The notes beneath the pieces are model-generated. The model did no database searches. It saw only the letters and a list, made by a program, of their open reading frames with translations, and was not told where the DNA came from. A stretch of 64,000 bases of DNA from Methylococcales bacterium (GTDB lineage Bacteria > Pseudomonadota > Gammaproteobacteria > Methylococcales > Methylomonadaceae), in contig JBEBJQ010000005.1 of assembly GCA_040079795.1 (NCBI GenBank), positions 28,977 through 92,976 of the forward strand. Direction: 5' to 3'. Numbering within the stretch: position 1 is the first letter of the stretch; each line of letters opens with the position of its first letter. The translations under genes were made by a program, and so were the position numbers. Of the stretch, positions 1 through 64,000 are shown one piece after another.

Positions 1-760
1 TTTTCGAAATTTTATCGACGATCAATTGACCATCTGCAGCTTCAAGGATAGTTAGCCGGGTTTTTTCCGCAAGTTCGGCATCTTGGATACTGAATTGGGT
101 GGCTTTTTCACCGTTAAATTGGGTAAGTTTGGCTTTAAAGGGTTGATCAGAAGCCGTTAGTGCTGCCTCGATAGTCCAGTATTCGCGGGACTTAAACGCT
201 TCAATTTCCAGTTCGCGTTCCACTATCATGCGCAGCGCCGGACTTTGTACGCGTCCGGCGGACAGGCCCCGACGAATTTTTTTCCATAATAGGGGTGATA
301 AATTGAAGCCTACCAGATAATCTAGGGCGCGCCGTGCCTGTTGGGCATTAATCAAGTTAACCGCTAATACCCCGGGATTTGCAATGGCTTCAGTTACTGC
401 TTTTTTAGTGATCTCGTGAAAAATAACCCGATGTACCGTTTTGTTTTTGAGTTGTTTTTTGTCGTTTAAGAGTTCATATAGATGCCAGGAAATTGCCTCG
501 CCTTCCCGATCAGGGTCGGTAGCAAGATAGAGTGTATCAGCATCTTTTAGTGCTTTAGTGATTTCTTGTACATGCCTTTGATTCCGGTCAATAAGCTGGT
601 ATTTCATTGCAAAATCATGTTCGGTATCCACTGCGCCTTCTTTGGGTACCAAATCTCTGACATGACCGTAGGATGCCAAGACTTTAAAATCTTTGCCCAG
701 ATATTTTTCAATGGTTTTTGATTTTGCAGGTGATTCTACAATGACAAGGTTTTTACTCAT
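1..760 (-). CDS. topA: DNA topoisomerase I, N-terminal part (gene runs off the left edge)
   Basis: Minus-strand translation from the ATG at 760-758 reads MSKNLVIVESPAKSKTIEKYLGKDFKVLASYGHVRDL...ATDPDREGEAISWH (Toprim/TopA signature). The frame is open to position 1. It lies downstream of dprA-smg as in many gammaproteobacteria. Confidence 0.9.
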   Translation of the reverse strand, partial: MSKNLVIVESPAKSKTIEKYLGKDFKVLASYGHVRDLVPKEGAVDTEHDFAMKYQLIDRNQRHVQEITKALKDADTLYLATDPDREGEAISWHLYELLNDKKQLKNKTVHRVIFHEITKKAVTEAIANPGVLAVNLINAQQARRALDYLVGFNLSPLLWKKIRRGLSAGRVQSPALRMIVERELEIEAFKSREYWTIEAALTASDQPFKAKLTQFNGEKATQFSIQDAELAEKTRLTILEAADGQLIVDKISK

Positions 761-783
761 TAGAGGCAGTTGCTTTAGTAATA

Positions 784-1260
784 TTAATGTAAATAATCGG
801 GTGCAAAATCGTAGATCATATCTTCCATTCTTGAAAAAGCCAGGGCTTCATCCGGTAAGCTCAGCAAGACCATTAATACAATCCACTTTAATTTTTCCAA
901 TGAAATATCTTCATCTTCCAGTGCCATCGCCCGATCAATAACAATTTCACGGTTGGTAGAGTTTATGATGCCGCTTTTTTCCAGGAAGATTAAAAGATTC
1001 TGACAGTCTATGTCTAGCTTTGCTTGTTCTTGATGGCAAAAAATACGGAAATTAGGGGTGTGGGAAGTCGCCAGAGAGCCTTGTAAACTTAATGATTCAA
1101 GCCAGTTAAAGGCTTTAGTCACCTCTGGTTGTTCGAAACCGGCTTCCAGTAGTTCGGTACGGATAGCATCACTATCGATGAAGTCGCCAAACTCTTCGTT
1201 ATCCATATAGTTTTCAAACAAATAAATCAGCACATCAAAAATGTCTTCTTTCATAGTCAC
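784..1260 (-). CDS. smg: Smg protein (DUF494)
   Basis: 158-aa ORF starting MKEDIFDVLIYLFENYMD, typical of Smg. It occupies the conserved position between dprA and topA. Confidence 0.85.
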   Translation of the reverse strand: MTMKEDIFDVLIYLFENYMDNEEFGDFIDSDAIRTELLEAGFEQPEVTKAFNWLESLSLQGSLATSHTPNFRIFCHQEQAKLDIDCQNLLIFLEKSGIINSTNREIVIDRAMALEDEDISLEKLKWIVLMVLLSLPDEALAFSRMEDMIYDFAPDYLH

Positions 1261-1262
1261 TT

Positions 1263-2369
1263 TTATTTAATACGAATATAGCCGCCACCGGGTGCGGATG
1301 TAATATAGCCTTGTAATTCTAATAGCAAGAGCATCGAGGCAATGATTTCAACGGATTGGCTCGTTTGTGTTACTAAATGATCAACCGATGTCGGGCTGTA
1401 TAGGATGAGATTCAATAATTTTTGTTGCTCTAGGTCAAGTAATGATTGCGATTGCGCCACTACTATTTCGTTAACCTTTTGATTGTATTGCACAAGCTCT
1501 TCAAGAATATGTTGAGTTGTTTCGACAAGCTTGGCACCTTCCCGTATCAGCGCATTACAACCTCTGGCGAGTGGATTATGGATAGACCCTGGGATTGCAA
1601 AAACTTCCCGGTTTTGCTCCAAGGCCATGCGCGCACTGATTAGGGATCCGCTTTGCTGGGCTGCTTCAACAACCAGCAATCCTTGAGATAGGCCGCTGAT
1701 TATACGGTTTCTTCTGGGGAAATGGTTGGCTTTTGCAGTGGTGCCTGGCGGAAACTCGGAAACAATTGCACCCTGAGTAATAATATCCGTAGCCAGTTGT
1801 TTGTGGCAAGCTGGATAAATGCGGTCTAAACCGGTTCCGGCGACGGCAATGGTAAAGCCATTTGCGTCCAGGGCACCCTGGTGGCTTGCGGCATCAATGC
1901 CGAGTGCCAAGCCGCTGGTGATGGTAAACCCAAATTGCGTTAAGGTACCTGCAAAATTATGGGCGATTTTTTTGCCATCTGCGGTTGGGTTGCGGCTGCC
2001 GACAATTGCGATTTGGGGCGACTTTAACAGTTGCGCATTTCCGCGAACAAATAAAATGGGTGGTGGATCGGCAATTTCTTTTAACTGTTCTGGATAGGCA
2101 GCATCATTTAAGGTGATCGCCTGATTATCAGGATTTTCTAGCCAAGTTAAATCAGCACTGATAGTGTCCCAGTTTGGTTGTCGAATCGCTTCGATACTGC
2201 GCTCGGCCAGCCCAAGGTCTTTAAGTGCTGTATAGGATTCACTAAATAACTGTTCTGGTTGTAAAGTGTCCAGGATTTTAAGAAAAGTTCGACACCCTAC
2301 GCCAGGTATGCGTAATAAGGCTAACCAGAAGCGTAAGGACTCGATGTTGGTATGGTTTTGTTTATTCAG
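1263..2369 (-). CDS. dprA: DNA-processing protein DprA (start codon uncertain, non-canonical)
   Basis: The Rossmann-like core is present (GLALGIDAASHQGAL...SGSLISARMALEQNREVFAIPG). The frame stays open upstream to a TAA at 2382-2384 and encodes the usual N-terminal SAM-like region (LRFWLALLRIPGVGCRTFLKILD). No ATG/GTG/TTG occurs in frame upstream of the TTG at 1910. The 2369 end is the CTG that overlaps the upstream stop (CTGA). Confidence 0.8.
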   Translation of the reverse strand: MNKQNHTNIESLRFWLALLRIPGVGCRTFLKILDTLQPEQLFSESYTALKDLGLAERSIEAIRQPNWDTISADLTWLENPDNQAITLNDAAYPEQLKEIADPPPILFVRGNAQLLKSPQIAIVGSRNPTADGKKIAHNFAGTLTQFGFTITSGLALGIDAASHQGALDANGFTIAVAGTGLDRIYPACHKQLATDIITQGAIVSEFPPGTTAKANHFPRRNRIISGLSQGLLVVEAAQQSGSLISARMALEQNREVFAIPGSIHNPLARGCNALIREGAKLVETTQHILEELVQYNQKVNEIVVAQSQSLLDLEQQKLLNLILYSPTSVDHLVTQTSQSVEIIASMLLLLELQGYITSAPGGGYIRIK

Positions 2370-3409
2370 GGGGATTGTACTTTATCTAAAATATGAATGG
2401 CTTGCGATGCCTGCATAACCAAGGCATAGCTAACATTTTTAAAAACCCGGTATACCATTAAACTACCGGCCATTTCGTCGGGGAGTATAACGGCGGTGTC
2501 TTTTTCTTCAGCGTAAGGATCTGCAAGTAGTTTACCACGTTGGTAAATATCCAGGACATGTCCCACCACCAAACCTTCCTCCGTGCCTTTATTAAGTACC
2601 ACGGTATTATATTGACCGATTTGTGATACACCGTTTAAAACACTAATAATGCTGCCATTAACCGGTTTTTCTGGTGGGTGGGGGAAATAGTTGAGGGTTA
2701 CTTCGCTAGCGGTATTGGGCATCAAGCGGTCACCGGTGCGAACTTCACTATTGGCTTTATTAATTAATAGCGTCGCAGGATCACCTTGTTTTTGCAGTGT
2801 CGTATCGGCTATAAATTCGGCTTCATAGCCTAAAATTTCTTTTGACTCAGGGTCAGCATATGCCTGACCTTTACGGTAAACGGTGTAGTTTAAACCAGGC
2901 GGTTCGGTAATCGCGCGAACATAGATCCGGTCGCCGGCGCCTGTAATCAGATGTTCGTTTGCAAAACTCAGTACATAAGGCGCAACATTCAACTCATCTT
3001 CAGTTACCACTTTAGGGGAAGATAAAAATTGATCAATGGCGTTGACGGGCAATAATTTAATGGCTTCTACCAGGGGGGTTTCACGGATTTGAGGACTCAG
3101 TTTTTCATATCTGACCGCATTGCGGTTACGGTTGGCAACCCGGATTTGAGGTTTACCGTTAACCATTGAAAACACTAAAACATCACCGGGATAAATGAAG
3201 TTAGGGTTCTTGGCGTTTGGGTTGTTTTGCCACAAACGCGGCCATTGTGCGGGTTTTTTAAGAAATTTACTGGCAATATTCCACAGCGTATCACCTTCAG
3301 CAACTTGATATTGATTAGGATGTGCAGGGTTAAGGTCAATTTCAGCAGCGGTTGCAGTGATGCTAAAAACAAGCGGGATAAGCCATCCCAGGGCTGCGCG
3401 TAATACCAT
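2366..3409 (-). CDS. LysM peptidoglycan-binding protein (TsaP-like position next to dprA/def)
   Basis: 347-aa ORF with a signal peptide and a LysM motif (YQVAEGDTLWNIASKFLKKPAQWPRLWQNNPNAKNPNFIYPGDVLV). The neighbourhood between def and dprA is conserved. Confidence 0.75.
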   Translation of the reverse strand: MVLRAALGWLIPLVFSITATAAEIDLNPAHPNQYQVAEGDTLWNIASKFLKKPAQWPRLWQNNPNAKNPNFIYPGDVLVFSMVNGKPQIRVANRNRNAVRYEKLSPQIRETPLVEAIKLLPVNAIDQFLSSPKVVTEDELNVAPYVLSFANEHLITGAGDRIYVRAITEPPGLNYTVYRKGQAYADPESKEILGYEAEFIADTTLQKQGDPATLLINKANSEVRTGDRLMPNTASEVTLNYFPHPPEKPVNGSIISVLNGVSQIGQYNTVVLNKGTEEGLVVGHVLDIYQRGKLLADPYAEEKDTAVILPDEMAGSLMVYRVFKNVSYALVMQASQAIHILDKVQSP

Positions 3410-3576
3410 ACAAAAGTCCTGTGAGTAATGGTGGTGTCAGTCAGAATTATTCAGCGGAAACGTGGACATCATTAATACACTAATGAATATTTAAGCTGAA
3501 TTAATTTAATTCGAATTCAAAGTTTAGATGAATTCAGTTAAAATTCCAGTCTTTAGCTATTATAACGGAGAGATCG

Positions 3577-4080
3577 GTGGGATTATTAACTATTCTTGAG
3601 TTTCCTGATGAACGCTTGCGTAAACAGGCGGCAGACGTCAAGGTTGTTGATGAGGCCATCAAAAGCCTGGTTCAGGATATGTTTGAGACTATGTACGAGG
3701 CGCATGGTGTTGGGCTTGCTGCAACGCAGGTTAACGTGCATAAGCGGGTTATTGTGATTGATACCAGTGAGGAAAAAAATGCGCCGTTGTGCTTAATAAA
3801 CCCCATTATTTTGTCCAGAAATGGTGAGACGGAAAGTAATGAAGGCTGTTTATCGGTACCGGGTTTTTTTGAGCCTGTGGTTCGTTCTGAATATATCCTG
3901 GTTCAAGCCTTGGATGCTGATGGGGTTAGTTTTGAGCTAGAAGCGGAAGGCCTGCTCAGTGTGTGTATTCAGCATGAAATGGATCATTTGCTGGGTAAAC
4001 TGTTTGTTGATTATCTGTCTTCCTTTAAGCGTCAGCGCATTAAAAAGAAGCTGGAAAAAAGCCATAAATTGGGAAATTAA
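3577..4080 (+). CDS. def: peptide deformylase
   Basis: Deformylase motifs [14 protein letters not shown] and QHEMDH. GTG start with GGAGAG 5 nt upstream. Confidence 0.95.
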
Positions 4081-4087
4081 CGCGCAC

Positions 4088-5011
4088 ATGAAAATTATTT
4101 TTGCTGGCACGCCGGCATTTGCTGTGCCGACTTTACAAATGCTCATTAATTCTGAGCATCAAATCTGTGCGGTTTATACCCAACCAGATCGTCCAGCGGG
4201 TCGCGGGCGGCATTTAACGCCGAGTCCGGTTAAGGTTTTGGCAGTACAGGCAGGTATTCCGGTCTATCAACCTGAAACCTTAAAAACGCCTGAAGCATTG
4301 GCGCAATTACGTGCTCTGGAAGCGGATTTGATGGTTGTAGTGGCGTTTGGAATGCTCTTGCCGCAAACAGTTTTGGATGTCCCTAAAATGGGTTGTATTA
4401 ACGTGCATGCGTCGCTTTTACCGCGCTGGCGCGGTGCCGCACCTATACAGCGGTCAATTATGGCGGGTGATGCCGAAACGGGTGTGACCATTATGCAAAT
4501 TGCCCTTAAGTTGGATGCAGGCGATATGCTGCATAAAGAAGTTTTGAAAATTGGTGAGCACGATACGGCCATTGATGTGCATGACCAATTGGCTGAGTTA
4601 GGCGCGAGCGGCCTGCAAAAGGTCTTAGCCAGGTTGCAGTCTGGAACGCTGCAACCGGAACCGCAAGCTGAAGCATTAGTCACTTACGCTGCTAAATTAC
4701 ACAAACAGGAAGCAACGCTAGATTGGACACAGCCCGCTTTACAGCTGTCAAGGCAAGTAAGGGGCTTATATGGCTGGCCTGTTGCGCAATCCTCCTTACA
4801 TGGACAAGTTATGCGTATCTGGCGGGCGCACGAAGCTGCTGGCGAGGTCAACGTAGTCCCCGGCACGGTGCTGCGGGAAGAGCATGGCTTAAAAGTCGCC
4901 ACGGGTGCAGGGTGGTTGTGCTTGGACGAAGTTCAGTTACCGGGTGGTAAGCGTTTGCCGATCAGGGATTTTATGAACTCTCACTCGATAGAAGGCAGTA
5001 GGTTAGGATGA
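4088..5011 (+). CDS. fmt: methionyl-tRNA formyltransferase
   Basis: MKIIFAGTPAFAVPTLQML...HASLLPRWRGAAPIQ. I chose the ATG at 4088 rather than the 3959 ORF start, which overlaps def. Confidence 0.95.
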   Translation: MKIIFAGTPAFAVPTLQMLINSEHQICAVYTQPDRPAGRGRHLTPSPVKVLAVQAGIPVYQPETLKTPEALAQLRALEADLMVVVAFGMLLPQTVLDVPKMGCINVHASLLPRWRGAAPIQRSIMAGDAETGVTIMQIALKLDAGDMLHKEVLKIGEHDTAIDVHDQLAELGASGLQKVLARLQSGTLQPEPQAEALVTYAAKLHKQEATLDWTQPALQLSRQVRGLYGWPVAQSSLHGQVMRIWRAHEAAGEVNVVPGTVLREEHGLKVATGAGWLCLDEVQLPGGKRLPIRDFMNSHSIEGSRLG

Positions 5012-5066
5012 AGCTTAAGTCGACCCTAATTCGACATTTAGAGACGCGCTATTTTGCGTCTCCAGG

Positions 5067-6362
5067 ATGAATACGCGCGCAGTCGCTATTACTGTATTGC
5101 TGCGGGTGTTGAAGGATCGGCATTCCTTAACCGCGGCATTGGAGGCGTCCCTACCGGCTATTTCGGTAATTCAGGAGCGTGCTTTTATCCAAGCGCTTTG
5201 TTATGGCGTGATACGGCATTATTTTGAATTGGAGAGTTTGTTAAACGTATTGCTGGATAAGCCGTTAAAAGCTAAAGATCTCGAAGTTAAAGTTTTAGCG
5301 CTTATCGGCCTTTATCAGCTCAAATATATGCGCGTTAAAGAACATGCCGCAGTTTCTGAAACGGTTGCTGCTGCCAAACGCCAACCGTGGGCTAAAGCAT
5401 TATTAAATGCAGTGTTCAGGCGCTATGGGCGCGAACGTGAGGAATTAAGCGTATTAACAAACAATGCACTGTCCGCGCACTATAATCATCCTGATTGGTT
5501 AATTGCCCGTATTCGGCAGGATTGGCCGGAACAAGCGGAGCAGCTTTTAGCAGCCAATAACCAACCGCCGCCTCTGGCATTACGTGTAAATTTGGCACGT
5601 TGTAGTCGTGAGGTTTATTTTGAACTCTTAGTAGCTGCTGGTATTGCTGCGGAAATAGGTAGCTATAGTCCGGCCGCACTCATTATTACCCAACCCATTC
5701 CGGTCAATGAATTACCGCAGTTTGCCGAGGGTTGGGTATCTGTGCAGGATACTGCGGCGCAATTGGCAGCGCAATTACTGGATGCAAAACCTGGGCAGCG
5801 GGTATTGGATTTGTGTGCTGCACCCGGCGGCAAAACCTGTGCAATACTCGAAGTACAGCCGGCTTTGCAAACCATGTGGGCTGTAGACATTGATGCAAAC
5901 CGTTTGGCGCGGGTGCAAACCAATCTGGAGCGATTGGGTTTAAACGCAGAATTGCATATCGGTGATGGGTCAGCAATAGCAACATGGTGGGACGGGCAGC
6001 TATTCGACCGGATTTTAGTGGACGCACCCTGCTCGGCGATAGGCGTGATCCGCCGGCATCCTGACATTAAACTTTTGCGCCTGGCTTCCGATATTGAGCC
6101 GTTGGTTGCACTACAATACGCTATCTTAAAACAGGCATGGCAAATGCTTGCGCCCGGTGGCGTTTTGTTATACGCCACGTGCTCGGTGCTAAAACAAGAA
6201 AACCAGCAGCAAATACAAAATTTTTTAAATGCCTATCCAGATGCTGCGGAGTGGCCTATTGAAGCAGCCTGGGGACTACCAGTGCAGATAGGCCGACAGA
6301 TCCTCACTGGTACGCAGGGGATGGATGGGTTTTATTATGCGCGATTGCTTAAAAGTGCTTAA
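5067..6362 (+). CDS. rsmB: 16S rRNA (cytosine967-C5)-methyltransferase
   Basis: N-terminal NusB-like region plus a SAM methyltransferase core (DLCAAPGGKT, DAPCSAIGVIRRHPD, LLYATCS). def-fmt-rsmB synteny. Confidence 0.9.
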   Translation: MNTRAVAITVLLRVLKDRHSLTAALEASLPAISVIQERAFIQALCYGVIRHYFELESLLNVLLDKPLKAKDLEVKVLALIGLYQLKYMRVKEHAAVSETVAAAKRQPWAKALLNAVFRRYGREREELSVLTNNALSAHYNHPDWLIARIRQDWPEQAEQLLAANNQPPPLALRVNLARCSREVYFELLVAAGIAAEIGSYSPAALIITQPIPVNELPQFAEGWVSVQDTAAQLAAQLLDAKPGQRVLDLCAAPGGKTCAILEVQPALQTMWAVDIDANRLARVQTNLERLGLNAELHIGDGSAIATWWDGQLFDRILVDAPCSAIGVIRRHPDIKLLRLASDIEPLVALQYAILKQAWQMLAPGGVLLYATCSVLKQENQQQIQNFLNAYPDAAEWPIEAAWGLPVQIGRQILTGTQGMDGFYYARLLKSA

Positions 6363-6927
6363 GCGCCTTGCTGGCTGCGGCGTACTTTGGTGGTTTGTTA
6401 TGGGGGCGTCATTGTTACCTTCGATTACTCCGGCAGAAGATCGCTATGCGACCACCATTAAACAAGCGCAGGTAGAGCTACAAGGTAATTATTATGTTTT
6501 GAATGCTGAGCTTAACTATAATTTAAGTCCGGCAGCGAAAGCAGCCCTATTGAAAGGCATTGCCTTAACTTGGACGGTACCGGTTATCTTGCAGCAACAA
6601 CGCAACTATCTTTGGGATAAAGAAATCTTGCGTTTAACCCTGCGTTATCAGGTGCAATATTTTGCGCTGTTAAATGTTTATCGTGTAAAAGCAGAACATT
6701 CCGGGCAAGTGAATAGTTTTACTTCTCTTGCGGCCGCTTTAAATTCTATTGCGTTGATACATGCGCTTAAGCTTGTGGATAAAACCCAATTGCCAATGGA
6801 TCAAACTTATCAGGTTAAACTGAAGGTCGGTTTTGAACGTGAAGCGTTACCGATCCCCTTGCGTCCCACGGCTTACTTTGATCGGCAATGGTATTTATCC
6901 AGTGATTGGTTTGTGTTCAGGATTTAG
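6325..6927 (+). CDS. DUF4390-like secreted protein
   Basis: 200-aa ORF with a signal-like N-terminus, at the usual position directly after rsmB. An alternative ATG lies at 6337. Confidence 0.6.
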   Translation: MGFIMRDCLKVLKRLAGCGVLWWFVMGASLLPSITPAEDRYATTIKQAQVELQGNYYVLNAELNYNLSPAAKAALLKGIALTWTVPVILQQQRNYLWDKEILRLTLRYQVQYFALLNVYRVKAEHSGQVNSFTSLAAALNSIALIHALKLVDKTQLPMDQTYQVKLKVGFEREALPIPLRPTAYFDRQWYLSSDWFVFRI

Positions 6928-6972
6928 TTTTTTAAATAATTTTCATTTCTTCCCTACGCCCAGGAGTTTTCA

Positions 6973-7452
6973 ATGAATATCCCTCAAGAAGCCCGTCCCC
7001 CTTTTCCGCCTTTTACCCGTGAAACGGCTATGCAAAAAGTTCGTGCGGCTGAAGACGCCTGGAATAACCGTGATCCCGAGCGTATCGCCCTGGCCTATAC
7101 CATCGATAGCCAGTGGCGGAATCGTAACGAATTTCCGGTAGGTCGGGCGCAAATTGTCGCTTTTTTGCAGCGCAAATGGACACGGGAACTCGACTATCGT
7201 TTAATCAAAGAGCTTTGGGCATTTGAGGGTAATAGGATTGCCGTGCGCTTTGCTTATGAGTGGCACAACGACACTGGTGAGTGGTTTCGTTCCTATGGCA
7301 ATGAAAACTGGGCATTTGATGAGAATGGTTTAATGCGTCAGCGGTACGCCAGTATTAATGATTTACCGATAGCGGAAGCGGATCGGAAATTTCATTGGCC
7401 ACCAGGCCGTCGCCCAGATGAGCATCCGGGATTAAGCGCTTTGGGTCTTTGA
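6973..7452 (+). CDS. DUF1348 / NTF2-like family protein
   Basis: [43 protein letters not shown]...[12 protein letters not shown] matches my memory of DUF1348. AGGAG RBS upstream. Confidence 0.7.
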
Positions 7453-7609
7453 CCGATTTATAAGGGTTGTAGGGTTGGCTATTTCCCCTTCGCAAACGTA
7501 GAACCGGGTAGGTGTGTGTAGTCATTGCGGTCACTTGACATAAACACCTATTAACAGTACCTTGAGTGGTTTTTTTAATTTAACCTAAACCTGTTTACAA
7601 GAGCCGTCA

Positions 7610-8794
7610 ATGGAAGAATTTCATCGCATCAGTCGTTTGCCCCCCTACGTTTTTAATATCGTTAATGAATTAAAAGCCAAAGCGCGTGCCGCAGGTGAGG
7701 ATATTATTGATTTTGGCATGGGAAATCCTGATCAGCCGACCCCCAAACACATTGTTGATAAATTGATCGAAGCTGCGGAACGCGGAGATACCCATCGTTA
7801 TTCGGTTTCTAAAGGGATTCCTCGCTTACGCAAAGCAATTTGCGGCTGGTACAAAAGACGCTTTAATGTTGAGTTGAATGCTGATTCGGAAGCTATTGTC
7901 ACTATTGGCTCAAAAGAAGGTTTGGCGCATTTGGCTTTGGCCACTTTAGGGCCTGGCGATGTCGTATTGGTGCCGAATCCTGCTTACCCGATCCATCCTT
8001 ATGGAGTGGTGATTGCTGGCGCGGATTTACGCCATGTCCCCATGATTAAAGGTGTAGATTTTTTTGAAGAGCTGCAAAAAGCCATCGTAGACAGCTGGCC
8101 GAAGCCTAAAATGCTCATCTTGAACTTCCCCGGTAACCCAACCAGCCAATGCGTTGAATTGGATTTTTTTGAGAAAATCATCGCGGTTGCCAAAGAACAT
8201 AATATCTGGGTAGTTCACGATTTAGCATACACCGATATTGTTTTTGACGGCTATGTTGCGCCCTCCATTCTTCAGGTTGAAGGGGCTAAAGACATTGCAG
8301 TCGAATTTTTCTCCATGTCAAAAAGCTATAACATGCCCGGCTGGCGGGTTGGTTTTATGTGTGGTAATCAGCAGCTGGTTTCCGCTTTGGCAAGGATCAA
8401 GTCCTATTTGGATTATGGCACCTTCACCCCGATTCAAATTGCTGCGATCGCCGCTTTGGAAGGCCCGCAGGATTGTGTTGTGGACATTTGCGAAATGTAT
8501 CGCAAACGCCGGGACGTATTATGTGAAGGATTGGTGAGTATCGGCTGGCAGGTTGAAAAACCTAAAGCGACAATGTTCCTATGGGCACCGATTCCAGACG
8601 CTTACAAAGAAATGGGTTCGTTAGAGTTTTCTAAAAAATTATTACTGGAAGCCAAGGTGGCGGTATCACCGGGTATTGGTTTTGGCCAATATGGGGACGA
8701 TCATGTCCGTTTTAGTTTGATTGAAAATGAGCACCGCACTCGGCAAGCGATTCGGGGTATCAAAGCCATGTTTAAGAAAGACGGCGTTAAATAG
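7610..8794 (+). CDS. alaC: class I/II PLP aminotransferase, AlaC-type (glutamate-pyruvate aminotransferase)
   Basis: [44 protein letters not shown] and [15 protein letters not shown] (PLP lysine). The sequence is close to E. coli AlaC as I remember it. alaC-hom-thrC order. Confidence 0.8.
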
Positions 8795-8886
8795 CCCAAT
8801 ATAAGGCAGAAGGCATTTGAAATACCAAGCTCAGAGCGGCTGTATTTTCCATTAAATCATTGAACAAATGTAGGCAGGAGTTAGAT

Positions 8887-10197
8887 TTGAAACCGGTAAA
8901 GATTGGGATTTTAGGCTTGGGCACTGTCGGTGGCGGTACGGTCAATGTCTTGCAACGTAATGCTGCCGTAGTGCGGGGCAGGGCGGGGCGGGATATTATT
9001 ATTACCCGTGCTTCTGCAAAAAACCTGACCCGCCAGCGTATTTGCGATACCCAAGGTATTCAGTTGACGGCTGATCCGTTTGAGGTGGTCAATGATCCCG
9101 ACATCGATATTATCCTGGAGCTAATGGGTGGGCTTACGCCGGCTAAAGAACTGGTCTTGCAAGCCATTACTAACGGTAAACATGTGGTAACAGCAAACAA
9201 AGCCCTCATTGCCTTGCATGGCAACGAAATTTTTCGTAAAGCGAGCGAACGTGGGGTGATGGTAGCGTTTGAAGCGGCTGTTGCGGGCGGAATACCGATT
9301 ATAAAAGCGATCCGTGAAGGCTTAAGTGGTAACCAGATTGAATGGCTGGCAGGCATCATAAACGGCACTGGCAATTTTATTTTGACTGAAATGCGCGATA
9401 AAGGCCGTGATTTCGGTGATGTATTAGCCGAAGCTCAAGCCTTGGGCTATGCTGAAGCCGACCCGACTTTTGATGTTGAAGGCATAGATGCCGGGCATAA
9501 GCTGACTATATTGGCTTCCATTGCTTTCGGAATTCCATTGCAATTTGACAAAGTGTATACCGAAGGCATTACGGCTATTACCCGTGCGGATGTGGAATAT
9601 GCAGAAGAGTTAGGGTATCGCATCAAACATTTGGGTATTGCGCGAAAAACGCCTGCGGGTATTGAGTTACGGGTACATCCGACGCTGATTCCTGAGCGGC
9701 GCTTAATTGCTAATGTCGATGGGGTTAAGAATGCCGTGCTGGTCTACGGTGATGCGGTTGGGCCGACGTTGTATTACGGCGCAGGTGCAGGCGCAGAACC
9801 TACTGCTTCCGCCGTAGTTGCGGATGTTGTGGATGTGGTCAGGGCACTTACCAGTGACCCGGAAAACCGTGTGCCGCATCTGGCATTTCAACCCGACGCT
9901 ATTGTTGAGCAGCCGGTATTAAGCTCCGAACAATTTACCACTGCCTATTATTTACGCTTAACCGCAGAAGATAAGCCTGGTGTGCTGGCGGAAGTCACCA
10001 AAATATTGGCCATACATCAAATCAGCATCGAAGCCATTATTCAAAAAGAACCCCAGCCGGATAAAACTACTTTGCCGGTGATTATGCTCACCCAAAAAAC
10101 CCTCGAAAAAGAAATGAATGCCGCGATTGCCGAGATTGAAGCGTTACAGTCAATTAGCGGTAAAGTAAGCCGTATTCGCTTAGAAACATTAGGATAA
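8887..10197 (+). CDS. hom: homoserine dehydrogenase
   Basis: KIGILGLGTVGGG NAD-binding motif and a C-terminal ACT region. I prefer the TTG at 8887, preceded by AGGAG, over the 8860 ORF start. Confidence 0.9.
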   Translation: MKPVKIGILGLGTVGGGTVNVLQRNAAVVRGRAGRDIIITRASAKNLTRQRICDTQGIQLTADPFEVVNDPDIDIILELMGGLTPAKELVLQAITNGKHVVTANKALIALHGNEIFRKASERGVMVAFEAAVAGGIPIIKAIREGLSGNQIEWLAGIINGTGNFILTEMRDKGRDFGDVLAEAQALGYAEADPTFDVEGIDAGHKLTILASIAFGIPLQFDKVYTEGITAITRADVEYAEELGYRIKHLGIARKTPAGIELRVHPTLIPERRLIANVDGVKNAVLVYGDAVGPTLYYGAGAGAEPTASAVVADVVDVVRALTSDPENRVPHLAFQPDAIVEQPVLSSEQFTTAYYLRLTAEDKPGVLAEVTKILAIHQISIEAIIQKEPQPDKTTLPVIMLTQKTLEKEMNAAIAEIEALQSISGKVSRIRLETLG

Positions 10198-10204
10198 TCA
10201 CACC

Positions 10205-11284
10205 ATGTCTACCCAGAAACACTACACCGGACTCATCAACCGTTACCGGGACCGTTTACCGGTCAGTGACAACACCCGCATTATTAGTTTGAATGAAGGT
10301 AATACTTTACTAATTGAACTGCAAAATATCCCGCGATTGATTGGCAAAGACGTAAAAATTTACGTCAAATTTGAAGGCTTAAACCCGACGGGTTCGTTTA
10401 AAGACCGGGGCATGACCATGGCGGTGACCAAAGCGGTAGAGCAGGGGAGTAAAGCCATTATTTGCGCTTCTACCGGCAATACATCCGCCTCAGCCGCAGC
10501 CTATGCTGCGCGCGCGGGCATTAAGGCGTTTGTGTTGATACCTGATGGTAAAATTGCCTTGGGTAAACTCGCGCAAACCTTGATGTACAACGCTACGATT
10601 ATTCAAATCAACGGCAATTTCGATCAAGGCATGACCTTGGTCAAAGAAATCGCTGACCACGCACCGGTAACTATTGTTAACTCTATCAACCCGTATCGCA
10701 TTGACGGCCAAAAAACTGCCGCGTTTGAGATTATCGACGATTTAGGTTTCGCACCGGATTATCACTGTTTACCGGTTGGTAATGCGGGCAACATAACCGC
10801 CTATTGGAAAGGGTATACTGAATATTACCAAAGCCGTGTGTGCGCAAATTTACCGATTATGTGCGGTTATCAAGCCGCTGGCGCCGCGCCGTTTTTAGCG
10901 GGTCATCCGATTGAAAACCCTGAAACCATAGCCACCGCCATCCGTATCGGCAATCCGCAGTCTTGGGATTACGCCTGGGCTGTGCAAAAAGAATCCGGCG
11001 GCTGGTTTGATAAATTTACGGATGAACAAATTTTAGCGGCACAGAAAATGCTCTCCAAACATGAAGGTATCTTTTGTGAACCGGCTTCTGCGGCTTCTTT
11101 GGCGGGGTTGCTAAATGATTTGAGTACTGGCAAAATCCCTGAAGGTAGCACCATAGTGTGCACTTTGACTGGCAACGGCATTAAAGACCCGGATGTGGCG
11201 ATTATGCAATGCGCGGATGCTAAACCGGTAACCATTGAAGCGAATTTGGATGCGGTGAAGCGGGCGATTTTGGATGTGTTGTAA
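10205..11284 (+). CDS. thrC: threonine synthase
   Basis: FEGLNPTGSFKDRGMT (PLP lysine), 359 aa, immediately after hom. Confidence 0.92.
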   Translation: MSTQKHYTGLINRYRDRLPVSDNTRIISLNEGNTLLIELQNIPRLIGKDVKIYVKFEGLNPTGSFKDRGMTMAVTKAVEQGSKAIICASTGNTSASAAAYAARAGIKAFVLIPDGKIALGKLAQTLMYNATIIQINGNFDQGMTLVKEIADHAPVTIVNSINPYRIDGQKTAAFEIIDDLGFAPDYHCLPVGNAGNITAYWKGYTEYYQSRVCANLPIMCGYQAAGAAPFLAGHPIENPETIATAIRIGNPQSWDYAWAVQKESGGWFDKFTDEQILAAQKMLSKHEGIFCEPASAASLAGLLNDLSTGKIPEGSTIVCTLTGNGIKDPDVAIMQCADAKPVTIEANLDAVKRAILDVL

Positions 11285-11385
11285 GATTTGATAGCCATCT
11301 TTTTGAGTACGATGGGTTGAGGCGATAACCGAAACCCATCATTGCCAATACTTGATTTAATAGTTTTCGCGTTTCCCTATCTTAC

Positions 11386-11962
11386 CTACACCACAGATTT
11401 ACGACGTTTCATACCGATTAAGCCTATCATGGTAGAACTGAATAGCCAAATAGCGCCAGGAACTGGAACTGCCGAAGGGGTTAAGGATAAATTATCAACA
11501 AGAAAATAATTACCTAAGCCCAAATGAAGCTCATCAATCGGCTGTGCCTGACCACTGATAAATTCGTATGCCCCTCCTCCTGGTAATAAAGAGGTGTTGA
11601 TTGACCAAACTTCAGTTCCGTTATTAAATCCTTTAATAGTTCCATGTAAAATGCTACCGGAAAGGCTTGCCCCTTTTGCCCACAATCCATCAAAAGTAAA
11701 ATCCGACAAGTCGGCGTTGTTGATTGTTCCTACACCACCCTGGTTATTAATAAGATTGAATGCACCACTGTATGCTTGATACGATGAAGTGCTCAGGTTA
11801 CTAATCCAATCTAATGTAGAAGAAAAATTAAATCCTTGGTAAGTGGGCATATCTCCATAGGGTTTATTTGGATTACTGATGACAGCCCCCGGGATATCTT
11901 CAAACGTTAATAGATTCGCTTGGGAAGTATTAGCCCAGAACAGAACAGAATGGTTTTTTCAT
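11386..11962 (-). pseudogene. PEP-CTERM sorting-domain protein, leader out of frame with the body
   Basis: The C-terminus VPVPGAIWLFSSTMIGLIGMKRRK is a PEP-CTERM-type anchor. The ATG at 11962 has a strong AGGAAGG RBS but reads MKKPFCSVLG-stop. The body frame is open from just after that ATG yet has no start until 11850. Confidence 0.7.
11936..11950 (-). repeat. (TTCTG)x3 pentanucleotide tandem repeat inside the signal-peptide coding region
   Basis: The plus strand reads cagaacagaacagaa. Four units would give MKKPFCSVLFWANTSQA-NLLTFEDIPG in frame with the body. An A6 tract sits immediately 5' of the repeat. Confidence 0.8.
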
Positions 11963-12176
11963 AAACCTTCCTAAAATAATAACGATTAATAGAAGTTATT
12001 AGCCTGCATACTAGCTTAAATCTAAAGGTAATTCACGAGGACATATGCAGGAAATTGCGTGACAACATGCTGTCGAAGTTGATCTTATCATACTAACTGA
12101 TATTGCTCACATAATCTCGAAATGCAAGCACAGTAAATACGCCATTCAAAATAAAGCCTATGTTGCCGTTTTTTTG

Positions 12177-12408
12177 TTATTTAGCAGCTACCGGAATTGC
12201 ATAAAAATAAGTGTTGTCGAAAGGCTTATTGTATTTCAGCATTCCGTGAATGGCATGGAGCAATTTTCGCATTACTGCGAAAACGCTCCCTAAAGGTTTC
12301 TCGCCGATGACCATTAATCAAACCAAATACGATGACGCTATTGAAACCCACATTACTCAGCGGCAGGTGTTGATACAAGCAGTGCAGAGCACCCAGGCAA
12401 ATGCTTTA
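12177..12408 (-). pseudogene. IS110-family (IS1111-like) transposase, C-terminal remnant with a frameshift
   Basis: The minus strand encodes ..LPLSNVGFNSVIVFGLING / GEKPLGSVFAVMRKLLHAIHGMLKYNKPFD-stop. The xMRKLLxxIxxMLK tail is typical of IS110/IS1111 transposases. The remnant is cut off at repeat copy A. Confidence 0.55.
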
Positions 12409-12409
12409 A

Positions 12410-12702
12410 AACCGGAGAGTCGCTCATTTTTGCTAAAGATTTTTTCGGGCATCCTGCTTGAAAAAATCTGCAAAAACTTAACGCGACGGTTTATTTTGCT
12501 GCGCAAGCCCCGATTCGTCCTGCGTCCGCCCGCTCCGACCCGGCAAGGGGATCGTCGCATAGCTCCCACAATGACTTGACGGCTATTCGGGAAGCCTCTG
12601 TATTTCGCCTGTGCTTACGCTTCGGCTCAACACCCGGCCCTGCGCCTATCGGGGACTAAAAATCTTCACTTCTCTACCGCTCCGCTTCCAAGATTTTCAG
12701 CG
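12410..12702 (-). repeat. 293-bp structured repeat, copy A (orientation given relative to copy D)
   Basis: Base-for-base identical, by eye, to 21967-22259. It contains hairpins at 12437-12469 (10-bp stem, 13-nt loop) and 12659-12697 (8-bp stem, 23-nt loop). Confidence 0.9.
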
Positions 12703-12740
12703 ACAGAACAGTAATGCTATTACTGTTGAAATACTCAAGC

Positions 12741-12980
12741 CTATTTTCTCTGCGAGTGTTTTGTTTTGGCGGTGATTTTTGCCGCCGGCGCCGATTGCTT
12801 CATCCGGTCAAAAAAATAGCCTATAAAGCCGAACATCACTACGGCAAACAGTACCCGGCTGATAATTAAGGCTTCAGCCAGCGGTATTTCTGAATCTGCG
12901 CCAGCCAGTGTTTTGAAGAAATCGACCACCCAGTTAATGCCGAGTGTAGGGTCAAAAATATTGATGAGTTGGTTGTTCAT
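12741..12980 (-). CDS. small hypothetical membrane protein
   Basis: 79-aa ORF with one clear hydrophobic helix (ALIISRVLFAVVMFGFIGYFF) and a basic tail. I recognise no family. Confidence 0.4.
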   Translation of the reverse strand: MNNQLINIFDPTLGINWVVDFFKTLAGADSEIPLAEALIISRVLFAVVMFGFIGYFFDRMKQSAPAAKITAKTKHSQRK

Positions 12981-13280
12981 GTTGGCATTCCTCTATCTAT
13001 GATAATGAAATTGAGCGTTTTTTACATTCTGCGCCGTTAGATATGCTTGCGCCTCTGGAGTTCATCACTTTTTTAATCTGGTCAGTTCAGATACTCTGTA
13101 AATGTAAAACAATCGCCTACTTTATACTGCGAATGCTTGTTAATTTCTGTGAAGTATTACCCATTAAAAGGCTATTTTTTAAGTTGGCTTCGACGCGTGG
13201 GCAGGCAGAGCGAGCAATGCTGGACTTAGGATATTGACGGCTTCAGATTAACAAACAATCATGCCAGTATTTTTATAGTG

Positions 13281-13309
13281 CTGACGGCTTAAAGTACTCA
13301 TGTTAGAAT
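13281..13309 (+). promoter_or_regulatory. candidate sigma-70 promoter for the TPR/oxygenase gene
   Basis: CTGACG, a 17-nt spacer, then TAGAAT, about 35 nt upstream of the ATG at 13343. Confidence 0.35.
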
Positions 13310-13342
13310 TTTTACCGAGACTTTCAACATAAGGTAAAGGCC

Positions 13343-14956
13343 ATGAAAATGCCGTTTAAGCAAGCCCCGCAACCGTACCCCGCCGAAATGCAGGCATTGC
13401 AGCAACTGTTTCAAAGCGGACAATACCCTCTGGCTGAAAGCAGAGCACAGGCATTATTAGTGCAATTCCCCAAATCGCTCGGGTTATATAATTTGCTTGG
13501 GCTCTGCCAACAGGCACAAGGCAAAAATCATGAAGCGATTGCCAGTTTCCGTAAGATGCTCGCGCTTGACCCGCGTATTGCGGAGATTCATTTTAACTTA
13601 GGGGTAATATTCGCAGCATCAGGAGAAATTCAAGAGGCTATCGCAAGTTACCGCAAAGCCCTGCAATTTAAGCCAAACTTTACCGTGGCGCACTTTAACC
13701 TTGGTATATTGCTACAGGCAGAGGGTCTATTGCCGGGAGCTGCCCTGCATTACCGCAAGGCGGTTGCGCTGGAGCCCGACTTTTTAGAGGCATTAGGCAA
13801 CTTGGGAATAGTGTTGCAGCAAAGTGGCCAGTTAGCGGAAGCGGAACAGTGTTATGGTCAAGCGCTGGCGCTACGTCCTGATGCACAGGGGTATTATAAC
13901 CTCGGCACGACCTTGTATGGTCAGGGCAAGCATGAAGAAGCTATTGTGGCGTTTCGTGAAGCCCTAAAGCTTGATCCGCAGTTTGCCGATGCCTGGAATG
14001 CGTTGGGTGAGACTTTACGTGATCGCGCCGATATGGATGAGGCGATCCGCTGTTATAAACAGGCGCTGGTGGTACAGCCCACGCATGGGCGCGCCAAGTA
14101 TAATCTGGGGGAGTTTTACTGTCTGGCGGATCGTTTGATGGATGCCATACCGTATTTTGAGGATTCCGATTTTGCGGATGCCCGGGAGCGCGCGTTGCAG
14201 TGTTATTACAAAACCCGGCAGTTTGAAGTTTTTAAACAAAAATTCGAGCAGCTTAGCGCACAGCGGCAGCATTCATCAGTGCTGCTGGGTACGTTATCTA
14301 CGCATTATGCAACTAATTTCGGCGATGAAAATCCCTACACTTTCTGTAAAGCCCCTATGGATTATGTGGTGCATACCTGTATTGATGAACTGGCGGAACC
14401 GGATAGCCCGTTTTTAACAGCGTTGTTAGAAGACATCCTGCAACTCGCCATCGCCGAAAGAAAGCAGGGACGTTTGTATTACGGCATGCAGTCGGCGGGT
14501 AATTTGTTGATGCGTTCTGAGCCATCCATCCAAAAACTCGCCGGGCTAATTCGCAATAAAGTTCTGGCCTATCAACAACATTTTTCTGCAAGCCGGGACG
14601 GACTGATTGTAAATTTCCCCACCGAGATTGAATTCACCAGCTCCTGGTATTTGCGTATGCACCAAGGCGGTTATTTGACCTCGCACATCCATGAAGAAGG
14701 CTGGATCAGCGGCTGTGTTTATCTCCGGCTACCAGAAAAACAAAACGCCCACGAGGGTAGTTTTGAATACAGTACCGACGGCGATGATTATCCCCGCTTG
14801 CATGAAAACTTCCCAACTCAAATTGTCGATCAACAGGTGGGGGATTTGGTGTTGTTTCCTTCTTCATTATTTCACCGCACGATTCCTTTTAATTCCGATC
14901 AAGAGCGGATTTGTGTGGCGTTTGATGTTAAGCCAGCAATAAATAGGTTGGGTTAA
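13343..14956 (+). CDS. TPR-repeat protein fused to a 2OG-Fe(II) oxygenase-like C-terminal domain
   Basis: At least 6 TPR units are recognisable (AIASFRKMLALDP, AIASYRKALQFKP, HYRKAVALEP, ...). The C-terminal region SWYLRMHQGGYLTSHIHEEGWISGCVYL...LVLFPSSLFHRT resembles the TIGR02466/2OG-FeII_Oxy_5 type. Confidence 0.7.
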   Translation: MKMPFKQAPQPYPAEMQALQQLFQSGQYPLAESRAQALLVQFPKSLGLYNLLGLCQQAQGKNHEAIASFRKMLALDPRIAEIHFNLGVIFAASGEIQEAIASYRKALQFKPNFTVAHFNLGILLQAEGLLPGAALHYRKAVALEPDFLEALGNLGIVLQQSGQLAEAEQCYGQALALRPDAQGYYNLGTTLYGQGKHEEAIVAFREALKLDPQFADAWNALGETLRDRADMDEAIRCYKQALVVQPTHGRAKYNLGEFYCLADRLMDAIPYFEDSDFADARERALQCYYKTRQFEVFKQKFEQLSAQRQHSSVLLGTLSTHYATNFGDENPYTFCKAPMDYVVHTCIDELAEPDSPFLTALLEDILQLAIAERKQGRLYYGMQSAGNLLMRSEPSIQKLAGLIRNKVLAYQQHFSASRDGLIVNFPTEIEFTSSWYLRMHQGGYLTSHIHEEGWISGCVYLRLPEKQNAHEGSFEYSTDGDDYPRLHENFPTQIVDQQVGDLVLFPSSLFHRTIPFNSDQERICVAFDVKPAINRLG

Positions 14957-15193
14957 TAGAAATAAACAACCTGTATTGCGCTATAACGAACCCTCAGAGC
15001 CTAGGTGTATTAACCTAATTGATGCCAAATGTAGTGTGTTTGGTAGTGGCTAATAATGCTCCACTTTAGCTTTTTACCCAATTCTCAATGTCTAAATTAG
15101 CCTGAGTTCGGGATAAGAAATCTTGGCAGTCTTTATGTAAAGCTGAAAAAATATGAACGACCAAGAGCATATTTTTCAAAAGGCTGCCAAGTG

Positions 15194-15256
15194 ATGATTT
15201 TAACGCGATTATTTTGTGATGTAGATGATTTTTGTCAGGCATTTATTCCGCCGTTG
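15194..15256 (+). pseudogene. N-terminal stub of an IS982-family-like transposase
   Basis: MILTRLFCDVDDFCQAFIPP carries the LFCxVDDFCxxF motif I associate with IS982-type transposases. It breaks off at repeat fragment C. Confidence 0.4.
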
Positions 15257-15522
15257 AAAATCTTCACTTCGCTGTCGCTACGTTTCCAAGATTTTCAGCG
15301 AATGACTATTTGGAGCGGGATGCGCCGATTGCGGATGAAAATTTGTTGCTGGTAATTCAGTCCTTGGCATCCTTGCACCGCGCCCAAGTGTTCGATGGCG
15401 TGGCATTGCTAAAGAAGTTCCCCAACCGCTTTGGCCCACATCATCAGGAAGATGTAGAGCGTATCTGGAGAAATTACACTTTGGTGCCAGATGAGTTAAA
15501 AGGTATTTTTTTACAGGCGTGA
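15232..15522 (+). CDS. hypothetical ORF, probably a gene fragment downstream of repeat fragment C
   Basis: The ORF's 5' part lies inside the repeat fragment, so only ~75 C-terminal codons (ERDAPIADENLLLVIQSLASLHRAQVF...) could be genuine. No family recognised. Confidence 0.25.
   Translation: MSGIYSAVENLHFAVATFPRFSANDYLERDAPIADENLLLVIQSLASLHRAQVFDGVALLKKFPNRFGPHHQEDVERIWRNYTLVPDELKGIFLQA
15257..15300 (-). repeat. structured repeat family, terminal-hairpin fragment (copy C)
   Basis: aaaatctt-23 nt-aagattttcagcg has the same stem and loop length as the hairpin at the 12659-12702 end of copy A. The loop is about 85% similar. Confidence 0.7.
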
Positions 15523-15582
15523 TCCCAGCGTGTCGCGGCTTATCCACTGTCGCAAGATCGAAAGTGTTATTTTTAAACCTGT

Positions 15583-15825
15583 TTACGCCTGCGTTGTCCT
15601 CAACAAACAATCTAACGTATCCACTAACTCACACCAATCCGAATCTTCTGCTTTGGCTTCATTCAGAAATACAGCCTGAGCTTCGTTCCAGAAACTGGCT
15701 TCAGGCAAGCTAACATCGCTGGGTAACGGTTTATATCTTTCAATAAAAGCCTTAATTTGTTGCTCTTCATCCGCTAAGCCTAATTGGCAAAATAAGCTTT
15801 GCAGTGTGTGACTTGAAGTATCCAT
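15583..15825 (-). CDS. DUF2789 family protein
   Basis: 80 aa; LFCQLGLADEEQQIKAFIERYKPLPSDVSLPEASFWNEAQAVFL matches my memory of DUF2789. Confidence 0.6.
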   Translation of the reverse strand: MDTSSHTLQSLFCQLGLADEEQQIKAFIERYKPLPSDVSLPEASFWNEAQAVFLNEAKAEDSDWCELVDTLDCLLRTTQA

Positions 15826-15842
15826 TTGAATTCCCGAGTTGA

Positions 15843-16478
15843 TTAAGAATTTTCAGCGCTGCTGAATGCGCTGGTTTTATCTTTTTCATCACGCACATTG
15901 CCAACAACCCCTGCGGTTGCAATAAAACGCAGTGCATCCTCAACCGACATGTCGATTTCTATGACATTTTTCCGGGGCATAATGACCGTGTTGCCACCTA
16001 CTTGATAGCTGAAGGGCAGAAATACTGCAACCTGGTCATCGGCGATAAACGGATGCGAACCTTCCTCAAAATCCGAAACGGTAATAAAGCCAATTTGCTG
16101 ACCCTGACCATGAAGCACATCAACCAATACCACTTTTTTAAATTTGCCTTTTTGTTCCCCGGAGAACAGCGAAATAAAATCACGGATGGCAGTATATAAG
16201 CTTTTAACCACGGGTATTTGGATCACCATTTCTTCAAAAATAGTGAATACGTTGAGGAAGGCGCGCAAGTTTAGAAAGTTTCCGAAAAAAAATACCACCG
16301 CAAGGCCTAATATAAAACCAGAACCTTTTATATACCAACTATCGGGTAGGAAAAATTTAAAGATATTGCCCAAGGCGAATTCTGCGGTGCCGGCAAGCCA
16401 GAGGAGCAGGTAAAGCGTGAGGGTGAGGGGGATAATGGCGATTAAACCTTTTAGGAAGGTTTTAGTAACGGGTGTCAT
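15843..16478 (-). CDS. DUF502 membrane protein
   Basis: 211 aa with two N-terminal TM helices followed by GFITVSDF...VFLPFSYQVGGNTVIMPRKNV, typical of DUF502. Confidence 0.65.
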   Translation of the reverse strand: MTPVTKTFLKGLIAIIPLTLTLYLLLWLAGTAEFALGNIFKFFLPDSWYIKGSGFILGLAVVFFFGNFLNLRAFLNVFTIFEEMVIQIPVVKSLYTAIRDFISLFSGEQKGKFKKVVLVDVLHGQGQQIGFITVSDFEEGSHPFIADDQVAVFLPFSYQVGGNTVIMPRKNVIEIDMSVEDALRFIATAGVVGNVRDEKDKTSAFSSAENS

Positions 16479-16521
16479 GTTTAGTATCCAATGTTAGTTA
16501 TTTGTGAGTCATGATGAGTGC

Positions 16522-16959
16522 TTATTTCAAAGTACTATTTTTAACGCGCGTTCCGAGTAAATAATCAAACCAAGGCCAAGTAACACACCAGTTTGCAGAG
16601 CTATCGCCACCGAGATGATGTTCGTAATGCCAGCGTAAGTGTTTTCGTGCCCAGCTGGGATTAAGGTGGGCTTTACGATGTTTATAGTAATAAAGCGCCA
16701 TAGAGAAATAGACTGCACAGATAAATGCGGGAAAGCTCATAAGCAGTGGCAAATGCAGACCTACAAGACCCGCTAGCAAAATCAACTCTTTGCTTTGGGC
16801 ATTCCAAGTGGTTAAGCGCAACCGTTTATAATTCATATCAAGCATATTATTTTTAATGCATTCTGCGTGGCGCTCATACCAATGATACGCCCAGAAACTG
16901 TCGCGATTTTTCCCTAATCCGTGCAGGAGATATTTGTGCATAAACCATTCCCCGGCATT
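16522..16959 (-). pseudogene. fatty-acid hydroxylase/sterol desaturase-superfamily gene, apparently 5'-truncated by repeat copy D
   Basis: Histidine boxes are present (HKYLLH, HRKAH, HYEHH). The frame is open upstream of the ATG at 16941 (..AGEWFMHKYLLHG) and runs straight into the repeat boundary at 16960 without the usual N-terminal TM region. Confidence 0.5.
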
Positions 16960-17245
16960 CGCTGAAAAACATGGAAACGGAGCGTGAGCGAAGTGATGTT
17001 TTTTAGTCCCCGGTAGGCGAAGGGAAATGCGCCAATCCGACGTGCGCGATAGCGCGCGAGGGAGGCAAGCATTTTATCCCGAAGAGCCGTAGAGTCATTG
17101 TGGTAGCCTTGACGTAGTAGGTGGCGAAGCGTAGTACGTAGTCGAGGCGGACGCAGGACGAAGCGGGGCTAGATTGATTCGCCGCGTGGCGAATCGATTT
17201 TTGTGACAGGGAGGTCCAAAAATCTTCTATGAGGCGCACTGTGGC
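16960..17245 (+). repeat. structured repeat family, diverged full-length copy D
   Basis: It is collinear with the reverse complement of copies A/B. Shared blocks are TTTTAGTCCCCGxTAGGCG, CCCGAAxAGCCGTxxAGTCATTGTGGxAGC and GGCGGACGCAGGACGAAxCGGGGCT. Hairpins at 16965-17003 and 17196-17224 keep their loop lengths with compensatory stem changes. The right boundary is approximate. Confidence 0.8.
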
Positions 17246-17552
17246 GCGCAGAATTATTGAGATAGAGAGATTATCTCATAATCTTGTGACGACAGTATCT
17301 GATCTGACAGACACACTGCATCTTTGCCGGAAAGGCGAGTTTTTACGTTAGTTGAATCATCTGGCTAATCAGGACTTTTTACAGGATTGATTTGCAAGCA
17401 GTTGTCCTTAATTACCCAGAAAGCTAGCCTTGATCTCATATAAACAAATCAGTTGTTTTAGTGTGCATTGCAAACAATTCAGCCGAAGTTAAGCTTGGAA
17501 CAGGATAATCCAAAGCTACCGTTAGTTTGTTTATTTTTTATAGGGAACAGTT

Positions 17553-18554
17553 ATGTCATTTTTTTTTCGGTTAGCGCTACTTGCTTTAATGATATTGAGT
17601 TCTACTCAGCATGCTCTTGCTGCTGAACCTGCAACTGTTATCCCTCAAACTAAAACTGAAGAAACTTTACAATGCACTGGTTTCAGCCCCTACGTTGGCA
17701 AACTGACCCCCGATTTTGGTGCGGCGCCATCCAGGGAATTGATTAATGTATTATTAGATAAATTAATTGCCGAAACCCCTTTTCGGTGCATTATGACTTA
17801 CGGCGTGCTAAGTGGCTTGGAGTATATATTTGCTGCCGCACAGGCACGTAACATTAAGGTGATTGCCATACTTTGGATAGATAAAGACCCGGCGGTTAAT
17901 TCACAATCGATTTCCAGCGGTATTGAGGTCGCGAAAGCCTTCCCGGATACGATTATTAAACTCAGCTGCGGTTCGGAAGTCCGGACCCGCCACGGTTATA
18001 AATTTGATGGTGAAATCAAGCGTTGTATTGATGGCCTGCGGGAAGCAGGGGTTACCCAACCCATTTCCACCATCGATACCTGGTGGGAATGGTGTAACCG
18101 TAAAACGCCGTGCGAGCCAACACTTTTCGGCATCCAGGTAGACTGGATCGGTACCAACATTTTTCCCTGGTGGGAAAATAAATTCTCAGGCGTTTACCCT
18201 TGTACACCGGCAAAAAAAGCCGCTGATTTTCACATCGCCCGGCTTGAAGAGCTGCATCGCACTTATCCTGGAAAATCGGTAGTAATGACTGAATTCGGCT
18301 GGCCCAGCGGGCCTAAAAACACCACAGAAATCAATAACCACACTAAACAGCAGTGTGGCGTCGCTTCTAAACAGAATCAAATTCTGGTAGTACGGGAAAC
18401 TTTTAAAAAACTCGCTAAAAAGCATTGGTCTGGTGTAGCGTTTGAGGCCTTTGCAGAAACCTGGAAACCGGATATAGAAGGCGGTGCGGGGAGTTTTTGG
18501 GGGCTTTGTGATGGGGAGCCGCCGTATAATTGCCCTAAAAACCTATTGAATTAA
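17553..18554 (+). CDS. secreted glycoside hydrolase family 17-like (beta-1,3-glucanase/transglycosylase type)
   Basis: Signal peptide (ALLALMILSSTQHALA), a TIM-barrel-like layout, and VVMTEFGWPS matching the GH17 nucleophile region (xTExGWPS). Confidence 0.6.
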   Translation: MSFFFRLALLALMILSSTQHALAAEPATVIPQTKTEETLQCTGFSPYVGKLTPDFGAAPSRELINVLLDKLIAETPFRCIMTYGVLSGLEYIFAAAQARNIKVIAILWIDKDPAVNSQSISSGIEVAKAFPDTIIKLSCGSEVRTRHGYKFDGEIKRCIDGLREAGVTQPISTIDTWWEWCNRKTPCEPTLFGIQVDWIGTNIFPWWENKFSGVYPCTPAKKAADFHIARLEELHRTYPGKSVVMTEFGWPSGPKNTTEINNHTKQQCGVASKQNQILVVRETFKKLAKKHWSGVAFEAFAETWKPDIEGGAGSFWGLCDGEPPYNCPKNLLN

Positions 18555-18580
18555 CCCTTAATCAAATACGGTGGGATTGT

Positions 18581-18610
18581 GAGGCGCAATTGATAAGAAA
18601 TTGCGCCCTC
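18581..18610. terminator. hairpin between convergent genes (GH17-like gene and pyrC)
   Basis: GAGGCGCAATT-loop-AATTGCGCCCTC, an ~11-bp stem with one bulge. Confidence 0.45.
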
Positions 18611-18643
18611 AAGCCTACAATCATATGAGTTAAAATGTTCAGT

Positions 18644-19693
18644 TTAGGCTAATTTCCAACGTAACGGCTCGCCCGTCCTTAAGGGCGTAATTTTATTTTC
18701 CGCTTCGCCATAACTTTCCGGCACTGTCCAAGTGTGTTTAGTCAATGTAACCGTTTCAGTATTGCGCGGCAAACCATAAAAATCCGCGCCGTAAAAGCTG
18801 GCAAAACCTTCCAGTTTATCCAAGGCATGATTAGCCTCAAAGATTTCTGTATACAATTCCAATGCAACAGGGGCACTAAAGCAACCGGCGCAGCCACAGG
18901 CATTTTCTTTTAAGCCCGTCAGATGCGGTGCACTGTCTGTGCCTAAGAAAAATTTTGGATTACCGCTAATTGCAGCTTTTACTAATGCCAGGCGATGCTG
19001 TTCCCGTTTCAAAATAGGTAGGCAATAATAATGTGGCCTTATACCGCCCATTAACATGGCATTACGATTATAGAGTAAGTGTTGTGGGGTAATGGTGGCG
19101 GCAATTTTATCGCTACTGCTTTCTACAAATTGCACGGCTGTTTCGGTGGTAAGGTGTTCCAATACAACACGCAAAGCCGGAAACTCCTGCACGATGGCGC
19201 TGAGGTGAGTTTCAATAAATACCCGTTCCCGATCAAAAATATCGCAGTCAGCGCCGGTTACTTCACCATGTACCAGTAACGGCACAGCGTAAGTTTGCAT
19301 AGCCTCCAGTATCGGATAAATTGCCTGTAAATGGGCAACGCCAGCGTCGGAATTGGTCGTTGCTCCGGCTGGATAAAGTTTAAATGCGACAACATACGGG
19401 TTTTCACTGGCTTGTTTAACATCTTCCAGGGTGGTGCTGCCTGTTAAATACAAAGTCATTAACGGCGTAAAACTAAGCCCTTCAGGTAGCGCCTGTAAAA
19501 TTTCTGTACGATACAACAAAGCTTCGGCAACAGTCGCTACCGGCGGCTTTAGATTGGGCATAATGACCGCGCGCGCAAACTGTCTGGCGGTATGTGGCAG
19601 TACAATTTTTAAGAGCGCACCATTTCTAACATGCAAATGCCAGTCATCGGGTCGGGTAATGGTTAATTTTTCCATGTTGATTGGTGTTTTCAA
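18644..19693 (-). CDS. pyrC: dihydroorotase, homodimeric type
   Basis: TITRPDDWHLHVRNG...AFKLYPAGATTNS...LGTDSAPH. An alternative start lies at the ATG 18 nt downstream (MEKLTI). Confidence 0.92.
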   Translation of the reverse strand: MKTPINMEKLTITRPDDWHLHVRNGALLKIVLPHTARQFARAVIMPNLKPPVATVAEALLYRTEILQALPEGLSFTPLMTLYLTGSTTLEDVKQASENPYVVAFKLYPAGATTNSDAGVAHLQAIYPILEAMQTYAVPLLVHGEVTGADCDIFDRERVFIETHLSAIVQEFPALRVVLEHLTTETAVQFVESSSDKIAATITPQHLLYNRNAMLMGGIRPHYYCLPILKREQHRLALVKAAISGNPKFFLGTDSAPHLTGLKENACGCAGCFSAPVALELYTEIFEANHALDKLEGFASFYGADFYGLPRNTETVTLTKHTWTVPESYGEAENKITPLRTGEPLRWKLA

Positions 19694-19786
19694 TTAAAAT
19701 AAGGAATTATTTTAGCTTAAACGGACTTGAAGTTGGCCTTTCCGTCCTTATTTCAAGCTATATTATTGTTGGTAACGGAGTTATAA

Positions 19787-20050
19787 ATGCCTATTTATGA
19801 ATATCAATGTCAAGCCTGCGGTCATGAGCACGAAGCTTTGCAAAAGCTAAGTGATCCTGCTTTGATTGTTTGCCCCGCCTGTAGCAAAGCTGAGTTAATG
19901 AAAAAAATTTCTGCGGCGGGCTTTCGGTTAAAAGGCAACGGCTGGTATGAAACTGATTTTAAAAGCGGCGCTAAAAAAAATGTCGCAGGTGAGGGTGGTG
20001 CAGCGAAAGCCACTACGTCAGCGCCTGTTGCAGCAAAAACCAGCGATTAA
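19787..20050 (+). CDS. FmdB-family zinc-ribbon protein
   Basis: MPIYEYQCQACGHEHEALQKLSD...CPACS is the CxxC...CxxC zinc ribbon typical of the family. Confidence 0.8.
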   Translation: MPIYEYQCQACGHEHEALQKLSDPALIVCPACSKAELMKKISAAGFRLKGNGWYETDFKSGAKKNVAGEGGAAKATTSAPVAAKTSD

Positions 20051-20110
20051 AACCGTTAGGCTTCATGCCACCTCTCATCCTTAATCCTTTAGCTTAATAG
20101 AGAACACACT

Positions 20111-21901
20111 ATGCGTACCCACAAGTGCGGAGCATTAAATACACAACAGTTAGGAACGACCGTAACCATCTGTGGTTGGGTGCATAGACGCCGGGATCAT
20201 GGCGGCGTTATTTTTATTGACCTTCGCGACCGTGCCGGCTTGGTACAGGTAGTGGTTGATCCCGATGTCGCTGAAACCTTTGCTATTGCCGAACACGTCC
20301 GTAGTGAATATGTTTTAAGTATTACCGGTATCGTACGCAATCGCCCGGCAGGTACCATTAATGCCAATATGCACTCTGGTGAAATTGAATTGTTGGCTAA
20401 AAGCATTGAAGTGTTAAATGAATCCGAAACACCGCCATTCCCGGTTGAAAGCGATATCGAAGTCAATGAAGAGCTACGTTTGCGCTACCGTTATATCGAC
20501 TTGCGCCGCGTGGTTATGCAGGAAAAAATGAAGGTACGCCGTGATGTCACGCGGGTATTAAGAAATTTTTTGGATGATAACGAGTTTTTTGAAATTGAAA
20601 CCCCCTATTTAACCAAAGCAACCCCCGAAGGCGCACGCGACTACATCGTACCTAGCCGTACCCACGAAAACAGTTTTTTTGCCTTGCCACAATCACCACA
20701 ACTCTATAAACAAATGCTGATGGTGGCAGGCTTTGACCGCTACTATCAAGTGGTGCGTTGTTTCCGCGATGAGGACTTACGTGCCGACCGGCAACCTGAG
20801 TTTACCCAGCTTGATATAGAAACCTCGTTCATGACTGAAGATGAAATCATGAATGTGATGGAAGAAATGATCCGGCAATTGTTTGCGAAAGTCATTAACG
20901 TAGCATTGGATACCAAATTCCCACGCATGACTTATCAGGAAGCTATTTCACGTTACGGTATTGATCGGCCGGATTTACGTATTCCACTAGAATTAGTGGA
21001 CATTGCCGATGACATGAAAGATGTCGATTTCAAAGTATTTTCAAACCCCGCCAATGATCCAAAAGGTCGCGTAGTCGCCCTGCGCATCCCCAATGGCGGT
21101 GAATTACTCAGCCGGAAAGACATCGAAGATTTGACCAAATTTGTCAGTATTTATGGCGCGAAAGGTTTAGCCTATATTAAAGTCAATGATTTAGGCGCCG
21201 GTATTGATGGCTTACAATCCCCGATTGTCAAATTTGCTGGTGCGGATGTTTGGGCGAGTGTCCTAACAAAAACTGGCGCCCAAACTGGTGATTTGATTTT
21301 CTTCGGTGCGGATAAAGCCAGCGTCGTCAATGAAGCCATGGGGGCGTTACGGGTAAAACTCGGTCATGATTTGAATTTACTGCAAGGCGACTGGAAACCG
21401 GTCTGGGTCGTAGACTTCCCGATGTTTGATTGGGATGAAAAAAGCGGCCGCTACAACGCCATTCATCATCCTTTCACTGCACCCAGTTGCTCAGTGGAGG
21501 ATCTGGTTAGCAACCCCGGTGCTGCTTTATCACGCGCTTATGACTTGGTGCTGAATGGTACTGAAGTCGGCGGTGGTTCAATCCGTATCAACCGCACCTC
21601 CATGCAGCAAACCGTGTTTAATATTTTAGGTATCGGTGAAGACGAAGCCCGTGAAAAATTTGGCTTCCTGCTGGATGCTTTAAAATATGGTGCGCCTCCG
21701 CATGGTGGCTTGGCATTCGGCTTGGATCGTCTGGTGATGTTAATGACTGGTTCTACGTCAATCAGGGATGTGATCGCGTTCCCTAAAACCCAATCTGCGG
21801 CCTGTCCTTTAGTTAACGCCCCTGCGGTCGTAACCGATGAGCAATTAAAAGAACTGGGAATCCGGTTGATTAAACCAGCAGGGAAAGAGAAAGCCAACTA
21901 A
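20111..21901 (+). CDS. aspS: aspartate--tRNA ligase
   Basis: 596 aa with class II motifs ([37 protein letters not shown]). Confidence 0.95.
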
Positions 21902-21911
21902 ACTCAGTTTT

Positions 21912-21935
21912 GTAGGGGCGTGCAATCGCCCCTAC
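21912..21935 (+). terminator. GC-rich hairpin after aspS (terminator or REP-like palindrome)
   Basis: GTAGGGGCG-tgcaat-CGCCCCTAC, a 9-bp stem. The T-tract after it is weak (attggtttat). Confidence 0.4.
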
Positions 21936-21966
21936 ATTGGTTTATAGCGACAACAGGAAAACATAT

Positions 21967-22259
21967 AACCGGAGAGTCGCTCATTTTTGCTAAAGATTTT
22001 TTCGGGCATCCTGCTTGAAAAAATCTGCAAAAACTTAACGCGACGGTTTATTTTGCTGCGCAAGCCCCGATTCGTCCTGCGTCCGCCCGCTCCGACCCGG
22101 CAAGGGGATCGTCGCATAGCTCCCACAATGACTTGACGGCTATTCGGGAAGCCTCTGTATTTCGCCTGTGCTTACGCTTCGGCTCAACACCCGGCCCTGC
22201 GCCTATCGGGGACTAAAAATCTTCACTTCTCTACCGCTCCGCTTCCAAGATTTTCAGCG
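21967..22259 (-). repeat. 293-bp structured repeat, copy B
   Basis: Identical to 12410-12702 but with unrelated flanks. It lies between the convergent genes aspS and cysM. Confidence 0.9.
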
Positions 22260-22283
22260 GCTGTTTCGTTGCTAATTACTGTT

Positions 22284-23174
22284 TTATTGAGAAAACAACC
22301 CAGTCGATAAATAACGGTCGCCGCGATCACAGACAATTGCCACAATGACCGCATTTGAAACTGTTGCTGACAATTTTAAGGCAGCGAACACGCTGCCCCC
22401 TGAAGATACCCCTGCAAAAATACCCTCTTCCCTAGCTAACGCGCGGGTGGTATTTTCGGCTGATTGTTGGTCGACATCGATAATCTGATCAACGCGCGCG
22501 GCCTCATAAATTTTAGGCAGATATTCTTTAGGCCAACGCCGAATACCGGGGATTTTGGAATCGCCTTCAGGTTGCACCCCAACAATCTGAATGGCTGGGT
22601 TCTGCTCCTTCAAAAACTTTGAAGTTCCCATGATGGTACCGGTGGTGCCCATCGAACTGACAAAATGGGTAATTTTACCTTCAGTATCTCGCCAAATTTC
22701 AGGGCCGGTACCTTCATAGTGCGCGCGTGGATTATCGGGGTTGGCAAACTGATCCAGAATGCGTCCGTAACCGTCTTGCTCCATTTTGCGTGCCAAATCA
22801 ATCGCAGCTTCCATACTACCCGCCGCCGGGGTCAAGATGATTTCAGCGCCGTAAGCTTGCATAGAATCGCGACGCTCCGCACTCATATTATCCGGCATGA
22901 TTAAAGTCATTTTATAGCCTTTAATCGCAGCAGCCATCGCCAAGGCAATACCGGTATTACCGCTAGTCGCTTCAATCAGCCTATCACCTGGCTTAATTTC
23001 ACCACGCGCCTCAGCGTGTTTGATCATACTCAAGGCGGGACGGTCTTTAACCGATCCCGCCGGATTATTACCTTCCAGTTTCACTAATATGATATTACCT
23101 GTATCGCCCGGCAATCTTTGTAAACGAACTAACGGGGTATTACCCACGAAATTTTCAACGGTTGGAAAGGTCAT
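22284..23174 (-). CDS. cysM: cysteine synthase B
   Basis: GNTPLVRLQRL...LEGNNPAGSVKDRPALSMI...EATSGNTGIALAM is close to E. coli CysM as I remember it. Confidence 0.88.
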   Translation of the reverse strand: MTFPTVENFVGNTPLVRLQRLPGDTGNIILVKLEGNNPAGSVKDRPALSMIKHAEARGEIKPGDRLIEATSGNTGIALAMAAAIKGYKMTLIMPDNMSAERRDSMQAYGAEIILTPAAGSMEAAIDLARKMEQDGYGRILDQFANPDNPRAHYEGTGPEIWRDTEGKITHFVSSMGTTGTIMGTSKFLKEQNPAIQIVGVQPEGDSKIPGIRRWPKEYLPKIYEAARVDQIIDVDQQSAENTTRALAREEGIFAGVSSGGSVFAALKLSATVSNAVIVAIVCDRGDRYLSTGLFSQ

Positions 23175-23266
23175 GATGATAATTTTGTAGCGATAATAAA
23201 GCGCTATTATCCCACAGAAATAAACGCTTCTCTGTAAAGGAAATACAAGAATTTTAAGGTGATACC

Positions 23267-26200
23267 TTACCGGTATTTTATTTCAATCGCTTCTTTACCC
23301 AGCCAGCGGCGCAAACGGATGAGTAATTCATCTTGAGGGCGCACACGCCATTGGTCACCTAATTGTAAAGAGGCTTTTGCAACTGGCATTTGATAATGCA
23401 GTTGAATCGGGCAGTTGCCGTTTTGATACGGTTGCAAAACTTCCCGTAAGCGCAGTATAAATTCATCAATGGACACGCCTTCTGGCCAAGCCAGGAGGAT
23501 TGCCCTGGCAAAACCTTCCCGTGCTTGCTCAATACTGTAAAGCTTTTCAGTGGTCAGTCTTAAAGAATTTGAAAAATCATCAACACTCACCGAACCCTCA
23601 GCGACGATGAGTGAATCTTTACTTAAAATATCCCGGTATTTTTCATAGGTGTCTCCAAACGCGGCGACTTCAATCCGGCCAGTGCGGTCATCCAAAGTCG
23701 CAAAGCCCATGTTTTTGCCACCTTTAGTTTGACGCGTGCGCATTTCCACTACTAAACCCGCAATTCGTGCAGATTGTTTATTTTTGCTGCGTTCTGCATC
23801 CGCGATCAAATTGGCGATACAGCCATTGGTGATAAATTTTAATTCAGGCTCATATTGGTCAATCGGATGACCGGTTAAATATAAACCCAGTACCAGTTTT
23901 TCAGCATTTAAACGCTCGATATCTGACCACGGTTCAATGTTTTGTAACGTATCAAAAGTATCCAGCTGAGTATTGGAAGCCTCACTGGCCTCTAATCCAA
24001 ACAAATCGCTTTGTCCGGTTTCTGCCATTTTGCCGTGTTGTTCAGCGATTTTTAAAACCGTAGGTAACTCAGCCAACAATGCCGCACGATTGGGATCAAA
24101 ATTATCAAAAGCACCGGCTTTAATTAATGCCTCCAGAACGCGGCGGTTCACTTTCCGTAAATCAACCCGTTTACAAAAATCGCCCAATCCCTTAAAAAGT
24201 CCATTGGTATGACGTTCTTGAATAACATCGTCAATCGCGTTTTCGCCTACGCCTTTAATTGCGCCCATACCATAAATGATCGCGTCTTGTGATGGGCTTA
24301 ACTGCTTGACGGTAAAGCGAAAGTAAGAGCTATTAATATCCGGCGGATTTATCACCAGTTTCATTTGTCGGCATTCTTCAATCAAGATCACGACTTTATC
24401 GGTATTATCCATATCTGAGGACAACACCGCCGCCATAAACGCCGCCGGGTAATGGGTTTTTAACCAGGCTGTTTGATAAGCAACTAACGCGTAGGCCGCA
24501 GAATGCGATTTATTAAAACCGTAACCGGCAAATTTTTCCATTAAATCGAAAGTATAGGTTGCTATTGATTCTTCGATTTGATTAGCAACTGCACCAGTGG
24601 TGAATTTTTCACGTTCTTTCGCCATTTCTTCCGGTTTCTTTTTACCCATCGCACGGCGCAACATATCCGCGCCGCCGAGGGTGTAACCTGCCAACTCTCT
24701 GGCTATTTGCATCACTTGCTCCTGATACAAAATAACGCCGTTGGTCGGTTTCAAGATCGGTATCAATGCCGGATGCGCATACTCTGCTGTCGCACCATGT
24801 TTTACATTGATGTAATCATCCACCATCCCGGATTCTAAGGGGCCTGGGCGGAACAGAGCCACCAGGGCAATAATGTCATCAAAACAATCCGGCTTTAGCT
24901 TCCTTATGAGTTCCTTCATGCCACGGGATTCCAATTGGAATACCGCTGTGGTTTGGCTTTTGGTTAATAAATCGTAAGAAGCTTTATCATCACGGGGAAT
25001 TTGGGTAATATCCAGTGGCTCTTCACCTTCTGCCAAGCGTTTTTTATTAATGGTTTGCAACGCCCAATCAATAATAGTGAGCGTACGCAGACCCAAAAAA
25101 TCGAACTTAACCAAACCGACAGCTTCAACATCGTCCTTATCAAACTGGGTAACTAAATTGCCGCCGCCTTGCTCGCAATACAAAGGCGTAAAATCGGTAA
25201 GCTTGGTCGGCGAGATAACCACCCCGCCTGCGTGTTTGCCAGCATTCCTTATCGTGCCTTCCAAGGATAACGCCATGTTAATCAGTGTCTTAACTTCCTC
25301 ATCAGACTCGTAGCGCTGCTTTAATTCCGGGCTGTCTTTTAATGCTTTATCCAGGGTCATGCCAATTTCAAACGGCACCAGTTTCGATAAACCATCTACA
25401 AAACCATAGCCAAAGCCTAAAACCCTGCCGACATCGCGAATAACCGCTTTGGCAGCCATCGAACCATAAGTAATAATTTGCGATACATGATCACGGCCAT
25501 AATGATCGGCGACATAAGCAATGACTTCATCGCGTCTGTCCATACAAAAATCCACGTCGAAATCCGGCATAGAAACCCGTTCAGGATTTAAGAATCGCTC
25601 AAACAACAAATCAAATTCAATCGGGTCAAGGTCGGTAATTTTTAACGCATATGCCACCAAAGACCCGGCTCCGGAACCGCGCCCGGGTCCAACCGGGATT
25701 AAGTTATTTTTTGCCCATTGGATGAAATCTGCCACAATCATAAAATAGCCGGGGAAACCCATTTGGATGATTACATCCAGTTCAATTTGTAAGCGTTCAT
25801 CATAGGCGCGACGATTATCTTCCGGTGAACCTTTACCAACTGCTGGATAATGTTTTAGGCGTTCTTCTAAGCCTTCCCTAGATGCCTGAGTAAAAAATTC
25901 CGCCAGCGTCATCCCAGAAGGTACAGGAAAATCTGGTAGGTAATTTTCGCCTAAAGTTAATTCGATGTTACAACGTTTAGCAATTTCAACAGTGTTGGTA
26001 ATAGCCTCAGGAATATCTGCAAACAATGCTTGCATCTCCGCAGAAGTCCGTAAATATTGCTGATTGGTATAGTCTTTGGGACGACGGGTATCATCCAATA
26101 CTCGTCCTTGATTGATGCACACCCGCACTTCATGGGCTTCAAAATCAGCGCTATCCATGAACCGCACATCATTGGTTGCGACCACCGGCAAATCCAATTC

Positions 26201-26767
26201 TACCGCTAATTGCACGGCAGCATTTACATACCGGTTTTCATCATTTTTGCCGACACGCTGCAATTCAATATAATAACTATCGGGAAAAAGCGCCGCCCAC
26301 TTACGTGCCTGTTGTTTGGCCAAAGGGATTTTTTCAGCCAATAAAGCGCGTCCCACATCGCCTTCCATAGCCCCTGATAACGCAATCAAACCAGTATGAT
26401 TATTAATCAACCAATCTACTTGTAACATGGGAATACCCTGATGCTGTCCTTCCTGATATGCTCTGGAAATCAACTCAGTCAGCGTAACATAGCCAACTTT
26501 ATTTTTAACCAATAAGGTTAAGCGGAAAGGATTGCCTGGTTCATCCGGGTTAAACAGCCAAACATCAGCTCCCGCTATGGGTTTGATGCCAGAAGAAAGT
26601 GCGGCACGGTAAAATTTAACTAAAGAAAATAGATTGGCATTTTCAGTAATGGCAACGGCGGGTGACCCTTGCGCGAGCAATTTTTTTACAAGCGGTTTGA
26701 TTTTTATAATACCGTCTACTAACGAGAATTCGCTATGTAAACGAAGGTGAACGAAATCTGGCTGCAT
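23267..26767 (-). CDS. dnaE: DNA polymerase III alpha subunit
   Basis: 1166 aa with an N-terminal PHP domain (FVHLRLHSEFSLVDG) and the palm motif PDFDVDFC. Confidence 0.97.
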   Translation of the reverse strand: MQPDFVHLRLHSEFSLVDGIIKIKPLVKKLLAQGSPAVAITENANLFSLVKFYRAALSSGIKPIAGADVWLFNPDEPGNPFRLTLLVKNKVGYVTLTELISRAYQEGQHQGIPMLQVDWLINNHTGLIALSGAMEGDVGRALLAEKIPLAKQQARKWAALFPDSYYIELQRVGKNDENRYVNAAVQLAVELDLPVVATNDVRFMDSADFEAHEVRVCINQGRVLDDTRRPKDYTNQQYLRTSAEMQALFADIPEAITNTVEIAKRCNIELTLGENYLPDFPVPSGMTLAEFFTQASREGLEERLKHYPAVGKGSPEDNRRAYDERLQIELDVIIQMGFPGYFMIVADFIQWAKNNLIPVGPGRGSGAGSLVAYALKITDLDPIEFDLLFERFLNPERVSMPDFDVDFCMDRRDEVIAYVADHYGRDHVSQIITYGSMAAKAVIRDVGRVLGFGYGFVDGLSKLVPFEIGMTLDKALKDSPELKQRYESDEEVKTLINMALSLEGTIRNAGKHAGGVVISPTKLTDFTPLYCEQGGGNLVTQFDKDDVEAVGLVKFDFLGLRTLTIIDWALQTINKKRLAEGEEPLDITQIPRDDKASYDLLTKSQTTAVFQLESRGMKELIRKLKPDCFDDIIALVALFRPGPLESGMVDDYINVKHGATAEYAHPALIPILKPTNGVILYQEQVMQIARELAGYTLGGADMLRRAMGKKKPEEMAKEREKFTTGAVANQIEESIATYTFDLMEKFAGYGFNKSHSAAYALVAYQTAWLKTHYPAAFMAAVLSSDMDNTDKVVILIEECRQMKLVINPPDINSSYFRFTVKQLSPSQDAIIYGMGAIKGVGENAIDDVIQERHTNGLFKGLGDFCKRVDLRKVNRRVLEALIKAGAFDNFDPNRAALLAELPTVLKIAEQHGKMAETGQSDLFGLEASEASNTQLDTFDTLQNIEPWSDIERLNAEKLVLGLYLTGHPIDQYEPELKFITNGCIANLIADAERSKNKQSARIAGLVVEMRTRQTKGGKNMGFATLDDRTGRIEVAAFGDTYEKYRDILSKDSLIVAEGSVSVDDFSNSLRLTTEKLYSIEQAREGFARAILLAWPEGVSIDEFILRLREVLQPYQNGNCPIQLHYQMPVAKASLQLGDQWRVRPQDELLIRLRRWLGKEAIEIKYR

Positions 26768-27062
26768 AAGTTATCGCAATAATAAATCTGATTTATACGG
26801 GAAATCTCGTGGCACAATCAAATACCGGCATAACCATTCTAATTGGCTGGCCGGCTCAAAAAATTTTAACAATACTTTGCGTTATTGCTGCAATAGGGGA
26901 AAACAGTGGAATACCGAAATCCTTGGGCACGGCAGTATGACCCGCAATTTTTCGATCATGCCCGGTATCAGTGTAATAGCGAGTTCGATGGACAAGCCAA
27001 TGATTGTCACGAGTTAACGCATACCCTTTTAGCAGGAACACTTAAAAATGAGTAGTTATCGT

Positions 27063-27635
27063 TTAAGTACAATAGGGTTTTATTGGGGCAAAAGAGCGCC
27101 GGTGTAGGGGTGTGATGCCCAATAGTTGAATTTTTTGTAGATGTAAAGCAGTAGGGTAACCTTTATGTTGTGCGAATTCGTAATCCGGATAAAGCGCGTG
27201 CAAAAACGCCATCTCACTATCACGTGCCACTTTAGCCAAAATAGAAGCTGCCGAAATTGCTGGAATTAACAAATCGCCTTTAACAATAGTTTCACAAGGA
27301 TCATTGATTGGCGGTTTTTGATTACCATCGACTAGAATGCAATCCGGCTTAACGGTCAGCATCTTGAAGGCTCGACTCATCGCTAACAATGAAGCTTGTA
27401 AAATATTGATCCGATCAATCTCACTCGGCTCGCTACGCCCAATCGCCCAACTTAAGGCATTTTGTTTAATTATCGCAGCTAATGCGGCACGTTGTTTGGG
27501 TGATAATTTTTTAGAATCGGTTAAACCCAAGATGGGTTTAGCTGGATCAAGGATAACAGCTGCTGCAAATACTGCGCCTGCAAGACATCCACGTCCCACT
27601 TCGTCAATACCTGCAATTAACTCTGGCGCTACTAT
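27063..27635 (-). CDS. rnhB: ribonuclease HII (start codon uncertain, non-canonical)
   Basis: The ORF track starts at the GTG in ..[10 protein letters not shown]. The catalytic DE of the GIDEVGRG motif lies upstream of that GTG. The frame is open only 11 codons further upstream ([16 protein letters not shown]) and contains no ATG/GTG/TTG. The 27635 end is the ATA that overlaps the lpxA stop (ATAG). Confidence 0.8.
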
Positions 27636-28402
27636 CGGAGTATACCTCTAGTGACATTGCGCAAAAAACTAACCATAATCGATAATTCTGTACATTCACC
27701 CGCGATGTCTTCCATCTCTTCAATAGCATCTTCCAGACGCGCATTGGTTTTATATAAAATCTTATAGGACTTTCTAATTAATCTAATTGCTTCTGGGGAA
27801 ATACCGTTGCGTTCCATACCCACAGAATTAATGCCATGTGGCCGGGTAGGGCTGCCACCTACCATCACAAAAGGTGGGATGTCTTGCGTAATCGCGCTAC
27901 CCATTGCTGAAAAACTGAATTGGCCAATTTGGGTAAATTGATGCACTAAGGTAAAGCCACCCAAAATCGCATGATTGCCTAAATGTACATGACCGGCTAA
28001 GGATGCGCCGTTGGCCATAATCACATGATTACCAACCACGCAATCATGCGCAACGTGTGTATAGGCCATAAACAAATTATCGTTGCCAATTTGGGTCAGC
28101 GAGCGGTCTTGCTTGGTACCCCGATGCATGGTGGTAAATTCACGGATGATATTCCGGTCACCAATCTCCAGGCGCGTGACCTCAGCAGCATATTTTTTAT
28201 CCTGGGGATCTTCGCCAATGGAAGCAAACTGATATATACGGTTGTCTTTACCGATAGCAATAGGTCCTTTTATGACTACATGTGAACCAATAACAGTGCC
28301 TGAGCCAATTTTGACGTGCGGACCAATCACCGAAAAAGGGCCGATAACCACGTCATCAGCTACTTCAGCACGTTTATCAACAACTGCTTTCGCGTCAATC
28401 AA
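27632..28402 (-). CDS. lpxA: UDP-N-acetylglucosamine O-acyltransferase
   Basis: Hexapeptide-repeat protein starting (M)[26 protein letters not shown]. The chosen TTG at 28402 overlaps the fabZ stop (TTGA). Confidence 0.9.
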
Positions 28403-28851
28403 GATTCTTCTACCGCAGCCGCACAACGAATATTAGCACTGGCAACAAACTCACCATCAACTTCAGCACGACAATCAAATGCCCAAATATTTTGCCGGGT
28501 TTTCACAAAGGTTGCTTCCAGCATCAATTGATCACCGGGGACAACAGGCCGTTTAAACTTAGCCTTATCAATGCCAACCAGATAATAGATCATGCCCTTA
28601 CCGAGCACATCTGGAGCGGTCTCAGATGCCAATAAACCAGTTGCCTGAGCTAAAGCTTCTAAAATAAGTACGCCCGGCATAATCGGCTTTTGTGGAAAAT
28701 GCCCCTGAAAGAATGGTTCATTGTAAGTAACATTTTTTAAACCCAATAACCTAACGCCGGGCTCGCATTCAACAACCCGATCAATAAGCAAAAAAGGATA
28801 TCGATGTGGTAAAAAATCTTGAATTTGTAAAATATCTAATTTAATCGACAT
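28399..28851 (-). CDS. fabZ: 3-hydroxyacyl-ACP dehydratase
   Basis: [13 protein letters not shown]...[23 protein letters not shown]. Confidence 0.95.
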
Positions 28852-29063
28852 AGGTTTAAGGTTTGATTCATTGAATTGAGATTTAATAGGATGATCATCT
28901 CATGTTACTTACAACTAAACGACTTTTGTTTTAAAGCAACACAGAAAAACTCGGGTACTTAATCTCAAAAGCCACATATAAAACAATACACTGTATAATT
29001 TATAGGGAAATAAATACAAACTAAACAGGCGTTAAAGCACCACCCTATATTTAATAGGACTTA

Positions 29064-29564
29064 CTATTCTGGGACAGAAGTCAACCTTTTTTGGACTTGC
29101 GCAGTAACATCCAGTTGATCAGCAGCAAAAATCACCCCATCAGTTAACAATAAATCATAGCCATCATCTTTCGCTAAAGCGCGAATAACCTCAACAATTC
29201 GGCGTTGCAGCTTACCTAATTCTTCGTTACGACGCATATTAAAATCTTCACTGAACTCTTGTTGCGCACGTTTTGCTTCACGTTGTTTACCGGCTAAATC
29301 TTTTTCCAGATTACGCCGCTCAGACTCGCTCATGACTGCTGCGTCTTTTGCCATTTTTTCTTCCAAGCCCTGAATTTCTTTTTGTTGCGAAACCAGCGCT
29401 TTATCACGTGGAGAAAACTCTTTCTCCAAGCGTTTTTTTGCACTTTCCGCTTGTGGGGCTTTTTCCAATACTTTTGGAACATTTACAAAGCCGATTTTAA
29501 GTTCAGCAGCACAAATATTAGCTACAACCATTAATCCAAAAAATAATACTATTCTCTTTTTCAT
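29064..29564 (-). CDS. skp: periplasmic chaperone Skp (OmpH)
   Basis: 166 aa with a signal peptide and a K/E/Q-rich coiled-coil, directly downstream of bamA. Confidence 0.85.
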   Translation of the reverse strand: MKKRIVLFFGLMVVANICAAELKIGFVNVPKVLEKAPQAESAKKRLEKEFSPRDKALVSQQKEIQGLEEKMAKDAAVMSESERRNLEKDLAGKQREAKRAQQEFSEDFNMRRNEELGKLQRRIVEVIRALAKDDGYDLLLTDGVIFAADQLDVTAQVQKRLTSVPE

Positions 29565-29793
29565 TGTTAAATCAATTTACTCTTAAAAATAACGTACTGA
29601 GGTACGGTGCCTTTCCTGTCTTAAAATCACCCTTATGAAATCAAGCAGGCATAAATTTCCCCGGCTACAACCAGATTCATTCTGATTTACAGCGTCCGTC
29701 GTTACCAACAGACTTAAACGGGTTAAGCCTTATCCAGCGTTGCTTGGCAGCGGCTAACTGTTACAGTCGTAATAGGGTTGCGGATGATCAAAA

Positions 29794-32190
29794 CTAAAAA
29801 TTTTGTCCAAATGAAAATTGGAATAATCTATCGTTATCTTTAACTTGTTGATCTATGCCACTACTGTCTTTGTAAGCCACTTCTTTCTTGTTAATAGGAT
29901 ACGCGACGCTCACTGCCAAGGCACCGAACGGTGAAAGCCATTCGCCGGAAAGGCCCGCCGAATAACGCATATATCTGCTGGCATCATTAAAATCTACACC
30001 TTCAAACACTGAACCCGCATCCAAAAAAGCGCCTAAACGCACAGATTTAAGATCTTCAACAAATGGTACAGGAAAAAATAATTCAGCGTTACCAACCACT
30101 TTACTGGAAGCGCCTATTGGATTACCCGTCGAATCTCTAGGGCCTAAAGTATTGTCGTTATATCCACGTACCGACCGAACACCACCGTTAAAGTAGTTTT
30201 CGAAAAACGGTAAAGTACTGCCACCTCGCTGCTTATCATAGCTGTCACCGTAAGCTATTTCACCACGCAGCCTAAAAGTAAGATCCTTGGCTATAGAAAA
30301 GTAATGTTGATGATTGTAATCGACTTTATAAAACAGCAAATCACTTCCCGGTATGGTTGACAAGGCAGAAAAACGTTGCTGACCACCTTGAGTCGGCATG
30401 ATCATACGATTTAAGGTATCGTGTGTCCAACCTAAACCTGCCGAAAAGGTTAAGTAATCCTCTTTACTTCTACAGTCTACAGGAAGCCTTGGATCTTTGT
30501 TAAGATCGTTGACACAAGTCTGGTTGTCATCATTGATGAATCGGGTAATCTCAGCGGAAGAATTATCCGTAGACTTTAGCTTGGTGTTTTTAATATCCAA
30601 ATTGAAACGCAAGCGATCAAATTCATTCAATGGAATACCAAAATTAACGCCTGCAAAAGCAACGTCGGTATTATAGCGCGCAATGTTCGCTTGTCCCGCG
30701 TTCCGGGTTCTGTAGCCCAAGTCATAGCCGACACTGATGCCGTCTGGCGTAAAATAAGGATTTAAAAAGCCCAGGCTATATTCAGTTGAAATATTGCTAT
30801 TATTAAAAGCGAGATTAACCCGCTTGCCTGATCCAAAAATATTATCTTGTGACACGTTGGCATTAAATACGATGCCTTGGGTTTGTGAAAAACCAACGCC
30901 CGCCATGATATTACCCGAAGATTTTTCAGTCACGGAATAGTTCACGTCAATCTGGTCAGCAGCACCTACAACCGGCGGGGTTTCAACGTTAACGCTCTCA
31001 AAGTAGCCCAAACGTTCCAGACGGGTTTTTGAACGCTCAATTTGCGAGGTGGATGCCCAGCTGGACTCCATTTGCCGCATTTCGCGGCGTAATACCTCAT
31101 CCCGCGTTTTGGTATTGCCCATCATATTCACACGGCGAACATACACTCGTTTACCTGGATCCACAAAAAAAGTCATGTCCACGGTTTTATGGTTAACATT
31201 AATATCCGGCACCATATTCACGTTGGCAAAGGCATAGCCTTCATCCCCTAAACGGTCAGAAATAGCTTTAGAAGTTTCTGTTGCACTTTTACGGGAGAAT
31301 ATTTCGCCAGGACCTATCTTGACCAATTTAACCAATTCTTCAGGTTTAACAATCAAATTACCCGCGACTTTAACTTTGTCGAGTACAAACAAATCACCTT
31401 CTTTAATGTTAATGGTGACATATATGCCTTTCTTGTCTGGAGTAATAGCCACTTGCGTAGAGTCAATCGAAAAATTAATATAGCCACGGTCTAAGTAGTA
31501 AGACCGTAATTTTTCAAGGTCAGCTGCAAGCTTTTGCTTGGCATACTGGTCATTTTTGGTATAAAAAGACAATAAATTTGAGGTGCTTAATTCAAACTCG
31601 GACAATAATTTACTGGTTTCGAAAGCCGTATTGCCAACAATATTAATTTGCTGGATTTTAGCAGCTTGGCCTTCAGATATATTGATTTGGATGCTTACCC
31701 GGTTCCGCTCGGCATTTGTAACATCGGTGGTGATTTTTAAACCATATTTACCGTGACTGTAATACTGGCGCCTTAATTCCTGCTCAACTTTATCTAACAC
31801 CTGGCGGTTAAAAACCTGCCCTTCTGTGAGGCCGATTTTTTTTAAGGCTTTACCTAAATCTTCTTTACTCAGATCTTTATTACCTTCAAAGACAATTTTA
31901 GCGATTGTTGGACGTTCAACAACATTCACAATCAATGTCGACCCTTCATGTTTTAAAGCGACATCTTTAAAAAATCCGGTCTTAAATAAAGCCCTGATGG
32001 CTGGCGCAACATCTGCATCCGAAAACTTTTCGCCAACATGAACCGGCAAAGAATCATACACAGCCCCTACAGTAATCCTTTGCAGACCATTAACTTTAAT
32101 TTCGCTTACAGTAAAATCACCCGCACTGTTTGCAGCGGGAGAAGCCAGTATGGATATGACTAGCAGTGACGGTATAAAAGGTGATTTCAT
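29794..32190 (-). CDS. bamA: outer-membrane protein assembly factor BamA
   Basis: 798 aa with a signal peptide, POTRA repeats (IKVNGLQRI..., IVFEGN...) and a C-terminal beta-barrel ending ..FQFSFGQNF. Confidence 0.95.
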
Positions 32191-32277
32191 GAATTAATTA
32201 ATCTCTAACAACAATGCGTTAATTCTTTGGATTGTAACATATTCTATTGAGCGTCGGGCAGCCACATTAAAACAGAT

Positions 32278-33273
32278 TTAAACCCTATATCGGGAGAAGC
32301 TCAGCACATGCTCAATCGACTCATTTCCAGAGAGCAACATTAACACGCGGTCTAACCCGATTGCAATACCTGCACAGTCGGGTAAACCAGACTGTAAAGC
32401 CGCTAAAAATTTTAAATCTTTTGCAACTGATGGTAGTTTTTTTTGCCGACGCAGCGCTTGCTCATTTTCAAAGCGCTGCTCCTGCTCATCAGCATCGTTT
32501 AACTCAAAAAAACCATTACCCAATTCAATCCCGTGCATAAATAACTCAACACGCTCCGCAATCCGCGAATCCTGCTGATTCAATCTGGCTAAAGACGCCT
32601 GGCAAGCCGGATAAGCGTAGACCATTTCTAAATGGTTCGACCCTAAATGAGGCTGCACTTGCAAACTAAATAAAAAATCCAGCCAAAGACTATGCTCATG
32701 TCCGCAAATCCTGACGGCATCGGTTAAATTTTGCGCCAGCGCATATGTAGAATACGCCTCAAAATCAAAACAAAGCGCATCCAGACCGGTATAACGCTTA
32801 AAAACCTCACTGTAGGTATTTTTTTGGGTAGGCCTTAGTGGCTGGTAAGTTGCAAACCAACAACCAAATAACTGCGCCACTTCTTCCATTAATTGCGACA
32901 AATCAAAACCGATCCGATACCACTCCAATAGCGTAAATTCAGCATTATGAAAACGTCCAGCTTCACCATTGCGGAAAGCTTTACAAATCTGAAAAATACT
33001 CCCACTACCCGCCGCCAACAAACGTTTCATCGCAAATTCAGGGGACGTTTGCAAAAATAACGTCTGTTGTTCCTTTCCAAATTGGTAGTGGGTCTCAAAA
33101 AAAGCCAACTGCGGATCAGTTCCGGTAGCTGGTGCTAATACAGGCGTTTCAACTTCCAGCACCGAACGTGATGCAAAAAACGCCCGGGTCGCCGCCAACA
33201 GTTGAGCCCGTAAACGCAAATCGGCAATATTGCAGGTTGGTCGCCAGGTAATTTCAGCGCCAGATGTTTGCAA
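32278..33273 (-). CDS. epmA: EF-P lysine34 beta-lysyl ligase (PoxA/GenX)
   Basis: Class II LysRS-like core (FRNGEAGRFHNAEFTLLEWY, GIAIGLDRVLML). I chose the TTG at 33273 so the gene does not overlap efp. Confidence 0.85.
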   Translation of the reverse strand: MQTSGAEITWRPTCNIADLRLRAQLLAATRAFFASRSVLEVETPVLAPATGTDPQLAFFETHYQFGKEQQTLFLQTSPEFAMKRLLAAGSGSIFQICKAFRNGEAGRFHNAEFTLLEWYRIGFDLSQLMEEVAQLFGCWFATYQPLRPTQKNTYSEVFKRYTGLDALCFDFEAYSTYALAQNLTDAVRICGHEHSLWLDFLFSLQVQPHLGSNHLEMVYAYPACQASLARLNQQDSRIAERVELFMHGIELGNGFFELNDADEQEQRFENEQALRRQKKLPSVAKDLKFLAALQSGLPDCAGIAIGLDRVLMLLSGNESIEHVLSFSRYRV

Positions 33274-33280
33274 AACTGAG

Positions 33281-33850
33281 TTATTCTTTAAAACGGGAAA
33301 CATATTCACCGGTACGCGTATCCACTTTAATGATCTCACCGGTTTGTACAAATAAGGGGACGCGGACTACCGCACCTGACTCAAGTTTGGCGGGTTTTCC
33401 ACCACCACCCGAGGTATCGCCGCGCACCCCAGGATCAGTTTCCGTAATGGTTAAAACCACAAAATTTGGTGGGGTAACCGCCAAGGGGGCATCGTTCCAT
33501 AATGTAACAATACAAATATCCTGCTCTTTCAGCCAAATTCGAACATCGCCTACGGTTTTATCATCAATTTGGTATTGTTCGTAAGTCTCCGGCACCATAA
33601 AATGGCGATACTCACCATCGTTATACAAATATTGCATTTCAACGTCTGCAACATCCGCACCCTCCAAGCTTTCGCCGGATTTAAAGGTTCGTTCAATGAC
33701 CCGTCCGGTTTTTAAATTTCTGATTTTGACCCGATTAAAGGCTTGGCCTTTACCCGGCTTAACAAATTCATTTTCGATGATTGCGCAAGGATCATTATCC
33801 AGCATGATCTTTAATCCAGCCTTAAACTCATTGGTACTATAAATAGCCAT
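33281..33850 (-). CDS. efp: elongation factor P
   Basis: [38 protein letters not shown]..., 189 aa. Confidence 0.96.
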
Positions 33851-33976
33851 CTTTTCCCCGTGACAACAAACTTGAATGTAAAAATGACGGCATTATAAAG
33901 GACACCTGAATTGATAGGAACAAAATTACGCGCAGGCTACCTAAAAAATGAAATGCAGAGCTCTGAATGGAGTGCT

Positions 33977-34591
33977 TCAGCAACAACCAAAATGTTGATT
34001 ATAATCCTCCATAGAGCACCGGATGACTTCATGCGCTTCTTCACGGCCATAAACATGGGTAATTTCGCAAATACTTTGCTCACTGGGCAGATGTTTATAA
34101 GTAAGGAAATAATGTTTTAAACGATTAATATAGGACTCAGGGCAGTTGGAGACATCATTCCATTGCCGATAAAATTCATCGCCTTTCATTACTGCAATAA
34201 TTTTATCATCCGCCTCCCCCCCATCCAGCAAACGGAACCCCCCGATAGGAATGGCCTGCAGCAAAATATCGCCATGCGTCACGCTCCGTTCACTCAGGAC
34301 ACAAATATCCAAAGGGTCACCATCACCACACACCACCTCCTTGCCGGATTTTAAGGCCGCGTATTCCGCGACTTTTTCCGCACAATAAGTACGTGGTATA
34401 AAACCATAAAGCGTTGGGATCATATTAGAAAATTTTTGTGGACGGTCTATTTTAAGATAACCGCTTTCCTTATCAATTTCGTATTTAACGGTATCAGAAG
34501 GAACAATTTCAATAAAGGCGGTGACGACAGTTGGTGTATCGTCCCCCGGATGAATGCCATGCCAAGGGTGTGCTTTGTGCTGTATGTGCAT
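33977..34591 (-). CDS. ppa: inorganic pyrophosphatase (family I, long variant)
   Basis: Family I PPase-like pattern: HPWHGI...AFIEIVPSDTVKYEIDKESG...DGDPLDICVL...ADDKIIAV. Confidence 0.75.
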   Translation of the reverse strand: MHIQHKAHPWHGIHPGDDTPTVVTAFIEIVPSDTVKYEIDKESGYLKIDRPQKFSNMIPTLYGFIPRTYCAEKVAEYAALKSGKEVVCGDGDPLDICVLSERSVTHGDILLQAIPIGGFRLLDGGEADDKIIAVMKGDEFYRQWNDVSNCPESYINRLKHYFLTYKHLPSEQSICEITHVYGREEAHEVIRCSMEDYNQHFGCC

Positions 34592-34646
34592 AGTTAATAA
34601 TCTAAATTTAATTGTTTAACAAAAACGTGTAAGGTAACAAGGTGAT

Positions 34647-35093
34647 TCAATGGTCGTCCCGTTTAAACTCCCCTTCTAAGACATCCGGCTCAGTTTTTGA
34701 GGATGATTGGAACGGACTGCCCGCTACATTAAACAAATGATTTTCCAATATATAGCGCGCAAATTTTTGCCGTACAGCCGGAATCATGCACGCAAAACCC
34801 AATGCGTCCGTAAAAAAACCGGGGGTGATGAGTAATACCCCGCCCAGCAATAATAATAACCCTTCAATAAGTTCATACGCAGGCATGACGCCCTGTGCGA
34901 GATTGGATTGCAGTCGCTGCCAGGTTGCAAAGCCCTGTTGCCGCAACAAACTCGCCCCGATTACTGCCGTCAACATCACCAGGACAATGGTTGGGAATAC
35001 CCCAATAATTCCGCCAACTTGGATGAGCAAGTACATCTCGATAAAGGGCACTGCTACAAAAATACCCAGTATAATTTTTTGAACCGACTTCAT
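34647..35093 (-). CDS. fxsA: FxsA family membrane protein
   Basis: 148 aa; FIEMYLLIQVGGIIG...LLITPGFFTDALGFACMIP. Confidence 0.8.
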   Translation of the reverse strand: MKSVQKIILGIFVAVPFIEMYLLIQVGGIIGVFPTIVLVMLTAVIGASLLRQQGFATWQRLQSNLAQGVMPAYELIEGLLLLLGGVLLITPGFFTDALGFACMIPAVRQKFARYILENHLFNVAGSPFQSSSKTEPDVLEGEFKRDDH

Positions 35094-35194
35094 TGCCGCA
35101 CCTTAAGTTTTATGAATATTAGGCAGGATAATAAAGACATCACAACAGAATATCTAGCATAATATTAATCAGCCTAACATAATCATAAATCCTC

Positions 35195-36601
35195 ATGAAC
35201 CAAACTAAAGCATTCACAGATTTTTTGGAAAACAATGCTGACTGGCTGACACAGTTTGACAGCACACAGCTACTCTTAAATCTCTTGGCGCTTTGTGAGA
35301 AAGTAGGGCTTTATATCTTAAATAAAGAACAACAAGTGCTTTATTGGAGTAAAACAGCTGAGCAATTAACCGGTTTCAAGCAAACAGATGTAGTAGGCAA
35401 AATCTGTCCAGCAGAATTTATTATCACCGATACCTCCGGCAATACTCTAACTGAACTGCACTTAGACCACGTAGACAATAACGGCAGCAACCAGGCTACT
35501 AAGTTACCTGTCAAAAAAATCACCCAGGCGCTATATACCTCACCGAAAACAAATGAACAATTTGCGGGTGGCTGGGGCTTGTTACTTACGGGATCAATTC
35601 AAACCCAAGCAACAATACCCGCTATATCATCAACAGATTCACGGCAAAATTTTCAAGGTATCATCAGCCGTTCACCTGCAATGCAAGATGTGTTTCAGAT
35701 CATAAAAAACGCTGCCGAAACCGCCGCAACGGTATTGGTTCGAGGCGAAAGCGGCGCCGGTAAGGAATTGGTCGCCAGAGCCATTCATGACCTCAGCATC
35801 AGAAGCAATGCCCCTTTTCTGGCCATCAACTGCGCGGCTTTATCCAGCAACTTGTTAGAAAGTGAGTTATTTGGGCATGTGCGCGGGGCGTTTACCGGCG
35901 CCATTAAAGATCACAGTGGTTTGTTTCAACGCGCCCAGGGCGGAACCTTATTTTTGGATGAAGTGGCGGAATTACCACTGGAACTGCAAGCCAAGTTGCT
36001 CAGGGTTATCCAGGAGCGCAACTATATTCCGGTTGGCGGCGATCATGAACTGAATACCGACGTACGCATCGTCGCGGCTACGCACCGCTCTTTACGGGAA
36101 GAGGTGAAAAACGGCCGGTTTCGGGAAGATTTGATGTACCGCTTAAGGGTAGTCCCTATTTTTATTCCGCCTTTACGTGACCGGCGGGAAGATATTAACC
36201 TATTAATCTGGCATTTTATTCAACTGCATAACAGCGACAATTTTAGAAAAATTGAAAAAATTGAACCGCAAGCCATGCGGGCGTTATTGGATTACCAATG
36301 GCCCGGTAATGTCAGGGAGCTGCATAACGTCGTTGAGTATGCCTTCGCGGTCGGGCGCGGCAGCACCTTACGTTTTACCGAATTGCCCCCTGAATTTAGG
36401 GAGCCGCAAATGGATCAGCCTTTACCACAGCAAATGCCAGGCGCACTTCCCAAATCCGCTGCACCCTTAACTGCTGAGCAGGAAATAGCTGCTATCCGGC
36501 AGGCATTACTCCAGAATAACGGCTCGATAACACCGGCGGCCCACTCAATAGGGATGAGCAGAGCCACTTTTTGGCGTAAGCGCAAGTTATACGGGTTATA
36601 A
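35195..36601 (+). CDS. sigma-54-dependent transcriptional activator (PAS-like N-domain, AAA+, Fis-type HTH)
   Basis: Walker A GESGAGKE, the GAFTGA motif ([11 protein letters not shown]), [16 protein letters not shown], and a C-terminal HTH ([17 protein letters not shown]). Confidence 0.9.
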
Positions 36602-36629
36602 GATCAACACATCAATCACATCATTAACA

Positions 36630-36668
36630 ATGCCGTTCGTCTCTTGATTAACTCAGGACGAACGGCAT
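36630..36668. terminator. hairpin between the convergent activator and PDO-rhodanese genes
   Basis: ATGCCGTTCGTC-15 nt-GACGAACGGCAT, a perfect 12-bp stem. Confidence 0.5.
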
Positions 36669-36686
36669 ATCTGCCTTTAAGAAAAG

Positions 36687-37823
36687 TTAACTACTTTTTT
36701 GCCAGGCTTCAAAGCCGCCAGCCATTGAAACAACATTGCTGTAACCCAACAATTGCATGGTTTGCGCCGCCATTGCAGAGCGTCCGCCAGTGCGGCAATA
36801 TAAAAGGATGGCTTGGGTTTTATCAGCCAACTCTGGAAAGTTGCCGATTTTAAACTCCAATACCCCACGCGGTAGTGCCAGCGCATTAGCTATATGTCCA
36901 GCGGCGTACTCACTTTCTTCGCGCACATCCACAACGGCCTTAATACGGCCTTCACTGATCAGCTTTTTGGTCGCTTCTACAGTGACTTCTGTAATCTGTT
37001 GTTTGGCAGCCATTACCATCTCCTGACCGGTGGTTACAGCCGGGGATGCTGACATTCCACAGCTAGCGGTTGCTGAAGTATGCCCCGTAGTTGTGCGGAC
37101 GGCCTCCCGCTGCACAATTGCATCCTGACGTTCATTTTCTTCCAAACCACAATAACGGTTAGCCGGCACCGCCTCATCAATCAAACGCGGCTTGGGTAAA
37201 TTCAGATTGTTCATAATCTCAATAAACTCGGCACGGGTTTTACCCGCCAAGCGCGGATTCGTGGTGCGTTCCTGGGCAATGCTGCTAACCCAGCGCTGTT
37301 GATAATCATGGCCTGGATACACCAGGGTTTCATCTGGCAGCGTAAATAAGCGTTGGGTAATGCCATCATATTGCGAACCGGCATCCCCCCCTTGAAAATC
37401 AGTACGTCCACAACCGCCAATCAATAACGCATCCCCGGTAAATACCCGGTCACGCCATAAAAATGAAATACTGCCCGGTGTATGTCCAGGTGTCGCAATG
37501 ACTTTAATGGTTTCCCCTTTCCCAAAAACAAATACATCACCATCCCGAATTTGCACATCTGCGGTGCTTGCGCCACACAGCTCGCTTACGCCGGTTTGCG
37601 CACCCAAACGTTGCCGTAGCAAGCCACTGGCAGTGATATGATCGGCATGCACATGGGTTTCCAGAGTATATTTCAGATGCAAACCATGTTCCCTGAGCAA
37701 GATCAGATAATCTTCGATATGAGTATTAACGGGATCAATAAAAACCGCTTCTTTGGTGATCGGATCGGCAATTAAATAGGTGTAAGTCCAGGTTTCTTGA
37801 TCAAATAATTGTTTAAATAGCAT
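36687..37823 (-). CDS. MBL-fold persulfide dioxygenase (ETHE1-like) fused to a rhodanese domain
   Basis: Metallo-beta-lactamase motif THVHADHITASG plus the ETHE1-like GHTPGS...GDALLIGGCGRTDF. C-terminal rhodanese with the active-site loop YCRTGGRS. Confidence 0.8.
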   Translation of the reverse strand: MLFKQLFDQETWTYTYLIADPITKEAVFIDPVNTHIEDYLILLREHGLHLKYTLETHVHADHITASGLLRQRLGAQTGVSELCGASTADVQIRDGDVFVFGKGETIKVIATPGHTPGSISFLWRDRVFTGDALLIGGCGRTDFQGGDAGSQYDGITQRLFTLPDETLVYPGHDYQQRWVSSIAQERTTNPRLAGKTRAEFIEIMNNLNLPKPRLIDEAVPANRYCGLEENERQDAIVQREAVRTTTGHTSATASCGMSASPAVTTGQEMVMAAKQQITEVTVEATKKLISEGRIKAVVDVREESEYAAGHIANALALPRGVLEFKIGNFPELADKTQAILLYCRTGGRSAMAAQTMQLLGYSNVVSMAGGFEAWQKSS

Positions 37824-37912
37824 AGTTTGCTCCAGTGGTTTTAGTTAATTTAAGTAAAGTGTATCAAAACGGTGCAGAATTTTTTATTATTGATAATCCC
37901 TATCAAATTCTA

Positions 37913-37928
37913 AGCAATGTCCATACCA
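37913..37928 (-). promoter_or_regulatory. sigma-54 (-24/-12) promoter for the PDO-rhodanese gene
   Basis: The minus strand reads TGGTATGGACATTGCT, against the consensus TGGCAC-N5-TTGCW. The GG-to-GC spacing is exact. It lies ~90 nt upstream of the ATG at 37823, and a sigma-54 activator is encoded next door. Confidence 0.65.
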
Positions 37929-38425
37929 AGTAACAATAATACCTATTACTGAAGGGGAATCTGATTAGTCATGCGCTTCAGCTAATCAGGAAAGAAAATT
38001 TAAACAGCAGTATTAAATAAGAAATTTAGTACTGACTACATCCATACTATAAGCTGTTTGACTTAAATGAGGGCTTATCCAATAGCCAATGAAAAGCAGC
38101 TGGATTGTTGCAAATAATGTTTCAATGAAACACATAAACAACTCATTGAAACATATGAAACACGAAGGATAAAGGTCATTATTAACCACCCCTTAGTCCT
38201 GCAGCTGGGTTTGATGTCGCACCAAGCTGTTAAATATCCCGCTGGAACAGGCCTTCGGGCGGGACTGTCAGGGGCAGTTTAAGTACTTTGGGGATTACTG
38301 TTTCAGTAACTGGCTAAGCTAAAGTGAATAGCAGGCATTTAGTCAGCGTAAAAATTTCTTAAAATCAGAAATTTGCGTTGAAGTGATCATCGCCAGCGTT
38401 ATATACGCTGGCGTAATTCCCCAGC

Positions 38426-41400
38426 CTAAAACCATTTACCGGGTGGATTCTTTAACAATGCGGTCATTTCTGCCGCCGGTAATGGTTTGGTGATCAGATA
38501 GCCTTGAATCTCATCACACAGGAGTTGTTGTAAAAGTGCAAAATGCGCCTGGGTTTCCACACCTTCTGCGACCACTTGCATATTCATGCTATGCGTCATG
38601 GAAATCATGGTATTGACTAGGCTTTTATCACTCTCCTCATCAATCATATTGGCAATAAAGGCGCGGTCTATTTTTATGGTATCAATGGGCAGTTTTTTTA
38701 AATAACTGAGCGATGAATATCCCGTTCCGAAATCATCAAGTGCGATTTTAATACCCCGGCAATGGATTCTATTTAAAGTGTTAATGGCAGCATCAATATC
38801 TTTTATTAAACTGGTTTCAGTAATTTCTATCTCTAAGTACCGGGGCGGTAATTCATACTCGTCTAATATATTTAAAATTTGTTGCGGCAAGTCTTTGTCG
38901 AGCAATTGTTGTGAAGAGACATTAATTGCAATTTTAATGTCTTTGATACCCCGTTTAATCCATTCTTTAGCTTGGGCGCAGGCTTCTCGAATAACCCAAT
39001 TGCCAATAGCGGTGATATATCCGCGTTGTTCTGCAAAATCGATAAAGGCAACAGGCTGTAAAAGCCCTTTGTGTGGATGTTTCCAACGAATGAGGGCTTC
39101 AACACCGCTAATTTTACCGGTTGCAAGCGTAATTTTGGGTTGATAATGCAACACCCATTCTTGATTGTCTATGGCCCGCCGAATATCAACTTCCAATTGC
39201 ATTTGGGTTTGCGATAACGCTTGCATATCCGAATTGTAATATTGAAAGTTATTAAGCCCGGGTAACTGCTTGGCGTACTGTTTGGCAGTTAAAGCGTTCT
39301 GGATCAGTTCATCAGGCGTATTGGCGTCATATGGATACAACCCAATGCCTAAATTACAGGTAATGAATATTTTTTGTTCATTAACTTCTATGGGCATCGA
39401 TAAGGTGTCAAAAATCCGTTTGATAATCCAGGTTGCTGACTGTTTGGACTTTAAATCAGATAATAAAATACCGAACTCATCTGCCCCGAAACGCGAAAGT
39501 AAAATATCATCGGCTTTACCATTTAATAGGGTTATTCCATCGGTATCACGCAACGCCCCAGCTAAACGGTCCGCCAGGCGTTTTAATAAAATATCACCGC
39601 CTGCACGGCCTAAAGAGGTATTCAGCTGATTAAACAGAGCGACATCAATGGTTAATACGGCCGCAATGTAGTCATAACGATGCCCTCGGGATATGGCTTG
39701 GGCAATGCGGTCATAAAAGAGCGAATGATTGGGTAAACCGGTTAAACCATCGTAATATTGGGATTGTTGTAATTCATAGGAAAAGGTAGAGGCAATGTTT
39801 TCCAAGGTTTTAATTTTAAGGTGCAGTCGATTAATTTCCGCTTGGGCTTCCAGTCCGCTGTTATGAAGGATTTGTTCTGAATGATGGGGAGGCAATTCAG
39901 GCTTAATCAATGCGGCAGGGGATTCGTGCGCCTCAATTTGCTGCTCATGCTCGGGGTTCCAACGAATGACCTGGTTACGTCCGGACTGTTTGGCAACATA
40001 CAAGGCGTTATCGGCCTGATCATTTAATTCAGCAGCGTCAACCGCATGATCAAAAATTGAAGCCACCCCCAAGCTGGCTTTTACATTGGGGCCGGGCGTG
40101 CCGTAAACTTTAATGGAGTCGTCGTGGAGCCGTAAACGAATACGTTCAGCCACCGAAATGGCCTCGTCGATTGAGAGGCCAGGCAGAACCACACAAAATT
40201 CCTCTCCGCCATAACGTCCGACCAAATCAATTTTACGGGTATTCGATTGTAAAATATCAGCAAACAGTTTAATGACATCGTCTCCGGTGCCATGGCCATA
40301 AACATCATTGACCCGTTTAAAATGGTCTATGTCAGCCATGATGCAGGATAGCTCAGCACCATTTTGTTTGGCTTTATTAAACTCAAGGTTAAAAGCTTTA
40401 TAAAATCCACGTCGGTTTAAACAGCCAGTCAAAGGATCCCGTGTCGCCAGATAATGCAGTTCTTTATTGCGCTCTTTAGCTTCTTTTTCCTTGATCGTTA
40501 ATTGGGTATTGATATCCGATAACAAAGCATTTTTTTCTTCCAGCTCAGTGATATCATCAAAGGTCACTAAAACACCTTGATATTCGTTTTTATCATTAAA
40601 AATTGTTGCGCTGTTAACGGCAAATTTAATGATTTTATCGGAAGGCAATTCTAGCTTTAAAAGTTTACTGTGGATTTCTTCGTTGTTCTGTTGGGTAATC
40701 GACCAGGGATATACCGGGTTTAGTTGTTCATCCAGATTAAATTTCCAGTTTAGTGATGAGGCTTTAGATCCTAACAACGATTGTGCGGATTTTCCGGTTT
40801 TTTCTGCAAAGGCTTTGTTAGCTAGTACAATTTGCTCGTCCTGATCCAGGATTAATACCCCTTCAGCTAAAGTATCAAAAGCAGAGCTGACCCTACCGGG
40901 AATAACCGCTGCTGGATCCAGTTGTTTAAGGGTTTTTAACATAAAAATAAAAAATGCAAAAAAACCGACGACGATTACAAAAAATATTAATTTATAAATA
41001 CTGCTATTGAGTAGCTTTGGAAAAACGTCGCTATCCAGGGGGGTAAATTTAATTTCAATTGTTCCCCACAGTTTGCCTTTTTCTAATAACGGTACAATTA
41101 AGTTGGTCGCCGTTGAGCGCTGTTCTTTATAATCACCCCACTCTTTGGCATGCTTACCGATTTCCAGGATAAGCGTTTGATCAATGCTCCTGACACCCGC
41201 AGACACAATCATCGGATTTCTTTTTACGATTTCTTTCAAGGTAACATTAATCGCATTTTTATTTAAACTCGCCAACGCGGTAAATTGAATGGCTAACGCT
41301 TCACTGATCGCTTGTCTAACCTTTAACTCCGTGTGGCGCTCACTGGGTGTAAAATCAAACAAATCCGCAGCTAACAGTAAGCTGGTCGTCAATAATACCA

Positions 41401-41461
41401 GGGCAAAACTTATTTTTAATGCCGGCAGAATAAAGCTAATCGTTTTACTAATGGGCTTCAT
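38426..41461 (-). CDS. membrane-bound sensor with PAS, active GGDEF, degenerate GGDEF and EAL domains
   Basis: Two TM segments flank a ~130-aa periplasmic region. GGEEF is preceded by an RxxD I-site (RKIDLVGRYGGEEF). A second GGDEF-like domain has GADEF. EAL motifs are present (EALIRW, DDFGTGYSSLSYL). The start is 37 nt after the giant gene's stop. Confidence 0.9.
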   Translation of the reverse strand: MKPISKTISFILPALKISFALVLLTTSLLLAADLFDFTPSERHTELKVRQAISEALAIQFTALASLNKNAINVTLKEIVKRNPMIVSAGVRSIDQTLILEIGKHAKEWGDYKEQRSTATNLIVPLLEKGKLWGTIEIKFTPLDSDVFPKLLNSSIYKLIFFVIVVGFFAFFIFMLKTLKQLDPAAVIPGRVSSAFDTLAEGVLILDQDEQIVLANKAFAEKTGKSAQSLLGSKASSLNWKFNLDEQLNPVYPWSITQQNNEEIHSKLLKLELPSDKIIKFAVNSATIFNDKNEYQGVLVTFDDITELEEKNALLSDINTQLTIKEKEAKERNKELHYLATRDPLTGCLNRRGFYKAFNLEFNKAKQNGAELSCIMADIDHFKRVNDVYGHGTGDDVIKLFADILQSNTRKIDLVGRYGGEEFCVVLPGLSIDEAISVAERIRLRLHDDSIKVYGTPGPNVKASLGVASIFDHAVDAAELNDQADNALYVAKQSGRNQVIRWNPEHEQQIEAHESPAALIKPELPPHHSEQILHNSGLEAQAEINRLHLKIKTLENIASTFSYELQQSQYYDGLTGLPNHSLFYDRIAQAISRGHRYDYIAAVLTIDVALFNQLNTSLGRAGGDILLKRLADRLAGALRDTDGITLLNGKADDILLSRFGADEFGILLSDLKSKQSATWIIKRIFDTLSMPIEVNEQKIFITCNLGIGLYPYDANTPDELIQNALTAKQYAKQLPGLNNFQYYNSDMQALSQTQMQLEVDIRRAIDNQEWVLHYQPKITLATGKISGVEALIRWKHPHKGLLQPVAFIDFAEQRGYITAIGNWVIREACAQAKEWIKRGIKDIKIAINVSSQQLLDKDLPQQILNILDEYELPPRYLEIEITETSLIKDIDAAINTLNRIHCRGIKIALDDFGTGYSSLSYLKKLPIDTIKIDRAFIANMIDEESDKSLVNTMISMTHSMNMQVVAEGVETQAHFALLQQLLCDEIQGYLITKPLPAAEMTALLKNPPGKWF

Positions 41462-41498
41462 AAATTACCGGCTATAGAGTAGTGATGTCGCATTTAAA

Positions 41499-44400
41499 TT
41501 ATTCATCAGTAACATTGGCAAACATTTGTTCCACTTTATCGTCTTGAGTGTCATAAGCTTCAGCTTGCTTACCCGATTTAAGGGATTTTGACGCTTTATT
41601 AGACTTTACTACAATAGGCAGCGGATCGAAACCTTTTAATAAGGGTATTGAGGGTAATAAGCTGGCTAATAAGGCGCCGCCTCTGAGTATCCAACTGACA
41701 AAACCCGCGGTTAAGGTGACTGTCGAAAAAATCATGACTTCAAGGTTTTCAGTTGTTTGCTCAGTATGGTTTTGTTCTATTGTTTCACGCATTGCCGCTA
41801 ATTTTTGCCAGAGGGCTTGTTCTTCGCTTGCCGTAAAGAGCGTTTCCAAATCAACATTAAACTCATTTTCTTGGTTGTCCATTACATGGCTGAGGGTGAT
41901 GTTCTGGAGCGTTTCCTTGAATGAAATAATTTGCGGTTTTTTTAATGCAAGGGCATCGTCTTCAAGAATGTCTTTGAGGCTATGGCGTGTTGTTGCGGCT
42001 TGGTCATCAAATACAGGGGTGTTTTCAACAACTATATTGGTGTTAATAAGGTTTGCAATAAACTTATCCAAGCTATTGTTGAAGGCCAAAGCGCTAGAGG
42101 AACCATCAGGTTCTGAATGCCCATTCAGTTTAATATTGGTAAAAGCTTGATTTGGTTCTGAATAAGCCGGGTTTTGTGGTAATTGCGTTAATATTAAAAG
42201 CGGGTTGTTTAAATTATTTTCAACTACAGCAGGTTGGATTAAAGTCGCTTGAACGATAGCCGTCGGTTGAGTCGTATTCACGACTGGCAAGCTATTGGGT
42301 GTAGTCGTTTCTTTGATTGGTGTGTTAATGGGTGTATCTGAAACTTCAAAGAGCCTGCTACTGCTCATGACACTTTTAGTAAGGCCCGCTTTGTCAGTAT
42401 AAAAAATTTGGACACTGATTTTACTGCCAATATCTTGGTCAGACAGGACGTAGCTGGAATTCGTAGCATCTATAACCGCTACCCCGTTTCTAAACCATTG
42501 ATAGCCGCTAACATGAATGTTTTCTATGTTGGTAATACCCAAAGTGTCTATGTTGAGTATTTGATTAACTTGCATCGAACCGATAATCACGGGTGCGCTA
42601 ACAGGGATTGTTGGGGTGCCAATAATTATGGCGGTATCCTCACTGCTTTTACTTTCAGGGGTTCCGTGAGCGTCGGTATAACTTGCTACCACGCGAATAA
42701 CGTTGTTCACATCGGATAATCCCAATACATAGCTATTGCCGTTTGCACCTGGAATATCCACCCCGTTGCGTTGCCATTGATAATGAATGGCACCCAACCC
42801 ATCGGCATCGGTTAGGCTGTTACCGGCTATGAGGGTTTGGCCTTGAGACGCAGTACCGGTAATGGTGACTGTCCCGAAAGGCGCATCGTTAATATTGCTG
42901 ACTGGCGCAGTTAATGTGCTATTTACGCTTTCTGGGTTGCCAGAACCATCAATGTAACTGGCTTTTACGCTGATCTGTTGACCAACATCAGCATCTCCTA
43001 AAGTGTAAGTCTTGCCGTTAGCACCATTAATAATGGCGTTGTTACGAAACCATTGATAGCTAAATTCCCCTAAGCCATTGTCGTCGCTAATATCACTGGT
43101 ATCTACAGTGAGCGTACCATCTTCTGTCACGATGCCCATAATCACCGGAAGACCTAACGAGGTATGGTTGCTTGGTGTTTCAAGCAAGTTCTCCACCTTC
43201 ACTGTAAAGTTTAAACTAGCGCTGTTATTTTTACTATCGGTAGCAGTTAGGGTCACTTGGTAGACATTATCAGTATTAGCATCCTGCGGGTTTTCAAAGT
43301 CACGCGCTGCCATGCTGACCACCCCGGTTGCGGGGCTGACGCTGAACAGGCCGGCATCAGCGCCGCTTAAAGTGTACACCACCGTCCCAACCGGGCTGCC
43401 GGTCAAGCTTGGGGTAGGGCTGGTAAAGGCGGTATTTTCATTAATACTGACATTGCTTAAGCCACTTAAGTTTAAGGTAGCACTTTCGGCAATGTTCAAT
43501 ACCTGTACGCTAAAACTTAAGCTGGTGCTGTTATTGTCGCTGTCGGTAACGGTCAGGGTCACTTGATAGCTATTATTGTTGTCGCTATCCTCAGGGTTTT
43601 CAAAGTCACGCGCTGCCATGCTGACCACCCCGGTTGCGGGGCTGACGCTGAACAGGCCGGCATCAGCGCCGCTTAAAGTGTACACCACCGTCCCAACCGG
43701 GCTGCCGGTCAAGCTTGGGGTAGGGCTGGTAAAGGCGGTATTTTCATTAATACTGACATTGCTTAAGCCACTTAAGCTTAAGGCCGCGCTTTCGGCCGTA
43801 TTGTTTATTTGAATGGCAAGCGTTTGGGTCGCCACACCACCATTACCGTCATTTACTTGTATGGTGACATCATAAATGTTGTCATGATTAAAATCACCAG
43901 GAGTTTCGTAATCAGGGGGGGACGTAAAACTGAGTACCCCGGAATTAGGATCAATACTGAATAACCCTTGATCATCGCCGCCATAAAGGCTGTACACCAG
44001 TTTTTGTGCAGGCAGATCGATATCTGTAGCAGTCACAGTAGTTACTATGCCGATGTTTTCCGCCAAACTGATTGAGGCTGTACTTCCTCCACCGTTACTA
44101 ATGATCAATGGTGCATCATTGCTTGCAATAACGGTCAGACCCGCACTATCTGTATGGTGGGAAAACGCGGTACTGCCGCCATTACTGGAGGTGCTGGCAA
44201 AGCTACCATTACTGCCGGTGCTTAAATCCCATGCGCGAAAATCGAGTGCATTAGCCAGTGTTCCATTCCAGTTTGCATCCGGCTGAAAGTAAATGCGGGT
44301 GTTATTATCGGCAGCTAATAAAAGTGCATTGCTGCTGCTGAGAATACCAGTTGGATTCCAGTTGCTGCCATTATCGATTGAATACCACCAGCTACCGTGG

Positions 44401-47400
44401 CTAGTATCAACCGACCGGATTGCTATACCCAATTGTGCACCTGTATCGGGATCAACAACATTGTCGAGTTGCCCGGCTGGTAATGTAAAGTCAACCAAAT
44501 CTTCAACCCGTGTGCCCACTGTACCGACTGGTATACCTGAACCTTCATTCATTGCTGTAAGCACTGGATCCGCTGAAGTATTAAGGATTGGCGCATCATT
44601 CACTGCTGTAATCGAAATGCTACCGGATAATGTGGCGCTTATGCCGCCATCACCGTCTGTCAAATAGCCTTCCAACACGCGGGCAGTCGATGACGGGGCG
44701 TTTGAGGTGTTCTCGTAGGTTACATTTCTGGCTATGTCTTGAACTATCGCCAAACTGGCGTTGCTATTAAACGTTACAACTAAGGGCGTATAACCCGTTA
44801 CCGGTCCGTTAAAGCTTGCCACTACGATGCCGTTATAAAGAATATCGCTGCCGCTAACATCGACCTGATTGGTATGGTGACCTTCATTTCTGACCGTTAA
44901 TCGATCTTCAGGCAAGCCATTTGCAGAAATAGTAATGACCAATTGACCCGTATCAAAATCCGCTGAATCAATATCGGTTATTAGCGCTCCAGAGGCTAAT
45001 AGAAACGGACCATCGTTTTCAGGAACAGTTGGATTACCTGAAACAAAAGTGATGCTCGGCGCATCATTTTGAGGGGTAACTGTAATCGTGACCGTGACTA
45101 CTTGAGACCATAATAAACCGTCACCGGCTATATAGCTGAAGGTATCGGTGCCATTAAAATTAGCGGTTGGCGTATAAACAATATTGCCGCCCGTGGTGAA
45201 GTTAAAGACACTGTAATGGGAAGGGAAGTTAACCAGCGCGGCGGTCAAGGCAGTCCCTTCAATATCCATATCGTTTGCGAGCACACCGGGGGCTGCGATA
45301 GTCAGGGTGCCGTCTTCTGCTACTGTATAGCTGTCTGCTGTTGCTACAGGTGCGTCATTCATTGCACTGATGATAATAGGCGCGCTGTCGCTAGTAGCGG
45401 AATAAGCGGTACTGCCGCCATTTATTGAAGCGTCGGCTAGCGTGCCATTACTACCAAAGCCCTGGTCCCAGGCACGAAAGGTAATGGCATCGCTTATACT
45501 GCCGCTGTAGTTAGCATTTGCTTGAAAATACAAACGGGTAACCGAATCGGCATTTAATAACAGCGCTGACGTATCGCTTACGCTGCCCACCGTATTCCAG
45601 GACGACCCGTTATCTGTGCTATAGAACCAGATACCATTGCTGTTGTTGGCTCCAGTCAAGGCAATGCCTAATCCAGAAAGCGCATCAGCATCTGTGACAT
45701 TGTCTAGTTGTCCGCCTGGCGTTGCAAAATCAACCAATGTCGACACCAGGGTTCCTGCTGCACCGCTGGGTGAGGCATTATCTTCAGCGATTGAGTTTAG
45801 CGCAGGGCTTTTAGACATATCCAGCACAGGCGCATCATTAACTGTTGTGACCGAGATTGCAGAATTATCGGTACCGGTGCTAAATGCTGTAGTGCCGCCA
45901 TTACTGCTGGTGTCAACTTTGGTTCCTTCAGTGCCTGCGGTTTGATCCCAAAAGCGGTAGCTAAGTGAAGCGGATGTGGCAGTTAAGCTGTCCGGTACAA
46001 AGCGCACCCGATCGGTTTCTTTTAACAGTAAAGCGGAATTACTGCTGACTGAACCCACGGCATACCATTGAGCTCCGTTATCCAGGGAGTATTCCCAATA
46101 ACCATTGCCATCGTTAGTTGAAATGAGCGCAATGCCGATTTGATCGGCTGGATCTAAATCTTGATAGGCATTTATGCTAATAAAGCTACCATGACTAATA
46201 AACGATTTAACCGTCTCACCCGCGTTGGACGTTTGATCTTCGGTAATGGCTGTTAAGCTGTAACCTTGCGGCGCAGCCAGAGGCGCGTCATTAATATTGG
46301 TCACCGTGATGCTGGCAGTATCTGTTGCCATACTAAAAGCGCTTGTGCCGCCATTTGCCGAGGCGTTACCCAAGTTCCCGCTTATCCCCACACTCAGATC
46401 CCAGGCGTGGTAGGTAAAACTAACGGTTTCCCCTTGTGCCTGGTCAGGATGGTAACGTATTAAATCAGTTGCGCCGAGCAACCGGGCTGAGCTTTCGCTT
46501 ACCGCCCCGATCCAAGCCCAGTTACTTCCGCCGTCAATGGAATATTCCCAATAGCCGACCGTACCCGTGCTTACATCCGTAATGGCAATACCTTGCAGCG
46601 CGCCGCTATCAACATCACTGATGGAGTTACCCAAGAAGGATGCAACTGTTTGTCCGGGATTAGCAATATTGTCTTCAGTAATGGTTGTTAACGTTGGTGC
46701 TATGGGTGAGAGCACGGGTGCATCATTGACAGACGTAATATTGACAATGCTGCTGCCGTTGCTACTCGCCGGACCGCCAGTGCCTTGTGCGCCACTGTTG
46801 TTGTCATTAATAATCCAGTTAATTTGCACACTGGCTGGTGGTGTACTGCTATTATTGCTGTAGGCAATCTGCTGCATCGCCTGGTTTACCAAGATATTGG
46901 TCGCACTTGCATTGAATGTAAATGTCAAAGTGCCTCCGCTGTTGGTTGTGACAGCACCAATCGTGCTAGCACCCACTACTAAGGCATTGCCTTGGGTCAG
47001 CGTACCCAGAGAGCCGCTGGCGTTGAACACATCCTGCGCGTTCACTCCGTTTGAGCGAGCGAGTGTGAGCGTAGCACCATTAAAGTTGTCCGCTGCCGTT
47101 AATTCTGGATCTGTAATTGTCACATCACTGTCCAGTAAGACTGCTGCACCCCCTTGGGTATAAGTTGGAGTACCATCGAGGTTGCTGAATATCGGCGCAT
47201 TATTGGCAACTCCGGTTCCGGTTAAGTCCACTTCGCCGGTGGCGGTATTGCTGATGCCTCCGTCTCCATCAGTGACCACAACGGAGATTGTGCGTATGCC
47301 TAACGTGGGCGTAACTGAAGTCGTACCGAAGGTGATAGACTGGTAGACTGCCTGCACCTTAGCAACTTGCGCGTTGGCATTGAAGTTCACCGAGAGGAGT

Positions 47401-50400
47401 GTGCCGTTCGAGCCACCGGACCATGTACCTACCGTGACACCATCGACCAACACATTCGAGCCAGATAGAGAGACACCGCCGATTCCGAGTAACAGCAGAA
47501 AGTCTGTGTTTTCGCCAGAGCTTATAGTGGCCGTGAGCGAACCACCGTTGAAGTCGGGACTGTCAGGGTCGGTGAGCGTCACCACGCCCGTGAATGGATT
47601 TGCCCAGTTACTCACCGTCGCGAAGGCAGAGCCACCATCGGTAAGCATAGGTGCGTCATTCACAGCTGTCACCGTGATTGCTGTGCTGGCGGTCTGGCTA
47701 ACAAGCCGCCCCACATTCGGTGCAGACAGTAAAGGTGTCGTTGTCGAAAATGTGTCCGGGCCGGAATAGCTGGCGTTAAGGCCTGCACCACCGGTATCCT
47801 GCGCATAGTGCAGTTCAATGCTGTGCTGGCCAGCAGTGAGTGTTGCGGTGTTTGAACTACTGCCGAACCAAGCTAACAGCACTTGGGTGCCATCGACGAA
47901 CAGGGTGGCCGCATCATCGGCAGCTACCGTGAATGTGTAAGTACCGGCCGTGGTGACATTCAGAATACCAGAGTAGATCACACCAAAAGTGGTGGTGCTG
48001 CCAGTCAAGGTATTAGCAAGGCTGGGCGCACTTAAATTCGTAGCCACACCAGTCATGCCGCCCGTGACCGAAATCAGGTTGGGGTTGGAGCCTGTGGGTG
48101 CGCCGTCCTGGAACCGGTAGTCAAATGTGCCTGCGGCTAAACTGCCGCCGATGCCGGTGTTCAGGCCGTCCGAAGTCACCATTGTGAGTGTAACCGCGCC
48201 ATTTGAGTTGGTCGCACCGGTGTAGGTCGGCTTCGCAGCGCTGGCCAGGTAGGCATTCAAATCGGTCAAGGTACCCGTGAGTATCAACGTTGAAGTGCCC
48301 GATCCGGTCACGTTCACCGCCCCGCCGCTGCTAGCGGATAAGGTTCCGCTACTGACCGTCAACTCGGTGCGTAACGTGCTGCTGCCAGCATCTGGGTCGG
48401 TGATGGAAAGGCCAGCGATGGCTGTCGTGCTGTCTTCGTTGAACGTCAACGTGGCCGGTACAGTGTTTACAGGCAAAATGTTGACCGCTAAAACAGTTAT
48501 GGGGGTAGTATTTGTAGGTGTTAGGGAGCTATCGTTTGCCAAAGCGGCAACTTCACCTGCGGAGAGAACCCGATTATAAATACGTGCGTCGTCAATTTTA
48601 CCGTTAAAATCAAAGGTTGTACCGCCGTTTCCATGCCTACCGATGAAGCTGTCTATCCCCAATGTGTAGTGTATTGAATCGGTAGTCGTTATTGAGCCTA
48701 CTAAAGTGCCATCAAGGTATAGCGCAGTCTTATCGCCGGTATCATCGAAGCTGAAAGCCACATGATGCCAACCAGTCCCGGCTAAAAGAGTGTTGTAAGT
48801 GGTGCCTATCCAGGTGCTACCATTATAAAACCCTCCAATAAGGCCACCGCTCCCATCCAGCCTAATCAATACGTTGTCACCCAGGGAAATTACATCAGCT
48901 CCGCCAGCACTGGCAGTATTGAGGTTGACCCATGCGGACAAGGTTACATTGGTTGGGCTGCCAAAAAAACCGGGGGTTTGGATATAAGCATTACCACCAA
49001 GACTTAAAACATTGCCGCGGGTGGCATCATTGAGCGCGGTAGCGCCATCGACAGTACCAGGGTAAGCCGCCGCTGGACTGCTGTCTGTTCCTAATGCGCT
49101 GGTGTTTTCGAAGGCATAACGTCCTTTCAGGCTTGTATCGATATTCAGGCTATACAAGGTAGAATCGAGCGTACTCAAGGTCAGAGTTGCAATACCATTA
49201 AAATTGTTGGTAGGTGTAAAATCCAATCCATTCAGAGCATTATTCAGGTCGGAGACTGTCCCGCTAAAAGTCATGGTACTGTCAGCAGCCCCACTGCCGC
49301 TGGTGAAGGATAAGCCGCTAACGCTAGCCAGCGCCAGTGTTCCGTTGCTAACAGAGAGGGTGACCTCTAAGGGGCTGCTTCCGGCATTAGCGTCATTTAC
49401 CGATAGTTGATTACCATTTGCAGACGAAAAAATGAGCGATGAGTTATAACTGGTAGTCTGGGCACCGGGTGTCGTATTACTTGGTGTGCTATTGCTAGCC
49501 ATTGCCGATAGGGATATATTCCGTGTTGCAATAGAACTATTAGCTAAGCCATCGTTAACGAAAAATGATAGGGTGCGTGTCGCCAAACTGGGATTGCTGG
49601 AAGAATTGAAATATGCAATGCTACGTAACGCACTCTGGTAATTGGCCACCGTGGCGCTGCCACTGAGCGTCAATACCCCGGTGCTGGCATTCCAACTGCC
49701 AGTAATACCATTTTGATTGGTAAAAGCCAGTGTGTCTTGACCGTTAACATAGCCTGAAGAAATTGACACAGTAGCACTAGCCATATGGGTGCTGTCTACA
49801 TCGCTTAGAGTAAGTGCATTATCGACTGCCGTAGCCGGGTCGTTATGTGTATAACCCATTGCACTGCCGGTGGTGCTGACGATGGGAGTATCGTTGACCG
49901 CCGTGATGGTGATATTTACGGGCGCCTGTGGCGAGTTTGACGCCAAACTTGCGACTTCGGAAACATCGAGCGCACGGTTGTAAAGCACAACTCCATCAAT
50001 TTCTCCATTGGCATTCAGAAATCGCGTCGGATCGAGATCTGATCGCGCACCGAGGTATACATTACCTACTGGATCAATGCTGTCACTGCCCGTGGCTAAT
50101 GAACCTAGCAGCCCTCCATCCACATAGACTTGCGTACCGATCCCGGCTGTTACGGTCATTGTGTAAAGATGCCATTGTCCGTCGCCGATGAGGGTGCTGA
50201 CATCCGTATAAATCTGTCCACTGGTGTCATTGGAATCCCACACTGTGGTGACCAGATTATTTACTGGGGTGGAACCAATGTAACTGGATTCAGTAAGAGC
50301 CACCTGGATGGTATTGGGAGAATTCGGAATAGCGCCGTGGCTGTATAAATATTGCAACCCTGTGCCGCTGTTATCATCTACTTTGAAATATAACGCCAGT

Positions 50401-56629: not shown

Positions 56630-58769
56630 TAAACTGTCTCAAAAATAATTGCCGGATGCTTCTGGCCCATTGCTTAGCCAAGGGTTCACCGCCGTGATAA
56701 AAGCGCACATAAGCGCGAGTTCCAATGAACTGGTTAGGCTCAGGCGGTGAAAATTCTACATCCACCTGGAAGAATTTTTCCAGGGTGAGCAATTCCTCCG
56801 GCTTATTTGGATCGAGGATGAATTGACCACCGGCATTACTTGCCAAAGCTTCGCTATAGAGCTTTTCTGTTGCTTCAGGCGTTTCCCGAATGATTTTAGC
56901 CGCCAATACCTGATCGGGTTGATTAGCCAATCTGACTTGTACAGCTAATATGCCATTACGGAGCTTGCCTATGTCCGCTTGGGTTACTGCTGCCCGGACA
57001 GTTGGCTTGCTGTTATCGATAACATAGCCGATTAAATCACCTTGTTTAAGATATTGCCCCGGTAAATCTTCAGCGTCTGGAATTAATAGCCGTCCGGTTT
57101 GAGTGCTTTTAACCTGCATACCTAGTAATTTCTTTTCTGCTTGTGTTAACTCGGAGTGGATAGCAGGTATTTGTTCCCGGAGAATTTGGGCTTTAACCAA
57201 ATCTTTGGTTTTTTCAGCACGATAACTGGCTTCCAATTCATTTATTTTGGCACGTAAAATGTTGACTTGAGTTTCTAAAAACGGATCGGTTAATTGCACA
57301 ACCTCTGTTCCTGCTTGAATAGAGGTGTTCGAGGCGGCGGATAGAGGTTCTACAAAACCGGGATTGTCCACTCTTAGCTGGGCATGTTCAGGAAGCCAAA
57401 CGACGCCTTGGGCATTGGTATAGGAGGGGAAGGGCACTAGAAAAATCAACGCCCCTAAAAAAACTATTGTTAGGCTGCCGGTGCCAATGACGCGCCAGCT
57501 TTTAGCTTTGATTGTTTCGTTAGTAACAATGGCATGTAAGATTCTATAGAGGGGCAGTAGAAATTGCACCGAAATCAGCCAGAACGCGAGTATCAGCCCA
57601 ATAACAAAATATTTATCAATGACAAATAAACTGATAAGACAAAAAACCCAAATTCGGTATATAAAAGCAGCTACGCTGTAAGCAACAAACCAGCTGGATT
57701 CGCCGGGTGCATAAGCAGGTGAAACGGCTTGCTGCAATCCAAACAAATAGCGTTGCGCCAAATAACCCATATAACGGTTAGAGCGCTGATACAGATTCGG
57801 AATATCCAGGGCATCCGCTAAAATATAGTAGCCATCATATTTTAATAACGGATTGCCGTTAAAAAACAGCGAAGAGATCCCACCGATTAAGAGCACATTA
57901 AATGCGATATCCCGAACCAATCCCGGTTCAATGTTTAACCACAGAATCAGGCTTAATGCCGCCAAAAACAATTCAACTGAAATTCCCGCAACACTGACTA
58001 ACATGCGTTGAAATTTGCTTCTAAAGTGGGCAGAGGATGAAACATTAACGTAAGGCACGGGCACTAATAGCAGCAGGTTAATGCCCATCTCATGCACCTC
58101 CCCGCCTGCGATTTTAGTGGCAAAGGCATGCCCTAATTCGTGCAAACCTTTTATCAAGGGATAAAGTATAAACAACAGGATAAGGTTATAAGGGGTGAAG
58201 GTATTAACCTGTACCTGATAACTTAATTCCTGCCAATGCATAGCAGTTAAGAAGCTTGCAAGGGTGATAAGTAACAGCCAGAGCAGGGCGGTTGTCCAAT
58301 GAAAGATCCAGCTTACTTTGGATAAATGCTTGACCAAGAACTGCTCCGGATCCCACAATGGTAACCTTAAGGAGAGCGGATTACTGACAGTTTGTTTTAT
58401 TTGTTGGTTGTTGTGCCGGGTTTGCCGTTGAAAAAACTCATCAGTATCAATCGCGGTGTCGGATTGCAGAAGATCAGCCTGATGTAATTGCCCAAGCAGG
58501 GCAATGACTTCATTCTGGGTCGGGGCGGATTCCACCATGTTTTCATTAACCAGTTGCCATACTTGCTCGACAGACCGAACACCATCCAGCAGACCGATGA
58601 ATTGAAAAGCTGCGGCATTAAAACGATGATGCTTTCCAGAGCTTTTGTCTTCGACAATAAACCATAACTGTCCGCGATAACGATGTCGATGGACTTCAAT
58701 ATGCTTTTGCAAATGCGGCGTTAGGCTTTGAACCCGATACCATTGTGGGCTTAAGAGTGCTTCAGTCAT
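56622..58769 (-). CDS. three-part fusion: PqqD/RRE-like N-domain, S2P (M50) intramembrane metalloprotease core, HlyD-like C-terminal periplasmic domain
   Basis: The N-terminus HRFNAAAFQFIGLLDGVRSVEQVWQLV...VIALLGQLHQADLL resembles PqqD/RiPP-recognition elements. HELGHAF and NGNPLLKYDG match the S2P HExxH and NxxPxxxxDG motifs within multiple TM helices. The C-terminal ~270 aa contain a coiled-coil and beta-barrel region of HlyD type. Confidence 0.75.
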   Translation of the reverse strand: MTEALLSPQWYRVQSLTPHLQKHIEVHRHRYRGQLWFIVEDKSSGKHHRFNAAAFQFIGLLDGVRSVEQVWQLVNENMVESAPTQNEVIALLGQLHQADLLQSDTAIDTDEFFQRQTRHNNQQIKQTVSNPLSLRLPLWDPEQFLVKHLSKVSWIFHWTTALLWLLLITLASFLTAMHWQELSYQVQVNTFTPYNLILLFILYPLIKGLHELGHAFATKIAGGEVHEMGINLLLLVPVPYVNVSSSAHFRSKFQRMLVSVAGISVELFLAALSLILWLNIEPGLVRDIAFNVLLIGGISSLFFNGNPLLKYDGYYILADALDIPNLYQRSNRYMGYLAQRYLFGLQQAVSPAYAPGESSWFVAYSVAAFIYRIWVFCLISLFVIDKYFVIGLILAFWLISVQFLLPLYRILHAIVTNETIKAKSWRVIGTGSLTIVFLGALIFLVPFPSYTNAQGVVWLPEHAQLRVDNPGFVEPLSAASNTSIQAGTEVVQLTDPFLETQVNILRAKINELEASYRAEKTKDLVKAQILREQIPAIHSELTQAEKKLLGMQVKSTQTGRLLIPDAEDLPGQYLKQGDLIGYVIDNSKPTVRAAVTQADIGKLRNGILAVQVRLANQPDQVLAAKIIRETPEATEKLYSEALASNAGGQFILDPNKPEELLTLEKFFQVDVEFSPPEPNQFIGTRAYVRFYHGGEPLAKQWARSIRQLFLRQFNV

Positions 58770-58785
58770 GACTCGTAACTTAGAT

Positions 58786-60552
58786 TTAAGGCCACCATGA
58801 CCATACCCACAGTCTAAACCAGTCTACCAATTCATGCGTCCAAATCCACAGAATCGGCTTGCGACCGGCATTAATTTTAGCGACCCCAACCATGCCCGGA
58901 CGTAATAACTCAGTAGGATTTTGCAAACTGGCTTCAACCCGAAAAACATTATCACCAGACTCTACTTTTGCCAAAGTCGTGATTTTTTGGATTGTTAAAG
59001 GTAAACGCTGGTCAGGCAAGCTGGAGAGCGATAGAAGTCCTGTTTCTCCAGATTGTATATAAGCAATGAGCCGTTCACTAACCTTCAGAATAATTCGGTA
59101 ACCGTCCAACGGAGCAATTTTAAAGAGTTTCTGCCCGCGTTCTACCGGTGCACCCAGTAACTGACTGAGATCTCCTTCTATCACCACGCCATCAAATGGC
59201 GCGACAATAGTGGTGCGTTGTAATTGTTCCTGGACTAATTGCAGCTGTGCTTCAAGTTGTTGCAATTTAGCGCGGATGACACTGACATCCACCAGCTCAT
59301 TATTCGCCCTTGCTTCACGGTATTCGCGTAAAGCTTGTTGTTGCTGGCTGACCAATTTGGAATTTTCTAACTGTAAATCGGCATCATCCATGACTGCCAT
59401 ACTTGTGCCTTTGGTTACGGTATCACCGGCACGGACTGAGGCAGTTAAAATAAATCCTTCAATAGGTGCGGCTACTACCCGCTGTATTTTACCTTCCAAT
59501 ACCGCATCTGCATGTACTCTGAAATCCCCCTTAAGCAGGCTAGCTGTGATTAAGCAAGCAATTATGCATAATGCCGTTAATCTTATCCCTATATTACGGA
59601 GGCTAAATAGACTGTTGAATTGTTGGTTAATGCGCGCACCAACCTGCTCCAATAGGGACTTTTCAGTAGCGTGTTTTAGGTACAGATAAGGGCCTAATAG
59701 CGCCAAAGCCTGTTCTAAAAGCCTTACTTGTTCTGCTAAAAAGGGCGTAGACGCATCGCGTTCGAGGGTAAGAACGGCAAAAACGGATTTTTGATAGGCC
59801 ATTGGCAGTGTACAGATGCTACCGGCACTGTATTGTTTAGCCAGCTCTGTATGTGCGCGATTAATATACCGGGGAGGCGTATTGAGCGGAGGATAGGTAA
59901 TAATCATATCCTGGTCAACAGCTTCGTCCATGGCATCAGCGATTGCGCGCATCAAATTGGCGCGATTATCAAATTTTGCGCTGTTAGATAAAGCAACAAT
60001 GTCGACCTGCTGCCGTTTTAACTCACCAATCGTAACCCGCCCACATTGAAATTGTCTGGTCAATTCAGTGATTAGGGCAATCAAGCTTTCCTGGTAAGAT
60101 GTTTCGTCCAGGCAAATGGCAAGCAATTTGACGGTAGTGGCGTAAAATTCTTTGGGTAATAATTCACCTTGTGGCGTTGTGGCAAGTTCAAACCAGTGTT
60201 TACCCTGTTCCAGGCTAAGAAAGAGTTGTTGTTGTTTTTGCGCGGACTGCGCAGTGGTTTTTAATGCGATAACGCCGATTAATTGCTTGTCAAAAAAGAG
60301 CGGGGAAGCTAGGTAATCAAACGCTGGTTCAAGCGTTAAGGTAGCTGTCGTTGGGTTAACGATATTATCACCAGTTTTGGCTGCAATACAGGCAATTGCC
60401 AATAATATGTTGATATCCTGATGATCCTTTGGCCATTGCGCGACAGGTTGCAAGGTTTGGGAGTTTGGCTGAACGATTAAGAATAGCGCACTTCGACACT
60501 CTGTAATAATTTTACATTGAATATCAAGCCAATTCTGAGAAAAACCATTCAA
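58786..60552 (-). CDS. GAF-domain(s) - TM - HlyD-family adaptor protein
   Basis: Cytoplasmic ~310 aa of GAF-like sequence, one TM (LTALCIIACLITASLL), then a membrane-fusion-protein core (VVAAPIEGFILTASVRAGDTVTKGTSMAVMDD...TIVAPFDGVVIEGD). TTG start with AAAAGGA upstream. Confidence 0.75.
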   Translation of the reverse strand: MNGFSQNWLDIQCKIITECRSALFLIVQPNSQTLQPVAQWPKDHQDINILLAIACIAAKTGDNIVNPTTATLTLEPAFDYLASPLFFDKQLIGVIALKTTAQSAQKQQQLFLSLEQGKHWFELATTPQGELLPKEFYATTVKLLAICLDETSYQESLIALITELTRQFQCGRVTIGELKRQQVDIVALSNSAKFDNRANLMRAIADAMDEAVDQDMIITYPPLNTPPRYINRAHTELAKQYSAGSICTLPMAYQKSVFAVLTLERDASTPFLAEQVRLLEQALALLGPYLYLKHATEKSLLEQVGARINQQFNSLFSLRNIGIRLTALCIIACLITASLLKGDFRVHADAVLEGKIQRVVAAPIEGFILTASVRAGDTVTKGTSMAVMDDADLQLENSKLVSQQQQALREYREARANNELVDVSVIRAKLQQLEAQLQLVQEQLQRTTIVAPFDGVVIEGDLSQLLGAPVERGQKLFKIAPLDGYRIILKVSERLIAYIQSGETGLLSLSSLPDQRLPLTIQKITTLAKVESGDNVFRVEASLQNPTELLRPGMVGVAKINAGRKPILWIWTHELVDWFRLWVWSWWP

Positions 60553-60820
60553 GTTAACAATCCTTTTAAGTCAGGCAGATATAGGTTAGTTATGAGGTTA
60601 AAGAATAGTTCAAGTTGACCAAAACTTCCAATTTTTAGTTGGATAATATTTTTACTGGTATATGACTATTTTGTTGAAGACTAACATCCCAAGCCCTGTG
60701 AGCGTTTTGCTGGGATACAAAAAATGTCGTTACTTTGTGCAAGATAAGCTTAAAACGATTTTGGTAATGTAAGCTTCTTTCGGTGACTAAGCCATTTTGA
60801 AATTTGGTCATCAATTGAAT

Positions 60821-60855
60821 AAAAAAAGGCCGGAGTGTCTCCGGCCTTTTTATCT
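60821..60855. terminator. bidirectional rho-independent terminator downstream of htpG
   Basis: A7-GGCCGGAG-tgt-CTCCGGCC-TTTTTAT. Confidence 0.8.
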
Positions 60856-60864
60856 TTTTGGCGT

Positions 60865-62805
60865 TTAGTGTAACAAACTCTGCAATAGCCCATTAAGCTT
60901 ATGCACGAAGGCTGCGGGATCATCTAAATGTCCCCCCTCGCTGAGTATCGCTTGATCAAACAAAATATGCGTAATATCCGCAAAGCGGGTGTCATCTGTT
61001 TCGTTTTTAATCTTTGTCACCAAGCCATGAGTTGGATTGATTTCAAATACCGGTTTTGATCCGCCGCCCATCATGCTTAAGTTCTGCCCGGCTTCTTTCA
61101 TGATGCGTTCCATATTAAGGCTCATGCCGTAATCGGTAGCAACCAAACAGGCAGGGGAGTCGGTTAGGCGGTGACTGAGCCTTACTTCGCTGACTTTATC
61201 GCCTAAAACTTCTTTAATTTGCTTCAGCACCGACTCGAAATCCTTATCGATTTCTTCTTGCTGTTTTTTCTCTTCTTCGGTTTCGGGTTTGTCGATATCC
61301 AGCTGACCTTTCGCAACTGATTGCAAATGTTTGTCATTGAAATCACTTAGGTTAGAGACCAACCACTCGTCAATACGATCCGACAGTAACAAGACTTCAA
61401 TACCTTTTTTACGGAAAATCTCCAGATGCGGACTGTTTTTGGCAGCCGCGTAACTGTCCGCAGTAATGTAATAGATCTTGTCCTGACCTTCCTGCATACG
61501 GCTGATGTAATCTTCAAGGCTAACGTTTTGCTCTTCTGAGTTGGTATGGGTTGAAGCAAAGCGCAATAACTTCGCCACTTGTTCTTTATTTTTATGGTCT
61601 TCAATAGGACCCTCTTTAATGACGGCGCCAAATTGCTTCCAGAACGTCGCGTATTTTTCAGCGTCATTTTTAGCCAGGCTTTCCAGCATACTGAGTACTT
61701 TTTTAACCGCACCGGATTTAATGGCGCTGATTTGTTTGCTTTGTTGCAGGATTTCGCGCGAGACATTCAACGGTAAGCCGTCGGCATCAATGACCCCACG
61801 TATAAAGCGCAAATAACGCGGCATAAGTTGTTCGGCATCGTCGGTAATGAACACTTTACGCACATACAGCTTAACCCCGTGTTTGGCGTCACGGTCCCAT
61901 AAATCAAAGGGTGCGCGTCCAGGGACATATAGCAATAAGGTATATTCGTTAGTGCCTTCTACTTTACTGTGTACGTGTACTAAAGGATCTTGATAGTCGT
62001 GGGCAACGTGTTTGTAAAATTCGTTGTAGGCCTCATCGCTAATCTCATCTTTGGATTTCATCCACAACGCTGAGGCACTGTTAACGGTTTCTTCTTCGAT
62101 AACGGGTTCTGGCTTAGGCGCATCTTCCGGTGCGTCTTCGGCTTGCGGCGGGGTGACTTCTTTATCCATCACAATCGGTAGAGAAATGTGGTCGGAATAT
62201 TTACGTACAATGGAACGTAAGCGCCAATTGTCCAAGAAATCTTCTTCACCTTCTTTAAGATGTAAAACGATTTCTGTACCGCGTCCGGCCTTTTCAACGT
62301 TTTCGATGGTATAGTCGCCGTCACCAGCTGATTCCCAACGCACACCTTCGGCTTTGTCAGCACCGGCTTTACGGGTGATTAAAGTGACCTTATCCGCGAC
62401 AATAAACGCCGAATAAAAACCCACCCCGAACTGTCCAATGAGTTCACTGTCTTTGGCCTGATCGCCGGTTAAGGCTTCAAAAAATTGTTTAGTACCGGAT
62501 TTGGCAATAGTACCAATGTGTTCGCGCACTTCGTCACGGGTCATGCCAATACCGTTATCAATGACTGACATGGTGCGTTTGTCTTTATCAAATTCAATAC
62601 GGATTTTTAAATCGCTATCGCCTTCATACAGTCCGTCATTGGCGAGTGCTTCAAAACGCAGCTTGTCGGCAGCATCAGAGGCATTCGAAACAAGCTCCCG
62701 CAGAAAAATTTCTTTGTTACTGTACAAAGAATGAATCATTAAGTGCAGTAAGTGTTTAACTTCGGTTTGAAAGCCTAAAGTTTCTTTTTTTACGTCAATG
62801 GTCAT
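60865..62805 (-). CDS. htpG: molecular chaperone HtpG (Hsp90)
   Basis: [45 protein letters not shown]. The ATG at 62805 was chosen by alignment with the E. coli HtpG N-terminus as I remember it. Confidence 0.95.
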
Positions 62806-62850
62806 GTTTTTTAGGTTCCTCATCAATATTATGTGAAAGTTCAGCTATTA

Positions 62851-62878
62851 TTGTGGGGGTAGTTTGTTTTTTTTCAAG
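62851..62878 (-). promoter_or_regulatory. candidate sigma-32 heat-shock promoter of htpG
   Basis: The minus strand reads CTTGAAA-13 nt-CCCCACAA, against the consensus CTTGAAA-N13/14-CCCCATNT. It lies ~50 nt upstream of the ATG. Confidence 0.55.
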
Positions 62879-62929
62879 CCAGAGAGCGTTTTACCCTATT
62901 AACTTAACACCCCATAGTCTATAAATATA

Positions 62930-64000
62930 ATGAGCGTTAATCTTAAAGCCCTCCGGATTTTGTTAATTGAAGATTATGCGGCTATGCGGATGTCAATAAA
63001 GGCAATGCTATATCAGGGGAAAGCAGAGCAAATAGCCGAAGCCTATAGTGCCAAAATGGCAATTGCCATGATGGAAAAACAAAAGTTTGATCTGGTCTTG
63101 TGTGATTATAATTTGGGGTTGGGTCAAAATGGGCAACAATTCTTAGAAGAAGTCAAATACCGGAAATTGTTACCCCATAGCAGTATTTTTATTATGGTAA
63201 CCGCTGAACAAGCATCAAGCATGATACTTAATGTTGTGGAAAATAAACCGGATGAATATCTGGCTAAACCATTCAACGCCTCGCAACTATTAAGCCGCAT
63301 TGAAAAACAGCTATTCCGTAAAACTTACTTTATAGATATAGATCAAGCTATTGAAAACGATAATTTACCACTGGCTATAGCCTATTGTGAACAGTTAATG
63401 CGCCAGTATGATCCTAAAATGCGTACCCAATTACTTAAAATTGGCGCCGAGTTAGCGATCAATATCGGGGATTTTAAAACCGCTCAGCAATATTATCAGG
63501 AAGTCTTAAGCCAGCGTGATTTAGCCTGGGCAAAGCATGGTATGGGGGTTATTGCGTTTTTACAAAATAATTTTGAACGGGCGATTGAGCTGTTTCGGGA
63601 GGTGATCGTTCAAGCCCCGATGATGATTGAAACCTATGATTGGTTAACTAAAGCTTATGAAGAAATCGACAAGCTTCAGGATGCACTGGATATACTTAAA
63701 CAGGCCATAGAGTTTTCCCCCCAGGCCTTAATAAGGCAACAAAAACTGGCGTTGCTGGCGGAGAAAAGCGGTGATGTTGATGCTGCCCAAAAAGCTTATA
63801 AATCAGCGATTAAATTAGGTCACGATTCAGTATACAAATCTTGCCAAGATTTCGCGGGTTTAGCCAAAATCCAGATCAACGCCAATAACTTCAAAGATGC
63901 GCTTAAATTAATAACGGAAATGCGCGAAACATTCCCTAAAAGTCCTGAAGCGGAGTTTCGTGCCGCGCAATTAGAAACGCGCATTTATTACATGCAAAAA
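62930..64000 (+). CDS. response-regulator receiver domain fused to TPR-like repeats (runs off the right edge)
   Basis: From the ATG at 62930: MSVNLKALRILLIEDYAAMR...FDLVLCDYNLG...YLAKPF (REC domain), followed by TPR-like helices. The frame is open to 64000. Confidence 0.8.
   Translation, partial: MSVNLKALRILLIEDYAAMRMSIKAMLYQGKAEQIAEAYSAKMAIAMMEKQKFDLVLCDYNLGLGQNGQQFLEEVKYRKLLPHSSIFIMVTAEQASSMILNVVENKPDEYLAKPFNASQLLSRIEKQLFRKTYFIDIDQAIENDNLPLAIAYCEQLMRQYDPKMRTQLLKIGAELAINIGDFKTAQQYYQEVLSQRDLAWAKHGMGVIAFLQNNFERAIELFREVIVQAPMMIETYDWLTKAYEEIDKLQDALDILKQAIEFSPQALIRQQKLALLAEKSGDVDAAQKAYKSAIKLGHDSVYKSCQDFAGLAKIQINANNFKDALKLITEMRETFPKSPEAEFRAAQLETRIYYMQK

What the first reader, a model, noticed from the sequence alone, without database searches (positions are those of the whole stretch)
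12410..12702. A 293-bp element present in two 100% identical copies at unrelated loci, without terminal inverted repeats or target duplications
Seen: 12410-12702 equals 21967-22259 base for base, and the flanks share nothing. One copy abuts a decayed IS110-type transposase gene. The other sits between the aspS terminator hairpin and the cysM stop. The ends (aaccggagag... / ...ttttcagcg) are not inverted repeats of each other, and I see no direct duplication of flanking bases. Each end has a subterminal A/T-rich hairpin (10-bp stem with a 13-nt loop; 8-bp stem with a 23-nt loop). The 64-70-aa ORFs predicted inside are not conserved in the diverged copy D, so the element is probably non-coding. 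Inference: perfect identity at two loci implies recent mobility or gene conversion. The absence of TIRs and TSDs together with subterminal hairpins is the pattern of single-strand (IS200/IS605-type) transposons and their non-autonomous PATE derivatives, but I see no matching transposase in the window.
Basis: partly seen in the sequence, partly recalled or inferred. Interest (0 to 1): 0.65.

Follow-up and report, generated by a model that had tools for sequence, protein, structure and literature searches.

The report
Small structured gene-less mobile element
The two identical 293-bp copies belong to an unannotated family of small, protein-less, hairpin-rich jumping DNA elements of methane-oxidising bacteria and Rickettsiella; they insert precisely into new sites, even inside genes, without the usual transposon hallmarks, and the enzyme that moves them has not been found.

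Summary
Window 12410-12702 equals 21967-22259 base for base, and the flanks are unrelated. The window also holds a diverged copy (16960-17249, minus strand) and a solo right end (15257-15300).

This is not a local duplication. Relatives of 240-313 nt occur in Methylococcaceae MAGs, four methanotroph plasmids, a Rickettsiella MAG and metagenomes. They fall into at least five subfamilies.

One Methylomonas plasmid carries about nine copies of one subfamily (six of them intact) and eight identical copies of another. One copy interrupts cas7f. Removing it restores a gapless Csy3 alignment, so insertion is precise, with no duplication or loss.

There are no terminal inverted repeats, no conserved ORF and no Rfam match. 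Every helix is kept across subfamilies by compensatory changes.

Insertion sites share a single base: G at +4 of the right flank in 29 of 31 sites. The element's own first four bases are also NNNG. Read on the complementary strand, target and element end both read C-N-N-N before the cut. This is the layout of HUH single-strand transposons (IS91, IS200/IS605).

The best reading is therefore a non-autonomous HUH-type element moved in trans. No partner transposase was found. The IS200/IS605 TAM criterion fails, and the wholly structured body remains unexplained.

The parts
12410..12702 (+). The likely true limits are 12412-12702 (291 nt).
   Evidence: It is 100% identical to copy B. The family profile aligns to 12413-12702 with E 2.7e-63. 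In all subfamilies the left end has the form NNNG-N-GAGT.
21967..22259 (+). Copy B, between the aspS terminator and the cysM stop. The likely true limits are 21969-22259.
   Evidence: The contigs of an independent Logan assembly (L001, L005) break inside this copy, as expected for a multi-copy repeat.
16960..17249 (-). Copy D, a diverged subfamily. It is about 65-70% identical to A and 90% identical to copies in other Methylococcaceae.
   Evidence: 90% identity to L002 over 290 nt; E 8.8e-65.
15257..15300 (+). Copy C, a solo right-end module: the last 44 nt only (hairpin plus CAGCG).
   Evidence: The same hairpin is included in alignment A5.
12417..12487 (.). Left-end hairpin domain of copy A. 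P1 pairs GTCGC (12419-12423, within the GAGTCGC block at 12417-12423) with GCGAC (12483-12487). P1 encloses P2, which pairs TTTTTGC-(TAA)-AGATTTTTTC (12427-12446) with GAAAAAATCT-GCAAAAA (12460-12476). The same domain is at 21974-22044 in copy B.
   Evidence: MFE folds. P1 occurs in three sequence versions and P2 in seven across subfamilies.
12507..12530 (.). Conserved unpaired core block GCCCCGATTCGTCCTGCGTCCGCC. Its 23-nt part CCCCGNTTCGTCCTGCGTCCGCC recurs exactly in the window's A and D copies, the L002/L003 copies, one of the two Rickettsiella copies and the metagenome copies.
   Evidence: It served as the search pattern. See the alignments.
12536..12554 (.). P3 hairpin (CGACCC / GGG-GA-TCG). 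A hairpin sits at this position in every subfamily, each with a different sequence.
   Evidence: Per-sequence folds of segment S2 and alignment.
12565..12583 (.). Second conserved block, CCCACAATGACTTGACGGC.
12656..12702 (.). Right-end module. The hairpin pairs CTAAAAATCTT (12656-12666) with AAGATTTTCAG (12690-12700); its 23-nt loop is conserved. The terminal bases are CAGCG (12698-12702). The same module is at 22213-22259 in copy B.
   Evidence: Covariation test: 89% of cells paired, 8 of 11 pairs changed on both sides, and 0 of 500 shuffles reached the observed values.
12703..12706 (.). Target bases to the right of copy A (ACAG), with the conserved G at +4. The equivalent for copy B is 22260-22263 (GCTG).
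   Evidence: G at +4 in 29 of 31 independent insertion sites, P about 1e-15.
12180..12305 (-). Context only: the C-terminal remnant of an IS110-family transposase, abutting copy A.
15194..15256 (+). Context only: a 21-codon N-terminal fragment resembling IS982-family transposases, abutting copy C.
   Evidence: The matches are weak (E 0.06) but lie under IS982 family transposase annotations.

Best explanation
The 293-bp repeat is a member of a family of non-autonomous, protein-less insertion elements.

**Proposed mechanism**
- The elements are moved in trans by a single-strand (HUH-type) transposase, in the manner of IS91 or IS200/IS605.
- On that strand the enzyme would cut after a C-N-N-N tetranucleotide in the target.
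This end would act as the origin-like end.
- It would finish at the long P1/P2 hairpin, 5 nt before the element's own terminal C-N-N-N (CCGG in the window copies; CTTG, CTTT or CCTG elsewhere). This end would act as the terminus-like end.
- Nothing is duplicated or lost at the target.

**Shown**
- The family is mobile and inserts precisely.
- It has no TIR, no TSD and no ORF.
- Its hairpins covary.
- There is a one-base target preference, and the element's own end mirrors it.

**Inferred**
- The HUH enzyme, the active strand, and the assignment of origin-like and terminus-like ends.

**Not explained**
- Why the whole interior is a conserved set of helices with conserved unpaired blocks.
For: **Mobility**
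- Copies A and B are identical and sit in unrelated flanks.
- Methylomonas plasmid CP157006 carries six intact, (near-)identical 282-nt copies, two more split by an intron, and eight identical 255-nt copies of a second subfamily. All have different flanks.

**Precise insertion without TSD**
- The copy at 147252-147533 of that plasmid lies inside cas7f. The joined flanks align without a gap to solved Csy3 structures (E 2e-76; 'iygsvttlgkafr' against 'pygsvtsqgkayr').
- The copy at 172162-172443 lies inside a 288-aa ORF that is restored in frame when the element is removed.

**No coding capacity or known RNA**
- There are no TIRs and no ORF conserved across subfamilies.
- No Rfam family matches any subfamily.

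**Subterminal hairpins at both ends, kept by compensatory change**
- Right-end hairpin: 8 of 11 pairs changed on both sides, 0 of 500 shuffles.
- P1 and P2 occur in three and seven sequence versions.

**Target**
- G at +4 of the right flank in 29 of 31 sites (P 9e-16).
- The left flank is A/T-rich.
- The element's own first four bases are NNNG in every subfamily. On the complement, target and element end are therefore both C-N-N-N before the cut.

**Published parallels with the IS91 family**
- PMC13181058 describes no TIR, two distinct ends with subterminal palindromes, no TSD, a target tetranucleotide next to oriIS, a related tetranucleotide at the terIS cleavage site, single-stranded circles, and a mini-IS of 89 + 82 bp mobilised in trans.
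- IS801 yields 229-679-nt miniatures that keep one end (PMC3189936).
- Here, the 4-5 truly truncated copies all keep the same right end.

**Active strand**
- Segments S2-S4 fold with better z-scores on the complement.
- Group II introns sit in the element only on the complement.
Against: **No partner enzyme**
- No HUH transposase with matching ends was found anywhere.
- The window encodes only housekeeping genes.
- The IS605 (tnpA + tnpB) on the Methylomonas plasmid has unrelated ends, and so, as far as its visible ends were inspected, does the tnpB element beside the L025 copy. The ends of the IS200 on L027 were not compared.
- I had no IS91-type query, and the Pfam summary of the plasmid listed only the top 25 of 115 families.

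**Target specificity looser than in known HUH elements**
- Only one fixed base is conserved.
- IS91 needs T at position 2 and mostly CTTG or GTTC.
- IS200/IS605 need a full 4-5-nt TAM read by base pairing.

**Geometry**
- The cut sites lie only 2 and 5 nt from the hairpins. This is unlike IS608, by my recollection of the literature.

**Unexplained conservation**
- A non-autonomous HUH element needs only its ends. Here the interior helices and two unpaired blocks are conserved from Methylococcaceae to Rickettsiella, while the right-end module differs in Rickettsiella. This suggests an additional, possibly RNA-level, function.

**Weak or mixed strand evidence**
- GC skew gave no replication-strand test.
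- The bias among truncated copies rests on only 4-5 cases.
Confidence: 0.45

Rival explanations
1. A strict IS200/IS605 PATE: a deletion derivative whose LE and RE hairpins are bound by a Y1 TnpA. It would be excised and inserted as single-stranded DNA 3' of a TAM.
For: - There are no TIRs and no TSDs, there are subterminal hairpins, and insertion is precise.
- Y1 tnpA or tnpB genes occur on three of the four plasmids that carry the element.
- In the window's A-type, the two end hairpins share the motif AAGATTTT.
Against: - Identical copies have no common 4-5-nt motif next to either end. Only one base is fixed.
- In the other subfamilies the two end hairpins are unrelated to each other.
- The IS605/tnpB ends compared on the Methylomonas and Methylobacter plasmids are unrelated to the element; the IS200 ends on the Methyloprofundus plasmid were not compared.
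- The hairpins sit 2-5 nt from the cut sites, not about 10-20 nt.
Confidence: 0.12
2. An RNA-mediated (retro)element. The element is transcribed into a structured RNA that a reverse transcriptase copies into new sites, starting from the RNA's 3' end. The RT could be that of the resident group II introns or another one. This would be a bacterial SINE-like parasite.
For: - The whole element is a conserved fold with conserved unpaired blocks.
- The right-end module is the best-conserved part between the A and D subfamilies (84-90% against about 65-70%).
- All 4-5 truncated copies keep that end.
- Insertion without TSD also occurs in group II intron retrotransposition (established knowledge).
- Group II introns with an RT live inside copies of the element.
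Against: - There is no promoter or terminator inside the element.
- It has no ribozyme features and no Rfam match.
- The strand favoured by the wobble-pair evidence and by intron orientation is the complement. On that strand the retained end is the 5' end, the wrong polarity for priming at the 3' end.
- No non-intron TPRT-like system is known in bacteria.
- The mirrored NNNG at the element's end and in the target is more naturally a nuclease signature.
Confidence: 0.13
3. The RNA component of an RNA-guided recombinase or nuclease system carried as a stand-alone mobile unit. Candidates are an IS110-type bridge RNA and a TnpB or IscB omega-RNA.
For: - The size (240-313 nt) and the pattern of conserved blocks plus covarying helices resemble such RNAs.
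- In the window, the complement of copy A lies directly upstream of an IS110 transposase remnant and in the same orientation.
- On the Methylobacter plasmid, a tnpB gene starts 70 nt after the element.
Against: - Seven copies of one subfamily (identical apart from a 1-nt deletion in one) and eight identical copies of another sit at sites with no shared sequence. A fixed guide or bridge loop cannot be choosing the target.
- Copy B and about 30 other copies have no such gene nearby.
- The tnpB next to L025 has its own canonical right-end hairpin at its stop codon.
- The IS110 gene is only a 42-aa remnant.
- No Rfam match, including to HEARO.
Confidence: 0.07
4. Mobilised by a site-specific tyrosine or serine recombinase acting on folded or double-stranded ends, as with integron attC sites, IS607 or Tn554. 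The resident recombinases of the plasmids might do this.
For: - Insertion is TSD-less, and the ends are folded with a conserved mismatch.
- The Methylomonas plasmid encodes eight Phage_integrase proteins.
Against: - No dinucleotide or core sequence is repeated at both junctions, as a serine recombinase or an integron-type crossover would leave.
- No extra 'coupling' bases remain in cas7f.
- Most of the integrases belong to three copies of a three-gene module, and none is next to a copy of the element.
Confidence: 0.06
5. Not a transposon at all. It would be a structured small-RNA gene, for example a GGA-rich protein sponge on the complementary strand, spread and homogenised by recombination or gene conversion.
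For: - The fold is conserved.
- By my own reading of the sequences, the complement carries many GGA motifs, some of them in loops. This was not tested statistically.
Against: - Insertions lie inside cas7f and other ORFs.
- One 289-kb plasmid holds 16 or more copies with sharp common boundaries and unrelated flanks.
- No promoter or terminator travels with the unit.
- The GGA in the P2 loop is not conserved in the Rickettsiella copies.
Confidence: 0.03

Closest known systems
IS91 family (IS91, IS801, IS1294; HUH Y2 rolling-circle transposons), including mini-IS91 and the right-end 'miniature sequences' of IS801
   Same: - No terminal inverted repeats and no target duplication.
- Two different ends, each with a subterminal palindrome.
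- A short target signal that flanks only one end.
- The other end terminates in a related tetranucleotide.
- Short derivatives made only of end sequences can be moved in trans.
- Truncated derivatives keep the origin end.
- Sources: PMC13181058 and PMC3189936. Element data.
   Different: - The target signal here is a single fixed base (C at -4 on the complement). IS91-family targets are CTTG, GTTC or GTCC, with an invariant T at position 2.
- No Y2 transposase with these ends was found.
- The end sequences were not compared with IS91-family ends, because no ISfinder copy was available.
- The whole 240-313-nt body is a conserved fold, which mini-IS91 does not need.
IS200/IS605 family and its PATEs (palindrome-associated transposable elements)
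   Same: No TIR, no TSD, subterminal hairpins, precise insertion, small non-coding derivatives, and the same cut-after-a-short-motif logic at one flank and at the opposite end.
   Different: - There is no TAM shared by identical copies.
- The two end hairpins are not alike in most subfamilies.
- The hairpins lie 2-5 nt from the cut sites.
- The resident IS605/tnpB elements whose ends were compared (CP157006, L025) have unrelated ends.
IS110 family with its bridge (seek) RNA
   Same: A TIR-less, TSD-less element that carries a structured non-coding RNA of similar size. An IS110 remnant lies next to copy A, downstream of the element's complement.
   Different: IS110 elements insert at one sequence specified by the RNA. 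Here identical copies sit at unrelated sites. No recombinase gene accompanies about 30 other copies.
MITEs and Rickettsia palindromic elements (RPEs)
   Same: Small, multi-copy and non-autonomous. They occur in intergenic regions and sometimes within ORFs. The Rickettsiella subfamily is stop-free in one frame and lies in frame inside a 578-aa ORF, as RPEs do.
   Different: MITEs are defined by TIRs and TSDs, and both are absent here.
Stand-alone HEARO/omega-RNA loci of IscB and TnpB systems
   Same: Large structured RNAs that are multi-copy, are often found without the protein gene, and belong to HUH-type transposons.
   Different: No Rfam HEARO or other match at E up to 1. No TAM. No nuclease gene with this RNA was found.

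Membership tests
IS200/IS605 PATE | No terminal inverted repeats and no target-site duplication | tested here: met
   The ends are not inverted repeats. The cas7f insertion restores a gapless Csy3 alignment. Thirty-one flanks show no direct repeat.
IS200/IS605 PATE | Subterminal hairpins at both ends | tested here: met
   The right-end hairpin covaries. The left-end P1/P2 hairpin is present in all subfamilies with different sequences.
IS200/IS605 PATE | A conserved 4-5-nt target-adjacent motif (TAM) abutting one end in all copies that share the same ends | tested here: not met
   Seven near-identical (AM2-type) and eight identical (E-type) copies have different bases at every flank position, except G at +4 of the right flank.
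IS200/IS605 PATE | LE and RE hairpins similar to each other (bound by one TnpA dimer) | tested here: not met
   They share a motif only in the window's A-type and partly in the D-type. They are unrelated in the AM2 and E subfamilies.
IS200/IS605 PATE | A full-length element with the same ends that encodes a Y1 TnpA | tested here: inconclusive
   The IS605 on CP157006 and the tnpB element on L025 have unrelated ends; the ends of the IS200 on L027 were not examined. Host chromosomes could not be searched.
IS91 family (non-autonomous derivative) | Two functionally distinct ends with subterminal palindromes, no TIR, no TSD | tested here: met
   Family definition from PMC13181058.
IS91 family (non-autonomous derivative) | Target tetranucleotide (CTTG, GTTC or GTCC; T at position 2) next to the origin end | tested here: not met
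   On the complement the four flank bases are C-N-N-N (C in 29 of 31). Position 2 is not fixed.
IS91 family (non-autonomous derivative) | Terminus end cleaved after a tetranucleotide related to the target | tested here: met
   On the complement the element ends in CTTG, CTTT, CCTG or CCGG. These are C-N-N-N, like the target.
IS91 family (non-autonomous derivative) | A Y2 HUH transposase gene between the same ends somewhere in the host | not tested
   No IS91-type query or complete host genome was available. The Pfam summary of CP157006 was truncated to 25 of 115 families.
IS110 family / bridge RNA | Copies with the same RNA insert at one specific target sequence of about 11-14 nt | tested here: not met
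   The flanks of identical copies are unrelated.
IS110 family / bridge RNA | A DEDD recombinase gene adjacent to the RNA within the element | tested here: not met
   Only a 42-aa remnant lies beside copy A. None lies beside copy B or the other loci.
MITE | Terminal inverted repeats and target-site duplication | tested here: not met
Any Rfam 15 family (incl. HEARO, group I/II introns, Csr/Rsm sRNAs) | Covariance-model match | tested here: not met
   No match at the gathering score or at E up to 1 for the A, D and E types, and none at E up to 0.1 for the R, L025, L026 and L027 types. Only the inserted group II intron matches.

The most novel reading that the evidence does not exclude
The conserved fold may not be passive cargo. 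It could be a functional RNA, or folded single strand, that takes part in the element's own movement or maintenance together with an enzyme class not yet linked to such RNAs. Possible roles are as a cofactor, a primer or template, or a single-strand-origin-like structure. On this reading the family would be a new class of RNA-centred, TIR-less, TSD-less transposon with almost no target requirement, shared between Methylococcales and Legionellales.
Probability: 0.2. Interest if true: 0.85.

Novelty: new variant of a known kind. Interest (0 to 1): 0.6.

Why it matters
- **Annotation gap.** The family is active. It has identical copies, 16 or more on one plasmid, and it knocks out cas7f of a type I-F CRISPR system and other genes. 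Yet it is unannotated in RefSeq plasmids, absent from Rfam, and it breaks MAG assemblies. Simply recognising it would improve annotation of methanotroph and Legionellales genomes.
- **Mechanism.** It shows an unusually relaxed target rule: one base, mirrored in the element's own end. It also has a fully structured interior conserved across two orders of Gammaproteobacteria.
- **If the partner is an HUH enzyme.** The element defines a new, very promiscuous branch of single-strand transposition, with compact end sequences.
- **If the partner is not an HUH enzyme.** The element points to a new way of moving small structured DNA or RNA.
- **Intron host.** It is a natural landing site for group II introns.

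Tried and rejected
**Searches that found nothing**
- Rfam at gathering and permissive thresholds on all subfamilies gave nothing.
- blastn against phages and E. coli genomes gave nothing.
- IMG/VR scans gave one contig-end copy. Seven further matches to a degenerate pattern were chance hits in high-GC phages.
- Three literature searches found no prior description.

**Empty site for copy B**
- The closest relative with cysM-aspS synteny (L020, CysM 96% identical) has an unrelated 233-bp spacer, so no clean empty site was obtained.
- Other cysM homologues lack the synteny.

**Recruiting more copies through spurious ORFs**
- A protein search with the 78-aa ORF of copy D returned only two proteins.

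**Partner enzyme**
- tblastn with Y1 TnpA, TnpB and the IS110 fragment was run against all held DNA.
- The IS605 ends were inspected.
- A Pfam summary was made of 97 plasmid ORFs.
- ORFs next to each copy were listed.
- Multi-copy ORFs were clustered.
- The three-gene recombinase modules were examined.
- No candidate had matching ends.

**Replication-strand bias**
- GC skew of the plasmid and of the window gave no origin or terminus.

**Whole-element structure**
- RNAalifold on a MAFFT alignment failed, because the helices shift between subfamilies. I used per-segment folds and the length-invariant right-end module instead.

**Hypotheses dropped or corrected**
- Csr/Rsm-sponge idea: dropped, because the loop GGA is not conserved and the element inserts into genes.
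- The claim that all fragments are 5'-truncated: I first counted L026 and L027. Reading them showed they are diverged full-length copies, so only 4-5 cases remain.
- The sigma-70 promoter and terminator scan found nothing inside the element.
Full report
**1. The observation**

Window 12410-12702 and 21967-22259 are identical over 293 nt. The neighbouring bases differ.

- To the left of copy A, on the minus strand, lies the last 42 aa of an IS110-family transposase. tblastn places it under an annotated IS110 family transposase (E 4e-7).
- Copy B lies between aspS with its terminator-like hairpin and the stop codon of cysM.
- The two A/T-rich hairpins have the stated stems and loops.
- There are no terminal inverted repeats and no flanking direct repeats.

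The window holds two more pieces: a diverged copy on the minus strand (16960-17249) and a solo right end of 44 nt (15257-15300). The solo end abuts a 21-codon fragment resembling IS982 transposases.

By protein similarity the host is a Methylococcaceae. Its CysM is 96% identical to that of a Methylococcaceae MAG and 88% to Methylobacter. The window otherwise carries housekeeping genes only, including dprA, fmt, rsmB, hom, aspS, cysM, dnaE, bamA and htpG. It has no transposase, reverse transcriptase or HUH gene.

**2. A widespread family, not a local duplication**

A pattern built from two blocks shared by copies A and D found copies in three genome records: a Methylococcaceae MAG, a contig binned as Dormibacteraeota, and a Rickettsiella MAG. 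A one-block pattern found 14 metagenome contigs. blastn found copies on four methanotroph plasmids, from Methylobacter YRD-M1, Methylomonas AM2-LC, Methylomonas UP202 and Methyloprofundus.

Nothing matched in phages, E. coli genomes or Rfam. IMG/VR gave a single contig-end copy.

The copies fall into at least five subfamilies of 240-313 nt:

- the window's A-type, to which the Methylobacter (L025) and Methylomonas AM2 copies are related at 71-74% identity;
- the D-type;
- a Rickettsiella 'R-type';
- a 255-nt 'E-type';
- the variants on L026 and L027.

Many copies sit at contig ends. An independent assembly of the window's organism breaks inside copy B. Both are expected for a multi-copy repeat.

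**3. It is mobile and inserts precisely**

Methylomonas plasmid CP157006 carries:

- six intact, (near-)identical 282-nt copies;
- two more copies split by an intron;
- one diverged copy;
- eight identical E-type copies.

All have unrelated flanks.

The copy at 147252-147533 lies inside cas7f. With the element removed, the flanks give an ORF that aligns without a gap across the junction to solved Csy3 structures (E 2e-76). Insertion therefore neither duplicates nor deletes target bases.

Another copy interrupts a 288-aa ORF in the same way. A Rickettsiella copy lies in frame inside a 578-aa ORF. The perfect identity of window copies A and B is thus best read as recent transposition.

**4. Anatomy**

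No ORF is conserved across subfamilies. No sigma-70 promoter or intrinsic terminator lies inside the element.

- a terminal NNNG-N-GAGT;
- a long hairpin domain, in which P1 encloses P2;
- an unpaired block, GCCCCGATTCGTCCTGCGTCCGCC;
- hairpin P3;
- a second block, CCACAATGACTYKACGGC;
- a further hairpin domain;
- the block CGCCTAYCGGGGAC;
- a right-end hairpin with a conserved 23-nt loop;
- the terminal CAGCG.

The helices are kept with different sequences in different subfamilies.

- P1 occurs as GAGTCGC/GCGAC, GAGTGCCGG/CCGGCAC and GAGTGACGG/CCGTCAC.
- P2 occurs in seven versions: AGATTTTTTC/GAAAAAATCT, GCTTGTT..GGGGC/GCCCC..AACAAGC, AAATTTTGG/CCAAAATTT, GATTTTTGG/CCAAAATC, GATTTTAG/CTAAAATC, GATTTT/AAAATC and GAATTCAGG/CCTGAATTC.

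For the right-end hairpin, which aligns without indels, a formal count gave:

- 89% of cells paired;
- 8 of 11 pairs changed on both sides;
- 0 of 500 shuffles reaching the observed values;
- a clear peak against slid partners.

The D-type replaces the enclosing P1 with two local hairpins. The Rickettsiella type has a different right-end module.

**5. Which strand**

For the complement:

- Segments S2-S4 have better folding z-scores on the complement.
- Group II introns, confirmed by Rfam, sit in the element only on the complement. Two AM2-type copies carry one at the same position, and a D-type copy in L019 carries one at another position.

**6. Target sites**

Across 31 independent insertions from five subfamilies, the only strongly conserved base is G at +4 of the right flank (29 of 31, P about 1e-15). 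There is a weaker preference for a purine at +1 (24 of 31) and A at +2, and the left flank is A/T-rich. The cas7f case shows that these bases belong to the target.

The element's own first four bases are also NNNG in every subfamily: CCGG, CAAG, CAGG and AAAG. In D-type copies the four bases before CGCGCC are TAGG, CTTG or TCTG.

On the complementary strand this reads C-N-N-N, then the cut, both in the target next to one end and at the element's other end. One consequence is that the window element is probably 291 nt. The shared AA at 12410-12411 and 21967-21968 would then be flank.

**7. Mechanism**

Precise, TSD-less, TIR-less insertion with subterminal hairpins is the layout of HUH single-strand transposons. 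So is a short signal next to one end that is mirrored at the opposite end.

The IS91 family is described in just these terms (PMC13181058):

- distinct oriIS and terIS ends with palindromes;
- no TSD;
- a target tetranucleotide next to oriIS;
- a related tetranucleotide at the terIS cut;
- single-stranded circles;
- a mini-IS made of 89 + 82 bp of end sequence that is mobilised in trans.

IS801 produces 229-679-nt miniatures that keep the origin end (PMC3189936). In the present family, the 4-5 truly truncated copies all keep the right end: window C, L017a, L017b/L006b and L018b. This sample is small.

I therefore favour an HUH-type enzyme acting in trans, with confidence about 0.45. I do not file the element as a member of either IS91 or IS200/IS605:

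- The IS200/IS605 TAM criterion and the like-hairpins criterion fail.
- The IS91 tetranucleotide rule (T at position 2) fails.
- No transposase with matching ends was found.
- The IS605/tnpB elements compared on two of the plasmids have unrelated ends.

Bridge-RNA or guide-RNA targeting is excluded by the unrelated sites of identical copies. Serine-recombinase or integron-type crossover is unlikely, because no shared crossover bases occur at the two junctions.

An RNA-mediated route remains possible. It would account for the conserved fold, but it has the wrong polarity if the complement is the functional strand.

**8. What remains unexplained**

The interior of the element is conserved in both fold and sequence from Methylococcaceae to Rickettsiella, while the ends are partly exchanged. 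This is more than a non-autonomous HUH element should need. It is the main reason for keeping a novel, RNA-centred reading at about 0.2.

**9. Verdict**

Single-strand-type, non-autonomous and non-coding are supported; an IS200/IS605 PATE is not demonstrated; the IS110 neighbour is incidental.
- The family appears undescribed. It has no Rfam entry, no annotation in the records examined, and was not found in the literature searches.
- It is best called a new variant of a known kind.

Noticed in passing
L030/L031 (CP157006 148533-150842; 159513-161600 and 164356-164610); L019 about 1345-1443: A group II intron interrupts two copies of the element at the same internal position (nt 184). Its RT is 444 aa, and Rfam matches group-II-D1D4-3 and Intron_gpII. 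A related intron end interrupts a D-type copy at a different position. The element seems to be a preferred landing site for these introns.
   Followed up: partly
L004 470-2206 (-), element at 1285-1530: The Rickettsiella subfamily (240/246 nt, a multiple of 3) has no stop codon in one complementary-strand frame. One copy lies in frame inside a 578-aa ORF with an HPD (J-domain-like) motif. This resembles the Rickettsia palindromic elements that become part of proteins.
   Followed up: partly
L030 43251-48283 (CP157006 143251-148283): A plasmid-borne type I-F CRISPR-Cas operon (Csy1, Csy2 and Csy3 Pfam hits) has its cas7f/csy3 gene split by a copy of the element. The system is probably inactivated.
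   Followed up: partly
L030 27818-28072 and seven other places on CP157006: A second subfamily of 255 nt ('E-type') is present in eight identical copies on the same plasmid. It was detected only by a profile search (E about 2.5e-5), which shows that blastn undercounts the family.
   Followed up: yes
L028 14875-18134; L032 38721-41987; L033 17900-20919: Three copies of a three-gene module account for most of the eight Phage_integrase hits on the plasmid. They look like 'recombinase in trio' elements. No link to the element was seen.
   Followed up: partly
window 12703-12735 and 22260-22290: The right flanks of copies A and B share TGCTA(A)TTACTGTT 14-18 nt from the element. In A this is one arm of a 9-bp hairpin (AACAGTAAT/ATTACTGTT). 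In B part of it is native sequence also present in a relative that lacks the element (L020). This could be chance or a structural target preference.
   Followed up: no
window 12180-12305 (-) and 15194-15256 (+): Two transposase remnants directly abut element copies: an IS110 C-terminus and an IS982-like N-terminus. The rest of each IS is missing. This suggests deletions next to the element, or insertion into other mobile DNA followed by decay.
   Followed up: partly
window 43188-43793: A 300-nt direct tandem duplication (88% identity, spacing 306) lies inside the 3388-aa ORF at 41499-51665 (-). It is probably a repeat domain of a giant secreted or adhesin-like protein.
   Followed up: no
L011 and L014; L018 2-221: L011 and L014 share the element and its right flank but have different left flanks. 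This points to recombination between copies or an assembly chimera. L018 has a second, diverged copy of the last 52 nt or so directly after a complete Rickettsiella-type element.
   Followed up: no
L025 6283-7475: On the Methylobacter plasmid, a tnpB-only IS begins immediately after the element's right end. It has OrfB_IS605 and Cas12f-like TNB domains, and its own right-end hairpin is at the stop codon. Its insertion next to CAGCG may be coincidental or may reflect its TAM.
   Followed up: partly
L002 2885-3057: A sub-threshold Rfam hit (AaHKsRNA41, 32.9 bits against a gathering score of 97) lies just upstream of the D-type copy. It is probably another repeat or chance.
   Followed up: no

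What the first reader, a model, noticed from the sequence alone, without database searches (positions are those of the whole stretch)
16960..17245. A diverged third copy shows compensatory stem substitutions and exactly conserved loop lengths, the signature of a selected nucleic-acid structure
Seen: copy D, on the opposite strand, aligns collinearly with A/B. Sequence is conserved in three blocks: TTTTAGTCCCCGxTAGGCG, CCCGAAxAGCCGTxxAGTCATTGTGGxAGC and GGCGGACGCAGGACGAAxCGGGGCT. The segments between the blocks are largely different. Hairpin 1 reads AAAATCTT/AAGATTTT in A/B and AAAAACAT/ATGTTTTT in D. That is two positions changed on each arm in a pairing-preserving way, and the loop is 23 nt in A, B, C and D. 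Hairpin 3 reads AGATTTTTTC/GAAAAAATCT versus GATTTTTG/CAAAAATC, with the closing C-G swapped to G-C and a 13-nt loop in both. AGTCCCCG near one end can pair with CGGGGCT ~170 nt away in both versions. Inference: the element is maintained for its fold. It could be an RNA (ncRNA or a guide-RNA-like scaffold of a mobile element) or single-stranded DNA recognised by a transposase.
Basis: seen in the sequence. Interest (0 to 1): 0.72.

Follow-up and report, generated by a model that had tools for sequence, protein, structure and literature searches.

The report
Structured mobile repeat without inverted ends
The flagged 290-base stretch is one copy of a previously uncatalogued, protein-less mobile DNA repeat of methane-oxidising bacteria; evolution has kept its single-strand, RNA-like three-domain fold, and it inserts without the usual transposon footprints, so what moves it is unknown.

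Summary
Copy D (16960-17252, +) is a diverged relative of two identical copies, A (12412-12702, -) and B (21969-22259, -), and of a solo first hairpin, C (15257-15300, -).

I recovered about 150 further copies from Methylococcales, Methylophaga and Rickettsiella. They fall into 34 subfamilies at 95% identity.
- On an alignment of the 34 representatives, 89.8% of cells pair and 52 of 81 pairs show compensatory double changes. Controls with slid partners give 40-44% pairing.
- The fold is strand-specific. G.U outnumbers A.C 252 to 56, and the sense strand is the more stable one in 34 of 34 representatives.

The element is mobile.
- Near-identical copies lie in unrelated flanks.
- Three insertions inside genes, compared with intact alleles or homologues, show exact insertion with no target-site duplication.
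- There are no terminal inverted repeats.
- The only target preference is a C four bases upstream (58 of 74 flanks).
- No transposase, TnpB, IscB or reverse transcriptase is consistently linked, and no Rfam 15 family matches.
- Group II introns and an IS110-family element use the element as a landing site.

Best reading: a non-autonomous selfish element that propagates through a folded single strand, moved in trans by an unidentified enzyme. It resembles the protein-less IS200/IS605 derivatives that carry guide-RNA scaffolds, but it fails their target-motif test. I rate it a new variant of a known kind, of fairly high interest.

The parts
16960..17252 (+). Copy D: full-length diverged element of the 'D-type', which has its own version of the 3' domain.
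   Evidence: The start, CGCTGAAAAAC, is the exact family boundary. The 3' end is placed at GGCGC plus 5 nt, by analogy with the D-type mini-copy whose insertion site is resolved. The nhmmer hit has E = 2.6e-71.
16961..17007 (+). It is a 10-12 bp stem (GCUGAAAAAC.. with ..GUUUUUUAGU) that includes two conserved G.U pairs. The loop holds two short helices, a G/A-rich internal loop and a GNNA apical loop.
   Evidence: This is helix 1: 93.5% paired, with 5 of 10 pairs showing double changes. Whole-stem swaps are seen in L026, L035, L047, L088 and the Rickettsiella copies.
17008..17014 (+). 5' strand of the helix that closes the central domain (CCCCGGU). It pairs with AGCGGGG inside block 3.
   Evidence: This is helix 4: 98.5% paired. 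The A/G at column 83 covaries with column 260. D has a G.G mismatch there.
17085..17103 (+). Conserved block 2 (AGCCGUAGAGUCAUUGUGG). GCCG pairs back to the 5' AGGCG. GUC.UUGUG pairs with CGCAGGAC of block 3.
   Evidence: These are helices 5, 10 and 11. Helix 5 has 4 of 5 pairs with double changes (GGCG/CGCC, GCCG/CGGC, GGCA/UGCC, GCUG/CAGC).
17146..17170 (+). Conserved block 3 (GGCGGACGCAGGACGAAGCGGGGCU). It forms the 3' strands of helices 10, 11 and 4 and holds the near-invariant unpaired GACGAA.
17176..17252 (+). D-type 3' domain. A short tail follows.
   Evidence: Minimum-free-energy fold. The same domain occurs in D-type relatives L003, L011, L059 and L158.
12412..12702 (-). Copy A: full-length element of the 'A-type', whose 3' domain is closed by GUCGC/GCGAC.
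   Evidence: Over 296 nt (12407-12702) it is identical to B, while the flanks differ.
21969..22259 (-). Copy B: identical twin of A. It lies 24 nt after the stop codon of cysM, between the convergent genes cysM and aspS.
15257..15300 (-). Copy C: solo P1 hairpin, a remnant or internal-deletion derivative.

Best explanation
The flagged stretch is one copy of a high-copy, protein-less (non-autonomous) transposable element of about 245-310 nt. The family spreads in gammaproteobacteria, mainly methanotrophs.

Shown
- It is mobile.
- It inserts exactly, without duplicating the target and without inverted termini.
- Insertion sites favour a C four bases upstream.
- One strand of the element has been kept able to fold into three domains: a 5' hairpin (P1), a central multi-helix domain closed by CC.CGAU/AUCG.GG, and a 3' hairpin domain followed by a subfamily-specific tail of 4-5 nt.

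Inferred
- The fold is needed for the element's own propagation rather than for the host, because individual young copies accumulate pair-breaking changes.
- I commit to this mechanism: a trans-encoded enzyme excises and pastes one strand, in a 'peel-and-paste'-like or rolling-circle-like reaction. It recognises the terminal hairpins and cuts after C-N-N-N at the left flank, and probably at the right end too.
- The conserved central domain most likely works as RNA: a scaffold for a trans-acting protein, by analogy with omega-RNA-bearing IS200/IS605 derivatives.
- The enzyme itself is not identified.
For: Mobility
- A and B are identical in different flanks.
- Six near-identical copies with unrelated flanks occur in one Methylomonas MAG.
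- There are 88 full-length copies with flanks, falling into 34 clusters at 95% identity.

Exact insertion without target-site duplication, shown three times
- Serine recombinase gene. The empty allele reads CACTAT^CCAAAC. The occupied allele reads CACTAT|CGCTG...CCCCGC|CCAAAC. The intact 448-aa allele was found at 100% identity.
- Rickettsiella protein. It carries a 246-nt in-frame insert that is absent from 482-488-aa homologues.
- IS200-family tnpA gene, interrupted by an 84-nt mini-copy.

Ends and target
- There are no inverted termini; this is by inspection of the end sequences (no formal test).
- The left-flank logo has C at -4 in 58 of 74 flanks.

Fold
- 89.8% of cells pair, 52 of 81 pairs have double changes, and the covariation score is 0.299 against 0.05-0.09 for slid controls.
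- Strand specificity: G.U 252 against A.C 56, and six G.U-majority columns against none for A.C. The sense strand is more stable in 34 of 34 representatives.

Modularity
- Variants lacking the central domain (L028, L018 mini) or the 3' domain (L094) still keep P1 and the tail.
- A composite with an outer left end and an outer right end sits in L032.

Decay of copies
- Of 42 singleton changes at consensus pairs, 21 break the pair.

Precedent
- Protein-less IS200/IS605 derivatives (PATEs) that carry omega RNAs are described in PMC10055086.
Against: - No enzyme is linked to the element. About 800 kb around roughly 150 copies holds no recurrent transposase. One TnpB and one Y1 TnpA lie nearby, but without a left-end/gene/right-end arrangement.
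- The IS200/IS605 hallmark is absent in either orientation: there is no conserved 4-5-nt motif abutting one end.
- P1 starts at base 2 of the element. That leaves no room for a DNA guide 5' of the hairpin, as IS608 has (established knowledge of IS608).
- Covariation along the whole length is more than a hairpin-binding transposase should need.
- No internal promoter or terminator was found, and there is no significant orientation bias relative to neighbouring genes (18 against 11). How an RNA would be made is therefore open.
- RNA and single-stranded DNA cannot be told apart from sequence.
Confidence: 0.4

Rival explanations
1. Retro-element. The about 290-nt structured RNA is itself the transposition intermediate. 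A reverse transcriptase supplied in trans, for example by the group II introns abundant in the same genomes, copies it into DNA. It would be a bacterial SINE-like element.
For: - The whole-length, strand-specific, RNA-like fold is what an RNA intermediate would need in order to be recognised.
- Both ends are precise and there is no target-site duplication.
- Group II intron reverse transcriptase/maturase genes lie in or next to copies in at least 7 loci.
Against: - There is no internal promoter.
- The 5'-truncated copies are explained by intron or IS insertion or by internal deletion, not by the 5' truncation typical of target-primed reverse transcription.
- Introns sit at several different positions inside the element, the pattern of a target rather than a partner.
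- From my own knowledge, no bacterial precedent exists.
Confidence: 0.2
2. Host-useful dispersed repeat of the REP, ERIC or BIME kind. The fold would be selected locus by locus because it stabilises or terminates neighbouring mRNAs or binds a nucleoid protein. Mobility would be incidental or ancient.
For: - Most copies are intergenic. A lies 38 nt and B 24 nt after a stop codon.
- Singleton substitutions are somewhat rarer in paired columns than in unpaired ones (0.83% against 1.24%), and half of those at pairs keep the pair.
- REP-type repeats are known landing sites for IS elements (PMC1525189), as seen here.
Against: - Half of the recent changes at pairs break them.
- Identical copies in unrelated flanks show recent spread.
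- Copies interrupt genes.
- There is no orientation bias relative to neighbouring genes, and no terminator-like end was found.
- The family crosses orders, from Methylococcales to Rickettsiella.
Confidence: 0.15
3. A true IS200/IS605-family PATE. Its central and 3' domains would be an omega-RNA scaffold for a TnpB or IscB nuclease encoded elsewhere, and a Y1 TnpA would move it.
For: - Insertion leaves no target-site duplication, and the ends are asymmetric with hairpins.
- The size matches IscB-type omega RNAs.
- P1 abuts the element boundary in the way a guide-adjacent stem would.
- Y1 TnpA and TnpB genes exist on methanotroph plasmids that carry copies.
- PATEs carrying omega RNAs are known.
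Against: - No conserved motif abuts either end. Positions -1 to -3 are nearly free, and the right flank is unconstrained.
- The permissive Rfam scans (E up to 10 for A and D, up to 1 for ten other loci) listed no omega-RNA family.
- None of about 150 copies lies next to tnpB or iscB in the expected arrangement.
- One copy has even inserted into an IS200 tnpA gene.
Confidence: 0.12
4. A new kind of self-splicing or reverse-splicing ribozyme (an intron-like element).
For: - Insertion is exact and leaves no target-site duplication.
- Two of the three insertions inside genes are in the sense orientation.
- Unpaired nucleotides in the core are conserved.
Against: - The third insertion inside a gene is antisense.
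- The Rickettsiella insert is an open, in-frame 82-codon segment, which is what translation rather than splicing would require.
- The flanks show no pairing partner beyond a single C.
- No group I or group II intron family was listed on the element in any Rfam scan.
Confidence: 0.04

Closest known systems
PATEs: protein-less IS200/IS605 derivatives, some of which carry omega-RNA scaffolds (Meers et al. 2023, PMC10055086)
   Same: Both are non-autonomous and a few hundred nt long. Both have asymmetric ends with hairpins, leave no target-site duplication and lack inverted termini. Both carry a structured non-coding RNA-like module and depend on factors supplied in trans.
   Different: No 4-5-nt adjacent target motif is present; there is only a C at -4. 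The hairpin sits right at the boundary. No Rfam family matched, including the omega-RNA models it holds. No tnpA, tnpB or iscB gene is linked.
REP/BIME/REPIN and ERIC intergenic repeats of gammaproteobacteria
   Same: Both are high-copy and mostly intergenic. Both are fold-forming and strand-asymmetric, and both are used as landing sites by IS110/IS1111-type elements.
   Different: This element is about ten times longer than a REP. It has a three-domain nested fold with long-range helices rather than a simple palindrome. It has no GTAG motif, and no RAYT gene flanked by copies was seen.
Rickettsia palindromic elements (RPE)
   Same: Both are structured repeats that can sit in frame inside protein-coding genes. 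Here a 246-nt, 82-codon insert lies in a Rickettsiella protein.
   Different: This is a resemblance recalled from memory; sequence similarity was not tested. The host range is different, most copies are intergenic, and the in-frame case is a single one.
Classical bacterial MITEs (Correia elements, QMITE1 and QMITE2 of Coxiella; PMC5896051)
   Same: Both are short, non-autonomous and multi-copy. Both can overlap genes. QMITE2, like this element, is a hot spot for IS1111/IS110-type insertion.
   Different: Classical MITEs have terminal inverted repeats and direct target duplications. This element has neither.
IS91/ISCR/Helitron-type rolling-circle elements
   Same: Both lack a target-site duplication and inverted termini. 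Both have a hairpin near the 3' end followed by a short conserved tail, and both have minimal target requirements. A composite arrangement resembling end bypass is seen in L032.
   Different: No HUH Y2 transposase was found. IS91's tetranucleotide target is absent. Whole-length fold conservation is not a feature of these elements.

Membership tests
IS200/IS605 PATE with omega RNA | Insertion without target-site duplication | tested here: met
   Three insertion sites were resolved.
IS200/IS605 PATE with omega RNA | Conserved 4-5-nt transposon-adjacent motif directly abutting the left end, in either orientation | tested here: not met
   Only C at -4 is constrained (58 of 74 flanks). Positions -1 to -3 and the right flank are nearly free.
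IS200/IS605 PATE with omega RNA | Ends shared with an element that encodes tnpA, tnpB or iscB | tested here: not met
   No such arrangement was found among about 150 copies and 800 kb of flanks. The single TnpB (L159) and Y1 TnpA (L158) are separate elements.
IS200/IS605 PATE with omega RNA | Match to a known omega-RNA covariance model (HEARO RF02033, RF03065, RF02998) | tested here: not met
   No Rfam hit at the gathering threshold, and no omega-RNA family was listed in the permissive scans: E up to 10 for A and D, up to 1 for ten other loci.
Classical MITE (derived from a DDE transposon) | Terminal inverted repeats and a direct target-site duplication | tested here: not met
   The ends CGCTG... 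and ...CCCCGC/...GCCTA/...GCTTG are not inverted copies of each other; this is by inspection (no formal test). No duplication is present.
IS110/IS1111 (bridge-RNA or seekRNA elements) and serine-recombinase IS607 | A specific target of about 10-14 nt, or the same core dinucleotide repeated at both junctions | tested here: not met
   Near-identical copies have unrelated flanks. No dinucleotide is repeated at the resolved junctions.
Group II intron | 5' GUGYG, 3' AY, domain V/VI, D1-D4 models | tested here: not met
   The element starts with CGCUG. Rfam intron models hit only the introns inserted into or beside copies, never the element itself.
REP/REPIN (moved by a RAYT transposase) | A 20-40-nt palindrome with a 5' GTAG, and a RAYT gene flanked by inverted REPs | tested here: not met
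   The size and the three-domain fold differ. The two genes between the inverted copies C and D are a DUF502 protein and a weak fatty-acid-hydroxylase match, not Y1 enzymes.
Any Rfam 15 RNA family | Score at or above the family's gathering threshold | tested here: not met
   No hits in the whole window. In the permissive scans of the A and D regions and of ten other loci, only weak, unrelated matches fell on or near the element, apart from group II intron sequence beside the copy in L059.
Structured functional RNA (generic) | Transcription of the sense strand with defined ends | not testable with these tools
   No expression data are held. No consensus promoter or terminator lies inside the element.

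The most novel reading that the evidence does not exclude
The element is a new class of RNA-centred mobile element. It would be a protein-less, roughly 290-nt structured RNA, with three covarying domains, G.U pairs and GNNA loops. This RNA would be either the transposition intermediate or the essential cofactor of a still unknown trans-acting enzyme. The result would be exact insertion, with no target-site duplication and almost no sequence preference, unlike any described IS, MITE or intron family.
Probability: 0.2. Interest if true: 0.9.

Novelty: new variant of a known kind. Interest (0 to 1): 0.68.

Why it matters
- Scale and absence from catalogues. Copy density is one per 18-36 kb in the window and on one Methylomonas plasmid. 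If that density holds genome-wide, a genome would carry on the order of a hundred or more copies. The family matched no Rfam 15 family, and seven literature searches returned no description of it.
- A missing mechanism. The element combines two features that known families do not combine. Covariation runs along its whole length, as in a functional RNA. Its insertion chemistry leaves no duplication, needs no inverted ends and has almost no target requirement. Finding what moves it could reveal a new transposition or RNA-guided mechanism.
- Practical effects. The repeat breaks metagenome assemblies of methanotrophs, because contigs end in it. It creates in-frame protein insertions. It also serves as a landing pad for group II introns and IS110-type elements.
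- Testability. Cultured isolates carry copies on their plasmids: Methylobacter sp. YRD-M1 and Methylomonas sp. AM2-LC and UP202. The question can therefore be tested directly.

Tried and rejected
- Known RNA family: rejected. Five Rfam scans found nothing on the element (one search hit only the inserted introns).
- Coding gene: rejected. No reading frame stays open across subfamilies. Only the four closely related Rickettsiella-type copies share an open sense frame.
- Terminal inverted repeats or a target duplication: none found.
- Autonomous parent: not found. I clustered 1092 ORFs from all loci, ran Pfam on the recurrent ones, and ran tblastn with the TnpB, Y1 TnpA, IS110 and group II reverse transcriptase sequences found along the way. 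Only introns and IS elements inserted into copies turned up. The plasmid hits that looked 'hairpin-1 only' proved to be full but diverged copies.
- Serine-recombinase or IS110-type core-dinucleotide model: rejected on the junction sequences.
- Insertion next to hairpins or terminators: rejected. Left flanks fold no better than shuffles.
- Internal promoter or terminator: none found.
- Orientation bias relative to neighbouring genes: not significant.
- Empty site for copy B: failed. The syntenic cysM-aspS spacer of a 96%-identical relative is too diverged to align.
- Empty sites among the fetched loci, searched with flank BLAST: none found.
- Pseudoknot search by pairwise covariation: uninformative, because it was swamped by phylogenetic signal from the Rickettsiella clade.
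- Whether the 84-nt mini-variant is itself mobile: undecided. Only one instance was found.
- Literature: seven searches found no description of the element.

Full report
**1. The observation**

The window holds three full copies and one fragment of the same repeat.
- A lies at 12412-12702 (-) and B at 21969-22259 (-). They are identical over 296 nt while their flanks differ.
- D lies at 16960 to about 17252 (+) and is a diverged copy that aligns collinearly with A and B.
- C, at 15257-15300 (-), is the first hairpin alone.
- The 25-nt block GGCGGACGCAGGACGAANCGGGGCT occurs three times, against zero expected from shuffles.

- Hairpin 1 has two compensated positions between A/B/C and D, with a 23-nt loop in A, B, C and D.
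- Hairpin 3 has a swapped closing pair, with a 13-nt loop in both versions.
- D folds far better than shuffled sequence (z = -4.7). A folds less strikingly (z = -2.06).

**2. Context in the window**

The copies lie between ordinary housekeeping genes: aspS, cysM, an amidohydrolase and a TPR/2OG-oxygenase gene. No transposase is adjacent. The window comes from a MAG labelled 'Methylococcales bacterium'. Rfam 15 has no match, either at gathering thresholds or in permissive scans.

**3. Relatives elsewhere**

- A pattern scan of one genome per species found the element in Methylomonas, Methylomicrobium, Methylomarinum and other Methylococcales MAGs. One Methylomonas MAG has six near-identical copies. 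It also turned up in a Methylophaga MAG and a Rickettsiella MAG.
- A gapped pattern scan of metagenomes returned 117 contigs.
- A profile search then found about 160 hits. Of these, 92 are full-length, and they fall into 34 clusters at 95% identity.
- Plasmids of cultured Methylobacter sp. YRD-M1 and Methylomonas sp. AM2-LC (8 places) and UP202 carry copies. So does a plasmid from a Methyloprofundus metagenome assembly.
- Phage records have none.

**4. The structure is real and strand-specific**

RNAalifold on the 34 representatives gives three modules followed by a tail of 4-5 nt.
- P1 is the 5' hairpin.
- The central domain is closed by CC(N)CGAU with AUCG(N)GG. It contains the helices AGGCG/CGCC and GUC.UUGUG/CGCAGGAC and a variable long hairpin.
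- The 3' domain is closed by GUCGC/GCGAC.

Counting pairs on this alignment gives the following.
- 89.8% of cells are paired.
- 52 of 81 pairs show changes on both sides.
- The covariation score is 0.299.
- With partners slid by 1-3 columns, pairing falls to 40-44% and the score to 0.05-0.09.
- None of 500 shuffles reaches the observed values.

Whole stems are exchanged between subfamilies.
- P1: GAAAAUC/GAUUUUU becomes GAUCGCC/GGCGAUU, or CUAGCC/GGCUGG.
- 3' closing helix: GUCGC/GCGAC becomes GUCCC/GGGAC, GCCAGC/GCUGGC, or GUGACGG/CCGUCAC.

The fold belongs to one strand.
- G.U cells outnumber A.C cells 252 to 56, and six columns are G.U in the majority against none for A.C.
- The sense strand is more stable than the antisense strand in 34 of 34 representatives: mean -106.5 against -85.8 kcal/mol for single sequences, and -97.7 against -77.0 for the consensus folds.

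P1's loop contains two short helices, a G/A-rich internal loop and a GNNA apical loop. The Rickettsiella version replaces the two G.U pairs at the foot of P1 with tandem G.A (my reading). These features are typical of RNA, but they do not prove RNA.

The register is CC.CGAU with AUCG.GG.

**5. It is a mobile element with unusual footprints**

The 5' boundary is exactly CGCTG in every copy (CGACG in the Rickettsiella type). The 3' boundary follows the last helix by a tail of 4-5 nt that is specific to each subfamily: CCCGC, TTAC, GCTTG, TATC or GCCTA. The termini are not inverted repeats of each other.

Three insertions inside genes give the exact sites.
- (i) In L032 a copy interrupts a large serine recombinase gene. 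I reconstructed the uninterrupted 448-aa protein, and it exists at 100% identity. Its DNA reads GATCGCACTAT^CCAAACAAAAAGG, whereas the occupied allele reads ...CACTAT|CGCTGAAAATC...AGCGACTCCCCGC|CCAAAC. There is no duplication, and the junction is ambiguous by one base only.
- (ii) In Rickettsiella a 246-nt copy lies in frame and in the sense orientation inside a 578-aa protein. Homologues of 482-488 aa lack exactly these 82 residues (..NLPS|SDEP..). The inferred empty site is CTTCCTT^CTTCTGATG.
- (iii) In L018 an 84-nt mini-copy (P1 plus the tail hairpin) sits antisense inside an IS200-family tnpA gene. In the element's orientation the site is ..AGCTGT^TTTTCC.., with no duplication and no ambiguity.

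Across 74 distinct left flanks the only strong constraint is a C at -4 (58 of 74). There is a weak T at -5 and a pyrimidine at -1. All three resolved sites obey this rule. Several subfamily tails also carry a C four bases before the right junction. This hints at a C-N-N-N cut rule at both ends, but that is inference only.

**6. What these footprints exclude**

- Classical MITEs derived from DDE transposons are excluded, because there are no inverted termini and no duplication.
- IS110/IS1111 and serine-recombinase models are excluded. Near-identical copies have unrelated flanks, and no core dinucleotide is repeated at the junctions.
- The IS200/IS605 model fails its defining test in either orientation, because no 4-5-nt motif abuts an end.
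- Group I and II introns are excluded by the end sequences and the Rfam models. The antisense insertion into a gene and the translated-looking in-frame insert also argue against splicing.

**7. The search for a partner**

I clustered all ORFs of 120 aa or more from the loci. No recurrent transposase emerged. The recurrent mobile-element genes turned out to be invaders of the element.
- Group II intron reverse transcriptase/maturase genes with Rfam-confirmed intron RNA domains lie inside P1's loop or in mid-element in L081, L095, L128, L036, L076 and L111. A truncated intron abuts a copy in L059.
- An IS110-family transposase lies next to a copy cut at ..CGGCG^TCAAGTCATT.. in L075 and L113.
- A TnpB gene lies divergently beside one copy on the Methylobacter plasmid. 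An IS200 TnpA lies 1.3 kb from another on the Methyloprofundus plasmid. Neither shows a left-end/gene/right-end arrangement.

**8. Further tests**

- No promoter or terminator consensus lies inside the element.
- There is no significant orientation bias relative to neighbouring genes: upstream neighbours are 18 same-strand against 11 opposite, and downstream 13 against 13.
- Left flanks show no excess of hairpins.
- No reading frame is conserved.
- Deletion variants exist. L028 and the L018 mini-copy lack the central domain, and L094 lacks the 3' domain. All of them keep P1 and the tail.
- Within young subfamilies, singleton substitutions are somewhat rarer at paired columns (48 in 5770) than at unpaired ones (56 in 4518). 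Half of those at consensus pairs break the pair (21 of 42). Selection for the fold therefore acts mainly on the lineages that propagate, as expected for a selfish element.

**9. Interpretation**

- Shown: this is a mobile, non-autonomous element family with a strand-specific fold under selection, and with exact insertion that leaves no target-site duplication.
- Inferred: it propagates through a folded single strand handled by a trans-acting enzyme. I favour a single-strand DNA cut-and-paste or rolling-circle-like reaction, with the central domain acting as an RNA scaffold. This is modelled on omega-RNA-bearing PATEs (PMC10055086). It works like them, but it is not a member, because it fails the target-motif, model-match and linkage tests.
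- Rivals: a retro-element copied by a trans reverse transcriptase, a host-useful REP/ERIC-like repeat, a true PATE, and a new ribozyme.

**10. Novelty**

No Rfam family matches, and I found no description in seven literature searches. I rate it a new variant of a known kind (non-autonomous structured repeats). There is a real chance, about 0.2, that it represents a new RNA-centred mobility mechanism.

Noticed in passing
L081:236-2264, L095:~240-2128, L128:~513-2529, L036, L076, L111, L059:571-1027: Group II introns lie inside the element, either in the loop of hairpin 1 after AGCG/AGTG-like sites or in mid-element. They carry reverse transcriptase/maturase ORFs and Rfam D1-D4 and domain V/VI hits. 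In L059 a 5'-truncated intron abuts the 3' end of a copy. The repeat is a preferred landing site for at least two intron lineages.
   Followed up: partly
L075:654-1672 (-), with the junction at 1749/1750; the same junction in L113: An IS110-family transposase gene, split into two ORFs, lies next to a copy truncated at ..CGGCG^TCAAGTCATT... It probably targets the element's most conserved core. The family assignment rests on my reading of the translated sequence; Pfam was not run.
   Followed up: partly
L021:1285-1530 (-), the same as L102: A 246-nt copy is inserted in frame and in the sense orientation in a 578-aa Rickettsiella protein (P0241). It adds 82 residues that are absent from the 482-488-aa homologues P0242-P0245. 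All four Rickettsiella-type copies keep this sense frame open, which recalls the Rickettsia palindromic elements.
   Followed up: yes
L032:1652-2258 (-): A prophage-type large serine recombinase gene is disrupted by a composite: a 5' partial copy, 125 nt of foreign DNA, and then a full copy. The intact allele exists in other samples (L160, L161). The arrangement looks as if an outer left end and an outer right end were mobilised together.
   Followed up: partly
L018:6989-7075: An IS200-family tnpA (Y1 transposase) gene is interrupted by an 84-nt mini-copy of the element, inserted antisense.
   Followed up: yes
window 15257-17007: The solo hairpin C (-) and the hairpin 1 of D (+) form a 48-nt inverted pair. 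It brackets 1.65 kb that holds a DUF502 gene (15843-16478) and a 139-aa ORF with a weak fatty-acid-hydroxylase match (16522-16941). D starts only 19 nt upstream of that ORF's start codon, on the other strand.
   Followed up: partly
window 43188-43793 and about 42876-49913: Two tandem 300-nt direct repeats (88% identical) and a recurring 33-40-nt motif spread over 7 kb. These are probably the internal repeats of a very large surface-protein gene.
   Followed up: no
L016:~890-1090 and ~1415-1610; similar stretches in L014, L017, L020, L022: The flanks of one Methylomonas copy match several other places in the same MAG at 75-93% identity over 80-170 nt. This is a second, unrelated repeat family in that genome.
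   Followed up: no
L158:6080-6290: Five or more direct repeats of about 20 nt (AACGATCAATCTGTCGTCAT and variants) lie on the Methyloprofundus plasmid. They look like iterons. They sit between a copy of the element and an IS200-like element.
   Followed up: no
L003:3036-3330: A copy about 89.5% identical to D sits on a contig binned as 'Candidatus Dormibacteraeota'. This is more likely a binning error or a recent transfer than native occurrence.
   Followed up: no
L159:4826-6283: On the Methylobacter sp. YRD-M1 plasmid a 368-aa TnpB gene (OrfB_IS605 plus Cas12f1-like TNB domains) starts 68 nt from the 5' end of a full copy, in divergent orientation. This is a single case, and it is unclear which element inserted next to which.
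   Followed up: partly
L152 (a 4724-nt Logan contig covering the window's 333-aa ORF to aspS genes, between copies D and B): The only other contig carrying the window's exact AspRS ends close to where copies D and B lie in the window. This suggests that the repeat breaks short-read assemblies of these genomes.
   Followed up: no

Follow-up and report, generated by a model that had tools for sequence, protein, structure and literature searches.

Giant cadherin/Ig-repeat adhesins with very few cysteines are typical substrates of type I secretion, e.g. LapA with LapBCE and LapG/LapD, and the RTX adhesins. Accessory Sec systems (SecA2 with or without SecY2) export giant serine-rich adhesins. In RiPP/bacteriocin export (PCAT, the PqqD-like RRE, and the daptide HExxH protease, YydH/LiaK), the cargo is a peptide with a short conserved N-terminal leader, and in tripartite efflux (MacAB-TolC, EmrAB-TolC, and AcrAB-TolC) the adaptor has an ABC, RND, or MFS protein as its inner-membrane partner. 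To our knowledge, no function or route of export has been assigned to either the LEPR-XLL family (NF012209) or the DUF4347 family.

We analysed a stretch of 64,000 nt from a Methylococcales bacterium (“the window”), the relevant features of which are listed in Table 1. One uninterrupted ORF with an ATG start encodes a giant adhesin-like protein, and the product is identical to NCBI MEQ1635602.1 (“DUF4347 domain-containing protein”, Methylococcales MAG). An earlier sequence-only reading described it as a single 10.2-kb ORF of extracellular-type modules, two of them LamG-like, and this description was borne out, i.e. the ORF is intact and Pfam modules (DUF4347, Cadherin_4/Big_9/Cadherin_5/Cadherin, two stretches of Laminin_G_3, and PA14) are spread along its whole length. 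By regular expression, the motif NDAP was found nine times, YQWxRN three times, and GGxGxD not at all. The cadherin/Big_9 region includes a 306-nt tandem duplication (positions 43221-43796, 1.9 copies, 91% identity, TRF). A single cysteine, Cys214, is present among the 3388 residues, and with this composition and no standard signal the protein looks like a substrate that is exported unfolded. On balance, its sequence and surroundings favour a cell-surface, adhesin-like protein that is the cargo of an export apparatus encoded directly upstream.

Table 1. Features of the giant gene and its surroundings (positions in the window)
Feature	Position	Strand	Basis
PAS-GGDEF-EAL membrane protein, 1011 aa, candidate c-di-GMP regulator	38426..41461	-	EAL, GGDEF, PAS; two N-terminal TM segments
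Giant adhesin-like protein, proposed cargo	41499..51665	-	single ORF and Pfam modules
Charged C-terminal tail, residues 3354-3388, Lys-rich then acidic	41502..41606	-	composition
Conserved C-terminal module, residues 3281-3353	41607..41825	-	conserved in P0001-P0004 and other lineages
Three YQWxRN Ig-like repeats, about residues 2837-3110	42336..43157	-	regular expression at residues 2870, 2962, 3055; ZirU-family repeat match
NDAP-bounded cadherin/Big_9 repeat region, residues 1336-2930	42876..47660	-	nine NDAP sites; Big_9/Cadherin_5/Cadherin/tandem-95 matches
PA14-like module, about residues 1181-1306	47748..48125	-	PF07691 E 5.5e-10, residues 1221-1304
LamG-like module 2, about residues 849-1042	48540..49121	-	best Laminin_G_3 stretch, 890-1040
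LamG-like module 1, about residues 367-574	49944..50567	-	one of two Laminin_G_3 stretches; limits read from sequence
DUF4347 domain, residues 117-280	50826..51317	-	Pfam PF14252 E 1.3e-58
N-terminal leader, residues 1-33 (MRKDRRFNSKP + VLEELEARQLFSAGIEG), proposed recognition signal	51567..51665	-	conserved among cassette loci
Periplasmic adaptor (HlyD/RND_mfp type), 499 aa from TTG	51913..53412	-	TIGR01730 119 bits vs 94.9; HlyD_D23/HlyD_3
Pirin-family gene	53714..54571	-	Pirin and Pirin_C; between SecA-like gene and adaptor
Truncated SecA-like ATPase, 663 aa, proposed motor	54638..56629	-	SecA_DEAD, SecA_PP_bind, P-loop_SecA
PqqD-like + M50 (site-2-type) metalloprotease + periplasmic adaptor fusion, 715 aa	56622..58769	-	Peptidase_M50, HlyD_3, PqqD
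Two-GAF + TM segment + periplasmic adaptor, 588 aa	58786..60552	-	GAF, GAF_3, HlyD_3, HlyD_D23; TIGR01730 102 bits
Strong symmetric hairpin with A and T runs on its flanks, between htpG and cassette	60823..60851	.	13-bp stem, 7 GC pairs

The statement that the N-terminus, which had been read correctly, has no Sec/Tat h-region holds: the first 100 residues contain no hydrophobic window, and no 19-residue window reaches a Kyte-Doolittle value of 1.6. For Tat, the N-terminal RRF has no h-region after it and is not conserved among relatives. RTX repeats and autotransporter or TPS features are equally lacking, i.e. neither the GGxGxD expression nor PF00353 (HemolysinCabind) matched the giant protein, and no Pfam domain of the latter two kinds was found in it. 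The window does encode an Omp85 protein, but this is a BamA with five POTRA domains that lies among housekeeping genes at a distance of 9 kb. No curated model of sortase/exosortase-type sorting signals (LPXTG, PEP-CTERM, GlyGly-CTERM, and others) matched the C-terminus, the order of which is hydrophobic segment, motif, and charged tail, in contrast to motif, TM helix, and basic cluster in sorting signals. Of the larger ORFs in the 64-kb window, 19 were scanned, and none of these matched ABC_tran, ABC_membrane, or OEP; likewise, no SecY-like, SecY2, accessory Sec, or LapG-like gene was seen among the scanned window ORFs. For LapA-type retention, the N-terminus is occupied by the leader and DUF4347, and the GGDEF-EAL neighbour has a score of only 165 bits with the LapD model (cut-off 1020).

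The leader consists of basic residues followed by VLEELEARQLFSAGIEG. In 34 of 80 related loci, a giant ORF opens with a stretch of 13-14 residues, most of them basic, after which comes [ILV][LF]EE[LM]E[PAE]R[QRL]LFS[GA]G[ILV]EG. The length of the basic N-region is very constant in cassette-linked giants, and the typical core is ILEELE[PA]RQLFSGGIEG. Within the 64-kb window, the motif has one copy only. The combination of a basic stretch and a LEPRxL(L/F)S motif at the N-terminus is shared with the LEPR-XLL proteins of NF012209, a model of a 24-position N-terminal motif; in contrast to these, the window subtype (LEELEARQLFSAG) was not matched by NF012209, and neither were four leaders of the ILEELE[PA]RQLFSGG type. 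With a cut-off of 17 bits, the cassette-linked LLEAVEPRLLFSAG leader reached 17.3 bits, and more distant proteins with the C-terminal module described below had values of 17.6-29.6 bits, P0373, P0312, and P0351 being module-bearing relatives above the cut-off. The continuity with LEPR-XLL is at the level of the motif and is seen across the leaders of the cassette loci. Judged by this motif, the leader is probably a divergent subtype of NCBI’s uncharacterised LEPR-XLL motif. The earlier view that no secretion signal is recognisable is correct for the standard types, but the N-terminus appears to belong to a recognisable, though uncharacterised, motif class.

The C-terminus carries a second conserved element, which is composed of an EEQALW helix, a hydrophobic segment (residues 3310-3327), RGG, a second hydrophobic segment (residues 3331-3343), and FDPLPIVV. 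The hydrophobic pair is located 79 to 45 residues before the C-terminus, has Kyte-Doolittle values of 1.86 and 2.01, and is split by an almost invariant Arg; DPLPI and the charged tail follow. The module is present in P0001-P0004, and no fewer than 20 giants from other lineages have it as well; R, P, and DPxP are (almost) invariant in it. It has no Pfam, NCBIfam, or meaningful PDB match, and the last 107 residues of the giant protein have no NCBIfam or Pfam match at E ≤ 10. The tail of 35 aa contains 6 K/R and 7 D/E and ends in a small conserved motif, hydrophobic-Glu-x-hydrophobic-Phe (VEQMF), and V/L-E-x-L/M-F is found near the C-terminus of most module-bearing proteins. Hydrophobic stretches before a Lys-rich and acidic tail, as had been noted, are thus present; the likeness to a tail anchor drawn from them is only one possible role. 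We propose that the module may be a membrane anchor, a retention element, or a second signal.

To relate the two ends, we tabulated them in 149 giant Ig-repeat proteins. The N-terminal motif and the C-terminal module co-occur (2 × 2 table 16/9/5/119, Fisher p = 2.4e-11), and all module-bearing proteins with an intact N-terminus also carry the LEPR motif. The two elements that the sequence-only reading suggested following in homologues are therefore both conserved, in the same proteins. By these comparisons, the termini are conserved signatures and not chance sequence, and the giant protein is shown to be a member of a class of giant repeat proteins whose defining marks are a LEPR-type leader and a hydrophobic/DPLPI C-terminal module.

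To analyse synteny, we compared the window proteins by tblastn with 80 loci, which come from different species. The gene order GAF-adaptor, M50-adaptor, SecA-like, and adaptor (“the cassette”) is kept in virtually every locus of sufficient length; the SecA-like gene is present in 74 loci, and the adaptor comes after it in 65. The M50-adaptor fusion, which served as the cassette marker gene, has over 3395 relatives in the database, from no fewer than 520 species. Of the 57 loci having at least 1 kb of downstream sequence, 35 encode a protein with DUF4347 or the leader, mostly by the next gene after the adaptor. Where 5 kb or more is available on each side of the cassette (28 loci), a DUF4347/leader protein or some other ORF of 600 aa or longer flanks it in 26, and the two loci that have no giant gene nearby (L058 and L074) are both from Accumulibacter. 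The neighbourhood is thus kept among homologues, together with a leader-bearing giant that follows or flanks the cassette in most long-enough loci. It is highly improbable that the giant protein is not exported at all, i.e. that it is cytoplasmic, a pseudogene-like relic, or not expressed, with a coincidental neighbourhood: the 10.2-kb ORF has extracellular-type domains throughout, conservation of the two termini and of the synteny crosses class boundaries within the Proteobacteria, and giant ORFs are rare, yet flank nearly all of the well-sampled cassettes.

Four cassette variants have no SecA-like gene, yet a LEPR or DUF4347 giant comes after each of them (L054, L073, L084, and L085), and therefore the M50-adaptor and the leader look like the core of the system. 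Approached from the cargo side, two of five more distant DUF4347/LEPR proteins have an M50-adaptor nearby (L084 and L085), and three have none (L083, L087, and L088). A TolC-like gene is found 2-7 kb away in only 6 of the 80 loci, and no outer-membrane component is consistently linked. The conserved cassette, the lack of a standard signal, and the lack of ABC and TolC genes among the scanned ORFs support the earlier suggestion that export by a dedicated pathway is plausible while a standard route is not visible.

The locus has several features in common with type I systems for giant adhesins. With adaptors of the HlyD/MacA type, a TolC-type duct and export in one step are implied, genes for c-di-GMP proteins are adjacent, and retention on the cell by one terminal module is plausible. 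It is possible to imagine that a classical ABC/adaptor/TolC system encoded elsewhere exports the giant protein C-terminus first, and that the cassette exports or processes another substrate, e.g. a small leader peptide, or merely regulates the adhesin. The Cys-poor giant cadherin/Ig-repeat cargo is typical of this route, the M50 part resembles RiPP-maturation proteases, RTX repeats occur in some DUF4347 homologues (P0028, P0084, P0096, and L087), and some cassette neighbours are RTX-containing giants, which could use a classical type I system. However, the giant protein has neither of the two RTX signatures, and its last 80 residues, with two hydrophobic segments, the conserved DPLPI, and the charged tail, are unlike the non-hydrophobic C-terminal signal of type I substrates. 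No ABC exporter was found among the large window ORFs scanned, and no small-peptide gene is conserved beside the cassette in the examined loci, whereas leader-bearing giants are. Conservation of both the leader sequence and its distance from the start codon is unexpected if the C-terminus exits first. We consider this explanation quite unlikely. Further differences from type I systems are that the conserved signal is N-terminal, that the ATPase is SecA-derived, that an M50 protease is fused to one adaptor, and that three adaptors are encoded instead of one. In contrast to LapA, the retention candidate is a C-terminal hydrophobic module and not an N-terminal folded plug.

The SecA-like protein keeps NBD1, the preprotein-binding domain, NBD2, and the first scaffold helix, with Walker A (GEGKT) and DEAD present, but not the helical wing domain, the two-helix finger, and the C-terminal tail. 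It aligns only with about residues 17-615 of the solved SecAs (about 780-840 aa). Its score with the housekeeping model TIGR00963 is 584.5 bits (cut-off 800, model positions 1-473 of 787), and the SecA2 models (TIGR03714, TIGR04221, TIGR04397, and NF012136) gave 357-518 bits, with cut-offs of 725-1100. The presence of an additional, specialised SecA paralogue next to the gene of a giant adhesin is reminiscent of accessory Sec systems. Export might be a two-step process, with the SecA-like protein as an accessory SecA that delivers the giant protein to the housekeeping SecYEG, like SecA2 of Gram-positive bacteria and mycobacteria, the M50 protein as leader or signal-peptide peptidase, and the adaptors and TolC in charge of the second step, from periplasm to cell surface. 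The motor unmistakably descends from SecA and has kept the preprotein clamp, giant serine-rich adhesins are a known cargo of SecA2 systems, and adaptors of the MacAB type, the fold of which is matched by the cassette adaptors, can take periplasmic substrates. We nevertheless regard this as unlikely, although it is the most probable of the alternatives. The leader has no hydrophobic h-region to open the SecY lateral gate, the parts missing from the SecA-like protein are those that engage SecY, SecB, and the ribosome, its scores are below all SecA2 cut-offs, SecY2/accessory Sec genes were not found among the scanned window ORFs, and cassette variants devoid of the SecA-like gene still accompany leader-bearing giants. 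The locus also differs from accessory Sec systems in its Gram-negative host, the lack of Asp proteins, the truncation after the first scaffold helix, and the coupling to adaptors.

The M50 fusion gene overlaps the SecA-like gene by 8 nt. The residues of the site-2-protease motifs HExxH and NxxPxxxxDG (H210, E211, H214, N304, P307, D312, and G313) are invariant in 19 homologues of the fusion (49-75% identity), and its Pfam Peptidase_M50 score is 25.5, just below the cut-off of 27.2. PqqD (PF05402) matched the N-terminal segments of 10 of 10 homologues at E ≤ 0.01 (best value 6e-5); for the window protein, the isolated segment has 22.2 bits and the whole protein 18.8, compared to a cut-off of 23.4. 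This domain has no PDB sequence match, and an AF2 model of the fusion (moderate confidence, pLDDT 76) predicts three strands followed by three helices for residues 24-97. The C-terminal part resembles MacA, MexA, AcrA, and EmrA (Foldseek, E down to 6e-11), and the adaptor domains share this fold and the RND_mfp sequence family with tripartite efflux pumps, in which, in contrast to the cassette, the inner-membrane partner is an ABC, RND, or MFS protein and the substrate is not a giant protein. A putative PqqD-like domain beside a membrane M50 protease, a short conserved leader, and adaptors of the bacteriocin-exporter kind are likenesses to RiPP/bacteriocin export, and residues 19-414 matched daptide_HExxH (E 1.9e-40), although with 139 bits, far below the cut-off of 300. 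Unlike in those systems, the cargo has 1,000 to more than 3,000 residues and is not a peptide, no ABC or C39 domain is present, and the motor is SecA-like. We propose that the M50 fusion may be leader receptor, processing enzyme, and conduit subunit.

The protease could instead make the cassette a processing and release module. The giant protein would reach the envelope by another, unspecified route and be held in the inner membrane by its C-terminal module, M50 would cut there (regulated intramembrane proteolysis), and the SecA-like ATPase would extract or unfold it under c-di-GMP/GAF control. Site-2 proteases cut helix-destabilised membrane segments, and Gly, Pro, and Arg are conserved within the hydrophobic stretch of the module; GAF, GGDEF-EAL, and HDOD neighbours near cassettes would fit a regulated release, as in the Lap system. 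This proposal does not account for the export route itself, a protease alone would hardly need three TolC-type adaptors, and the PqqD-like domain and the likeness to a RiPP leader peptidase point to the N-terminal leader as the ligand. In addition, site-2 proteases usually cut N-in/C-out segments, whereas the composition of the Lys-rich tail suggests the opposite orientation. We judge it improbable, more so than export by a type I or Sec system.

The three HlyD-like proteins, the SecA-like protein, and the c-di-GMP enzyme reported earlier were all confirmed on the minus strand, the same as the giant gene; what has to be added is a pirin gene inside the cassette, also on this strand, and the fusion nature of the middle “HlyD-like” protein. 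The pirin gene had no tblastn match in any of 82 related loci and is probably not part of the system. Both the 499-aa and the 588-aa adaptor passed the TIGR01730 cut-off. The former has a hydrophobic segment at residues 12-34, i.e. an N-terminal signal or anchor; its exact TTG-start product is absent from the protein collection, and the start is probably the ATG at 53379. The GAF-adaptor has its TM segment at about residues 320-344, is encoded by the first cassette gene in related loci, and is proposed to be a sensor and regulatory adaptor. The hairpin is likely to be a bidirectional terminator and the upstream edge of the transcription unit. At the other end, the GGDEF-EAL gene lies 37 nt downstream of the giant gene, and it is retained downstream of the cargo gene only in L003, the nearest relative where this region is visible (60% identity).

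DUF4347 follows the leader and matches the Pfam family over the full length of the model (197.9 bits, cut-off 24.6, model positions 1-164 of 164). It holds the only cysteine of the protein as well as His171, and across 48 homologues YGC (Cys) is invariant and SHG (His) nearly so (90% or more). The AF2 model of the domain (pLDDT 91) was matched by Foldseek to legumain, caspase-3, Csx29, and Tce1, with modest TM-scores of 0.35-0.48. Tce1/PA0256 of P. aeruginosa, a DUF4347 protein, has been described as a putative cysteine protease with a TcdB-like dyad (PMC13323088). The model fold and the conserved residues are likenesses to the clan CD proteases (MARTX/TcdB CPD, legumain, caspases, and Tce1), and we predict for DUF4347 a cysteine protease domain of caspase/CPD-like type, which in this case is located at the N-terminus of a giant adhesin and not in a toxin or type VI effector.

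Taken with modest confidence, the reading that we prefer is that the giant protein is the cargo of a dedicated exporter that would be leader-dependent, SecA-like-driven, adaptor-coupled, and probably TolC-coupled; each of its mechanistic steps is inferred from sequence, synteny, and predicted structure. The unfolded cargo would be recognised in the cytoplasm via its leader of roughly 30 residues by the PqqD-like domain of the M50 fusion, in the manner in which RiPP recognition elements bind leader peptides. The SecA-like ATPase, with both nucleotide-binding domains and the preprotein clamp kept and the SecY-engaging parts lost, would be the motor and insert the chain, starting with its N-terminus, into a channel that either consists of the M50 membrane domain or is built around it. 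It counts against this reading that no protein-conducting channel is evident, and we know of no M50 protease that conducts proteins; the lack of a SecY-like gene among the scanned ORFs, the two Accumulibacter loci devoid of a giant gene, the three cargo-side cases with no M50-adaptor nearby, the TolC-like genes close to so few loci, the RTX-containing neighbours, the PqqD score below its threshold, and the moderate confidence of the fusion model weigh against it as well. The three MacA/AcrA-like adaptors would form a sleeve across the periplasm that leads to an unlinked duct of the TolC family in the outer membrane, and export would therefore occur in one step, as in type I secretion.

The leader would be removed by the M50 protease. 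The C-terminal hydrophobic module and the Lys-rich tail would stop transfer and tether the protein to the cell, as a mirror image of the retention module that LapA has at its N-terminus; or else the C-terminal module might be cut later and the protein released. DUF4347 could serve autoprocessing or act at the distal tip, and the GAF domains and the adjacent GGDEF-EAL protein may couple export or release to nucleotide second messengers. A description of an export route of this kind was not found in the searchable literature. The two-ended signature of the giant proteins and the cassette encoded upstream point to a protein-export route not described in that literature.

The giant adhesin-like protein is encoded by one ORF of 3388 codons with an ATG start, and NCBI holds the same product as MEQ1635602.1, a 'DUF4347 domain-containing protein' from a Methylococcales MAG (96.8-kb contig). 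Its modules are listed in the table together with the neighbouring genes. In agreement with the sequence-only reading, nine NDAP boundaries, three YQWxRN repeats and no GGxGxD motif were counted here. That reading also saw no standard signal in the protein. This is borne out: a Sec/Tat h-region, an RTX repeat, an autotransporter/TPS domain and a known C-terminal sorting signal are all absent, and no hydrophobic window was found in the N-terminus. Only one of the 3388 residues is a cysteine. A cadherin-type unit of 306 nt (102 aa) is tandemly duplicated with 91% identity, by which the repeat region has recently expanded internally.

Features of the giant gene, its product and its surroundings (nt in the window; residues in the giant protein)
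Feature	Position (nt)	Residues	Strand	Source or location
Giant adhesin-like protein	41499-51665		-	
DUF4347 domain	50826-51317	117-280	-	Pfam, E 1.3e-58
Bacterial cadherin/Big_9 repeats				Pfam
Laminin_G_3, two stretches				Pfam
PA14		1221-1304		Pfam
Classical Cadherin repeat				Pfam
Tandem-95 and ZirU-type repeats				NCBIfam
Tandem duplication of cadherin-type unit	43221-43796			
Hydrophobic-Glu-x-hydrophobic-Phe motif	41502-41540		-	near the C-terminus
Membrane PAS-GGDEF-EAL protein			same as giant gene	37 nt downstream of giant gene
Adaptor, 499 aa			same as giant gene	first upstream of giant gene
TTG start to likelier ATG start of the 499-aa adaptor ORF	53379-53412		-	
Pirin-family gene	53714-54571		-	between SecA-like gene and 499-aa adaptor gene
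SecA-like protein, 663 aa			same as giant gene	upstream of pirin
Overlap, M50 fusion stop/SecA-like start	56622-56629			
PqqD-like/M50 protease/adaptor fusion, 715 aa			same as giant gene	upstream of SecA-like gene
Two-GAF, TM segment and adaptor protein, 588 aa			same as giant gene	upstream of M50 fusion
Hairpin	60823-60851			between htpG and cassette

The first 280 residues have DUF4347 proteins as homologues, and among the 106 of these that were listed, at least 38 start with a basic stretch followed by LE[PQ]RxL[FL], i.e. the LEPR-XLL domain of NCBI (NF012209), a 24-position model without assigned function. This model scores above its cut-off on distant relatives and returns no hit for the leader subtype found in the window. 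In loci that contain the upstream gene cassette described below, 34 giant ORFs have 13-14 mostly basic residues at their start and then [ILV][LF]EE[LM]E[PAE]R[QRL]LFS[GA]G[ILV]EG, with four invariant positions (Glu, Arg, Leu and Ser). The leader in the window, VLEELEARQLFSAGIEG, conforms to this pattern. In several assemblies of related loci (L001, L013, L021, and L078), the giant genes are split into several ORFs, likely by frameshifts or assembly errors, and because of such splitting the database matches to the N-terminus are all short 'partial' proteins.

At the other end of the protein, strongly hydrophobic stretches are confined to residues 3310-3327 and 3331-3343, with Arg-Gly-Gly between them. 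After these come FDPLPIVV and a tail of 35 residues that is Lys-rich and then acidic. In a word-indexed search, the last 275 residues had counterparts in only four fragments, including one from Methyloglobulus morosus. When 1.84 billion representatives were searched with a profile, Ig repeats that the profile had picked up from two fragment sequences dominated the output, so that its 11,416 matches are meaningless for the C-terminal module; module-bearing proteins were recovered from the top 150 matches by inspection and with a regular expression. Among these, the same module ends at least 20 giant proteins of clearly different lineages. It consists of the pattern x-S/T-x-G-x-x-x-G-F/Y-V-x-W-x-L-R-x-G-x-L-L-x-S-x-L-S-x-x-P-x-W-x-x-x-D-P-L-P-I-L, a charged spacer and, usually, a small V/L-E-x-L/M-F motif. 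More generally, hydrophobic-Glu-x-hydrophobic-Phe is found near the C-terminus of most of these proteins (VEQMF, AERLF, VDEMF, VERLF, and others), and could be a docking site. The module has no meaningful match in Pfam, NCBIfam or the PDB, where a profile search returned only noise (XaxA, E 0.016).

The two termini occur together. Every module-bearing protein of the top-150 set with an intact N-terminus has the LEPR motif, and the nine that lack it begin inside repeats and are therefore fragments. For 149 giant repeat proteins, the 2x2 table of leader motif versus C-terminal module is 16/9/5/119 (odds ratio 42, p = 2.4e-11), and at least two of the five proteins with only the N-terminal motif have variant modules that the regular expression missed.

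The DUF4347 domain follows the leader. In an alignment of 48 homologues, the Cys of a Y-G-C motif, i.e. the sole cysteine of the giant protein, is invariant and the His of an S-H-G motif is nearly so. The AlphaFold model (pLDDT 91) matched legumain, caspase-3, -7 and -8, the CHAT protease Csx29 and the P. aeruginosa type VI effector Tce1 in Foldseek searches, with probabilities of about 1 and TM-scores of 0.35-0.48. Tce1 is PA0256, a DUF4347 carrier (PMC8262886). A recent paper describes it as a putative cysteine protease whose dyad resembles that of the TcdB CPD (PMC13323088). A caspase/legumain/CPD-like fold is thus predicted with high confidence, and DUF4347 is best read as a putative clan-CD-like cysteine protease, which may serve autoprocessing or act as an effector.

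The sequence-only reading had placed three HlyD-like proteins, a SecA-like motor and a c-di-GMP enzyme next to the giant gene on the same strand. This arrangement stands with two refinements, i.e. a pirin gene is inserted, and the middle adaptor is a PqqD-like/M50/adaptor fusion. The cassette comprises the GAF-adaptor, the M50-adaptor fusion, the SecA-like protein and the last adaptor. None of 82 related loci has a pirin gene at the corresponding place, and in most of them the SecA-like and adaptor genes are ~10-300 nt apart; judged by gene order, the pirin gene looks like a lineage-specific insertion into the cassette. Further upstream, htpG lies beyond a strong hairpin with a perfect 13-bp GC-rich stem and A5 and T5 flanks, which is probably a bidirectional terminator and the upstream limit of the cassette transcription unit. 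Apart from this hairpin, a promoter/terminator scan gave counts close to those of shuffled sequence. The longest ORF of the last adaptor begins at a TTG, and the protein collection lacks its exact product. A start 11 codons further on, at the ATG that begins MVKVIFPFYMLVGIFSAATC, is more likely, and this form has a signal-peptide-like or lipoprotein-like N-terminus.

No ABC exporter or TolC was found among the large ORFs of the window that were scanned, the others being housekeeping genes (DnaE, BamA, AspS, and similar). A classical type I system encoded elsewhere could export the giant protein, and type I/tripartite exporters are the known systems most like the cassette in adaptor architecture. 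However, RTX repeats are absent, the C-terminus is hydrophobic and the N-terminal leader is conserved, and we consider this explanation quite unlikely.

The SecA-like protein, named 'preprotein translocase subunit SecA' by NCBI, has the SecA_DEAD domain, the preprotein cross-linking domain and the second P-loop domain (Pfam), with intact Walker A (GEGKT) and DEAD motifs. It scores below every NCBIfam SecA and SecA2 cut-off. On solved SecAs (~780-840 aa), its alignment spans only about residues 17-615; the protein therefore ends after the first long scaffold helix and has no helical wing domain, two-helix finger or C-terminal tail. Accessory Sec systems resemble the cassette in that a specialised SecA goes with a giant adhesin. 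Export could follow a two-step route via SecYEG, with the SecA-like protein as accessory SecA. This is unlikely, as the leader has no h-region and the SecY-engaging parts of SecA are missing.

In the M50 fusion, the HExxH motif (210-214) and N304..P307..D312-G313 are invariant, which makes an active protease probable. Over its first 414 residues, the fusion matches the model of the daptide intramembrane leader peptidase (E 1.9e-40, below cut-off), and residues 44-101 match PqqD with E <= 0.01 in 10 of 10 homologues tested; a PDB profile search with this region gave only noise (Sir2, E about 1). The AlphaFold model (pLDDT 76) has three strands followed by three helices in the PqqD-like region and a helical membrane core, and the C-terminal part matches MacA, MexA, AcrA and EmrA in Foldseek. 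The fusion gene and the SecA-like gene share 8 nt where the former stops and the latter starts, with a similar overlap e.g. in L004, which suggests translational coupling and a stoichiometric complex of the two proteins. The remaining two proteins score above cut-off as bona fide RND_mfp-type adaptors: the 499-aa protein has an N-terminal signal or anchor, and the 588-aa protein combines two cytoplasmic GAF domains with a single TM segment.

The M50-adaptor fusion has >3395 relatives, almost always 715 aa long among the 120 best matches listed, and a scan of one genome per species found relatives in at least 520 species, of Proteobacteria and some other phyla. Carriers include Gammaproteobacteria (Methylococcales, Methylophagaceae, Neptuniibacter, Halioxenophilus), Betaproteobacteria (Accumulibacter), Alphaproteobacteria (Bradyrhizobium, Rhodobacter flavimaris, Stellaceae), Deltaproteobacteria (Desulfuromusa, Syntrophaceae, Haliangium) and, outside Proteobacteria, an Omnitrophota MAG. 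Methylomonas sp. TEB, Halioxenophilus aromaticivorans KU68F and Neptuniibacter sp. QD57_21 are carriers in culture. When the best 80 loci were compared with the window proteins by tblastn, the order GAF-adaptor, M50-adaptor, SecA-like, adaptor was kept wherever the contig allows, and the SecA-like gene is present in 74. A conserved outer-membrane partner was not found near the cassette; only 6 of the 80 loci have TolC-like genes, which were set aside, as they look like a shared housekeeping neighbourhood. In 25 loci, mostly of Methylococcales (e.g. L003 1398-3174, L007 4891-6587, L008 6428-8180), a tandem pair of HDOD-domain genes immediately precedes the GAF-adaptor gene; the window has htpG there instead and contains no HDOD gene.

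Of the 57 loci that extend at least 1 kb beyond the downstream end of the cassette, 35 encode a DUF4347 or leader-bearing protein, mostly as the next gene after the adaptor; in three loci (L011, L025, and L026), such a protein is encoded ~4 kb upstream on the opposite strand. Flanks of at least 5 kb on each side are available for 28 loci, and in 26 of them such a protein or another ORF of at least 600 aa adjoins the cassette; the two exceptions without a giant gene are Accumulibacter loci. Eight loci (L043, L046, L048, L060, L064, L069, L071, and L080) have a different giant protein that ends just upstream of the cassette, comprises 576 to >2,600 aa within the fetched DNA and has its N-terminus beyond it. 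Most of the eight end with an HExxH metalloprotease motif, all of them lack the C-terminal hydrophobic module, and the two examined (L048 and L080) contain RTX repeats and a matrixin-like domain, with Calx-beta also in L048. A SapC-family gene adjoins the cassette in six loci (L043, L048, L060, L066, L071, and L077), four of which belong to this upstream-giant group.

L003 and L005 encode short paralogous cargo proteins, of 1133 and 896 aa respectively, in which leader and C-terminal module are both retained, and L001, looked up independently from the cargo side, has the same gene order. The L003 contig (JAURXZ010000039.1) is labelled 'Bacteroidia bacterium'; it is probably mis-binned, because its proteins are 60-65% identical to those of the window and its cargo leader is essentially that of the Methylobacter locus L029. 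Cassette variants without a SecA-like gene (L054, L073, L084, and L085) still precede a LEPR or DUF4347 giant, and therefore the M50-adaptor and the leader look, from gene content, like the invariant core of the system. These variants, e.g. L084 4421-11179 (Pseudomonas MAG) and L085 4181-10820 (Neptunomonas), keep the adaptor(s) and the M50-adaptor, and L084 has a sulfotransferase too. From the cargo side, an M50-adaptor was nearby for two of five more distant DUF4347/LEPR proteins checked; for the other three, the 10 kb around the gene contained no cassette. As far as these comparisons reach, the link of cassette and cargo is strong for this subfamily and not universal for the DUF4347 domain.

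On balance, we lean towards the view that the giant protein is the cargo of the adjoining cassette, each single step being less certain. That it is not exported at all is hardly credible, as the ORF is intact and both the termini and the synteny are conserved. As cargo, it would be bound at its leader by the PqqD-like domain of the M50 fusion, a leader logic like that of RiPP/PCAT systems. The SecA-like ATPase would thread the unfolded chain, N-terminus first, the three adaptors would join to a TolC-type duct encoded elsewhere, and the M50 protease would cut off the leader. The C-terminal module would stop transfer and tether the protein, with the Lys-rich tail cytoplasmic, or would be cut later. 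Second-messenger control might be exerted by the GAF and GGDEF-EAL domains, and in 25 related loci by the HDOD pairs.

The main gaps of this explanation are a protein-conducting channel and an outer-membrane partner, neither of which is evident among the cassette genes. A cassette for processing and release only is very unlikely, and would leave the export route unexplained. It comes close to an even chance that the cassette represents a new Gram-negative secretion type, with selection by LEPR leader and PqqD-like domain, a SecY-independent truncated SecA-like motor, processing by an adaptor-fused M50 protease, one-step passage via three adaptors and TolC, and a C-terminal module for anchoring or release. 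The cassette lies outside the definitions of type I/tripartite, RiPP/PCAT and accessory Sec systems alike. Conservatively, we file it tentatively among the adaptor/TolC-type exporters.

The cargo domains and the LEPR-XLL motif are already catalogued, with no function assigned. A full-text literature search, covering largely journals outside subscription, returned no description of the cassette. Matches to Tce1/PA0256, to an unrelated actinobacterial 'SecA-like ATPase' and to type I secretion in Chlorochromatium were set aside. Environmental Proteobacteria, cyanobacteria and planctomycetes commonly encode giant LEPR-XLL and DUF4347 proteins, and the sources searched contain no account of how these proteins leave the cell. 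If the cassette is an exporter, it would add a fourth kind of energiser for adaptor/TolC machines, beside ABC, RND and MFS, and the first SecA-derived motor outside the SecYEG pathway. RiPP-style leader recognition would then be tied to the secretion of megadalton-scale proteins, and leader, C-terminal module and cassette would be three signatures for predicting cargo and systems in genomes. The idea is directly testable in cultured carriers of the cassette, and would bear on the biofilm and attachment biology of methanotrophs, Accumulibacter and marine bacteria.
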